NCBI GenBank assembly: GCA_951406725.2
Contig: OX597833.1
Coordinates: 31,682,001 to 31,746,000 of the forward strand
Direction: 5' to 3'
Origin: Octopus vulgaris
Taxonomy: Eukaryota
Length of the DNA stretch: 64,000 nt
In this document: in pieces, positions 1-64,000 of the stretch
How positions within the stretch are numbered: position 1 is the stretch's first letter
How the letters are laid out: each line of letters begins with the position of its first letter
Program-made: the position numbers and the translations under genes
The notes under the pieces: generated by a model
What the model saw: only the letters and a program-made list of their open reading frames with translations
What the model was told of the DNA's origin: nothing
Databases searched by the model: none

Positions 1-1297
1 TTATGTGTGTATGTATATCTTTTAGTAAGAAAATTGAAACCTAGTGTTTTTAAATAAAATTACTTTGATCACTCTTGGGATTGAAAATACAGTGAAGCAG
101 TATAAAGTAACTGGATAGGATACTTGAGAGATAAGACCCTCTTATTTCTAAAGTTTTAAGTAAAAGTTGAGCGATGAAAACTGTATAGAAGCCCCCCAAA
201 TAGACTATCCCTGTTTTGGAATGGTGAACTTAAAAATCACCATTTGGCCTTTGGCTGATTTTAGCAGTACAAGCATATGGGTCTAGTCCCCAGTCTGAGG
301 ATCATTTCCCATCTGTCTCAGAGAACCTTAAGCAAAAATGTAGGACACTGCCCCTCTAAATAAGCTATGCACACACACACACACACGTGTGCAAAATAGT
401 TTGGTAACTGTTCTGAGTTTAACATGCCTTTTACCTGCCCAGAGCCAAGTATATACCAATATGATGCAAAGTATTGGGTACTGCAGAGCAATTGACAAAC
501 CAAGTTTACAGTTTGGAATTCTTTTATTCTTGGTTTCAATTGATCTATTTTCTATGAGAGCATTACTCATTATGTGACACTTTACTGGATGAGATATCCA
601 GTGGGATTCAGCACAGTTTCTGTCCACCTAGTGTATGATATAAATTGAAAAACCAGTGCTTTTAAATACAATTGCTTTGTGGATTTTGTTTCACTTTGAG
701 TTGCACAAACAGTATCACTCATGACTGAAACTTATTCAGTGAGATTGAACCAAGAATTGTGTAATTACAATACAAACTTCTTAGTCTCAAGGCTTCTATT
801 TGTGGCCATTTCAATTCAGTTGTGTCACTAACATAAAAAACTTGATCATATTACATAAAAAATATTTCCAGTCGGTTGTGAGTTAGTGAGCTTATGTTTG
901 ACTAAATAATTTACAATATCTAGTTTTACCCCTTTTTTTATGCAAATTCAAATACTGCTATGGTCAGTATTGACCTTCATCCATTTGGGATTATAGAAAT
1001 ATATTGGGTGAATTCAACTGTTTACTTTTTGTTTGTACCTCCTTAGTAAAGAATTTGCATTATCATTATATCACTGATATAATGGTTTCTGATTATGCAC
1101 AAGGCCAGCAATTTTGAAGGGTAGAGGTTGATACTATTGGCTTCAGTGCTTGACTCATACTTTATTTTATCAATCCCGATAGGAGGAAAAGCAGAATTGA
1201 TCATAGCAGGACCTGAATTCACAATGTAAAGAACCAGAACAAATACTATTAGGAATTTTTCTAAAGCTCTAATGGTTCTGCTGTCTTGCCACCTATT

Positions 1298-1511
1298 CAT
1301 CATCATCATTCATATGTCCATGTTCCATGATAGCATGGGTGGGACGGTACCACAAGTCAGCCAGGCCGAAGCCTGCATCAGACTTCTGTGACTGTTTTGG
1401 CTGGATTTTTACAGCTGGATGCTCTTCCTAACACCAACCACTCAGCAGAGTGGACTTGGTGCTTTTTATGTGGTGCAAGCACAGGTGAGGTGAGTAGTGC
1501 TTTTTATGTGG
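1298..1511 (-). mobile_element. RTE LINE 3'-end fragment in a NAA50 intron
   Basis: (CAT)n tail plus ACAGCTGGATGC-CTTCCTAACACCAACCACTC, shared with the RTE 3' ends near 13640-13785, 30849, 55201 and 62871. Confidence 0.8.
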
Positions 1512-1810
1512 ATATCATTGAAATAATGAACATTGAATCTAAGAGGCCAATATTGCAGGTTATGTTCCTTGAATATTGATTACCTCTTCTTAGATATATG
1601 CTTACTGCCCAATGGGGAATTTGAACTAAAGAGGGTGAAACTGATTATCCAGTATCCATCCACTAGGCTTTGTCACATAGTAATATATTATATATTGATA
1701 TTTAAACTTGCCTTGTATAATTTACTTACATGTTGTAGAACTTTTGTCAATTGATAATGTAATTCAATGCTAAAGTTTCTTTTTTTTTTTTTTTTTGTCT
1801 CATTTTCCAG

Positions 1811-1930
1811 CCTATTTCAATGACATTGTTGTTGGTGCTGTGTGTTGCCGAGTGGATAACTCTGCAACACAGCGCAGATTGTACATAATGACTTTAGGCT
1901 GCTTATTTCCATACAGACGGCTGGGAATTG
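1811..1930 (+). CDS. NAA50: N-alpha-acetyltransferase 50 (NatE catalytic subunit), internal coding exon
   Basis: Polypyrimidine tract and CAG acceptor ending at 1810, GTAAG donor at 1931. Translates (A)YFNDIVVGAVCCRVDNSATQRRLYIMTLGCLFPYRRLGI(G), matching NAA50/San including the RRLGIG acetyl-CoA motif. The upstream exons are not found in the window. Confidence 0.95.
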
Positions 1931-4096
1931 GTAAGTTGTTTGTACATTCTACTGAACACCATTCAATTAGAATATTGGCTTAAGACTGGTGTGGCTTATC
2001 TGATGCAATGTGTTCAAACCTCAATGCTTGAGCTGTTTTGTGACCTAACTTTTGACTCATTCTATCTGAACATAGTTGCTATTCTCACTTTGTGGATGAG
2101 TGGTATTGGGATGTTATGTGGCTGTTAATTACTACACTCACAATGTTTTATTTTACATGCATATATGCAATAGTTTTATTTGTTTGTTGTTGTTTTAAAT
2201 CTATTTTGATATGTATTATTAGGAAATGTCATTTTACACCTTGAAAAAAAAAACCTTTCTAACCATTTTAACATAATGTGAGCATGGCAGCAACTGTGCA
2301 TTACAGATTTACTTGTTCGGCACTGATTGTTACTAATCGTCAATTTTCTGATCACAAGAATGTGTGAATGTTTATTCATTGGAACAAAACAACTTAGGTT
2401 TAGGACGTCTAGTATGACATTTATTACAACTGAATGTTGAATACTGTATTCACCATTTTCAGTTGTAGTAAATGTTTTTAAATGTGAGATGGCTGAATGG
2501 ATAGAATATTGAACTCCCTTTCTAGAAGTTGCATATTCAAATCTGCTACTGTCATTTCATTGTTTCTAGGTTGGTACACTTTATATTGCCTCAGCTTACC
2601 TAGCTGTTAATAATATACAAAAGAATCTTTTCCAGCTTCATCTTGTTTTGTTACTGTTGGGTCCAAACCCTGATGCTAATTATGGTCTGTGTATGATGAC
2701 TGTTATGCAATGGCCTAGTCCATGTTAAATTTGTTATGTGCAGGTGAGCCAGCTCTACCCATTCTTTAATTTCATCTGCAGCAGATCCTCAATGTAACAG
2801 GTTGATAGATTTGTATATTCTCACTGATAAAATATTAGTGACTGAAGCAGTATTAATACCAAAAGGCAGTCTTGATCTCCAAATTACTGCTGAAGGCTAT
2901 CTTCATTTCCAACATTGTGTGGGTTGTATTAAAATACAGAATGCCTTTGATATCGACTCATGGTGCATAAAAACACTTGTATTTGTATCACTGACAGACA
3001 AAAACTATCTGCTACGACTGCCAGAATTACCAGATCATATGATTTCACCTTACTTTTGGCTCCTCAGTAACAGATAGATGTCCAGCAGCAACATAACTGC
3101 TGAATCTCCCATCAACAAGCTCATATGAGAAAACCTTTCAAGCTGTTGCTGCTGGACATGGCAATGAGGAGCCCATAGGACAAAATCATTATGTGATCTG
3201 GTACTTTCAGCAGTTACAGTAGACAATTCTCATCAATGATACAAATACGAGTGCTTTTATGCACCCCAAGTCCATATGTAAGGCACTCCTATGGTAAATA
3301 ATGAAGTATTCTGTGTTCTAACACAACCTCCATGGAGATAAAGATTGCTTATCTTCAATTTAGACTTAATTTGTCAGGGACAGTAGTGACTGACAAAAAA
3401 GGTGGGGCAGTTGTAATAATGAAACTGGTCTGCCAACTATACACATTATTTGCAAATTCTTTCTTTAAGGATTAAGGATTACCAGTGATATTGAAGAGTT
3501 AGAGTATCTTCCATTAAACTCAGTTTCTTTGAAATAAACTCTCTCAGATGTTTTGATTACTCTTTTGTTTTTCTCCCTGCAGTTATTAGCCAGAGATGCT
3601 TTACTGAACTATTTATATTATCTCTGACTATAGCATTGTAGATTCTAACTGATACTTCTGAACAAACTTAACTTTTCTGTATTGACTATTTAGTAGCAAC
3701 ATTTTTTGTTATAATGTTCTGTTATTTTGATGACACTGTTTCCTAGTGTAGAAAATTGAACTCCTGTTTCTCTCTTTGATTATTTAGGTTTATGTTCTTA
3801 GTTTTCTCTGCAGCCCTTAAATAAATTTTTATTTCCTCTTCTAAATCTTGTTACTTTATCTGCTGCCACATTGAGACTCTTCATTTCTGCCCTCATGGTT
3901 TTACTTTTAATGTCTTGCATTTCTCTAAACTTTTTGCCCTCCCTCTCCCACACGTTGAATAGATATTCAGTGGTGATCAGAAATAATCAATAGCAAGTAC
4001 ATACAATTTCAGAGATAAATTATTGAAAATGTACTCTTTTCCTTAAACCATTTTAGTAGCATATTTTTGGCTGTAAACTTTTTCTTTCATTTTCAG

Positions 4097-4163
4097 GCAC
4101 AGTGATGTTGAATCATGTTTTAAAAATCTGTGAAGAAGATGGAAACTTTGATAATGTTTTCTT
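4097..4163 (+). CDS. NAA50: NAA50 internal coding exon
   Basis: TTTCAG acceptor and GTAAG donor, phase-compatible with both neighbours. Encodes (G)TVMLNHVLKICEEDGNFDNVF(L), similar to human GTKMLNHVLNICEKDGTFDNIYL. Too short to appear in the ORF track. Confidence 0.95.
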
Positions 4164-5616
4164 GTAAGTATCTTCCTTGCTTTATATCATAGCATCAATA
4201 TTATTGAGGCAAACCAGGGAGTGCCATTGTATGTATGACTGATTTAGTCAATAGTCAACATTTACTTACTAATTATGATTTTTACACCTGTTGTAATTTG
4301 CCATGTAAGGAGCAAGATAAGGCCAACAAAATTGTCTTATAGATATTAAGTAATGTATGTGTATCTTGGTTTTACAATAAAGTTCATGATGTTATGAGAG
4401 GTGACTAAAATGATTAATGAAAAGAAGGCATCCAGCATGAAAAAGCAGTCGTAATATTTATGTAAATTAGGGGAAGTTGTGCTTATCTTTTGTTGTAAAA
4501 TGTTCTTTAATATTGTGTGTAAATCATCAATATAATAATATTAATATGCCAATTTGTTTTTTGTACGTACCTGATGCATGTGTCACACTTAAGAGAAAGA
4601 AATTTTGTTGCTTAAAGATTTCTTGTAATTTCTGGAAGAGATTTGAAACCACCACCTATGTGTTGTTTTACTACTTCTCAACACCCATGCCTACAGGTCC
4701 ACTGAAGCAGCAACAATCTTAATGGGAAAATTTGATGTGTGTGCAAAGGAGAGAGGAAGTGAGAAGGAGTGGCTGAATTCCTTTGAATTCCTTTCTGTGA
4801 TTGAACTGAAATTAACCCCTGGCTATTAAAGGCCCAACCACACACACACACACATTTGTTTTAGGTCTTCTGCCTCTTTGAATTTGGCCATACACCAGAT
4901 AATATGTTAAGTCTTATGTTCCAAAATTTAAATTTTGATTTTGTTTTAATTATAAAATTACACCTCATTTAAAAAACTACTTTTGGTTTTCGAATACAAC
5001 CTTTTCTTTCTCTTTCTATATTTTTGTTAAGTTACAATTTCTCTATCTTGGTCTGGATTTTTCTAGTTTCTTGTATCATGTGAAAACATTAAAAAAAAAA
5101 AAATTAAATTCAGAGCCGAACAAAATCAAAAATATTCTATTTTTCCCTTTCCTTAATACTAACAAGAGCATAGTATGAGACAGATTTGGCTGTTATTTCT
5201 TGCAAATTGAACAACCACATAGTCGTTCAATTGGCTCATTTGTTGATGTGCATAAGTAAACAAAGACTAAGGCACATACACACACATATACATATATGAA
5301 TGTGTCTGTGTTTGTCCCCACCACCACCATTGCTTGACAACCAATGGTGTGTTTGCGTCCCTGTAACTTAGCTGTTCAGCAGAGGAGACTGATAGAATAA
5401 GCACCAGGCTTACAGGGAATAACTCCAGGAGTCAAATGACTGAAACAAAAGAATACAAGAAAAACGTTTCATACCACTAAAGCAAGAGGGTTCTCTGAAT
5501 ATGTATGATGTATTTTAAAGCTAAATAGTAATTCTATTTACGTTTGCGTAACAGATATTTTGGTTGGATTATATAGTTATCAGTTTTACCTTTCTATATT
5601 CTGTAACTGTCACAAT

Positions 5617-5816
5617 ATACTTTTCTACTATAGGCCTGAAATTTTGGGTGGGAGAGGGCCAGTCAATTAGATCGACCCCAGTATGCAACTGGTACTTCAT
5701 TTATCAACCCTGAAAGGCAGTGGACTGTGGCAGAATTTGAACTCAGAACGTAAAGACATGAAATGTCACTAAGCGTTTTGCCCGGCGTGCTAACTATTCT
5801 GCCAGCTCGCCACCTT
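5617..5816 (-). mobile_element. tRNA-derived SINE, family A (Meta-domain-like core)
   Basis: Reverse strand reads AAGGTGGCGAGCTGGCAGAA...GAGTTCAAATTCTGCC (B box)...GGGTTGATAAATGAAGTACCAG. Homologous to 14020-14631 and 14765-14945. Confidence 0.75.
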
Positions 5817-6283
5817 TAACTGTCACAATACAGAAACATTTCTCATGGCACCAGCATACAATTTACTGATACTTACATTTTTTATGGGTCCAACTAGTTA
5901 TTATTATTATTGCCACTGTATTTTCTATTTTTTTCTTTCAATTGCAATACCACCTTTAGTAAGATATACTTTGCCAGGTTATCAATCTTATCTTTAGAGT
6001 GTGAACTTTTATAATGTTTTGATTGGTTTGATATCCAGTCATTACCAGGTAGGTTTGTTTTTTCCTGACTACTGTTCCAAACTGAATTTGAACTAGGAAA
6101 CTGATGGTAATCTGAGATGAAACTTAATGAAATATAGTGCAGATAAATATCACTACTCCTATATGCTCTAAAGAGCAGGTTAATAGTCAGGAAATTACTA
6201 ACTCATTTCAAGTGTTTAATTACTCCCCACTTCCTTCTTTGTAGCTAGCTTACCTCTGGTGTGTGTCTTTTTATTGCTTGCAG

Positions 6284-6458
6284 ACATGTCCAAGTAAACA
6301 ATGTTGGAGCAATAAAGTTTTATGAAAAATTTGGATTTGAAATAGTTGAAGAAAAGAAGAATTACTACAAAAGAATTGAACCAGCAGATGCATACGTTCT
6401 ACAAAAAACTTTTACAAAAACCAAACAGCAACAAGCTTTACGCCGTATTGAAAAATAA
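6284..6458 (+). CDS. NAA50: NAA50 terminal coding exon
   Basis: TTGCAG acceptor. Encodes [43 protein letters not shown]...IEK*, with TAA at 6456-6458. Candidate polyA signals are ATTAAA at 6645 and AATAAA at 6871. Confidence 0.95.
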
Positions 6459-7689
6459 TTTTCAGAATTTGAAAGAAAAACAAAATCTTTTCTCCTTCCT
6501 CAAAAAGCAGGCCATGTGATGATCAATGTTTTTGTACATAAACAAGCAGTTGTCTGACTTGGAAGAATATATATATGTGCATGTGTTTGTATATATAGAC
6601 AGATATACCTGCACACACACATATAATGTATGTATATAAAGTTTATTAAAAGTTACATGACTCGATTTATTTTATGACTGGGAAGATTCAACATTTCTAT
6701 CACATTTCACAATTAACCTGAGGGAATAATTTTTTTGTCTGCTCTTTCTATCCCTCTGTTCTGGGTTTTTTTGTGCAGATTTTATTTTGTTTGATTTGAA
6801 TCAACATCCTGTCAAATACCAAAATTACCAAGAACCTCTTTTTCTAATAGATTTGGTGTTGATGACTGGGAATAAAAATTGTTTGGTAATGTTTTTCTTT
6901 CTTTCCTCTTTTCTTGACTTTCTACCTGACTTTTTTTCTCTCCTTCTGCCTTTCCTTGTTTCATCTTGAATCTATCCATTTTTACATACATGGGACAAAA
7001 CGGGCTGATCTCAAGCTGTTGAGCCTCATGGAGGAGATGACAAAGGACCAAGATGATTGGTGATTTGTTGTGCTCAAGAAGACCTGTCCTTCTTGAGGAC
7101 CATGGAGGTCCTAAAAGCATTGTTTTTGTCTGGGGCTTGACCCTTCACTCAATCTCATCTTTCTACCACCTGTTTCTCTACTCTTCTAACTGGTATTATT
7201 CAGCTGCTGTAATCACGAGAATAGAATCTGCACATATTCATCCTTTTTGCGCAACCAGTTACTGCCTCATTTCCCTTGAACCACTTTCTTTTAAAATCTG
7301 TCCCTCAATCTCAATATGATACTTTCCAATTTTATTTTCCACCAATCATCCCTTTCAGTACTTCCAGTTATCTCTTTCTCTCCTCTGAGCTACATAGAAC
7401 TATTTTCTTTGTCTTTAACCCTCTCAGTCCTAGGCCCCTGTGATTAATTTTACCCTCCACCTGGGCTCCTGAGCAAAAAGATAAATAGTTCTATATGCAA
7501 CTTGAGTAATCATTGCTGGAAAACTAATAAACGAAATAATAATAATAGGCCTGTCTCTCAATCACTTTGTTTGTTCACTCAGATTGCTACTTTCTTCATC
7601 TCTTTCATCAGTTTGATTGTCTAAATCACTCATTGTTTGTATAATGGTAAACTCTTCATCTGAAGAATAAATATCAATAATTTCCTCAA

Positions 7690-8025
7690 GGTGCAGGTAT
7701 GGCTCTGTGGTAAGAAGCTTACTTCCCAACTACATGATTCTGTTTTCAGTCCCACAAAATGGCACCTTGGACAAGTGACTTCTACTATATCTTCAGGCCA
7801 ACCAAAGCCTTGCGAGTGGATTTGGTAGACAGAAATTGAAAAAAGCTCATTGTGCATGTCATTGTATCTGTGTTTGTCCCACTTGACAACTGGTGTTGGT
7901 ATGCCTGTATCCCAGTAGCTTAGTGGTTTGGCAAAAAAGAGAGAATGAGTACTGGGGTTAATTCATTTGACTAAAAATCCAAGGTGGTGCCCCAGCATGG
8001 CCACAGTCTAATGACTGAAACAAGA
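7690..8025 (+). mobile_element. tRNA-derived CORE-type SINE, family B, diverged copy
   Basis: Colinear similarity to 14179-14568: head, CTTGGACAAGTGACTT core and GGTGGTGCCCCAGCATGGCCACAG tail. Confidence 0.8.
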
Positions 8026-9369
8026 CTTTTATTGGAAAAGGGCATAACTACAGTTTAATACCTCACTGACTTTGTTACTTGTTTACCACATGAAATGCTG
8101 GGTTTATCATATGCTAATTTCATTGCAAAAAATTTTTTTTTCGTCCTTGATTGAAAACAGAAAGAGTAGCTATGGGGTACACCATTAACAATGAGTCATT
8201 AAACACACTTCACTACAAAGCTGTAACATGATAGGCTGTCTATTTTTAATATTTTATCTCCTTTTTCTAGGTGTATTGTTCATTACCACTTTAATGGAAA
8301 TTTGGTAGATTACGTTTATGCTATTCCCACTGTACTAGGAACACAGCGTGATAGGGTTAACAACTGTTATCTACTGTTGATGGTCTTCCCACTGCAACCA
8401 CCCCTTCTGACTTCCATCTCTGTCTGTACATTTCTCTCTCTCCCTGCTTACAGGTTTATTATACTGCTGCTTTTCACCCTTCCTGTACTGCCACATCACC
8501 TTTTTCCCAAGCCACTTTTATTTTACCCTCTTTCCACCCCATACTGATATTTACCATCAACCATACCACCATCCTTTACATGTGAACTAATACAAAATGA
8601 ATTGTGGATTACTGTGCCCCCCATGTTTAAAAGAATTCTAAAACCAATAAGCACATAACATTTTTTCTGAAATACTATATTGAAAATTAATCCCTTTCAC
8701 ACTTATAAAATGTTAACCAAACTTTAAAATTTGTCATTACCATTATTGTCAGTATGGGCAGAACTTATGAATTGTTTACTGCAAAGGAGAAATTAAATGT
8801 GTTGAATATGCATTTGAACATGACAATATAGCTGCCAGAAGATATTTTAATGTTAATGAAGCCAATGTTCGAAATTGGTGTAAACAGTATGACAAAACTG
8901 TGCCTAGTAATAAACAGACAAAAATAAAAACATACAGTCAGGAATATCCATATCACTATGTATGCCAATGGTGCTCCATTTTGATAGGTAGAAACTCCAA
9001 GCAATGTAAAATATGGCCTGGACTGTGTTTACCAGCATGAACGTCAGACTTCAAAAAGTAGTTAACCATTTAATGGTTTTAGTAAATTTTATGCAGAAAA
9101 AGTAAACATTATACAGTCCAGCATAAATAAAAATCAACTTCGTTATATTGAAGCCATTATTTTTTCTGTAAAAACTTATTCTGACATTAAATGAGTCAAC
9201 TTCTGGTACGAATGTTTGTTTTGTATGTATTTTTCCAACAAAAAAAAATTTCAAAACATTTTGGAAATGATCTACTCATGTAATTTATGCACCTCCTAAA
9301 GTTTATTTTTATTTTTGCAAAAAAGTATGTAAATTACATGGGTTTTTACAGTAATCTAGCAAAAATCAG

Positions 9370-10092
9370 ATGTATTTCAATAAAAATCTGTACTCATTCT
9401 CTTGATAGGAAGTCTCTTTCAATGTGGAACCCTAACCATTGATGCCTGCACAAAATGGTCCTCATTTATTCCGTATATCACAGAGCTCCTGTAGTGTTAG
9501 GATGTTAATTAGCCTCCCTTTCAACAATGCTCTAAATGTTGTAATCATGAGATTTGAATATGGTACTTGGAGGCCACAAGTTATTTTGCATAATCGCAAA
9601 AAGTGTCTTGACATCCATTCTTGAGTTACATAAGCTTTGTAAGGTGCTGAGTCTTCTTGAAACATTCAGCCTTCCACAATATACTTCATACATTAAGTTT
9701 CCTCAGTACTCAGTGCAGATAGTCCACTCAAACTCGTAGAGTTCTTTGGTTTAGGTCCTCATTGAGTTTTCCAGCATCATCATCAATAGTGTTTTGAACC
9801 TGTTTGGATGAGTTATTGTGTCTGAACAACCAGAATGCCCCCCTCGTTTGATACAATTGAAACATTCTCATCAGAGGCTTCCAATTACATCTGATCTTGC
9901 AGCATTTAGAGAGATGGCAATTTCTAAATCCTGTGTTCCACACTCGTGACAACAATGATTGCATAACTTTTATATCTCTTGTGTTGGTTTTTTATCTGCT
10001 ATAGGGAATCTGAAAGAAGTAAATTTCTATTGCTTTCAGTTTGAAAATAGCATTAGACTGATAAAGTATCCTCAAATATTCTTTGCACCCTG
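9370..10092 (-). mobile_element. Highly degraded Tc1/mariner (maT-like) transposon remnant
   Basis: Minus-strand peptides QDLEIAISLNAARS (HTH-like), FQEDSAPYKAYVTQEWM (similar to FQQDSAPAH) and WPPS...DYNI*SIVERE (similar to WPPNSPDLNPLDY). CAGGGTGC-type terminus at 10092. Confidence 0.55.
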
Positions 10093-10260
10093 TGTGTGTA
10101 TAAATCGTCATTTCAAGGACTTACAAGATGATGAGTAGATATGTGATCCTCAAACCAGTGATTTGACCAGAATACATGCAACTTAATAGGCTCTGCACCC
10201 AAGACTGTTTATTATGTTAAGCTAGATAACATTAAGTCTGCCAACCAAGAACTCAGAATA

Positions 10261-11388
10261 CAAAGTCTCATCAAAAAGTATCTGGACTATTTCTATGATA
10301 AAAGAACTAAAGTACACAGAGTGAAGCTACTTTGCACAAATTGACTTTGAACTCTGTTGTATATGCACACTAAGTTATAACATTCTCACTCACTTCCATC
10401 ATTTATTGCTGTGCTTGGAAGTGAAGCGTGTAGAGTGTGGTTGTCATGCCACAGCACATATTCCATTAGTGACCATGGCAGAAAATTTGCATCAAATTTG
10501 CTAAAAACTTGTTGATAACTACACAGAGACCTATGGAAATATGCAGTAAGTATATGAGTGGTTCACACATTTCCAAGTTGGCCAGCAAAATGTTGATCAT
10601 AACATACGTTCTGGGAGACCCACAACCAGCAGAACTGATGAAAACTTAGCGGATGTGCATACAGCTGTTCAGAAAGACTTGAATGGGTGTGTGTGAGTTG
10701 TCGAATGATGTAATTATAGTTCAGTTCAATCCATTCTTATTGAAGATTTGGGTATGAGACCTGTTTGTGCCAAAACTGCTTTTAATTGACCAAAATCATT
10801 GAGTTTCAGCTGCACAGAATCTTGTGTTGGGGAAAACAGAAACATTTTGAAATAGTCATAACAGATAATGAATAGGGGATCTATGGCCATAACACTGAAA
10901 CTAAGGCTCGGTTTTTGCATTGGAAGACCCTAACCTCTCCAAGGCTAAAGAAAGCATAAATGAGTCTTAGCAATGAGAAAACACTGTTGATAGTTTACTT
11001 TGGCTACAAGGGTATTTTTCATCATGTATATACTCCACCTAGTCAGCAAACAAAGAGTACTGCTGTGACATGTTTCAGTGTTTGTAGGATGTTCTCTGTT
11101 GGAACAGGACAGAATTGTATGCATTCAGTGAGTGGTAACTCCACTAAAAACTTGCCTGCCTGTTCATCATATCTTGTGCAGCAGTTTCTGTCCCAGCACA
11201 ACATTTCAAGAAGTCAGGGAATTTGAGAATGCAGTGAGGCAGCTGCTTGCTATCCCAAAAATGGAGTTTCAGGAATGCCTCCACCAAAGAAAACGACACT
11301 GGATGAAGTGTGTGCTTTCAGAAGGGGACGACTTCAAAGGTGATTAAATCCCGAATTGATATGTGTTGTATTTTTTGATCAGACATCT
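10261..11388 (+). mobile_element. Degraded mariner transposon
   Basis: Peptides KTLLIVYFGYKGIFHHVYTP and LLAIPKMEFQECLHQRKRHWMKCVLSEGDDFKGD*, typical of a mariner C-terminus. Partial TIRs TA|CAAAGTCTCATCAAAAAG and TTTTTGATCAGAC. Confidence 0.7.
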
Positions 11389-11584
11389 GCAAGTGAGTCC
11401 TACACTCAAAGAATGTCAGTTAGCAAAACCTTTTTATTCTATAATTGATGGAATTAACATGGCTTATTTCTGTGAATTTAACATAAGCAGAATCTGAAGA
11501 CCTAGTTCTAAATGGTGGTAATTGTTTCAAATTTTGGCAGATCAGCAATTTTAGAAGGAAGAAATTAGTCAATTTCATTTAGAA

Positions 11585-11915
11585 GTTTCCCAACCACATG
11601 GTACCAGGTTCTGTCCCACTGCATGGCACCTTGGATAAGTGTCTTCTACTACAGCTTTGGACTGATCAAAGACTTGTGAGTGGATTTAGTAGATGGAAAC
11701 TGAAAGAAGCCTATTGTATATGTAATATATTTGTGTCTTTGCATCTCTTTGTCCCCCCACCACAGCTTGGAAACTGGATTTAGTGTGTTTACATCCTTGT
11801 AAATTAGTGGTTCAGCCAAATCATCATCATCATCATCCTAAAATAATTACTGTTGATTCATTTGACTAAAATAAAATTCTGCAATTCTAATGACTGAAGC
11901 AAAAGATAAAAGATA
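11585..11915 (+). mobile_element. CORE-type SINE, family B, diverged copy
   Basis: Similarity to 14179-14568, including GTGAGTGGATTTAGTAGATGGAAACTGAAAGAAGCC. Confidence 0.75.
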
Positions 11916-12044
11916 CACGTAGAAGAATATACATGCACTATAACCTAGAAAATACAATTGATATAACACAAATATTAACTTAACTTTGTCCAGCAACATA
12001 TATTAGAAACCCTATGATAAATTTAAAGTAAAACTATAATTTTT

Positions 12045-13785
12045 AAACTTAGGGGTAGATGAATGGTTAGTGAGAGCTGTGCAAACCATGTACAGGGACG
12101 CTGTCAGCAAGGTAAGGGTTGGCAACAAGTACACTGACGAATTCAGAGTAGAGGTAGGGGTCCACCAAGGTTCAGTCCTCAGCCCCCTCCTATTTATCAT
12201 AGTCCTCCAGGCAATAACAGGAATTTAAGACAGGATGCCCCTAGGAGCTCCTCTGTGCTGATGACCTGGCTCTAATTGCTGAGTTGCTATCAGAACTAGA
12301 GAAGTTTCAAGTGTGGAAACAAGGATTAGAATCAACCAAAGTCCTAGTAAGTAGGAAGGCAGGCAAACCACAAATCCCTTCAGGTAGATGGCCCTGCTCA
12401 ATCTGTAGTAGAGGCATAGGTAGAAACTCTATAAGATGTACCCAGTGTAAGCAATGGACACATAAGAGGTGCAGCAATATCAAAGGAAAGCTAACTGGGA
12501 AGAAAGTTTTTGTATGTGGCAGATGCTCAGGAGTAATAAACACTGAAAATGCGCAGAGAACAACATCCGCCACATTCCATGGAGAAAAACTAGAAGTAGT
12601 TGATAGCTTCTGTTACCTCGGTGACCAAGTCAGTAGCAGGGGAGGGTGCGCTGAAAGTGTAGCTGCTAGAATAAGAATAGCTTGGGCAAATTTCAGAGAG
12701 CTCTTACCTCTGCTGGTGACAAAGGGCCTCACGCTCAGAGTAAAAGGTAGACTATGACGCATGTGTACGAACAGCCATGCTACATGGCAGTGAAACATGG
12801 ACTGTGACTGCTGAGGACATGCGTAAGCTCGCTAGGAACGAAGCCAATATGATCCAATGGATGTGTAATGTCAGTGTGCATACTCAACAGAGTGTAAGTA
12901 TCTAAAGAAAAGTTGGACCTAAGAAGCATCAGATGTGGTGTGCAAGAGACGACTGCACTGGTATGAGGATAGCTGTGTGAAAAAGTGCCACACTCTAGCC
13001 GTTGAGGGAACCTGTGGAAGAGGAAGACCTGGGATGAAGTGCTGAGGCACAACCTTCGAACTTTAGGCCTCACCAAGGAAATTTCTCATGACCAAGACTT
13101 TTGGAAATATGCTGTGCATGAGATACCCGGCAAGCCAAATGAGTCCATAACTTCATGGCCTATGCCAGGAGCGTAACCAGCCCACTTATGCGTACCTTTT
13201 CCTTTTTTGGACACTAAACTCTGCTTGCGAAGACCTGTTGAGGCAAGTGAAATCAAAATCAAATTAAATGACTGGCATCCGTGCAAGCGGGGTGCAAAAA
13301 GCACCATACGAGTGTGATCGTTGACAGAGCGGCTAACCAGCTTCCGTGCCAGTGGAACATAAAAGGCACCATTCGAGTGTGATTGTTACCAGCATTGCCT
13401 TACTGGCATTTGTGCCTGTGCTAGCAGGGTGCAGAGAGCACCATCCGAGCGTGATTGTTGCCAGAGCGGCTAACTGGCTTCTATGCCAGTGGCACGTAAA
13501 AGGCACCATTCGAGTGTGATCGTTACCAGTGTCGCCTTACTGGCACCTGTGCTGGTGGCATGTTTAAAAAGTTTTGAGTTGCCAGTACCGCCTGACGGCC
13601 CCGTGCTGGTGGCATGTAAAAAGCACCCTCTACACTCTCGGAGTGGTTGGCGTTAGGAAGGACATCCAGCTGTAGAAACTCTGCCAGATCAAGATTGGAG
13701 CCTGGTGCAGCCATCTGTTTCGCCAGCCCCCAGTAAAATCGTCCAACCCATGCTAGCATGGAAAGCAGACGTTTAAACGATAATG
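12045..13785 (+). mobile_element. 5'-truncated RTE-clade LINE (RT pseudogene, Cys-rich insert, minisatellite 3'UTR)
   Basis: GVHQGSVLSPLLF, ELLCADDLAL, WPCSIC...CTQCKQWTHKRC, LEVVDSFCYLG and LHGSETW motifs, with stops and frameshifts. The 3'UTR has GTGGCACGTAAAAGGCACC repeats and a GAT-type tail. Confidence 0.92.
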
Positions 13786-14019
13786 AACCCTGTGGAATTT
13801 TAGACATCATTCAATCTCCTTCATACAGAGAAAGATAAAGAAATTATCCCATGTTTAATGTTTTGTTGATCATCAGAGGGCAAGTATTCTTTCATTCACT
13901 GCCTACAAAGGAAATTTATAGCAACTTGCTATTTAAATAAGACGAAAGCTAGAACATAGATATAACAGGTTGATTGATGTGCATACCACACATTTGTTAG
14001 CAACAGGATTAAATAATAA

Positions 14020-14631
14020 TTTCAAATTTTGGCATAAGGCTAGCAATTTTGAGGAAGAGTGTAAGTCAATTACATCAACCCTGTGTGCTCAACTGGTACT
14101 TATTTTATTGACCCTGAAAAGGTGAAAGGCAAGGTCAACCTCAGTGGAATTTAAACTCAAAATATAAACATAAACATAGGCGCAGGAGTGGCTGTGTGGT
14201 AAGTAGCTTGCTAACCAACCACATGGTTCCGGGTTCAGTCCCACTGCGTGGCATCTTGGGCAAGTGTCTTCTGCTATAGCTCCGGGCCGACCAATGCCTT
14301 GTGAGTGGATTTGGTAGACGGAAACTGAAAGAAGCCTGTCGTATATATGTATGTGCGTGTGTTTGTGTGTCTGTGTTTGTCCCCCTAGCATTGCTTGACA
14401 ACCAATGCTGGTGTGTTAACGTCCCCGTCACTTAGCGGTTCGGCAAAAGAGACCGATAGAATAAGTACTGGGCTTACAAAGAATAAGTCCCGGGGTCGAT
14501 TTGCTCGACTAAAGGCGGTGCTCCAGCATGGCCGCAGTCAAATGACTGAAACAAGTAAAAAAGAGAGTATGAATGAAATGCTGCTAAGCATTTTGTCTGG
14601 CGTGCTGACAATGCTGCCAGCTCGCTGCCTT
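14020..14631 (-). mobile_element. SINE family A, interrupted by a family B SINE
   Basis: The halves 14020-14170 and 14569-14631 join to give the same element as 5617-5816. Confidence 0.75.
14179..14568 (+). mobile_element. Full-length CORE-type tRNA SINE, family B
   Basis: A box TGGCTGTGTGG, B box GGTTCAGTCCC, CORE-like CTTGGGCAAGTGTCTT, internal TA/TG tract and a LINE-like tail GGCGGTGCTCCAGCATGGCCGCAGTCAAATGACTGAAAC. Confidence 0.9.
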
Positions 14632-14764
14632 AACATGATTGAAAATAATACAATATGCACAGCAGTGTCTATTAGAAAACGTAAGATAAAATACTTAACA
14701 GGTTTTAAGCCTTTTCCAATGGAATGTAGACAGTTGTGAATATATATTATTATTGTGTTTGTGA

Positions 14765-14945
14765 GGGTGGCAAGCTGGCAGAATCATTAGCATGCTGGAC
14801 AGAATGCTTAGCAGTATTTCGTCCATCGCTATGTTCTGAGGTCAAATTTCGCCATGGTTGACTTTGCCTTTCATCTTTTCGGGGTTGATGTAATCGACTT
14901 AATCCCCTTCCCCAAACTGCCTTTGTGAAAAACGATTGAAATCAT
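14765..14945 (+). mobile_element. SINE family A copy
   Basis: GGTGGCAAGCTGGCAGAATCATTAGC...GAGGTCAAATTTCGCC...GCCTTTCATCTTTTCGGGGTTGAT. Confidence 0.75.
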
Positions 14946-15609
14946 TATTATTGTCTTTGTATAAGAGTGTCCTGATGTTTCACTGTTGATCACTCATCAG
15001 AGAACTAGAACCTACTCATTTTTCTGCTATAATTTGCATTATTTTGTCTCATGTAAGTCCTGAATTAGTCTAGGAACTATAGAACTAATGGCCTGCAGGT
15101 AAACAACACTTTAAATGTCAAGTGAAGTTCACTTGGTGGGTATGAATTCAATTCTAGGGCCAGCCAGTTTTTATATAATTTGGTACAACCAGCATCACAT
15201 GTATAATACTAAAACCTCTGGTATGGATAATGGAATGAGAACAATCTACCACTGAGGATTTAAAGGAATTGGTTAAAATTCCTAGTAGGAAGCAGGATAT
15301 CAGTAAAACATGACTTTTAACAATTAAGATGACATAAGGATACCAGTTTAAATAATGATAATTCCTCATCTCAGACTTTGATCAAAATCACAGGTAATAT
15401 ATAAAAGGAATGTGAAGAGACAAACGTGGAAGATCTACAGAGACAAATGTGAAGTGAAAATGCAACCTGCAGTAATCTTGATGCAACTGTGTCTTGAAAA
15501 TAACCTTGATTTTTGGTACAAAGCAAAAGCAACATAATATATGAAATAAAACGGAGCTTAGGGTAAATAACACACCACAATTTTTTTTTTTTAATTGTAA
15601 ATTGTCAAC

Positions 15610-15895
15610 AGGTGTGTGGTAAGAAGTTTGCTCCCAATCATATGCTTCCAGGTTCAATCCCATTGCATGGAACCTTGGGCAAACCAAAGCCTTATTAGTA
15701 AATTTGGTTGACAGAAACTAAAAGAAGCCAGTTGCATATATATGATGTAATTTAGCAGTTCAGCAAAAAACCACTGACAGAATAAATACTAGGCTTTAAA
15801 AAACTACTGAAATTGATTCATTCTACTAAAAATTCTTCGAGGTGGTGCTCCAGCATGGCTGCAGTCTGATAGCTGAAACAAGTAAAAGATAAAAC
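15610..15895 (+). mobile_element. CORE-type SINE, family B, with internal deletions
   Basis: Head, core and GGTGGTGCTCCAGCATGGCTGCAG...GAAACAAGTAAAAG tail match 14179-14568. Confidence 0.75.
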
Positions 15896-16147
15896 AACTG
15901 TTAGTGTTGACATAACATTTATGAAGTGTTGTTTTGCTTGTTGATAGTGGATTATTTAGTCTCCATGAGAAATCTGTAACTGTCCTGTAGATATTTCGAC
16001 ATCAGTAAACAATAAAATATATGTGAATGTAGTGTCAGCTATTTTGGAAATGTGCTTTTATTTTGTACTGGAGGTCAAGGATATTTTGAAAAGAAAGCTA
16101 GATTGTCCATCCTGCATCAGTATAGCTATAAGCTCTGCTCCTGAGAA

Positions 16148-17200
16148 CAGGGTTTCCCAACCTTTGTTGTCAATACTCCCCTGTCAAATTAAATTTCAAA
16201 TAAGATACTGAATTCATCTTACATAGAAAGATAACGCTTAGGTATTAGTGCAAAAGCAATTTTAATACTGTCTTAATTTCTATTATAAATACCATTGATA
16301 AAAATGCAAAAACAAAGCAACTTTTATTTGATAGTTTATCTCAATGCTTTCAATGTGACGGTTGACTTTGTTGTTTACTGGCTAAAGCTCTTACACGAGG
16401 TTCCATGCTGCTTAGAAGTTATCGTAGATCTCGTTTTGTAATTTGCAGGCAGTTTCTTTGTATAGTTAGAAGCTGTGTAACTGCGTTGAACCAACATTCA
16501 GCCATATAGGAAGTTGGAAAAGCAGTGATGAAAAGTTTGATGGCTTCCCACAGCTTAACATATCTTTCAGAAATTTCTTTTTGTAGCCAGAATTCCTGGT
16601 ATGATTTTTTGAAGTGGGACTTCAATTCAGTCTTTTTTTAAAGTAATTTACTCCTCTTGTATCGCAGAGTCAGCTTCATTTGTATAATCGTCAGGTTTAT
16701 CAACCAGTCAGGGATTTCCATACTAATGAGGTCTTGACATCTACAGCTCATGTTGTTATGCAAAGACTTCAAATGGTCACAATAAATGAAAAGGTCATCA
16801 TCTGATATAGAGATATCAGCCTCATGATTATTTTCTAATTGAGCAAGATTTGGAAATTGACATAGCTTCCGACAACCAACATTATGTCTAAAGAGTGAAA
16901 GCTTGTCCATGAATGCATGAATAACCAATTTTGCTTTGATAAAATTTATATCACTGCCTTGCAATTTCAAATTTCAATCATTGAATATATTGAATGAATT
17001 CTGTAAGTAAGGTAATGTCACATTTGCAAGCTAAGAGATCTTCACTCAAATCTTCATATTTTCTCTCCTGAAAAAATTGTATGACTTGAATAAAATCACT
17101 TCAAACACTTGCCTTTCGGTAACCATCTCACCTCAGTATTTAAAAGAAGACGATCAAATTCTTCATCATTGTTGTTGCAGAGTTGTCGAAATATTCAGGA
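16148..17200 (-). mobile_element. hAT (Charlie/Buster-type) transposon 3' half, transposase pseudogene
   Basis: LLLNTEVRWLPKG, KLQGSDINFIKAK and EFWLQ...AFPTSYMAECWFNAV (dimerisation domain) motifs. TIR CAGGGTTTCCCAAC starts at 16148. Confidence 0.85.
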
Positions 17201-17374
17201 ATTATGGGGGACCACATTTTATTTCGGTTTGAACGGCAGTAAATTGCTATGATAACAATACCAAGTGCATTTAAAACTAAAAAATTAGCATTTGTTAACT
17301 CTAAAGCAAAAAAAAACATTATAGTTTTTGGGTTCTCAAGGCCAAAAAAGTTGATTTTATAGTTTTGACACTTT

Positions 17375-18354
17375 TTAACCCTTTTGTGTTTAAACGAGCC
17401 AAAATCTGTTGTATCTAATTCCTCTACAAAATCCTTTAAAAAATAAACAAATCAAGTTAGTGAATTTTCATAGCTTTGAGATAATGTGAGAGCTTTTCTT
17501 CCAGAAAGCACAGAACTGAAAGAATAGCAAAATTAACTGAGGCGGATGTCAACAGAGAAAATACTGACTTCCATAAAGTGGAAAAATAAATGGGAGGAAA
17601 AAGTTGGTAAATATTTTGGTGTGAATGCAAATAGCTGTTACGTGGCAGCAGCCAAATATTTACTTTTCTGGAAAAAGGAGCCGTTTACACATGATTTTGA
17701 TGTCACATTCATTGAAAGCATGCAAAATAATCAGGAAAAGAAAAGACGACCCTGCAAAACAAAACTCCCTTGTGGGAAACTTTGAGGTCCCCACCACTCC
17801 TCCCACCTTTCCAGAAAAAAATGGCTTGTGGCAGGTTTGGAGGTCAGATACGTTGAATGCACCCCAAAAAAAACTGGAAAAAATTAATCCACACCAAGGT
17901 ACAAAATATTTACTGAAAGAATAAAACCATGAACCAATTATACCTGTATTTTAATCAATTCAAACTAATGTACCTCATCTTGAAAAGTGGCAAAATTTTT
18001 GTCAGTTGCCATCTAGGATAATTTTAGTAATAAATCAAACAGGTAAGATGCATTAAGAATTTCAATTTTAGTGTTTAACCATGTTATTGCTTTCACACCT
18101 GTTAATTAAATCTACCTGCCCATAAAAACCAAATTTACTCAATAAGATCAGCTAAAATTACATAACTAAACCAATGGTATATAAAGCACCCGCTGACAAA
18201 ATTTCAATTTGATTTGGTCAGCCCGAGACTATCGTAGAAGACACTAGCCCGACGCGTCACGTAGTGGGACTGAACTCGGGAAGCAAGCTTCTTACCACAC
18301 AGCCACTCCGTTACATTTTCAAAGAATTAAAGGTTTAACGATTAAAGAGGTTAA
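17375..18354 (+). mobile_element. Possible piggyBac-derived remnant
   Basis: TTAA|CCCTTT left end and AAAGGTTTAA / AAAGAGGTTAA near 18330-18354. Internal peptides only weakly resemble a piggyBac transposase C-terminus. Contains a minus-strand SINE B head at about 18210-18308. Confidence 0.4.
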
Positions 18355-18497
18355 CTTATCGATTAACAGTGCCCACCTCTGTATATATGCATAGAGACGT
18401 CATAAAATACACATAATATGAATGTTAACGTATTAATTCACATTCTCCCCATATTTAATAACGAACCATGTAATCCACATTCTCGAAAACATATTTC

Positions 18498-18924
18498 GGA
18501 TCTTTTCGATTTGAACGGCAGTTTTGGATCTTTTCGGCTTGAACGGCAGTTTTTAACATAATTTCTAGGTAACTAAAAAATTTTAAACTTCGTATACTGG
18601 TAGAATGTGTTTATAAAACATCTTTTTCTCTTGGCTTTATTGAGAAAATTCTATGGTTTGTAAGATATTTGTTGTTTTTTCTTCTTCAATTTCTACCAAT
18701 CAATGACGTCTATTGAGGTAAATAACATTCTGTGCCGTATGAATATGTCCCTCGTTTAAGAAACAGATTGGATTTATTTACATTTGTGAAGAAAAGATAC
18801 CCTTCCCCCACCCCTAACCCTAAAAGAGATTGAAATGCAATAGATCGATTCTAGGGTCATAATTATGGGTGACAATTTCATATGACACCGCTAGAAAAAA
18901 CTGCCGTTCAAACCGAAAAGATCC
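18498..18924. mobile_element. MITE with 28-bp TIRs and 8-bp TSD (Merlin-like)
   Basis: TIR GGATCTTTTCGGTTTGAACGGCAGTTTT at both ends, with the left TIR tandemly doubled. Perfect TSD CATATTTC at 18490-18497 and 18925-18932. A second copy lies at 30404-30796. Confidence 0.88.
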
Positions 18925-20664
18925 CATATTTCTATAAAATGTTGGGTGTGGCTGTGGGGGAAAATTCCGAGCTCCCCCCCCCCCCAATAGTTTTGTGGCA
19001 TATTAGGTCAGCATAAATTCATTCAACGAAAAAAAAATTCGACGCCAATATTCCAAACGCATTCGCTAGTTCGCATGCATAGGTGATTTGTAACCCAACG
19101 CATAAATGAGTGTGGATGTGGCCTCTCCACATACTAGAAATAACAGACAAGTCACTGAAGTGTTGAACATACACATCCATTTCTTTTTTATCTCTCGCAT
19201 TTGATAACAGATAACCTGGTTTGGGAAAGAGGCCAAAAATGGGTGGTGTGCGTATTCTTTGCCACCGCCGTATTTAGTAATATGGAGACGCTTTTGGAGT
19301 TAAGAATCTACTCCATCTTCTATATTCTGATCATTACTTTCCTCCCCACTTGTTTCGTTATTTCGCCAACGTACTTTCACGATGAAAATGAAAGTTTTTC
19401 CCGCTCCCTTGCCCCATCCACTTAATCATGATAAAAATTCAATGATTTAATTAAAAGAGAAACAAGAATTAAAACTTATTAATGCATCATCCTAGTGAAT
19501 GGCTTGGTGGTGACTTTGCTGTTATCCCTGGCATGTCGGACGACCATATTAAGGCCATCTGAATGTGGTGTGATCAATGTTTGTTATAGGAAGGGCACCC
19601 AATATACTTAGGTAGATTTGTGACACTTGAAAAAAAAGGATGGGTGTTCTTTCGGAATTACTAGAAATAACAGCCAAGTCTTTTTTGATTTTAATTACAC
19701 ATTAACTAATACAAAAACGGTTGTGAAAAAACATTTCATTTTTCAAAATTCCAATTCTTACATATACAAAAGTATATTCAATCGACTTTTAACTTTCATT
19801 TGTGCATGCATCTATTTCAAGCAGTTCAATAAATAAGATTCAATAAAATAACGGAACTCGAGACTTTACTAGTCAATGTACATTTCTGAATTCAACATAA
19901 AGGGCAAGTATTTACTTAATCAAGAAATGTGTTTTCCACGCTTACCATCTCATCAGTAATATAACTTGAGAAAAATGTATATACTGCCATTCGCAGAGTA
20001 TTTAAATGAAATTTTATATTTTTCCGTCACTTTAAGCTGAGAAATTACTCAACTAGAGACGTGTATCTCGGATAATGCAGTCCTATATTCATTATTGCAT
20101 TAAGAGACGAGATAATCACAGATGCGGAACAATTACAAACGAAGCAGATTTCATTTCCCAAGTTCCTATATAAAAATTCTACTTGTATACCGAACTTTGA
20201 AAATATTAACCATTTCATTTTTCTCCGAAAGCCGAACTCAACACACATGACATCGATTTTCTACCAACAGCCAGTTTTCTCATACTGTTTGCTTTCTTGC
20301 ACGTTATTTCGTTAAGTAAACATTGTCTCACCAACAAATCTATGTTCTAGCAAAAAATTAAAACGGGCTGATAAAGGTCTTAATACGCTTTAATAGCCAT
20401 CACTCGAGATAATGTTAACAAAAGAGGTGTCTCGACAAGATGATCAACAGACATGACTAAACAACTAAGATCTATAAAGGTAATTTCTGACAACATTAAT
20501 TTAGTTGATTTTATTACTACCCACAAGGGGCGAACATAGAGGGGACAATACAATCTGATGTGGGGTCAGACATACGGATGGTTTTTACAAAAAATCGGAT
20601 TTAAAAATAACATGAAATTACAAGAATATACACAAAATCGAATGATGAAACAACATTAATTTAG

Positions 20665-20856
20665 TTGGCGCCAAGAAATTCAAAACAAAACTTATCAGGT
20701 ATCATGGGAAATTTGGATTTTTTTTTTGTAATCTCGTTATAACGAGAACGACAACAAGACCTAAAGAGAAAGGTAGGGGGAAAGTTACGTTCGTACGAGG
20801 TGTTGCAACTATAGTTGTAAGCAATTTTTGGCGCGAGACTGTGACTACTATATAAG
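20665..20856 (+). promoter_or_regulatory. H2A.X promoter: E2F-like sites and TATA box
   Basis: TTGGCGCCAA at 20665-20674, TTTGGCGCG at 20827-20835 and TATATAAG at 20849-20856, about 50 bp upstream of the ATG. Confidence 0.6.
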
Positions 20857-20905
20857 TCTTGTTAGTAATTCAAATTGTTCATTTCTCTCTCGCACTTGAA
20901 CAACC

Positions 20906-21325
20906 ATGTCTGGACGAGGAAAAGGTGGAAAAGTTAAGGCGAAGCCTAAGACCCGTTCTTCGAAGGCTGGACTTCAATTCCCTGTTGGTCGAATCCATCG
21001 TTTGTTAAGAAAAGGCAACTATGCCCAACGTGTTGGTGCAGGAGCTCCTGTCTACTTGGCTGCCGTGATGGAGTATTTAGCTGCTGAGGTGCTCGAGTTG
21101 GCTGGCAACGCTGCTCGGGACAACAAAAAATCTCGAATCATCCCCCGTCACTTGCAGTTGGCTATCCGCAACGACGAAGAGCTGAATAAACTCTTGTCTG
21201 GTGTCACGATTGCTCAGGGCGGTGTTTTACCAAACATCCAAGCTGTCCTTCTTCCGAAGAAGTCTGCTGCCGCCGCTGTTTCCAAGAAGTCCGACAAGAA
21301 AGGGTCTCAATCTCAGGAATTTTAA
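20906..21325 (+). CDS. H2AX: Histone H2A.X (intronless, C-terminal SQEF)
   Basis: Intact 139-aa ORF with a full H2A fold (SGRGKGGK...[14 protein letters not shown]...[18 protein letters not shown]) and an extended tail ending KKGSQSQEF, the SQE(Y/F) signature. Start context CAACCATG. Confidence 0.97.
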
Positions 21326-21375
21326 GATTCCATACGTCGTCTCGTTTTTACTACTTTTTTTTATATTTTCATCTA

Positions 21376-21420
21376 CCAAACGGCCCTTTTAAGGGCCAAC
21401 AAAGCCATCCGTAAAGTCTG
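21376..21420 (+). terminator. Histone mRNA 3' stem-loop with candidate downstream (U7) element
   Basis: CCAAAC-GGCCCT-TTTA-AGGGCC-AACAA (stem-loop at 21382-21397) fits the SLBP-binding consensus. AAAGTCTG lies about 15 nt downstream. Confidence 0.9.
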
Positions 21421-23344
21421 ACATTGTCTTCTGAATTCGTGCGATTTTCTTCAGATACATATGGTGTCCGCTTTGCTATCATTGTTAAATTCAGTTTGCA
21501 TCTAATTTTAATAACTCTGTGTTGACTTTTTAATAGTATTTTTTCTTTATATTAAAATTATCTTTATAATGTGGGATTTTGCTCTTATCTCTAAACTCTC
21601 CCTGAAAGAACAGTAGTGGTGTTGGTCTTCCTGTCCGTGTTTTGTTTCGAAAGTCTTTCTAAAGAATTCTTAATGGAGAGAGTAACAGTGGGTGATTCTC
21701 AAATGCTTTGTAACAGCATTGGAATGAAAAGATATTACTAAATTGTTTAGTAAATACTTTCTGCTGTATGTCATGGTCGTAAGATTCTTCATGCTTACTA
21801 CAGCTTTACGATATCGCGCTCCGTTTGTGGTTCGAGTAGGTTTAGACTATTTCGTACGAGGGCGAGCTTCAAAATTTTTTATTAATCCAACTTTAAAATG
21901 TAACTTACACATACGTGAACATTTGCAGCACTCGTAATGAAAAGGACTGAAAGCTATCAGTGCCAAATTTTGAGGGAAGGGGTGCGGTCTAAATATAAAT
22001 TCTACATAATATGGATAGTAATGGTTGACCACATTGTTGCATAGGCAACGAAAGCAGAAACTTAGCTGGTTTTGACTTTTAGTGTATTCTTTTAAGCCTT
22101 AGAAACCAATTTAAATTTGAAAGTTTTCTACCTACTTTGTTAGGCAAAACAAAGATTACGCTGAATATTTTGGACTGCAAATCCGTACTTAAGAGGGATA
22201 AGGGCCTGTTTTTGACCACAGTCGGCTCTGATCAAAGGCAAAAGTACTTCCCTCTGATCTTTAACATAGACAATACAACCTTGACTGCGTTATCCAGTGT
22301 AATCTAGAGATTTGACTGCTGTGGAGCAAGCGACTTAACTTTTGCCCTTCTATGATTTTATATTCAGTCAATTATCGGAACTACCATTTTCAGTGTTGCA
22401 AAGGTGATGGTTGTAGTATAGCTGTAGATAAATTGGAATTTCATACGCCGCGTCCACGTGATTTCTAGGATTGATCAAAGATATTTCTGTTATGACCATC
22501 TCGTCTTGGTTCGTCTTAAAATGTACGTGTGCTTTAAGTGAGATTTTAGGGTAAAGTTTTACAATCACAATCCCACGTCAAATTAGATTGCAATCAACTT
22601 TATTTACAGGGCCGTGTACATTTTTGATGAAGCATTTAAGGTATATATTCCATAAACAACAAAGCCCTTCATCTCCCTCTCTCGTTTGTCTCCACTTGCT
22701 AATCTAAAATCGTCAATATTTTCTTAGTAAATCACATGGTTACAAATTCAATTCTACTGCTTGGTATCTTAAGTCTTCTATAACAGAATGTCTAATGCCA
22801 AGTAGTGACGTAGCTATTGGGGGACAGACAGCTCCCTGGCGCCTTTTCAATTCGAGTTACCTATATCAGTAATTGTTTCATACATCTTGATTGTAACAAG
22901 ATATAACAGAATTATGTCCCTTCAATTGCATATAGAAGTAGTTCAGATCTAAGATATAGATTAAAAGATCTGCTTGTTTTAATTATTATTGAAAACAGTA
23001 TGACAATGACGTGTTTTACTGAAACGTGAAATTAATTAATGTAGAATACAATTACGTATATTATAACTAATGAAACATCGCTTAATGTTAAGAGAAATAA
23101 GTTAATCGTTTGGTATGTCACGGCGCCCTTTTTTCTCGCTTCTCCTAACTTTAGGACCTGACAACACCTTTGAAGCCATGTGTATCTGCGTTGTATTAAC
23201 ACTACTTATCAAAAGAAGTGTTAATCCTATAGATTAGATTAATCTGTACCAGTTTTAGAAATAAGTTTTGGGGTTGGTAAGATCGAAAAAATCCTATGGC
23301 TACAATGCATAACAAAAAATCGGTGTGGATTGATAGATAGGTAC

Positions 23345-23710
23345 AGGTGCAGGTATGGCTGTGTGGTTAAGAAGCTTGCTTCCCAACAATGTGGTCTTGA
23401 GTCCAATTTCGCTGTAGCACCTTGGGTAGGTGTTTTTTACTATATTTCTAGGCCAACCAAAGGTGGGGTGGAAACTAAAAGAAACCTGTCAAACATGTAT
23501 CCCTTTGTCTTCATATGTGATGGTGGTAAATGAGCATCAGTCATACAAGCAATGCTGCCCGTTTCCGGTCTTTCATGAAAGGTTTGTCTAACCATGGGGA
23601 AATATTATCTTGAAAACAGGTGAGGGATAGTAATAAGGCATTTGACTGCAAAAGAAAAAACTGCCTCAAATTGTCTAACCTATACAAACATGTAAAAGTG
23701 AACATTAAGC
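23345..23710 (+). mobile_element. Diverged CORE-type SINE with a different 3' part
   Basis: Head CAGGTATGGCTGTGTGGTTAAGAAGCTTGCTTCCCAAC resembles family B; the 3' half differs. Confidence 0.6.
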
Positions 23711-24219
23711 ATTTATATAAAATCTCAACCTATTTTCAATGTGCAAGTTGTGGACGATGTGAATAATTTGGGCTGTGTGGTCAGTAGTGATGGCAGTCTA
23801 GAAAGTAATGTGAACAGCAGAACTGGCAAAGCAGGGTTCATACTCGAATATATTCGCCAAATATGAGCAACAACAAACACCACTTCTGACATGATCTAAT
23901 TATGTAATATGTATGGAAAGTATCAACAAAGGCTGACAATGTAAACAGAAAGCCCTCAAAAATCACCTAGTAAAATTGAATTATGAATAAGGAAATCTCT
24001 CTGTGAAGCAAATCCCAGCTTTTACAGAACACTGGGGTACTGCATTAGCTTTTCCTAGCAGACTATATCTTGTACCTGTCATCCACTTGGCATACTAAAT
24101 CGTGGCAATAAGAAAGTGGTTATGTTCAAAATAGGGTTGATGGTTAATACAAAATGTTTCAGAATTCAAATATCTTACAAAGTGCATCAACATATTTCAC
24201 TCCTGCTTGACAGGATTAA

Positions 24220-25437
24220 GGGGGGGGGGGGCATAATGGGTCATTTGCTAGATTTTCATTATTTTTCTCCCAACTTCAAACCAGGAAGTATGAATAGTAG
24301 CCATTATGAATTGTATCATCCTTCCTGCTAAAAAAAATTTGCACTCTTCCTGGTCACTTCTTTTCAAGCTCTTCATTCTGAATCACAGACTTCAGTCACT
24401 AAACCAACCAATTTTCAATTGTAAAATGAAACTTGAAACTTTGCTGTGCTGCAAGAAGTACTGCAGATTTGGATTTATGGTACTAAAGATATGTTCAGAG
24501 AATCTTTGCCTGTGTTTTATTGGATAATGGAAATTTCCTTGGAAATTCTGAAATTCAAGTAAATTTAAAAGCAGAGCATATTGGGTCACTTAAAGTATAG
24601 CTCATGGGCTTCTATAAATAGAAGAAAAGAAGTAAGGAAGTGTGAAAGTGTTTTAGCAGCATCTTTATATAATTATTGATATTTACACAGAAACAAGTTT
24701 GAGACAGAACATGCAGTGAAGAAGCAGCAAAAGTCTTAGAGTGGAAAGGAAGGAGGATTACTTGCTCCAAAATGGCAGAAAACAGGTAGTGCAGAATGTG
24801 ACAATAATGATGGTTACCAGATAATGCATGTAATTCAGAGGAAGAGGACACTGAGTACTCCATCTGCAAGAGATGCTGAAACAGATAATGACATTTGGTT
24901 GCTGACCTTTGTGATATTTATGTTTGCCCTAAGTGTATTCCAAGGTGTTCAGATGTTAAGCAAGAGCTCTGCAAGAAGCATACAACGTAATCTGGACTCC
25001 GTGTGTTGAATGGAAGACTTTATCATGACTAATTTAACTTTCAAAGTGACTGTTGTTCTGTAAACATGGTTGTTTCTTTATTTTGATAAAGGTTGAGTTT
25101 TTTTTAACTTTGGATATCACTCACATTACTTTATTGTTTGCAACAGTCACCCACAATTTGTCAGTTTTATCCAAATATTGCTCTGTGTTTCATTCCATTT
25201 GTGAATGAATCATTATGTCTCACCAAATGTTGGAATTTCACATATTTACAGTAGTTCAAATATTGTTATGAATATATGAAACAAGCATTTAAAATTGTCT
25301 CCCATTCCATCGGAAATGCTTATCAGAATCATGATGCATTTTTGCATGTTAATCCATGTTAACTGTTACATGCTGGTTTTTATTTGACACAATTTTCAAA
25401 ATTTTGAAAAATTGATACATTATGCCCCACATTCGCA
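24220..25437. mobile_element. Possible TTAA-flanked non-autonomous DNA transposon (Kolobok-like)
   Basis: Imperfect TIRs GGGGCATAATGGGTCATTT and AAATTGATACATTATGCCCC, each with an outer TTAA. No recognisable ORF. Confidence 0.4.
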
Positions 25438-27944
25438 TTAAATGATGATGATATATGCATGTGTATTTTATAGCTCCAAGCAGGGGTGAAATACATATGT
25501 TAATGCACATTGTAAGACATTTGAATTCTGAAACATTTCAACTTAATATCGATACCTGTTGTTACATGTTGCATGTTTATATAATCTAGTTACCTTTTGA
25601 ATACTTTTTGATTCTAGGTTGAAAAAGAGTCAGCTTGTTTCCTTTAAATACATCAAGTTTCCAGAAGCACAACTTTGTCCTGGTATGATTTACTGTAGTC
25701 TGTACCATGAGTTGTTAACATTATATTCTATTGATGATAATCATTGTCAACAATCAGTTGCTTCAGTGGAACCAATTTCAGCCTACCCACCAAAATATAC
25801 TCCACTCAGATTATTTTTGTGGGGAGTAATATATTTTGTTTGCTTTGTGCCATGTCGTACTAAATTTACCCAAGTAAAGCTATAGTTGCATGTGTTCCTT
25901 TACATTCAGAAGTTTTATCAAGTTGACTAACCAATCTCTAGTTGTCATTTTAAAATCTTAACCAACATATAAAGTGTATGCAATTCTGCAACAATATTAA
26001 TGACGTGACATCTCCAAATTGGGATGGGTTTTTTTTTCTTTTTTTAAGAATTGTATCAAACATTATTTGTAATTGTTCTTCTTGCATTGGTTGTTAAATT
26101 GCAATCTTTAATAATATCTAGAATAACATTCAAAACTTGAGTGATTTTTGCATTTTGTTCATTATCAATATTTGTCAATTTATTTGATTTGCATGGGTTA
26201 GTATACCCTATTTACCACTAAGTCACAACTGTATGTTTTCTTGCTGAAGATTTTCAACATGTTTAATTGTTCTGTGAAACAGTGCTGTCTGTTTTAAGTC
26301 CCTATAATATTATTAACCAGTATTATTAACTCTTGCCAGAAAGAGAATGAAATATTGATTCAGTATTTGGAACTGGATAGGAATTTGATCAAATTCTTTC
26401 ATTTACACCTAGTTTCCATATATTCTGAGATCTCCATTTATTTTCACTTAGAGGGATCTTTTTTTAAAAAGGCCTTCATTAATTAGTTTCCTCAGCTTTG
26501 TTATAACTATTAGCTTTATCTGTATGACCTTAAGACAATACTTAAAAACAAGTCTTAAAACCTCTTTGTCTGTCCTTGAACTATCAATACTCATCACATC
26601 CATATCAAGCAATTCGTGATTTTTGCTTTATTCAAATATAACAGTACTCCCAGCATCTATACTCTCATAAACTTCCATTTATTTGTTAAACTTGCCTAAA
26701 ATTATGATCCATCAAACTGATTTACTTTGAGATTACACTATCTTAATATGGACCGACCAGATTTGAATTACTATAGTTACCTGACTAGCAGTTGTCAACT
26801 GGCATTTTAAAGTCTACATTATTGAGTTTCACATTGATCACTGTCATTCTGTTTTACACCAATTTCATAAATACTTGCAAACTCTTCACTTTCAAATACC
26901 TCACTTTATTTTTGTGGATTTACATGCTGCCTTAAAAGTGTTTCTTTTTTAATATTTAAAACATTTTACTAAATGCAAATTATATTTGTTTCCATCAACA
27001 CTGATATCAAGAACATACAATATATCTTCTTTACTTTTTTATTTGAAAATGAGAAACCATTTCAAGTTGTTGAATGAATTCAGTACATGCATTAAACTTC
27101 AGGTAATGTCATATGCTTTTACACAATGCTCAGATGATTGCATATAATGAATCTCATTTGAAAATCCCCAGCACATTGTCAATTTAGTTTCAGTTTTTTC
27201 AAATTCTCAAAAGGAGCTAATCACATAAGCTCTAAGAATAATTTTGAATTAACATGTTCAAGTCATGCTTTATTAAATTTTTTAAAATAATTTAAAGTTT
27301 ATTAGGATTTTTTTCACCATAGTTTATCTTGGATATTCACCAATCTTTCAACAATTTCATATCCTCTGCACCTTAGCCACATGATTTTTTTTAGTTCCAA
27401 GTGTTAGACGATTCTACAAATATTTGGATAGTAAATTAACTTATATATAAATAATTTCTCTAACCAAAGTTTTCATAAAAGGTATGAAGAGTGGAATTAG
27501 GATGAGTAGGATTATTAACTCATCCTAAACCGCATTTCTTTTATCTGGACCAAATCTATTCAGAAGACACTTTTACTGCAGTTACTTCCCTTGCAATAAA
27601 CTGCGATTTGATACAGAAAAACGTATTTGGACATTAGTAACCAACACATATAAATATACACATACATTGCTTCTACGTTCGTTTTTCCATCGCATAGTGG
27701 TGCTTTATCTGATGGAAGTAATCTGTAGTTGGGCACATCGAAATTTTTATCATAGTTTTTTTTGTGTAATGGCAGGATGCCCTTCTTATCACTGGTCCCT
27801 CTTAAATTGTTGATACCGCAATGATTTTTTTTATTTGCTTTGTTCTTAAAATTTTTATAAGAATTATATAACAACCTCATCATTTCCATATCACACGAGA
27901 ACTTCAGTATTTATTTTGTTTCATTACATATATATATATAATTG

Positions 27945-29200
27945 ATGTACCCTAAGATTATCCTTTAGCTGTGCACATAATGTAAAAACGATTTTAGTAG
28001 GTAGGCCTACACCCAAGGCAGAGGCAGGATGCTCATGCAGGAGTAACATAACTTGTCCGCTGAACGACCACTGCAACATGGAGACAGCTGTATATGAGGC
28101 AGAGGTAGCAGCTACAGGACCCAATAGACAACCGAGGGTGCGGAATGGAAGGCCCCTTCAGAACCTACTTTAACAACCAAAAGTCCTCCTTCAACATCCC
28201 AGAAAGACACAATGCCACAACCCTAGCTAAGCACTTTTGGTCTTTGAAAAGAAGTACCACAGAGTACAGCATAAAGTGGAAGATCCTTGAGAAGTTCAAA
28301 CCGTACTTCAATAGCAGCAGGAAGTGCAGGTTATGCCTGGCTGAGAAGAGAGCAATTTTAAAGGGTACCCAGTGTCTGAAAGTTTACCTGAATAGCAGGA
28401 GTGAGGTGTTTAATCCTTGCCCACATGAAAGGAAGTACATCCTATTGTACGCAATATGAATGTAACCACAGGGCCTTGGCCTTCCACCAATGCTCAGCAC
28501 ACATCAATGCACACACACACACACCCTTATAAGGTGGGCATCTCACAAAATAGACTCTCCCACCACCCCCAACTTATACCCCTTCATTTTATCCCCACAC
28601 ATATATAGACCTCCCCATATACATACCACATGCTCACATAAAACCCACCACCACACGCTAACATAAACCCCCCACGACCTTATCCTCTACAGAAAGCAAA
28701 CACTGATGAACACAGCTATATATACCTACACTCCTGAAAAAATTATGCATGTTATACCACTACACATATCACACACCCCAACCCCCACAGTAGCACCACA
28801 CTTAATAATGCATACTTACACCACAAACACTTCAAGATAACTCTTGTCAGCCTCACTGCATATCCAACCAAGAGACATAACTCCTAACCTGGCCCTTTTT
28901 TGTTTCACCACCTCTTTCACAGTATCCACTGACCGGTTGTGTTAATCCACCTCCGACAATAAAGAGCAGTCACTACATTCCCTTCCATATTGGTTAACTC
29001 TGATAAGTGTAAGGTTATATAATCGGATTGTTACCTAACACTCCATTGTATACCTTGCACAAAACCAATCGGTAAGATCAGCCGTGATGGGCTAATAATA
29101 GTATATATTTTGGATAATATATGAATATAATTTGCCTGACACCTGAAACAAGGAACTTTTATTGTAGCTCTTAAAATATTCACATCTACTCTATTTAATC
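27945..29200 (+). mobile_element. Penelope-like element 3' fragment (GIY-YIG endonuclease and pseudo-LTR)
   Basis: LRLSFSC...CSCRSNITCPLNDHC...VYEAEV, then EGPFRTYFNNQKSSF...TTLAKHFWSLK...IKWKIL...CRLCLAEK...LNSRSEVFNPCPH. Degraded hammerhead-like motif at 28992-29083. Confidence 0.85.
28992..29083 (+). ncRNA. Degraded type I hammerhead ribozyme-like motif
   Basis: GGTTAACT-CTGATAA-GTGTAAGG...CCTTGCAC-AAAA-CCAATCGG-TA-AGATCAGCC. The helix layout is intact, but the core has G-to-A changes relative to CTGATGA and GAAA. Confidence 0.55.
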
Positions 29201-29929
29201 ACAATAATGAAGTATTCACAAGGAAATGTGCAAATAAAGCTGTATGACGTCCTTTACCATAATTTACAACACATTTCTGACTTTGTAGAAAGATTTCTAC
29301 CAGCAACATGGGCAATAGCAACCCTGAGAATGTTAGCAATTCTAAGATTCCTAACCATATTGGGTTCACATAATGTGTGACATATGATATTCAATGTTGA
29401 TTAACCTCAGCTCAACACATTGAGTAGACTACTGATTGAAAGTTTCAACTGTGATCAGGGCTAGATTAAGACCCAGAAGCCCTAAGATGTTTGTGTCCCC
29501 ATATATATGTAATTCAAAATATAAATAAGAGTAAATCGTGCAATATATTTTTATTTCTCAAAATGAAACAAAACTAACAGTAAGATGTAGTTTTGCCACC
29601 AATGATCAATAACAAATCTATCTTCAATCTGACTGACTACCGCTCTCATCAAGCCAACCTTTTTAAATAGATTTTCCAGGAGACACTAAATTTGTTATAT
29701 ATTCTACTATAAGTAGTACTAGCTTAAAAGCTGACTTTTAAACTAGCTCCTGCGAAGGCAAAGCTAATGAGAGCTAAATAGCATGACTATAATGTGTCTA
29801 TAATGACTATATGCCCTAGTGGTGTTAAATCAGTTTTAAAATACAGACAGTCCTAATCTGTCATTAGTTTCTTAGATATAATAAAACGTAATGTGAGCCC
29901 TGTTGGTAAAGCAACAGAGTGGGAGTGAG

Positions 29930-30136
29930 AGGCAGTAAAGCAGGTGGACAGCTTTCAAAAGTTTTGCTCTAATCAAAATAAAACTGCAAACTTTCGCCAT
30001 AAATTATATTTATTGGTTTCACACAGACACAGATATTTAAATATATATATGAAATTAAATATTAAACACTTTTGCTTTAAAAATATTATCGTTCACATAA
30101 CATAGCCTATATATAAATGTTACATGAACGATAATA
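29930..30136. repeat. Dispersed repeat ending in a hairpin; second copy at about 49330-49535
   Basis: Shared GCAGGTG(G/A)ACAGC...AAAACTGC...ATGAAATTAAATAT..AACACTTTTG and the hairpin ATCGTTCA...TGAACGAT. Confidence 0.6.
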
Positions 30137-30359
30137 TACTTTCATTTTTTTCTTCTTTCATTTTAGTCCATTTTTCCATAATTGCCATTTCTGATACAAG
30201 CCATTATTTCCTTTTCCAACTAAAAGATAATGTATTTTAAAGATTTCATCAATCTAACAAATATGCGTGCACACATTTTCACACACATACACACATGTAT
30301 ATGTATGTGCAAAGGTGTTATATAAATGTTTACATATATATGTGTATCAACAAGAGAAT

Positions 30360-30401
<42 letters not shown>

Positions 30402-30403
30402 TA

Positions 30404-30796
30404 AGATCTTTTCGGTTTGAACGGCAGTTTTTTCTAGCGGTGTCATATGAAATTGTCACCCATAATTATGACTCTAGTATCAATCTATTGCATTTCAATC
30501 TGTTTTAGGGTTAGGGGGAAAAGGGAATCTTTTTTTTCTTCACAAATGTAAATAAACCCAATCTGTTTCTTAAACGAGGGACATTCATGCGGCACAGAAT
30601 GTTTTTTACCTCAATAGACGTCAGTGATTGGTTGAAATTGCAGAAAAAACAACAAATAACTTACAAACTATAGAATTTTCTCAATAAAGCCAAGAGAAAA
30701 GATGTTTCATAAACACATTCTACCAGTATACGAAGTTTAAAATTTTTTTTTACCTAGAAATTATGTTAAAAACTGCCGTTCAGACCGAAAAGATCC
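30404..30796. mobile_element. Merlin-like MITE, second copy in inverted orientation
   Basis: Same TIRs as 18498-18924 and a reverse-complement interior. Flanks CACACATA / CATACATA match at 7 of 8 positions. Confidence 0.88.
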
Positions 30797-30848
30797 CATA
30801 CATACACACACATACATATATATGTAATGTATGTATGTGTGCATATAT

Positions 30849-32495
30849 ATCATCATCATCATCGTTTAACGTCCGTTTTCCGTGCTAGCACGGGTTGGAC
30901 GGTTCGACCGGGGCCTGGGAGGCCAGGAGGCTGCACCAGGCTCCAGTTTGATCTGGCAGTGTTTCTACAGCTGGATGCCCTTCCTAATGCCAACCACTCC
31001 GTGAGTGTAGTGGGTGCTTTTTTCATGCCACTGGCACAGGTGCCAGGGGAGGCTGGCAGCGGTCATGATTGGTTGGTGCTTTTTATGTGCCACCGGCACA
31101 GAAGCCAGTCATGGCGGCGCTGGCATCGGCCACGTTCGGGGGTGCTTTTTACGTGCCACCGGCACAGCTATCACAACTACAATTTCCATTTGATATTTAC
31201 TTTGATGTTGATGTACTTGACTCAATATATCTCCTCAAGCACAGCAGGTCATGTGCCACCAGCACTGAAGCCAGTCAAGGCGGCACTGGCATCGGCCACA
31301 TTCGGATGGTGCTTTTTATGTGCCGCCGGTACAGGTATCGTAACTACAATTTCCATTTGTTGTTTATTTTGATATTGATGTACTTGACTCAATAGGTCTC
31401 CTCAAGCACAGCAGGTCACCCTACGATCTAAGGTAAGCACAGCAGGTCATTCTGCAATCCAAGGTACTTTGGATGGGCTGGGGCTATGCGAAACTGGTGC
31501 AGGAAGCAACCCGGGTCTTTGCAGACACAGCATATCTCTAGAGATCTCTGTCTTTTCGTCATTGCCTCTGTAAGGCCCAACGTTCAAAGGTCATGCTTGA
31601 CTACCTCATCCCGTGTCTTCTTGGGTCTACCTCTCCCCCTGATACCTTCAACTGTTTGGGAGTGGCACTTCTTCACACATCTCTCCTCATCCATCTGCAG
31701 TACATGACCATACCAGCGCAAACGTCTCTCTTGCACACCACATCTGATGCTTCTTAGGTCCAGCATTTCTCTCAGGGTGCTTACACTCTGTTGTGTGTGC
31801 ACACTGACATTACACATCCAGCGGATCATGCTAGCTTCATTTCTTTCAAGTCTACACATGTCCTCTGCAGTCACAGACCATGTTTCACTACCGTGAAGCA
31901 TGGCAGTTCGCACACATGCATCGTACAATCTACCTTTCACTCAGAGCGAGAGACCCTTTGTCACCAGTAGGTGTAGGAGCTTTCTAAACTTTGCCCAGGC
32001 TATTCGTATTCTAATGGTGACACTCTTTGAGCATCCACCTCCACTACTAACTTGGTCACCTAGGTAGTGGAAACTATCAACTACTTCCAGTTTCTCCCCC
32101 TGGAGTGTGATGGAATCTGTTTTCTGAGTATCTGTGGTGTCTGTTGCCCCTGTGCATCTGCTGCACATGAAAGCTATCTCATCAGTTAATTTTCCTTTGA
32201 TGTTGCTGCACCTCTTATGCGTCCATAGCTTACAATGAGTACATCTTATGGAGTTTCTAACTACACCTTTTCTACAGATTGAGCAGGGCCACCTGCCCGA
32301 GGAGGTGTGTGATGAGGTCGCCTTTCTGCTTACTATAACTTTGGTCTTTGTTACATTTACTCTAAGGCCCTTTGATTCCAAACCTAGCTTCCACACCCGA
32401 AATTTCTTTTCTAGTTCCGGTAGTGATTCTGCTATGAGGGCCAGGTCATCAGCATAGAGGAGCTCCCAGGGGCAACCCGTCTTGAATTCCTCTGT
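30849..32495 (-). mobile_element. 5'-truncated RTE LINE
   Basis: ORFs 31941-32549 and 31584-31940 (ELLYADDLAL, LHGSETW, RRLRWYGHV, RGRGRPKK), minisatellite 3'UTR and (GAT)n tail. Confidence 0.93.
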
Positions 32496-32516
32496 ATGTA
32501 TATATATATACATATA

Positions 32517-34109
<1,593 letters not shown>

Positions 34110-34130
<21 letters not shown>

Positions 34131-35143
34131 TGAGATTGTGTGTCTGTCTGTCTGTGTGTTTCCCTAAAACTTGAGAACTACACAACCAATTTCATTTAAA
34201 TTTTACACATGCCTTACTTAAGGTCCGGGGAGTGTAATCGGCAAAACAATCTTAACTTTTTCCCTAGGGCGACCCCACAGCAATATCATATCTTCTCCAC
34301 TATTTCAGTATTACGTGTTAAAAGTGAAACAAAAACATCTTTCTTTTGTAACGCAGACACTTTCATTTTAATACTGAAACTAATAAAGTGAAAGTATTAT
34401 ATAACAGGGATGAACCATTAACAAGTGGTCATCCATTTTGCTAGAAGATCCGCTATGGTCTTATATGCTACACCACTGGTTTTCAATTCATATTAATCAA
34501 ATTAATATTCAATTTTGCACCCTTATTATGTGTGTGTATTAGCAATACATAGCATGTATTAGCAATTCATATAAAAATGCATCAATACCTTGAACTTGAA
34601 TAAGTGGTTTCACATAAATGGGGATACATTAAAAAGGTTTGTTATTATTATTACTGTTTGACTAATGTAATCACGTTTGTTGGTTCCTCGTCAGGGAAAC
34701 GTTGTTGTGTTGCATTTGTTAAATAATTGTAAACCGTAACCCTCCCCCTTTCGGAGAAAGGGCTTTGGTTATTGTTTAAAAATTGAATAGTGACTCTGTT
34801 TGGGGAAATTGACAATATTTTCACCGTCTTTACGGAAGCATTTTTCTTAAAATTCCTTCGATAGAAGAAAGTCCAAAAATGAATTTCGCTGCAGTCGTAC
34901 ACTTCTATACAAGAGGGAGGACAAGATCCAATTGATCAAAATTGCAAGAGACAGGCCTACAATTCCAGTCTGTTATATATTTTGAGTATTGTTATCACTA
35001 GCGATATCAAGATATAACTTTGTATTTTGTATTTTATGTGTAGATGTCTATATATAGATGTACATGTAATATGTACACATATATATACACATATATACAT
35101 GCATGATATATCTACCTATACACACATACGCACACATACACAC

Positions 35144-35174
<31 letters not shown>

Positions 35175-36385
35175 TACATAGGGGCAGGTGTGGCTGTGTG
35201 GTAACAAACTACGTTCCAAACACATGGTCCTGGGTTCAGTCCCACTGTGTGTTGACTTGGAAGGACAGCATATGTTCAAAAAGATTTCCAAGGAGGTTCC
35301 TACAAGAAACTCAGACAGGTGCTGATGGGTATCCATCATACAGACGCAGAAAACCAGAAGACGGAGGTTTCACAGCAACTATCGGACAGCACGATATTGA
35401 TAATAGATGGATTGTTCCATACTGCCAAACTCCTGTCAAAGACTTTCAATGCCCACATCAACGTTGAGTTTTGCAACTCCATCAAGTACGTTTGCAAATA
35501 TGTAAACAAGGGTTCTGATGCTGCAATGTTTGGACTTCAGCAAGAATACTGCCAGGATGAGGTGACGCATTATCAGGTGGGACGGTACATAAGTAGCAAC
35601 GAGGCTTTCTAGCGCATCTTTGGCTTTCCAATTCACCAACGACACCCCGCCATTCAACAGCTTGCAGTGCACCTGGAAAAAAGAGTGTACTTCCCCGATG
35701 CTAATGCTTCTCTGTTGGCAGATGAACCAAGGGATAGCACATTCACTGCATTCTTCAAGCTTTGTCAAGTGGAACGATTCGCCCAAACCTTGCTGTATCC
35801 ATAGATTCCATCGTGCTACACTTGGAATGGAAAAAAATGGGCCCCACGGAAAGCAGGTCAAAATGTTCATGGATACCCTGGCATTACGTTTTACACTTGC
35901 CTTGGGCGAGTATACACAGTGCATCCCACTCAACAAGAGTGCTTCTACCGTTGTCTACTACTGCATGAGGTCAGAGGGCCGTCTTTCCAGGCCCTAAAAC
36001 CGTTCATGGACATGTCTGCACAACATACAGAGAAGCCTGCTCTCGACAAGGTCTGTTAGAAGATTGTGCACAATGGGATGCAAATTTAGGAGAGGCTGCT
36101 TTAACACAATCACCTAAAAGTCTTAGGGCACTATTTGCATTATTACTACAAGCATGCGAACTGTGTGATCCGGCCACTCTATGGCTCAAATATAGAGATA
36201 ACCTGTCTGAAGATTTTCAGCGCCAAGCTCAACTGCTCTATCCTGACATGGAGGGTATCAGCAATGAAATCTATAACAAAACACTCATTGACATTGAAGA
36301 CAGAATTGCTAAACTGGGTGGAAATGAATTGTCAACGTATGGCCTGCCACAAGCATTCAGGTCAGGGTCAAATAGCCTTCCCACT
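34110..36385 (+). mobile_element. Helitron remnant with Rep-domain pseudogene
   Basis: 5' TATATAAAA...(GTCT)n signature. 35265-36370 encodes CSKRFP...DGYPSYRRR...DNRWIVPY, HINVEFCNSIKYVCKYVNKGSD (catalytic Tyr motif) and GRYISSNEA, with frameshifts. A SINE B head sits at 35180-35262. Confidence 0.85.
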
Positions 36386-36439
36386 ATTAAAATTAATTAG
36401 TTTTACCCTTTTATTATTGACAATATATGTATATATATG

Positions 36440-36516
<77 letters not shown>

Positions 36517-36537
36517 GTATGTATGTATATATGTATG

Positions 36538-37374
36538 TATTCTCTCATTATTCTGTCTAGTTCTGTAACATGCCATTCATGTAAATATACTTTTCGTTTA
36601 GTCTTGTCTTCCTGTTGCTCCCGAAGATAACCTTATATTCATTGATTCACTTAACTATTAAAGTCTTAACACTCAGCCACTTATCCTTCCCCTAAAATTT
36701 TTTTTTGTCAGGTTTTTCAAACCTACTTTCTTGGTCTCGCGATTAGCAGAACCTCTTCCTAGCTAGATTGCCTGACGAACTCAGATTTTACTTTTTCAAG
36801 TCTATCTTAAATATTAAATATTATCGATACTACCGTCTCGTTTCAACCACGCCAGTCAGAGCCCCTCTTGCGGTTTCCTCCCATGTGTTTCTTGACCACT
36901 TCTCTCTCCCTCTCTAACTAACCCTGTCCCTCTCCCTATGTTTCTCTATGTCTCCCTCTTTCCGTAACCACCATCGCCATAGTATAAACTAGCGAACGCA
37001 TGATCAGGAATTCCACTCGCTTCCTAACCCCTACCGAAGAATAACGGACCGCTCATGAACGGATAAAAGTTAAGAATCCTTCTTTCAACCTCGCTTCTTC
37101 TACCTACTATCTTTGCACATATCATCATTATTCTTTCATTATTCTTCATTATTCTCTCATTATTCTGTCTAGTTCAGTAACATGCCATTCATGTAAATAT
37201 ACTTTTCGTTTAGTCTTGTCTTCCTGTTGCTCCCGAAGATAACCTTATATTCATTGATTCACTTAACTATTAAAGTCTTATCACACAGCCACTTATCTTT
37301 CCCCTAAAATTTGTCTTTCTCAGATTTTTCAAACCTACTTTCTTGGTCTCGCGATTAGCAGAACCTCTTCCTAG
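36538..37374. repeat. 225-bp direct repeat pair (36538-36762 and 37150-37374)
   Basis: Near-identical sequence read directly, with a period of 612 bp. Confidence 0.9.
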
Positions 37375-37638
37375 TTACTGGTGCACCCCCTTTACCACTC
37401 CTCCCTCCCACCCATGCCCTCCCACTCTCCCTCCCACCCATGCCCTCCCACCTCTCACACACATGCTGGAAGTTCCTATTCTTTGCCATCCTTGGGTTGC
37501 CTCCCATGAAGACTGCAAAAGCCCTTTCACCATCCCCACCCCTAGTCTCGGCCTATCACCTATGTAAGGTAATGTTCATACAGTGCAACATATGAAAGGG
37601 TAGTGTTATGCAGGTTGAACTGAAGGCTACTGTATTGC

Positions 37639-39298
37639 TTGCTCATGAATTCTGCCAAATGCCAGTTTTCTTTTCAGGTACATGAAGCTACTGTCCACCG
37701 TCCCAGGGTCTCTAGGGTCTATACCTCCCACACCCTCAGGGTTGGCACCCTCAACATTGGCACACTCAAAGGTAGGTCTGGCGAGATAGTCGAGAGGCTT
37801 GAACAGAGATGTGTTGATATATGTTGCATCCAAGAATTAAGGTGGAGAGGAGGTTCTGCTAGGTTCCTCACAGGCAAAGAACATAGGTACAAGATTTTCT
37901 GGGCCGGGAACACTGACGGGGTTGGGGGCGTGGGTATACTTCTCACTCAAAAATGGGTAGATAAGGTAATTGAAGTAATCAGAGTATTTGACAGAATACT
38001 AAAGATTAGATTAGTGCTTCATCATGGATTAGCAACCATTATATCGGCCTATGCTCCTCAGCCGGGGCTACCAGATGGACAGAAAGACCGATTCTATGAC
38101 ACCCTACTGCAGACTACCTCATTGATGAATGATAGAGACCTTCTCTTTGTGGCTGGTGACTTCAATGGGCATGTTGGACAACATGCTGGGGGCTTCCATG
38201 GAGGCTATGGTTATGGTTCCTGCAACGAGGAGGGAACCAGGCTGCTGGAGTTCTGCGATGCAAATGATCTTATGGTTTGCAACACTAACTTCAGGAAACC
38301 TACCAGCCAACTACTCACCTACCGATCTGGCCAACATACCAGTCAAATTGACTACATCCTTGCCAGGAAAAGGGAAAGATGGCTGCTTATAAATGCCAAA
38401 ACCTTCCCAGGCGAAGAATGTACCCCACAACATAGACTGGTAGTTAGTGACTTTAGGATCAGGACTAAGGACGACCAACTTGGAGAAGAAGGATCTGGAA
38501 GCTTAAAGATCCTGCGAATGGACAGAGATTTAGGAACATGTTACTTGAAGCTTTTGACGAAGTAGAAGGGGATAGAGCTTCACAATGTTGTAGACAGGGC
38601 TGTTAGAGAAAAGAGACAGGCTTGAAAAGACTGGAAGAATGGTGGTTGCAGGGTATTGTATCAGACTGCGAAAAGAGAAGCTAGGAGACAGGTCTATTTA
38701 GCCAGAGGGGAAGCAGATAAGAAAAAAATTTGCCAATATTCTGCACCGAGAGGACCAAAGACTTGAGGTATTTCGTGTTGCAAGACAGTGTGTGAGAGAG
38801 AATCGTGATGTGGTTGGAGAGAAATGTGTTCGCATGGAAGATGGTTCACTTGCGCTAAATGAGAATGCAAACAGAGAGGTTTGGAGACGCCACTATGAAC
38901 GGTTGCTGAATAAAGAAAATGAATGGGATAATGAGAGTCTGCCGAATGTCGACCCAACAGAGGGACCAGCTATCTGAATTGAAAGTTCCTTGGTAGTTAA
39001 GGCAATTAGAAGCATGAAGACAGGGAAAGCCCTAGGCCCATCAGGAATAACTGCAGAGATGCTCAAAATATCTAGTAGTGTCGGCTATAGCCTAGTCACC
39101 CGTATAGTTAATCAGGTGATACACGAAGAAGTCATACCCAATGACTGGTGTAGCAGCATAATAGTCAACTGCTACAAAGGTAAAGGTGACGCCCTAGATA
39201 CAAATAATTACAGAGGTCTCAAGCTGTTGGATCAGGTAATGAAGGTTACGGAGAGGGTCATAGCCCAACTAATTAGAGAGAGAGTTAGTTTAGATGAG
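37639..39298 (+). mobile_element. RTE LINE 5' portion (APE endonuclease and start of RT), 3'-truncated
   Basis: VGTLNIGTL, CCIQELRW, GVGILL, IISAYAP, AGDFNGHVG, SQIDYIL and QHRLVV, then KALGPSGITAEML...YKGKGD...NYRGLKLL. Confidence 0.93.
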
Positions 39299-39393
39299 AA
39301 TGCCGTTTCTGGATTAGTTGGATATAGAGATCAACATTTCCGTCATCAGAAATGTTTATCTCTATATCCAACTAATCCAGAAACGGCGTTCTC
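39296..39393. repeat. Fold-back palindrome (about 45-bp arms, 8-nt loop)
   Basis: GAGAATGCCGTTTCTGGATTAGTTGGATATAGAGATCAACATTTC is followed by its reverse complement with two mismatches. Confidence 0.9.
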
Positions 39394-39844
39394 AAGTAAT
39401 CAATGTACGTGTGATCTTTCATTATTTTTCCCTCTATACCTGCGTGAATTATTTTTGAGTCTACATTGTCTGGGAGACTTTTCTTATAGTAGAGGAAATA
39501 GCTAAAATTTTTTGGCTGCTATTTCTAAAAGTTCAGTGTGTGGTAAAGTAAATTATTTTACTGAACCCTAATTATATAACGTAATGTTTTAGATATACCG
39601 TAAATGGTTTTTTACATACTGAACACTACTTAGTAAAATTATTAATTAATAATTAATTAATTTTACCCATTTATTATTGACTATATATATATTGTATATA
39701 TATTGCTGCTTCAGTGGACTAGTAGGCATGGGTGTTGAGAAGTAGTAATACAACACATAGGTGGTGGTTTCAAATTCTTTCCCAAAATTACAAGAGATTT
39801 AGTTAAAAATTTTTTACATCTGTACATCACCCCCAATACTTCTA

Positions 39845-39851
39845 ACATATA

Positions 39852-39908
<57 letters not shown>

Positions 39909-39931
39909 ATATATGTATATATGTATGTATA

Positions 39932-39962
<31 letters not shown>

Positions 39963-39987
39963 GCATATATATATACACATATATACA

Positions 39988-40044
<57 letters not shown>

Positions 40045-40077
40045 ATATACACACACACACACACATATATATATATG
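39845..40077. repeat. (TA)n/(TATG)n/(CA)n microsatellite
   Basis: Read directly. Confidence 0.95.
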
Positions 40078-41347
40078 GCTACTAAATGGCTCAAATGTGG
40101 ATGTGATATATCTCGACTTTGCAAAAGCCTCTGATAAAGTTGACCATGGCATGATTTGTCACAAACTGCGTGGTCTTGGCATAGGCGGAAAACTTGGAGA
40201 GTGGCTGCACAACTTCCTAAAAGATAGAAGGCAGGCAGTTGTGGTCAATGGAGCCACCTCCAAGGAAACACAAATAACAAGCGGTGTTCCACAGACACTG
40301 TCTTGGGGCCACTGATGTTCATAGTGGCCCTTTCAGACATGCCCTCAGTTGCTCAGATGGCCACCCTTGCTAGCTATGCAGATGACACAAAAGTCTCCCA
40401 CACAATACAAACCCTGGAAATATTGCACATCTGCAACAGGAGTTGGATACAATATACAGGTGGGCTGAGGACAACAACATGCAGTTTAATGCAGGTAAGT
40501 TCCACACCCTGCGCTACCAGCACACAAAGGTAAACGACATGCAGACTGGATACACTGGCCCGGGAAGAATTGTAATCCCTGAGTCAAAATCAGTGCGTGA
40601 CCTGGGCATTGACATGAGCAATGATGCATCTTTCCAAGTGCATATTACTAATTTGGTGATTAAATGCAGACGGCTAGCTGGATGGATTCTCCGAACTTTC
40701 AGAACAAGAGAGAAGGAGACACTGATGGTCCTGTGGAAAACTTTCATCCTCAGCCGCTTGGACTACTGCTCCCAACTATGGTCACCACACAATATAAAGC
40801 TAACAGTAAAACTTGAAGCAATTCAGAGAAGCTACACTAAGAAGATCGTCTCAATGCAACATATCAGTTACTGGGAAAGACTGAAAGTATTAAAACTCTT
40901 CTCCCTAGAGCGGAGGCGGGGAGAGATATGTGGTGATATACATCTGGAAAATCCTGGAGGGTCTTGAACCAAACTTTGGCATTCAAAGTTACCCCAACCG
41001 CAGAACGGGGCGCCACTGTATGGTGCCAAAGATTCCAACATCACTATCAAAATACAGGACCAGATACTGCAACAGCTTGGATTTCAGAGGACCACAGCTC
41101 TTCAACATCCTCCCTAAATGCCTGAGAGATTTGCATGGTGTGGATGTGGGTTTCTTTAAAACTAAACTGGATCTCTTCTTGTCGGGGGTCCCAAATGAAC
41201 CTACCTCACGGCAGGAGACACAGATGCGGGCAGCGGCATCAGACTCCCTTGTTGACCAAGTGCCACGTATCAGAGGTGGATTCATATATTAGTGTAGTTC
41301 ATTCAGCGGTGGTACCCCAGCATGGACGCAGCCCTCGGGCTGAAACA
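40078..41347 (+). mobile_element. 5'-truncated CR1/L2-group LINE (RT pseudogene)
   Basis: [44 protein letters not shown] and YWERLKVLKLFSLERRR motifs. Tail GGTGGTACCCCAGCATGG...GCTGAAAC. Confidence 0.9.
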
Positions 41348-41418
41348 TTTTTAAGGATTTATATATATATAATATCAGAGCTGTGGCCATGCTGATGCAC
41401 CACCATTTAGTAAAGAAA

Positions 41419-41468
41419 GGTACCTCTCGCATGCTAAGCGAGTGCTCTACCATCTGAGATAATTCCCC
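41419..41468 (-). pseudogene. tRNA-Ala(AGC) 5' fragment (50 nt)
   Basis: Reverse strand GGGGAATTATCTCAGATGGTAGAGCACTCGCTTAGCATGCGAGAGGTACC matches eukaryotic tRNA-Ala(AGC) through the anticodon arm. The T arm and 3' acceptor strand are missing. Confidence 0.8.
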
Positions 41469-41472
41469 CAGA

Positions 41473-41533
<61 letters not shown>

Positions 41534-41534
41534 G

Positions 41535-41565
<31 letters not shown>

Positions 41566-41608
41566 GTATATATATATGTATATATGTGTGTATATAAACA
41601 TAGGATAA

Positions 41609-41646
<38 letters not shown>

Positions 41647-41950
41647 TTATCCTATGGAGATGTGTATATATATATATGAATTATCCTATGTTTATCATCA
41701 GCATGGAAAATTCGATGAACCGATACCAGGGTAGCAAATTCACGTCAGAAATATGGTTGAAGCGACCTGTCCAAGTGTCCAAGGGTAGAAACTCCGTGTT
41801 CATGTGCAGAAATTTGTGTGTTATATATGAATAAATAAAAGAATGGAGTCGAACAAAGATGTTAACAAAATTCCTTTACTCTCGACATATGTTTCGAAGA
41901 CAACATGGTTTCATTCCAAAGGAATAAAGGGTGCAAGATGCAATCTTCTC

Positions 41951-42210
<260 letters not shown>

Positions 42211-43503
42211 CGAGGGGCGTTCAATAAGTAATGCCCCTGACCCACTTGCAGTTGTTTGATCTAACTGAAATTTTGCATGTGCAATTATTCATATCTCTAT
42301 AGATTAAGTAGCAAATTACACCTCTGAACTAATTGTGGTTTCTGATTTACAGGTGTTTGAACTGAGTCAAGTGTGAAATGGAGCCTGTTGAGTGTCGAGC
42401 AGTGATCCGGTTTTTGTATTTGAAAGGACGCACACCACAGGAGACTTTTCATGAAATGAAAGTAACTTATGGTGATGATGCCCCATCATATGACCTTGTA
42501 AAACGATGGCATCGTGGATTCAAACATGGTTGGAACTCTGTGGAAACAGCTCCCAGATCTGGTCGCCCCCACTTCTGCCATTGATGAGGCATCTGTCCGT
42601 CAAGTTGAGGCTACCATTTTGGAAGATCGACGCATAACTATTCACCAAATAGCCCATGAGGTCAAGATTAGTACCGGGTCTGTGGAAACTATCATTCATG
42701 ACCATTTGCATATGCAAAAGGTGTCTGCCAGATGGATTCCCAGGCTGCTCACACCTTTCCAGAAGCAAGAACGCGTCGAGTGCTTAAGGATGAATTTGGA
42801 GATGTGTCAAGAAGATGAGTCAAAATTTTTCAAAAGACTGATTGCACAGGATGAAACCTGGGTCCCTCACTATGATCCAGAGACCAAAGTCCAGTCAATG
42901 CAGTGGAAGCACCGTGATTCACCTCCTCCAAAGAAGGCAAGGGTGCAGCCCTCCGCTGGCAAGGTCATGCTCACAGTCTTCTAGGACCAAGACGAAGTAG
43001 GGATGACAGTTTTCCTGGCAAAGGGTACCACAATTATAGGAGCCTATTATGCTTCACTTTTGAGGAAATTAAGAGAAACTATCAAAATCAAGAGGCGGGG
43101 CAAGATCAGCAAAGGCATCCTCATCCTGCAGGACAACGCTCCGGTCTACAACTCGCTTGTCGCCAGATCAGAAGCACAGGCGTGCGGCTATGAACTCCTC
43201 CCCCATCCCACCTACTCTCCTGACCTTGCACCCTCTGATTTTCACCTCTTCCCAGCCATGAAGTTGTTTTTGAAAGGAAAGCGTTTCCCAGATGATGCAG
43301 CCTTGATTTCTGAAGTCACGTCGTGGTTGGAGGACCAAACTGGGTCTTCTACAAAAACGGTCTCCAGAGCTGCATCAAACGATGGGAGAAATGCGTAACT
43401 CTGGGTGGTTCCTATGTAGAAAAAGACTAATAACTTTGCCAAGTTTCGTTGCTCTACTGCTATGGGAAGTGGGTCAGGAGCATTACTTATTGAACGCCCC
43501 TCG
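42211..43503 (+). mobile_element. Full-length mariner (DD34D, irritans-like); transposase disrupted
   Basis: TA TSD and 37-bp TIRs CGAGGGGCGTTCAATAAGTAATGC(C/T)CCTGACCCACTT. Transposase 42378-43430 has WIPRLL, QDETW, QDNA and YSPDLAPSDF, with two frameshifts and one stop. Confidence 0.95.
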
Positions 43504-43505
43504 TA

Positions 43506-44615
43506 GGTGGTAGTAGCCAATGGGGCCACTTCCATTAACACGCAAATAGTGAGTGGTGTTCCGCAAGGCACTGTTTTGGGACCACTACTGTTCATAATGG
43601 CCCTCTCAGACATGCCCTCAGCCACGCAGAGAGCCACGATCACAAGTTATGCAGACGATACAAAAGTTTCACAGGCAATACAGAACCCTGAAGACATTAA
43701 GTACCTGCAATGTGAGCTGGACAAAATATACAAGTGGGCTGAAAAGAATAGCATGCAGTTCAATGCTGAAAAGTTTCAAGCTTTATGCTATCAGCATGCA
43801 AAACTAAATGCAATACCCAATAAATACACTGGACCTGGAGGGATTGCAATCCCAGAGGCACAATCAGTGTGAGACCTGGGTATTTACATGAGTGATGATG
43901 CAATCTTTCATGTGCATATTGCTAAAGTGGCAATGAAATGTAGGCAGCTGACCAGATGGATTCTTAGAACCTTTAGAACAAGAGACCAGGAAACCATGAT
44001 GGTCCTCTGGAGGACACTTGTCCTAAGCCACTTTGACTATTGCTCTCAGCTATGATCATCATCCAGAGTCAATTTAATCACGAAGATAGCCTCTGTGCAG
44101 CATATAAGCTACTGAGAAAGACTCAAGAGATTAAGACTCTATTCCTTAGAGTGTAGGCGAGAAAGATATGCCATAATATGCATCTGGAAGATCCTAGAAG
44201 GACTTGTCCCAAACTTTGGCATCGAGAGTTACACAAATGCCAGAACTGGGCGCCACTGCATAGTGCCAAGGACTCCAAATTTGCCATCATAATGTAGGAC
44301 AAGATACTGTGATAGCCTGGGCTTCAGAGGCCCACAGGTCTTCAATATCCTCCTGAAGAACCTGAGAGACCTGCATGGGGTGGATGCAGATGTCTTTAAA
44401 ATAAAACTGGATCTCTTCTTGTCAGGTGTCCCAGATGAACCAACTTCATGGCAGGAGGTGCAGATGAGGGCAGCTGCATCGAACTCTCTCATGCACCAAA
44501 TGGCAATTGCTAAAAAGCATTCGTGAAGTAAAATCATGTAGCAACACCAAATGGCGGTGCCCCAGCATGGCCACAGCTCGTGAGCTGAAACTAGATAAAG
44601 AAAGATAAAGATAAA
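43506..44615 (+). mobile_element. 5'-truncated CR1/L2-group LINE, related to 40078-41347
   Basis: SGVPQGTVLGPLLF, YADDTK and WAEKNSMQFNAEKF motifs. 3' tail GGCGGTGCCCCAGCATGGCCACAGCTCGTGAGCTGAAAC followed by (GATAAA)n. Confidence 0.9.
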
Positions 44616-44883
44616 GATATATATATGAAAAAACAAGTCAAGATAGAAAATGCTAAAATAATTTTATAAAGAACATTTCAGTACCGGTTTCGGTCATTTG
44701 AGACCTTTTCAACTGTAACTATTAAATAATTGAATTTAGAAAAATTAAAAGAAAAGTTTTTCTAAATTAAATTATTTAATAGTTACAGTTGAAAAAGTCT
44801 CAAATGACCGAAACCCGTACTGAAATGTTCTTTATAACATTATTTTAGCATTTTCTATCTTGACTTGTTTTTTCATATATATC
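44616..44883. repeat. Palindrome with about 128-bp arms, each carrying a hammerhead-like motif
   Basis: Arms 44616-44744 and 44757-44883 are reverse complements with few mismatches. Confidence 0.92.
44679..44715 (-). ncRNA. Minimal type I hammerhead ribozyme-like motif, U3-A8 core variant
   Basis: CAG-TTGAAAA-GGTC-TCAAAT-GACC-GAAA-CCGG-TA-CTG. The mirror copy at 44786-44822 (+) has two substitutions. Confidence 0.7.
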
Positions 44884-44905
44884 AACTCGTATGTCCCTTT
44901 TCATC

Positions 44906-44986
<81 letters not shown>

Positions 44987-45229
44987 CTGCATCCATCTAT
45001 ATATCTTATATATAATGATGGATTCTCTTGGTATGAATGACAAATGAGGGTTCAGTAAAATAGTGTTGATCATGTTCTAGGGACATGGTGTCTCTTGAGA
45101 CCTGCTGGTGCTTTTCAAACCTTTTGGCAAATGGAACAAATTGAAAACTCAAGTTTGCTTGAGTGCTCGTGGATTATTTACTATGTGTTTTCTTGAGTGC
45201 ATGGCAAGGCCTACTTTGCTTTGTGCTAC

Positions 45230-47500
45230 AAAACAACAATGATGAGTAAGGTTTACATGTAGAAGAGCAGCGTTTTGCCAGCATGCCTTCATACTTGTAG
45301 GAAGTCGGTCCCGATGTTGGAGTCAACTTTACTCAAATCTTTGAACTGAGGAGGAGCTGGACTGGCACCAGATCCGGTGTTCTGTTGCTTTGTTTCCCGA
45401 GGAAGAAAAAGGAATGGTGCATTGCTTCAAATTGTCTTTGAAGCACAAGAGTGGCCTTCTGTTGGGAATTGGCCAAATAGAAGTTGCTTTGGAATTCCGA
45501 TATCACTCACATGTGAAAGATGACCTGACCATCTAAACTGAATTTTGATGAGGATGGCTTTAGTACCCGATAAGTTGCTACCTCACTGTTATGAATATGG
45601 TCACTTAGTTTTATGTTGGAGATGATACACAAACATTGCATATGAAAAGCTTTAAGCTGGTTGGTATGCTTTTCATATGAAGTCCATGATTCATCACCAT
45701 AAAGCAATTTTGTCAAAATCACTGACTTTCACCTTCGACAATATGTCCTGTCTGTTCCAAAGCCTATGATGAAGCTTACCAAAAGCCGAACTAGCCTTCC
45801 TAATTCTGGGCTCAATTTCTTTATCCATCTTAGCATCATTAGACACAATGGAACCAAGATAAGTGAAGGAAGAAACAGTTTTTAATGCTTTCCCATCAAC
45901 ATATACAGTAGGAACAACAGTGGGAAAATGGTCACGAATGGGCTGATGGACAAACTCAGTTTTCTTGATATTGATGGTAAGACCAAAATCCTTTGATGCA
46001 AGTGAGTTGTTTAGAATCCATTACATGTCCTCAACAGTGTGTGCTACATGTGCACAATCATCTGTGAAGAGCTAATGTTGAACTGTTTGCACCAAAGTCT
46101 TAGTTTTTGCTTTAAAATGCTGTTGGTTGAACAAGCCACCACCAGTTCTGTACTCAAACTTTACTCATTCTTTAACACCCTTGAACGCTGATTCCAACAT
46201 GATGGAGAAATACAAAGCAAATAAGAGTGGTGCAAGAACACAGTCTTGTTTTGTCCCAATTGAGACTGTGAATAAATCAAACACTGCCCTGCTAGATCTG
46301 ACAGAAGCCATTATCCGTTCATGGAAAGAAATGATGACATTGAGCATCTCTTTGGGAACACCTAGCTTTCTAAGGACAACCTAAAGAGCATCCCTAGATA
46401 TGGTATTGAAAGCTTTAGTTAGATGTACAAAAGTTACAAAAAGGTTTTGGTTGTGCTCATGAGCCTTTCCCTGCAGCTGTCTTAGGCTAAAAATCATATC
46501 CACTATACCTATACCAGCCCAAAATCCACACAGATTCAGGCAACACTAAGCATCATTTAATCTGTTTAAGATAACTCATCTGAGGATCTTTTTGGCAACA
46601 CACAAAAGAGAAATACCTCTATGGTTGTCACATTCACATTTGTTGCCTATGTGCTTATAAATCTGGACAATAGATTCCCAGATTAAGAGATCACATGACT
46701 TGTTCAGCAGGGGACTGCTACCACATTTATATATCTTGGCTGGTATGCAATCATTCCGGACAACTTTCCATTTGAGAGCTGTTTTATGGCCTACTTTTAT
46801 TTTTATCTCAGCATTTGATGGAGCAGCTGAGAGTTCTTCAAGGGCAGGCCTCTGTAGTAGGTTCTTCAACAATTGAGTTTATATTCAGAACATTTGAAAA
46901 ATGCTCTGTCCAACATTTTGTGATCTTTTTATCTGTCAGAAGATTACCCTCCATTGAAAGTATGGAAGTTGAGCCACCAGACACAGGTCCAAAAACGAGA
47001 GATGTTTGGATCACTTGAGTCGAACCAATCTTGGTGTTTCCTCTTAACATAGCCGGGTGTTTCACAAGATGACTCAAATACAACATTTTTAAAAGCAGAC
47101 CATTCAGTATCTATATTGTCTGAGATGCCAGCAAGTTTGTTGTCACAGTTTGTTTGAAATGAGGTTAAATTGTCATTGCTCCTCAGCTTTGTCATGTCCA
47201 CTTTTCAAATTGGTTAAATGTGATTGTTACAAATAGGACTGCAGATAGTAAAATTCACCTTTGATCATATCAGTCTATGATCAGACCAACACTCCCCAAT
47301 GAAGAAAGAATATGTTACTTGGACATCTTCCCTCATGGAAGATGTCATGTTTATGAAATCAATGAGGTGATAATGGTTTGATTGGGGATGCTTCCAGTTA
47401 GTTTTGTGGTGTTTGGGGAGTTGGAAAATAGTATTGGTAATCAAAAGTCCATACTCACTGCATAGTATTCAAATACAAGGGGCATTTTCCTTGTTTCTAC
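45230..47500 (-). mobile_element. Degraded RTE-BovB-like LINE
   Basis: KRKHQDWFD, CDNHRGISLL, GTKQDCVLAPLLFALYF and LLYGDESWT...LKAFHMQCL motifs. Distinct from the (GAT)n-tailed RTE family. Confidence 0.85.
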
Positions 47501-47577
47501 TTGTCTCTCTCTCTCTTGTTTACTCTTGTGGGTTTGAGGTCATTGTAAATTCTTGGCAGAGAAGAAGAAAACCACTA

Positions 47578-49084
47578 TCATCATCATCATATAAAGTCCG
47601 TTGTCCATGCTCGCATGGGTTGGACTGTTTGACGGGGCTGGCATGCTGGAAGGCTGCACCAGACTCCAGTCTGATTTGGCATGTTTTTTTACAGCTGGAT
47701 ACCCTTCCTAATACTAACCACTCCTGGGTGCTTCTACATGTCACTGGCACTGGTGCCATTTGCATGACACCAGTATCTGCCATGACTGCGATTTTGCTTG
47801 GCTTGATGGGTCTTCTCAAGCACAACATAATGTCAAAGGTCTCAGTCATTGCCTCCATGAGGCCAAATGCTCAAAAGGAACTCAGCCACTTTTCCCCCAT
47901 GAAGCCCAGTGCTTGGAAGGAACTCAGCCACTTTGTCTCCATGTGACTCAATGCTTGAAAGGTGTTCTTTACATGCCACCAGCACAGGAGTGAGTTACTA
48001 GGACTATGATTTCACTTGGCTTGATGGATGAGATTTTGCATCAGCCACAGATTTGGTTTGTAGCACTCAGCAAGCTGCCCCTCAGGAGTTTCCAGTTGGC
48101 CTCTATGTCATAAGTCTGTAGCTCCTCCTCCCTTTCAACAAATTTTTCAATTGAGATATCTGTAAATCTGTGACCATGTGAAGGTTCCTTAAGCTTCCAA
48201 ATCCTTCTTTTTCCAATTGGTTTACTTCTTGGCATCCTTCTAGCCTGGAGTCTAAAGTCACTCATGATTAGTTTATGCTGTGCGGGGGGGGGGGGGTACA
48301 TTCTTCACCAGTGAGGGTCTTTGTATTTAGGAGCAACCATGCATCTTGCTGTCTGGTAAGAATGTAATTGATCTGACTTGCACAGACACCTGATTGGTGT
48401 GTTATCAGGTGACTGGCTGACTTCCTGAAGTTGGTTTTGCAAATCAGAAGGTTATTTGCATCACAGAACTCCAGTAGCCTTGTTCTCTCTTCATTTTGGA
48501 ATCCAATTCCATGGCCCTCATGCACACCATGGAAGATTCCAGGCTGCGGTCTGACATGTCCATTGAAATTCCCAGCCACAAAGAGGAGATCATTGTCACT
48601 TGTTTGAGGTAGCCTGCAGAAGAATATCATAAAAGTGGTCCTTCACTTAATTTGGTAGGCCTGCTTGAGGGACATAGGCAGAGATAATTGTCACTATACT
48701 ATTCAGTAAGACTAGACTAAGCTTAAGCACTCTATCACACACTCTGACTACCTCTATGACCTTATCCACCCATTTCTCTGCAAGAAGTATACCCACACCA
48801 TCTACCCCGTTACTCTTACCTTTCCAGAAGATTTTATACCTATGTGTCTTGCCTGTGAGGTACCTGGCTGAAGCTCTTCTCCACCTTACATCTTGGATGC
48901 AACATATATCAACAAGCCTCCATTCAAGCATCTCAATGATCTCACTAGACCTACCTTTCAATGTTCCTACATTGATAGTGCCAACTCTGAAAACTTGGAA
49001 AGAGATGTGGGAAGGAACATGGGAAGGAGTGATGTTATTTAGCACTTGAAAAAAAGGTTTCTGTGATTGTTTGGTAACAGACAT
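47578..49084 (-). mobile_element. Internally deleted RTE LINE (endonuclease region joined to 3'UTR)
   Basis: APE ORFs at 48647-49084, 48268-48630 and 48041-48301 are directly followed by RTE 3'UTR and a (GAT)n tail at about 47578-48030. Confidence 0.85.
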
Positions 49085-50516
49085 TTTACATCAGTTGTTC
49101 TCTTACTTTAACCTACCATCATTCAAAAATGTTAAAATGTGTTGCCCCTATTGGCAGGGGGTGAGTGCAATGTAAGCATTGTAAATATAAGTGTAATGAG
49201 TGTTGTAAATATAAGCATTACTACAGCAAATATAATACATAATAAAACGCAATTTGTCCTGTTGGTCATGCTATGGAATGAAGAGTAAATAAACAAATGG
49301 AGTGAAGTGGTTAACAGTGAGAGACACTGAAAGGCAGGTGAACAGCATTCAAAGGTTTTATTTTGAAGATGGTGATATTTTAATCAAACTAAAACTGCGA
49401 AATTTTTATAACTTGTATTTACTTCATCAGTTTCACACACACCCATAAATATATACATGAAATTAAATATGAAACACTTTTGTTTTCAAAATATCATTGT
49501 TCACATATATATATAAATGTTATGTGAACAATAATAAATATATGATGGCCTCTCAGTGAAAGGTGATGTATGAGAGTGTTCAGTTTTTACCAAATGACCT
49601 GCACAAATGATTCATTTCTTGTGACTAAATGCTTGTGACACACATTAGATCACTCTCTCTGTCAAATTATCTGAACAGGTGCAAATGAGATTTTTTTTTC
49701 TTTGCATAATCTAAGAATCTCCATGTGTAGAACACAGATTCATAAAAGTTTCCGAAAATTCCAAAAACTTAAAAAGTTACAATGGGTTATATGGTGTGAT
49801 TAAACCAGATTTCTGCCACAGGGTGTATATCAATACACTCTGTAAATGTTTAAATGCTAACAACAAACAATATTTCCAATTGCATAATGTATACAATTGG
49901 AAAAATCATACAAAAAATGCACATGGAAACATCACTTGCACCATGTAAACTGATGTTATGAAATACAAACTCAGTTATCAGCCCCTGTCCACTATTGTAT
50001 GGAAAATAAAAATCAGAAAATACATGCATTGCCAAAAGCAGCACTATACACTTTTTGTCCATTTACACAAGTTCCACATTCATAAGCACTACTAGACTAC
50101 AAATTCATGAAATCTAAGTTTCATGAAAATGGAAAGGAGAGGTAAAAAACAAAAAAACAGGAATCAACTAGCAACGTTGCATTGTTATTGCATGTGTTGT
50201 TGGCATGCTGGATGTTGAGTGAGCTACTGAGTATCACTGCACTCACTTTTCAATGGATGCCTAAACAGGATAGCGAACATGATTAACACAAGATTGATCA
50301 CATGAGCATTTGTGGACCATGAGGCAGTCACCAGATTCTGATTTTATTGTATTCTCAAGATTAATGTATATTAATCTCAATTATTTCTGTTTAATTTTTT
50401 TATGTCAAGAGAAAATGCTTTTAAAAGTGGAAATATTTATAAATTCCAGGGTAATATAATAAATAATTTTGATACATAATGGCATTTAAACTTACAATAC
50501 ATACATAATATATATA

Positions 50517-52128
50517 TCTCTTATTATAAAAGGCAGATTTTATCTGCCTCCCTTTGGGAGTTATAGAAATCTACAATATAGGATTTCTTCAATTACAATT
50601 TACCTAGCATTTTTAAGAGTAGAATGCATCGGGTCATGCCAGGTCCAGTTTTTAAAATTTAAACTCCAATTAAGCAAAATTTACAGAAAACTCACATTCT
50701 GGTGTGTGTGTCAAATGCTTTTCTTAGTCTGGTTTACACCACACGCAAACGCACACACACAGTGTGCAACGAATAAACTGAAAGTAAATAGCGACAGAGT
50801 GATTTGAGGAAGACTAAACTGAAAGTATTTAAACCACTACTCAAAAAATAAAAAAAACACAGCAAACAGAAACAAATAAATACATAACGATTTACTCCTC
50901 ACACAATTTCTTCAATTAGAGTGTACCCATGATTTTTCAGAGTACTTAAGTGGGTGATGCCATAAAAAATTTCTTTCAATTTTACCACCAATTAAGACAA
51001 AATTTGAGAAAACTCAATATTTTAACATATCACTCCGAAAGCATTGATGTACATGTGTGTGTGCGTGAGTGTGTGTGTGTCATTCCTCACACACACGCAT
51101 ACACATACATATACAACTACATACAACTACATACACATACAACTACATACAAACAAGTGTGTGTTTGTTATTAAAAAAGGCGCCAAAACACAACTCACTT
51201 ATCATTCCAACACATTTGCAAAGACACACGGATGGACAGAAAAGGTAAATTGGTTTTTATTTTACTCTGTATATATTTTATTATATAATATTATATATAG
51301 ATATATGTATATATAATTGCAGTATGAAACAGTGTTTATGTATAAACAGACGACACTTATATATAGTTATTATAATAAGAGATTAATAAATGTATGCATC
51401 CGTTTAACCCTTTCGTTACCAAGCCGCCCGAATTTACCTATTCATATTTAAATGAGAATATCAGAGTAAATCTCTTTAGTACATTCGTGAAAACACGTAT
51501 TATACTTCGTAAACACTTCAACTACAGTTTTGTACAAAAATCGAAGTGTAATTTTAATTCCGTGAATTATGGGAGATTTTTTTCCGAAATTTGTTCCTAT
51601 TGTGTTTTCAAAATTTGTAATTCTGACAAAAAATGGATACGAATTTCATTATATCAAGCAGCGAGTCAGAATTCGAAGGATTTTCTACTGAAGACCTTCA
51701 TAAATCTAACTCTATGACTGAAAAAAAAAAGCATCTTTATATAAGAGTGAAGTTGTGTGTCTGTCTCCTACGATTTAGATTCCTAACTACTCCCACATTT
51801 TGCGGTGCAGTTTAACCAAAAGCGGGTATCTTATAGTCGTGATTCATATCGAGCCCTTCTGGGTATTAGCGTGCGTCTACGATGAGTCTACGATTTAAAA
51901 AAAATTTACCATCATATTTTTCCATTTTAATGCATTTTTTTCGCTTTTATATAAGGGAAGTAACTCTCTAAAAATATCTACGATGTGTCAACGATTTAAA
52001 AAAAAATTTACCTTAATTTTTTTTCAATTTTTAATGCATTTTTTTGCTATTTTTTGGCTATAACTCTCTAAAAATGCTTATATAGTTATTTCCCTTACAA
52101 CCCGAGCAACGCCGGGCGATACTGCTAG
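50517..52128 (+). mobile_element. Composite non-autonomous Helitron
   Basis: 5' A|TCTCTTATTATAAAA at 50517 and a second 5' end A|TCTTTATATAA...GTGTGTCTGTC at 51734. 3' hairpin CCCGAGCAACGCCGGG (52101-52116) and CTAG|T ending at 52128. Confidence 0.8.
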
Positions 52129-52270
52129 TATATATATATAACAATTAAGGATAACTTCTTAATAAGGAATCTTAACAAGAAATTATCAGGTAGTTAGTGT
52201 AAAAACCTCATAAAAGAAAAGAATTCGAAAATAATTTTTTTCTTTTGAACAAATTAATTATATCTATATT

Positions 52271-52732
52271 TTATAGAGGGCATTATTACACATAAATGCC
52301 TCACACTAAGAGGGACAAAGTCATTACTACCAAAATTACACTAATCATACCTAAATGCAGTTCTTCAAAGCAAGACATTTAAAAAATGAATTTAGTTCTG
52401 TATCACCGTGATTTCACATTTAACTTACGTCTATGATCCTCAGCAGAACTGATTCTGAACACATCATAAATAAACCACCAACCTTACCTAGCGAAGACGA
52501 ACAGACATCTATTCACTCCGGCCAAGCACATGGAATGTTTATAAATCATATATCCGGTAAATGGGATCATAGACGTAAGTTAAATGTGAAATCACGGTGA
52601 TACAGAACTAAATTCATTTTTTAAATGTCTTGCTTTGAAGAACTGCATTTAGGTATGATTAGTGTAATTTTGGTAGTAATGACTTTGTCCCTCTTAGTGT
52701 GAGGCATTTATGTGTAATAATGCCCTCTATAA
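52271..52732. repeat. 169-bp inverted repeat with 124-bp spacer
   Basis: Arms 52271-52439 and 52564-52732 appear to be exact reverse complements and are flanked by TA-rich sequence. Confidence 0.95.
52395..52449 (-). ncRNA. Type I hammerhead ribozyme-like motif, canonical core
   Basis: GTTCTG-CTGAGGA-(TCAT...ATGT, weak stem II)-GAAA-TCAC-G-GTGA-TA-CAGAAC. The 6-bp stem I is perfect. Confidence 0.7.
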
Positions 52733-52887
52733 TATATATATATATATATATATATGTGCCCAATAAGATTGAAGTGCACATTTCACACTCTGACTTGAAA
52801 ATAGGTTCGGTGAAGTTGTGATAAAAGGTAGATTTAAAAATCAATCAAGGTGATTTTAATGTATATATATATATATATATATATATA

Positions 52888-53731
52888 CTAGCCTAAGGTG
52901 ACCCACTCTACGCGCAGGTAAGAGTGTGGTTATTACTTTCTGTTTCTTATCACCACATTCTCCCTCTTTGTTTCTCTCTCCTTTCTCTCTCACTTTCTCA
53001 CTCTTGTCACCAAAGAATGTATATATATTGTCACCAAAGAATGTATATATATGTATTGTAGTACTCTGTGACAACCAATATTCTGTGCGTGTTTGAATAT
53101 ACAGATACAATACCAAACTTTTACATGTTACTTTTGACATTCTTTTTCCAAAGAGTGAAACTGGTAAAGTAAATAAACATCTTTTAAAATTGCATTTTCA
53201 AGCCGTCTTTCGTATATATATGTATACTAGCTTAAGGTCACCTGCCCTACGCGCGGGTAAGAGTGTGGTTGTTACTTTCTGTTGTTTCCATTTGGCACGT
53301 AAAAAGCACCGATGGCAGCGCCGCCTTGACTGCCTTCTGTGCCGGTGGCACGTAAAAAGCACCAACTGATTGTGGCTGGTGCCAGCCACCCCCCGGCACC
53401 TGTGCTGGTGGCACAAAAAAAGCACCCACTACACTCACGGAGTGGTTGGCGTTAGGAAGGGCATCCAGCTGTAGAAACACTGCCAGATCAGACTGGAGAC
53501 TGGTGAAGCCTCCTGGCTTCCCAGACCCCAGTCAAACCGTCCAACTCATGTTAGCACGGAAAACAGACGTTAAACGATGATGACGATGATGATGATTCTC
53601 CCTCTTTGTTTCTCTCTTACTCTTCCTTTCTCTCATACTCTCCCTTGCTTTCTCATACTCTCTATCTTTATCTATCACTTTTAACATAGGTGTGCATATT
53701 TTCAGCTCAACCGACCACATAATGCATACAT

Positions 53732-53786
<55 letters not shown>

Positions 53787-54500
53787 GTGTGTATGCATTA
53801 TATATATAAATGTATACAAATTATATATATAATATATATATATATAAATACAGATATATACACTTTATATATATACATAATATATACATATTTATATATA
53901 GAACACACACACACACATATAAATTAACCCAATAATTATCTGATTCATAATATTTATTCTCATGATTGTGTGGTGCTGGTGGCGATGATAATTCTCTCTA
54001 TGAATACAGACAGACGTAAAGAGAGAGAAAGAGAGTGTGACAGCGCTGATGAAGGCAGCGGGGGAAAGATAGTAGACTTTCCCTCGCTTTCTCTTACTCT
54101 CTATCTTTCTCTATATCTCTCTCTCCCATTTATAAACAACAAAAGATCTTGATTAAGTTGAGAAAGAAAAACTTTTTATGCTTTATTCTCATTCACTCAT
54201 TATTACTTTCTCCCTTCCTTTCACTTTCTCTCTAAAACGTTATAGAGAGAGAGTGAAGGGAAGGGAGGTAGACACTGTGAAACGACGTTATAGAGAGAAA
54301 GTGAAGGGAAGGGAGGCAGACACTTTGAAAAGACTTTATAGATAGAAAGTGAAAGGAAGGGAGGAAGGAGAGTGAGAGATGGAGAAAGACAGACACATAA
54401 AGGAATGAGAGTAGACTTGTCAAAGTGTGCATTTTTGGCCCTAGCAACGACACCTTTTAAGATGGGGATTTCTAACCTAGCCCACTGGCATCCTCACCTC
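52888..54500 (-). mobile_element. Tandem non-autonomous Helitron copies, one containing an RTE 3' end
   Basis: Two 3' termini (hairpin ACC(C/T)GCGCGTAG..G(G)GT plus CTAG|T) at 52888 and 53227. RTE tail at about 53287-53594 and a minisatellite of about 48 bp at 54235-54365. The 5' boundary is uncertain. Confidence 0.7.
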
Positions 54501-54808
54501 ATTTTACATGTCCCTTTAAGCCATTGTCAATGCCAAAACCAGACAAACAAACTTTTTGCATTACAGAATTATATATATATATATATATATATATGCATCA
54601 GAATGATGTAAGAACTCAATAGGGCTTGAAATATATGCATCATCATCATCATCATCATTGTTTAGCATCCGCTTTCCAATATATGTATATTGTTGTATTT
54701 AGGAATGGTCATTTTGCCAGTTTAGCCAATAAAAACACACACACTATATATTTGGTGTTACTTTGCTTCAGCGTTATTTATTTTTTACATTAATCTTAAT
54801 CTTATTTC

Positions 54809-54853
54809 GGCCAGAGTTCTTTCGTCACACTCCTGTGACCGCATCAGTGGTCC
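54809..54853 (-). ncRNA. Degenerate hammerhead-like motif
   Basis: GGACCA-CTGATGC-G-GTCAC-AGGAGT-GTGAC-GAAA-GAAC-TC-TGGCC, in a short element between (TA)n tracts. Confidence 0.45.
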
Positions 54854-55051
54854 TTTGCTTTCTTCTTTCTTATTTGTGTGTCTCTCCTTACTAAACATCA
54901 GCCATTTTGTATTATATAAACGTAACATATATGCAAATATATATATATACATATATATGTATATATATATACATATATATGCATATATATATACATATGT
55001 ATGTATGTGTGTGTATATATATATATATATATACATGCATATATACATATT

Positions 55052-55083
<32 letters not shown>

Positions 55084-55141
55084 CATTAATATATATATAC
55101 ATATATATGCATATATATATGCACATATATATATATGTATT

Positions 55142-55189
<48 letters not shown>

Positions 55190-55199
55190 GCATATGTAT

Positions 55200-56102
55200 A
55201 TCATCATCATCGTTTAACATCCGCTTTCTATGCTAGCATGGGTTGGACGATTTTCACTGAGGGGTCGTGAACCAGATGGATGCACCAGGCTCCAATCTTG
55301 ATCTGGCAGAATTTCTACAGCTGGATGCCTTTCCTAATGCCAACCACTCTGAGAGTGTAGTGGATGCTTTTTACGTGCCACCGGCACGAGGGCCAGTCAG
55401 GCAGTACTGGCAATGACCTCGTTCGAATCTTTTTACACATGTCACCGGCACAGGTGCCAGTAAGGCGACGCTGGTAACGATCACGCTCGAATGGTGCCTC
55501 TTTACATGCTAGTTAGCCGCTCTGGCAATGATCACGCTCGGATGGTGCTCTTGGCACCCTACTACCACGGGCACAAGTGCCAGTAAGGTGACGCTGGTAA
55601 CGATCACACATGTATGGTGCCTTTTATGTGCCACTGGCACGGAAGCCAGTTAGTCGCTCTGTCAACGATCACACTCATATGGTGCTCTTTGCACCCCGCT
55701 AGCACGGATGCCAGTCATCGAATTTGATTTTGATTTCAGTTGCCTCAACAGGTCTTCGCAAGCAGAGTATAGTGTCTAAAGAAGGAAAAGGTATGCATAA
55801 GTGGGCTGGTTATGCTCCTGGCATAGGCCATGAGGTTATGGTCTCATTTGGCTTGCTGGGTCTTCTCAAGCACAGCATATTTCCAAAAGTCTCGGTCACT
55901 ACTCATTTCCTTGGTGAGGCCTAAAGTTCGAAGGTCGTGCTTCACCACTTCATCCCAGGTCTTCCTGGTTCTACCTTTTCCACAGGTTCCCTCAACCGCT
56001 AGGGTGTGGCACTTTTTCACACATCTATCATCATCCATTCTTGCTACAGGACCATACCAGCACTGTCGTCTTTCTTGCATACCACATCTGATGCTTCTTA
56101 GG
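55200..56102 (-). mobile_element. RTE LINE 3' end
   Basis: QERRQCWYGPV...GKGRTRKTWDEVVKHDL peptide, minisatellite 3'UTR and (GAT)n tail. Close to the 12900-13785 copy. Confidence 0.9.
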
Positions 56103-56281
56103 TATAATGTATGTACATATATATATATAATGTATGTATATATGTATTTGTGAATACATATAAATTTGACATGGGCAATTCTTTCTTGTCTAGGGATTCA
56201 CGGTCAAATGGCTGGGCGGAATTGAGCAAAAAATTACGCAAATGTGCTGAATGATCCAGTGGTGATGCTGAGCTTTTTACT

Positions 56282-56561
56282 TTTTTCATAGCTCCCATGG
56301 TTACTGAGATAATCTACAGTAATAATACTCTTGTATTTATGAATGTGAAAGGAAGGGGTGATAGATGAAAAAGGAAGGAAGGGGTGGTGTCATATTTTTC
56401 ATAGCTCCCATGGTTACCGAAATAATCTACTATAATAATACTCTCATATTTATGAATGAGAATGGAAGGGGTGATAGATGAAAAAGGAAGGAAGGGGTGA
56501 TGTCATATATTTTTCATAGGTCCCATGGTTATCAAGATAATCTACTATAATAATACTCTTG
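56282..56561. repeat. Tandem repeat of about 114 bp, 2.5 copies
   Basis: Units start TTTTTCATAG(C/G)TCCCATGGTT at 56282, 56395 and 56510. Confidence 0.9.
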
Positions 56562-56910
56562 GTGGTGGGATTATGAAAATTGTACTCTGAAAAAAATTAC
56601 ATACTCTACATGTTTATGTATGTAAAAGTGGGGTATGTGAATGTGTGTGTGTGTGTGTGTGCATGCGCAATGGAAATGGGATGGTTCATCTTTGTTCACT
56701 TAGTATTTGTGCTTATGTTTTAATTTGGTTGAATTTTGGTGGGTTTTTTTTATGTTGGTCAGTTATTTTTAGCATTTTCAGAGAAAAAAGTCATTCTAAA
56801 ATTGTTTTTTAACATAAGCATGCCCAAACAAGTTGAATGCTTACACAGGTTTTTAATATATGATATGTATATATATTTTATATATATATATATTATATAT
56901 ACACATATAT

Positions 56911-56956
<46 letters not shown>

Positions 56957-56958
<2 letters not shown>

Positions 56959-58815
56959 AATAAAAAATGGAGTCAACGCAGGTTTAAACAAGTATTTTTT
57001 CTTTCTACATATGTTTCAAAAATTCCACTGATACTTATTCAAAAGAATAAAAGGTATAAACAATGCAATCTTCTCTTCGGGAAAGTGATAAAACGAAACT
57101 TGTCAATACAACATTTTAGCAAAAAATGATGGATTCGTATAGCGATAGACAGAACGCTATTAATATTGTTTAAAAAAACGTTATATGATATAACGTCATA
57201 AGTAGCTAACAGAAAGAGTAGGGATATTAATAGTGAATGTTAAATATAAAGGAAATTAAAGTCTGAACTATATATAATGATAGAGACTACTTATATGCAC
57301 TAAAAGTATGTTTTTGCCAATGCTTACATCTGTATGCTCGTTCTATAACCGTGTTTACTAGAGTATTTTTAGAAAAAATAATGAAAAATAGCTCAGAATT
57401 GCAGAGAAGACAGAATTTCTTGCCTTTGTCATATGGTATCGAAATTGAGAGGATCAACCATTCCAAATGAAATTGTTCATTGTGGTCTTTTAAATTCCAA
57501 ATCAGTTTGCTGAGACGGATAAATGAATGAAAACGCTATTTGAAAACGCTATGAAAAAATACCGTTAAATAAAGGGAAATTACTGTGTTATAACTCTGCT
57601 TGCTTGCGTACTTATACATCTCTCGCATTTTTCGTCATAAAAATTATATAAAAATACATAAAAAACATATAAAAATATATAAAAATATATAAATTCTTCT
57701 TGGGACATAACATAGAAAGCATGTTCTATCTGTTTTCTTTAGGGGACCAAAAACGTAACAGAAATTTTGTCACATGTGGGCATGATCCGAAAAGCTCTGT
57801 CCTTGTATTTAGACATGTAGTAGGGTCTAAGCTGCTTTTCCAGATAAGCCATCTCTCCATGTCGCATAGACCGCACCTTCCACTGCCGTTGGTATAGGGC
57901 TTACATCTGGCCAAAATCTTCCATTGTATGTTATAATCGACACCTTTATCTCTTAAAGACCAAATATGATTAGATAATTGTGTCGCTTTTCTTTTGTTCC
58001 AGTGCCTAAAGCTATTTCCTAGCACTGATAGATAGACATTTTCCAGTTAACCATACTTATAGGAAACACTTCAATAGACACAATTTAAAAATTAGTTTTA
58101 GTTCAACTACCAATTTTAAAAACATAATCAAACATAACATACAAAAAACACAACAAGAAAACAGCTGTTCATGCAGGAATAAAGAATTGTGCCCGCTAAA
58201 TGGAGCTTGCATGTCCAAGACCATCATATATGAAGCTACTGTAAACTCTATAACCACTAAAGACACCGTTTCGATGAAGAAATACATGGGCCTTACGGAG
58301 GGTAATTTGAAGGCCAGGTTCAATAACCACACTTTGAGCTTTAGGCACTGGAACAAAAGAAAAGCGACACAATTATCTAATCATATTTGGTCTTTAAGAG
58401 ATAAAGGTGTCGATTATAACATACAATGGAAGATTTTGGCCAGATGTAAGCCCTATACCAACGGCAGCGGAAGGTGTGGTCTATGCGACATGGAGAGATG
58501 GCTTATCTGGAAAAGCAGCTTAGACCCTACTACATGTCAAAATACAAGGACAGAGCTTTTCGGATCATGCCCACATGTGACAAAATTTCTGTTACGTTTT
58601 TGGTCCCCTAAAGAAAACAGATAGAACATGCTTTCTATGTTATGTCCCAAGAAGAATTTATATATTTTTATATATTTTTATATATTTTTTATGTATTCTT
58701 ATATAATTTTTATGACGAAAAATGCGAGTAATGTATAAGTACGCAGGCAAGCAGAGTTATAACACAGTAATTTCCCTTTATTTAACGGTATTTTTTCATA
58801 GCGTTTTCAAATAGC
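56957..58815 (+). mobile_element. Penelope-like element with inverted pseudo-LTR
   Basis: Plus-strand GIY-YIG ORF 58187-58624 (CSC..CPLNGAC..IIYEATV..YMGLTEG..KARFNNH..SCPH). About 57535-58012 is an almost exact inverted copy of 58342-58815 and continues on the minus strand to 56957. Confidence 0.92.
57001..57085 (-). ncRNA. Type I hammerhead-like motif (CCGAAGA core, long stem II) in the inverted pseudo-LTR
   Basis: CTTTC-CCGAAGA-GAAGATT.CATTG...CAGTG.AATTTTT-GAAA-CATATG-TA-GAAAG. A related truncated copy at 41879-41950 ends GAAA-CATATG-TC-GAGAG. Confidence 0.65.
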
Positions 58816-58816
58816 C

Positions 58817-58879
58817 AGATAACCGAAGAGATGGTGTTGTGGATTTCCACTTCGGCATCTGAAACTCAGAGTTTTATCT
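58817..58879 (+). ncRNA. Type I hammerhead-like motif (CCGAAGA core)
   Basis: AGATAA-CCGAAGA-GATG...CATC-T-GAAA-CTC-A-GAG-TT-TTATCT. Confidence 0.6.
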
Positions 58880-59101
58880 TGATTACCGAGTAATGTAACA
58901 TATTATTGTATAGATAAATTTCCTCTATTTACATAATATTGAGGTCTCTTTCTTTCTTTTGTTAACTTACCGTTTTATCAATATATATATATTGAATGAA
59001 TGAGACCTCGATATTATATAAATAGAAGAATTTATCTGTACAGCTATACACACACACACACATATATATATATATCAAATATGTGTATATATATATTGTG
59101 T

Positions 59102-59420
59102 GAGGGCGCGTGGCTTAGTGGTTAGGGCATTCGGCTCATGATCGTAAGGTTGTGAGTTAGATTCCCGGCGATGCGTTGTGTCCTTGAGCAAGACACTTTA
59201 TTTCACGTTGCTCCAGTCCACTCAGCTGGCAAAAATGAGTTGTACTTGTATTTCAAAGGGTCAGCCTTGTCACTCTCTGTGTCACGCTGATTATCCCCGA
59301 GAACTACGTTAAGGGTACACGTGTCTGTGGAATGCTCAGCCATTTGCACGTTAATTTCACGAGCAAGCTGTTCCGTTGATCGTATCAGCTGGGACCCTCG
59401 TCGTCGTAACTGGCGGAGTC
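59102..59420 (+). mobile_element. tRNA-derived CORE-type SINE, family C
   Basis: A box TGGCTTAGTGG, B-box-like GAGTTAGATTCCC and CORE-like TGTGTCCTTGAGCAAGACACTT. Confidence 0.8.
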
Positions 59421-59825
59421 TTTTAATATATATATTATATATATGTATATATATAAATATATATATGGATATATATATATATATATATGATATATCTTGG
59501 CTACCGAATAATTGTCACATATTACATTTACAGATATATATATATAATATATATGTATATATATATGTATATATAATATATATGTATATAATGTCTTATA
59601 TATATAATAAATATATATAAGACATACATATATATATAATATAATAGATATATATATATATATATTAGATACATATACATATAATATTGTGATATATATA
59701 TGTATAATATATAGATGTATATATATATATGATATATATATATGTGTATAATATATATATATATATATATAATATAGACATATATAAATATGTAATATAT
59801 AGATATATATAAATATAATTATATA

Positions 59826-60171
59826 TGGAAATTGCAGATGTCTTACCAGTGCCGGTGGCATGTAAGAGAACCTTCCGTTTCGCGACCGTTGCCAGCGCCG
59901 CCCTGACTGGCCTCATGCCGGTGGCACGTAAAAAGCACCATCCGTTCGTGGCCGTTTGCCAGCTCTGTCTGGCACCTGTGCGGGTGGCACGTAAAAAGCA
60001 CCCACTACACTCACGGAGTGGTTGGCGTTAGGAAGGGCATCCAGCTGTAGAAACACTGCCAGATTTGACCGGGCCTGATGAAGCCTTCTGGCTTCACAGA
60101 CCCCAGTAGAACCGTCCAACCCATGCTAGCATGGAAAACGGACGCTAAACGATGATGATGATGATGATGAT
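59826..60171 (+). mobile_element. RTE LINE 3'UTR fragment
   Basis: GTGGCACGTAAAAAGCACC repeats, the conserved terminal segment and a (GAT)7 tail. Confidence 0.88.
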
Positions 60172-60280
60172 ATATATATATATATATGTATACACACATT
60201 ATATTTAGGTATATATATGTATATAATATATATATATATTTATATTATATATATAAATATATATATATATGAAATTTATA

Positions 60281-61356
60281 TTAATGTCTGTTTTCCATGT
60301 GGGCGAGGGTTGGATGGTTTGACTGAGGTCTGGAGAGCCAGCAGCTGCACCAGGATCCAGTCTGGTCTGGTATAATTTCTACAGCTAGTTGCACTTCCTA
60401 ATGCCAACTACTCTGAGAATGTAGTGGGCATTCTTTACGTTCCGCTGGCTCAGTAGCCAGTAAGGCAGGCCTGGCAACGATCACATTGGGATTTCTCTTT
60501 TTATGTGCCACCGGCACAGGATCCAGTGCAGCAGTCCTGGCATCAGTCACAGGTGGTTGGTGCTTTTTATGTGCCACAGGCACTGGAGCCTGTAAGGTAT
60601 GCCTGGCAACGAACATGTTCAAATGTTGCTTTTAAAGTGCCACTGGCATAGGAGCCAGTCAGCGAGGTACTAACATCGGTCACGATCAGTTGATGTCTTT
60701 TACATGCCACGAGCACAGTAGCCAGTCTTGGCAGACATGTCTCCATCCACATTTGGATGGTACCTTTGATGTGCCAGAAGGCACCAACCCCAACTATGAT
60801 ACTGGTTTTATTTGACTCAACAGGTCTTCTCATGCATATCACATAGCTGTCTTCATTCATATGTAACACATGGCCATACCAGTACAGGCATCTCTCTTGC
60901 ACATCACATTTGATGCCACTCATGCCCAACTTTTCTTCTAGGGCTCTTACACTCTGTCGTGTATGTACACTGACATTACACATCCAGCAGATCATACTAG
61001 CTTCATTTCTTTGAAGCCTACACAAATCGTCATCAGGCACGGCCCATGTTTCACTGCTGTGGAGCATGGCATCGTACAATCTACCTTTCTCTCTGAGCGA
61101 GATGCCCTTTTGTCATCAGTAGGGGTAGAAGCTATTCTTATTCTAGTTGTAATACTCTTTGAGCAGCCATTCCCACAACTGTCTTGTCTCCTACATAGTG
61201 GAAGCTATCAACTAATTCTAGTTTCTCACCCTAGCATGTGATGGAATTTGTTTTTTGAGAATCTGTGGTGTTTATTGCCCCTGTGCATCTGCCATACACG
61301 AAAGTTATCTTCCTGGTTAATATTGTTGCTGCACCTCTTATGTGTCCATAGCTTAT
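60281..61356 (-). mobile_element. Diverged RTE LINE 3' part
   Basis: ORF 60567-61079 (LHSSETWAV...RNEASMICWMCNVS...YWYGHVL) followed by RTE 3'UTR. Confidence 0.88.
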
Positions 61357-61386
61357 ACATTTATACATTTATACATATACATATAT

Positions 61387-61432
<46 letters not shown>

Positions 61433-61492
61433 GTTACATATGTGTATATATATATATACTTTATTTAAAAGCAGCAGAAATATAACAAAAGT

Positions 61493-61572
61493 TGTTACTC
61501 AGAGTTTCACGCTCCTGTTCAGCATTTTTTTTTTAACAAAACTGTCTGACGAACGGGAACGTAAAACTCTGA
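61493..61572. ncRNA. Inverted pair of partial minimal hammerhead-like motifs
   Basis: Plus strand: CTGT-CTGACGA-ACG-GGAA-CGT-AAAA-CTCTGA (truncated). Minus strand: ...CGT-GAAA-CTC-T-GAG-TA-ACA. Together they reconstruct a complete minimal type I motif. Confidence 0.55.
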
Positions 61573-61804
61573 TTCTTTCTCACGACAGTAGACTCACCAT
61601 GGCAAGTGAAATCGGGTTATATTAACCAAAATGTGAAAAGGGGTCTAAATGGGGCTGGAAGGCGATTAAAATTTACAGGAGCGGGTGTTTAGCAATTCTT
61701 TGTTACATCAAGCATTCAAAACTTCTTCATCATGGACGGCAACACATTGACGATTAAAAGGCTGGCACAAATTTTTTAGCTTGATGTAACAGAGAATTCC
61801 TAAA

Positions 61805-63100
61805 CTCTCTCTCTCTCTACGTCTGTCTGCATTCATAGAGAGAATTATCATCACCACAACAACCACCACACAATCATGAGAACAAATATTATGAATCAGA
61901 TATTATTGGGTTAATTTATATGTGTGTGTGTGTGTGTTCTATATATAAATATGTATATATAATGTATATATACAAAATGTACATATCTGTATTTATATAT
62001 ATATATATAATTTGTATACATTTGTATATATAATGCGTACACACACGCACACACACACATATATATAATGTGTGCATTATGTGGTCGGTTGTGCTGAAAG
62101 TATGCACACCTATGTTAAAAGTGCTGGCGTGTTTGCATGACAACTATTTTTTTCCTCAAATGGAAAGCGTGACCTCTAGGACAAAATTCATCATCTTATA
62201 AAATGTGGCCCGAGTAGACCCGAGTGAAATCGGGTTATATTAACCAAAATGTGAAAAGGGGTCTAAATGGGGCTGGAAGGCGATTAAAATTTACAGGAGC
62301 GGGTGTTTAGCAATTCTTTGTTACATCAAGCTAAAAAATTTGCGTCAGCCTTTTAATCGTCAGCGTGTTGCCGTCCATGATGAAGTTTTGAATGCTTGCC
62401 ATGGCGAGTCTACTGTCATGAGAAAGAATCACTTCAAAACTTGGTGTTTAGGAATTTTCTTTTACATCAAGTTCAAAATTTGACGCCAGCCATTAAACTG
62501 CCACTACATTGCCGTCCGTCGTTAAGAAATGCCAGCCATGGTGACTCTACTATCCTCAGATTCTATCCCTTCAAACTTTGGTTTCCAATATTTTATTATT
62601 TTTATTCAGCTCGCAAGTTCGTCTGTCCCTTTTAAATGTTAGTGTTTTGCTGTCTGCCTTGAAGCAGACCTTTCCGTTGTCACTGCCTGATATTTATGAT
62701 TGATCTTTCAAAATATTTTATTTCTCAACTTAAGATTTTTTGCTGTTTATAAATGGGAGAGAGATAGATAAAGATAGAGAGTAAGAGAAAGCGAGGGAGA
62801 GTCCGAGAGAAAGGAAGAGTAAGAGAGTGGGAAAGTGAGAGAGAAAAGAAAGAGAAACAAAGAGGGAGAATCATCATCATCGTTTAACGTCCGTTTTCCG
62901 TGCTAGCATGTGTTGGACGGTTTGATCGGGATCTGGGAAGCTAGGATGCTGCACCAGGCTCCAGTCTGATCTGGCAGTGTTTCTACAGCTGGATGCCCTT
63001 CCTAACGCCAACCACTCCGTGAGTGTAGTGGGTGCTTTTTTTGTGCCACTGGCACAGGTGCCAGGGGGGGCTGGCAGTGGACACAATCGGTTGGTGCTTT
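61805..63100 (+). mobile_element. Inverted relative of the 53227-54150 Helitron-like unit, including the same RTE 3' end
   Basis: 61805-62125 is the reverse complement of about 53680-54020, 62720-62800 of 54080-54160, and 62850-63100 of 53360-53615. Confidence 0.75.
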
Positions 63101-63197
63101 AGTATATATACATAATAAAATATATATGTATAATACAATATATATATAATGCAATATATATGTATATCATATACATATAGATATATATATATACATA

Positions 63198-64000
63198 CTA
63201 GCAGAATTGCCCGGCGATGCTCGGGGCTGAATTGCTTGAAAGTACTGTTAATGATTGCACTGAATTATGATGATTATTCAGGCAAATATTGATATAAGTT
63301 TACGGTGGGAGATAAGGACTTAATGATCAAACGTGTGCCATTGCATTGTTTTGGGGGAACCAAATTTCTTATGAGCATTATAGGGGCACCAACTTTAAGT
63401 TTGAGAATGTGTGGTGGTAGTCCGGTGGGCTCAAAGGAATTGAGTACCTCTATTGGATAGTTGATGACGTCCTCTGGGTCAGGAGTTGTATCGATAGACT
63501 TATATACATAGACATCCCCAGGAATGAGTTTTAGCATTTCATCATTAATATGGTGAACAGTTTTATTCCTCGGGGCCAGAATAGCCCTTTGGCCAATCCA
63601 ATCCATATTCTGATAATTAGCTTGTAGATCTGGGAACACTGCATCTCTGAGATCAGAAGGCGTTTTAACAATGGTATAAATGGAATCGATGGCAATATTA
63701 CCATTTTCATCCCCTGGTATTTTGCCTTCGCCAAGTGCAAGGAGGGTGTGAGACAATGCTGCTGAGGTGATATTACGTCGCATATGAGCACGCATATTGG
63801 TGTGAAGTTTGAGAGTCTTCACCAGTGGCCACAATGTGGATGACTTAAGACACGCACTTACTGCATCAGTTCTAGTCCCTTTGGGAATAACAGGAAGTGT
63901 TTGTCGGAAGTCCCCTGAAAGAAGAAGTGTTATGCCTCCCATGGGAGCTGAAGAGTGTTTGATGTCTCTGAGAGATCTATCTAGTGCCTCAAGAGCACTT
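63198..64000 (-). mobile_element. Helitron 3' end with PIF1-family helicase fragment
   Basis: ORF 63274-63942 has GDFRQTLPV, ILAPRN and GLPPHILKLKVGAPIMLIRNL...CNGTRL. The 3' hairpin CCCGAGCATCGCCGGG and CTAG|T end at 63198. The element runs off the window end. Confidence 0.92.

Follow-up and report, generated by a model that had tools for sequence, protein, structure and literature searches.

What could have placed two hammerhead ribozyme motifs on opposite strands of a single palindrome, and is the arrangement kept for its function or left behind by the way in which the sequence arrived? The question arises from a first-pass annotation of the 64-kb window analysed here (the whole stretch of 64,000 nucleotides), which is animal DNA, microsatellite-rich and full of transposon debris.

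Geometry and setting of the palindrome

Alignment of the arms and location of both motifs confirmed the annotated palindrome with its two U3-A8 hammerhead motifs on opposite strands. The inverted repeat consists of two 128-bp arms (44619-44746 / 44755-44882) with five mismatches, at 44663/44838, 44685/44816, 44705/44796, 44732/44769 and 44745/44756. The extent originally given, 44616-44883, needed adjustment: the arms span 44619-44882, and the right side runs on to ~44906 as a one-sided tail. Folded as RNA, the palindrome has an MFE of -170.5 kcal/mol (z = -34), a stability reached by 0 of 200 shuffles. The parts distinguished at the locus, with the basis for each, are as follows.

44592-44626 (+): insertion context on the left, where a LINE's (GATAAA)n tail passes into (TA)n (sequence)
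44619-44766 (-): inverted copy of the repeat's 3' end, 5'-truncated and without a tail, comprising the left arm and the native central hairpin (arm alignment, family contigs)
44679-44715 (-): intact minimal type I hammerhead motif with U3-A8 core, 4-bp helix II, palindromic ACCGGU helix III and A17; cut predicted after 44682 (descriptor, weak Rfam HH9 match)
44735-44766 (no strand): native 10-bp inverted repeat, 44735-44744 / 44757-44766, with a 12-nt loop; junction of the arms (sequence, family continuation past 44766)
44757-44882 (+): sense, 5'-truncated copy of the repeat's 3' end, the right arm (off the family majority at 44796, 44816 and 44838)
44786-44822 (+): damaged hammerhead copy, with G10.1>A (44796) and G>C in helix III (44816) (motif alignment)
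44883-44906 (+): one-sided 3' tail of ~24 nt, lacking on the left arm (loose-end consensus, run X4)
44907-44986 (+): insertion context on the right, a (TA)/(CA)n microsatellite (sequence)

The LINE to the left of the insertion retains an RT fragment (PF00078) at 43507-43869, and a second LINE copy lies at 40293-41346. A composite element made of LINE plus palindrome was considered and rejected, as LINE tails in public runs go on into varied simple repeats. Both flanks of the insertion are microsatellite, and no target-site duplication is readable at the locus. BLAST detected no second copy of the palindrome in the window, and at the locus no open reading frame starts in the sense arm or after the motif in the manner of PAc (Poseidon of Anolis carolinensis).

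Hammerhead motifs and their published relatives

The minus-strand motif is ordered as a 3-bp helix I, UUGAAAA, a 4-bp helix II, GAAA, a CCGG insert, UA and helix I again. Its 5' part comprises CAG of helix I (44715-44713), U3 (44712), A8 (44707) and helix II (44705-44702 with 44695-44692), while GAAA (44691-44688), helix III ACCGGU (44688-44683), A17 (44682) and CUG (44681-44679) make up the 3' part. Core boxes 3-9 and GAAA..UH are present in this copy, and helices I and II follow the type I order. The Watson-Crick 3-8 pair is U3-A8 in both copies, and the G10.1-C11.1 pair, present in the minus copy, is lost in the plus copy. The two motifs differ at 2 of 37 positions (44796 and 44816), in agreement with the earlier description of an intact minus copy and a plus copy with two substitutions.

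A minimal-hammerhead descriptor allowing C3-G8 or U3-A8 matched once in the window, at the minus copy, and at least once in 3 of 300 dinucleotide shuffles. The Rfam search returned 0 matches at gathering score; below threshold, Hammerhead_HH9 matched the minus copy weakly (23.5 bits vs a gathering score of 52, E = 0.0017) and the plus copy at E = 8.2. MicroRNA matches at the E-value threshold were rejected, since any long hairpin produces them and they lay far below gathering.

The predicted fold has four structural features of the minimal hammerheads of Penelope-type elements (PLEs), without their usual bulge after A9: no nucleotide is bulged between A9 and G10.1, and helix II is short (4 bp). 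That bulge is a consensus feature, not a universal one, and PMC4209133 lists motifs without it for M. japonicus and S. kowalevskii(2); its absence lowers the likeness to the PLE consensus, and the class still fits. The core change noticed in the first-pass annotation, a swap of the 3-8 pair to U3-A8, is real and is an already published natural variant of PLEs: U3-A8 covariation, with ~1,300 matches, is described for Cercyon PLEs of Schistosoma mansoni (PMC4209133), so the swap seen here was inherited from the family and is not new. The same source reports pairs of PLE motifs on opposite strands 100–700 bp apart, and small palindromic helices III in PLEs of fly, rotifer, shrimp and mosquito.

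The Cercyon hammerheads resemble the motif studied here in being minimal and of type I, in having the UUGAAAA core, listed for the PLE-associated entry S. mansoni 4, and in their predicted activity as dimers (PMC4209133). They differ in that the present motif has a 4-bp helix II without a bulge after A9 and a 2-nt palindromic helix III insert, in another host and another family, and in that a link to a PLE ORF was shown for them. The PLE of Marsupenaeus japonicus (PMC4209133 supplement) shares the 4-bp helix II without bulge, the CG loop and A17, and Chlamys-2_cBra (PMC8557442 File S2) has an identical ACCGGT helix III; both, however, carry the standard C3-G8 core in place of U3-A8. The hammerhead of Hydra-1_oBim is likewise C3-G8, unlike the motif here. 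None of the published Octopus Hydra/Naiad entries in the PMC8557442 supplement matched any of four short hammerhead-region motifs exactly, although line breaks in that text could hide a match; a short motif derived from the tail occurred twice in the same supplement, by string match alone.

Scans with exact patterns gave 0 matches in metagenome contigs and 0 in viral contigs. Looser patterns gave one match in genome contigs and three in metagenome contigs, and all four were rejected as chance, none having a pairing helix II or flank similarity; two of them (L002 and L003) were the same sequence and another (L001) lay within an 805-aa bacterial ORF.

Minimal hammerhead motifs of PLEs cleave weakly in vitro (PMC4209133), and such motifs cleave as dimers (review PMC6765202). 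The computed self-duplex of helix III, ACCGGU, has -8.3 kcal/mol in the intact copy vs -0.3 in the plus copy, and two intact copies co-fold at -24.1 kcal/mol vs 2 × -10.4. In the plus copy both the closing pair of helix II and the dimer helix are lost. Helix I is 3 bp long, and an extension of ~4 bp past an A-A mismatch is possible with the family majority letter at 44720. A dimer held together by the self-complementary helix III would be the cutting form of the ribozyme in the parent element. No direct assay of U3-A8 activity was found in the literature searched, which included PMC7151607 and PMC3884650; the family provides a convenient natural U3-A8 ribozyme motif for a rescue assay. The U3-A8 core variant, the pairing of motifs on opposite strands and the hairpin-shaped insertion have each been published already, and the locus alone means little.

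The 5' strand of helix I also resembles a splice acceptor, an AT-rich run ending in CAG, at 44713-44730 (-) and in the 44786 region (+). In Penelope of D. virilis, the 5' end of helix I is where an intron ends (PMC4209133).

The repeat family in public runs

Part of the stretch was contained in 20 of 24 listed public runs, representing 9 studies and 4 organism labels, and evidence on the family was drawn from contigs of six runs (X1, X2, X4, X6, X9 and X12) mapped onto the stretch. Summed contig depth over the left arm was 1e4–1e6, vs ~20–60 for single divergent contigs (runs of organisms A, B and C), a measure that shows abundance and is not equal to copy number. The sequence is a very abundant repeat. 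Family pieces were also present as contigs in X9 and X12, which are guessed to be RNA; these contigs show neither strand, ends nor locus, and so speak neither for nor against expression.

Across runs X2, X4, X9 and X12, all 13 core positions were free of variants at 4% or above, and U3-A8 is the family consensus; the check named beforehand, whether UUGAAAA is the consensus core, was thus answered positively. The first-pass annotation had gone further and read the paired change as a sign of selection on ribozyme function over decay. This is without support at the locus, where the plus copy is damaged and the arm differences hit the motif at chance rate (2 of 4 differences within the 37-nt motif; P = 0.38, computed on 117 positions). 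Family-wide, variable sites numbered 0/13 in the core vs 7/111 in the flank (Fisher p = 1.0), a weak test in a homogeneous family. This count covers X2 and X4 at a threshold of at least 4%, minus the locus-private site 44732 and five rows due only to the small runs guessed to be RNA. The U3-A8 consensus shows inheritance from the source element and is no proof of selection on each copy.

Elsewhere in the motif the family does vary, with C>U at position 11.1 (42% of depth in X2, 19% in X4), G>A at position 10.1 (5% in X2, 1.6% in X4) and a one-letter insertion in loop 2. In all four runs compared, the share of U11.1 was higher among right-arm contigs, which carry A10.1, than among left-arm contigs (36 vs 15%, 60 vs 42%, 32 vs 19% and 54 vs 16%). 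This arm-wise enrichment, which is unphased, gives a hint of an A10.1-U11.1 subfamily, and a second paired change may be arising in the family beside U3-A8. If true, this would supply natural variants with which the core pairs required by a minimal hammerhead could be probed. A second subfamily was visible at loose ends behind 44698 (49 contigs in X2, 37 in X4); it carries A10.1, its loop 2 is shorter and its upstream sequence differs. Common family variants at 44720/44674, 44723/44671 and 44724/44670, also unphased, could lengthen helix I by pairing.

Behind position 44766 the family goes on with another sequence in 6 of 6 runs. Contigs continuing past this point numbered 30 (X1), 22 (X2) and 18 (X6) in the first run set and 23 (X2), 20 (X4), 2 (X9) and 3 (X12) in the second; among the 32 of 5042 pieces listed, none crosses 44766. 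Contigs fitting both arms were placed on one arm, and depth cannot count other loci with the same junction. Since the family diverges past 44766, the inverted repeat at 44735-44766 belongs to the family itself, and it is across this repeat that the arms meet; its loop is asymmetric and could therefore be assigned to the left arm.

At the outer ends, the loose-end consensus before 44619 in X4 equals 44883-44906 at 21 of 24 letters (by eye), and related loose ends occur before 44630/44631 in X2, X4 and X9, from which it follows that the right arm bears a 3' tail and the left arm is without one. Many family copies end in (TA)n without a tail, and in X1, X2, X4 and X6 a (TA)n run closes the loose ends before 44617. 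At 44720/44781 both arms have a rare letter, whose share of family depth does not exceed 0.7% in X2 and 1.7% in X4; this sharing indicates that a single source gave rise to the two. Of the 116 positions outside the native hairpin, 4 differ between the arms, the right arm being off the family at 44796, 44816 and 44838 and the left arm at 44732. The palindrome is a trait of one insertion, the usual form of the family being otherwise. Apparent 'opposite strand' joints near 44690/44800 were set aside as artefacts of contigs mapped onto the mirror arm.

Origin and fate of the inverted layout

The palindrome is most likely explained by the anatomy of PLE insertions, a point missed in the first-pass annotation. 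In Pen2a/Pen3a of Adineta vaga, inverted pLTRs are joined at a junction palindrome, the tail is on one inverted pLTR, and the head-to-head arrangement is the most frequent (PMC3846280). Naiad and Hydra elements show an inverted 5'-truncated copy, a 30–40-bp tail and a (TA)n bias (PMC8557442). The locus shares with these insertions a head-to-head inverted truncated copy, a junction palindrome, a single-arm tail and an AT-rich/(TA)n target; it differs from them in that both arms are under 150 nt, no ORF lies between them and the tail is ~24 nt. As read from its sequence, the locus has four layout features of PLE insertions: an inverted 5'-truncated copy joined head to head, a palindrome at the inverted junction (44735-44744 / 44757-44766), a tail on one end only (~24 nt vs the published 30–40 bp) and an AT-rich/(TA)n target in the flanks.

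We therefore consider it likely that the palindrome is the scar of a single insertion by a PLE enzyme, in which the 3' end of the very abundant repeat entered a TA microsatellite twice, head to head, as short 5'-truncated copies. The element would work like a PLE end and very probably is one; no RT or GIY-YIG ORF could be tied to the family, of which 30 letters upstream of 44766 were covered.

In the proposed sequence of events, twin priming as the simplest reading, the PLE enzyme would nick both strands of the TA target, two cDNAs of one source element would be started, each at a different end of the tail, and their 3' ends would anneal through the native inverted repeat before fill-in. The mechanism is borrowed from PAc, whose purified protein nicks and extends both strands, starts at two sites bounding the tail and is needed by the PAc hammerhead (PMC11167929). 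The PAc system differs in having a C3-G8 core and an ORF starting in helix II, and in having been shown in vitro. In its finer detail, that the junction geometry records twin priming at the two tail-bounding start sites, joined at an element-encoded 10-bp hairpin that would be an inversion hotspot, the account is tentative and drawn from one locus. It is based on the tail-less arm owning the native loop, the tailed arm being cut back to the 3' strand of the hairpin, and a single source element. If inversion junctions cluster at the native hairpin with the loop always on the tail-less arm, this would help to decide between self-priming and twin priming in PLEs, a question left open by PMC3846280.

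An analogue lies in the same window, 13 kb away, where a PLE endonuclease fragment (58010-58624) is accompanied by a 479-bp inverted copy, the same kind of inverted 5' copy. This fragment (region 57535-58900; ORF 58010-58624, +) resembles the Hydra-clade alignment in the PMC8557442 supplement by eye and has no Pfam match. Its inverted copy (57535-58013, 98.3%) is joined at a 4-nt palindrome and ends just short of the hammerhead region. At 58817-58882 (+) there is a Hydra-type hammerhead-like motif with C at core position 4 (CCGAAGA) and a helix III, ACTC-A-GAGT, like that of Penelope-3_HM; either decay of this copy or variation within the family may lie behind it.

The fate of transcripts was modelled by equilibrium folding of growing prefixes, without kinetics. 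The motifs point outward, so that transcription of either strand reaches the antisense arm first; each motif is thus preceded by its own antisense arm and the hairpin is predicted to win. Helix II probability was 0.0000 at 5 of 5 transcript lengths on each strand in read-through RNA, and returned to 0.69–1.0 only for minus-strand starts at 44745-44775. The competition between long hairpin and cleavage that had been envisaged for transcripts of either strand is without support in these predictions: in read-through RNA the hairpin is predicted to win outright, and its 128 bp would close on RNA of either strand ahead of the motif's own fold. The locus is likely to be inert debris, or at most a source of dsRNA.

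Alternative accounts concern either the parent or the event. The parent may have been a retrozyme-like repeat, a few hundred bases long and coding for no protein, which borrowed the PLE enzyme, and not the end of an autonomous PLE, the insertion mechanism being unchanged; this is possible, although we lean against it. The absence of an open frame starting in the sense arm would fit, as would the potential lengthening of helix I by ~4 bp with the majority letter at 44720, and non-LTR retrozymes have been proposed as non-autonomous PLE derivatives (bioRxiv 10.64898/2026.07.22.740005). Metazoan non-LTR retrozymes (PMC7229834) resemble the family as non-coding repeats with type I hammerheads, but they form head-to-tail tandems with mostly canonical motifs, whereas the locus is head to head, without a head-to-tail tandem, and has a minimal motif with a 3-bp helix I. 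As for the event, a single cDNA could have folded back on its native 10-bp hairpin, primed and copied itself, and later lost the tail from one end by trimming. The junction coincides exactly with a hairpin into which a single cDNA could fold (~-4 kcal/mol as DNA), the rare allele is common to both arms, PMC3846280 reads junction palindromes as self-priming with a preference for an antisense template, and PMC8557442 ascribes the tail to endonuclease resolution. The native loop, however, sits on the tail-less arm, so that simple fold-back of that arm cannot supply the tail and an extra trimming step is needed, and the two start sites observed in vitro already account for tailed and tail-less ends (PMC11167929); fold-back is a possible but less likely reading of the junction.

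Two other accounts are much less likely. A MITE or foldback DNA transposon with a hammerhead motif present by chance in its terminal inverted repeats would agree with a short AT-rich palindrome in TA context and with the other self-inverted stretches in the window, yet it is very improbable, as family contigs diverge past 44766 with no second arm and the ends are asymmetric, with a tail on one side. Still less probable is a host-selected RNA switch between hairpin and ribozyme cleavage, or a dedicated siRNA or editing substrate. One motif is intact, the transcript would form 128 bp of dsRNA, and a central start on the minus strand would free the motif; against this, the plus copy is damaged, the motif is not spared by arm differences, the antisense arm is always made first in read-through RNA, and the PLE insertion process fully accounts for the layout.

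Several further features were recorded in the window. Self-inverted stretches occur at 52259-52744, 59846-60586, 39295-39394 and 2939-3288, of which 52259-52744 has long near-perfect arms with (TA)n at its right end, and a short imperfect palindrome surrounds a (TA)n run at 58887-58990. Reading frames at 35000-36400 resemble Helitron Rep/helicase fragments, with no Pfam match for 35969-36397. A mariner-like transposase remnant (PF01359) with 39-bp terminal inverted repeats lies inside LINE-derived sequence at 42209-43505, and a histone H2A reading frame (Pfam PF00125, PF16211) occupies 20900-21325 (+).
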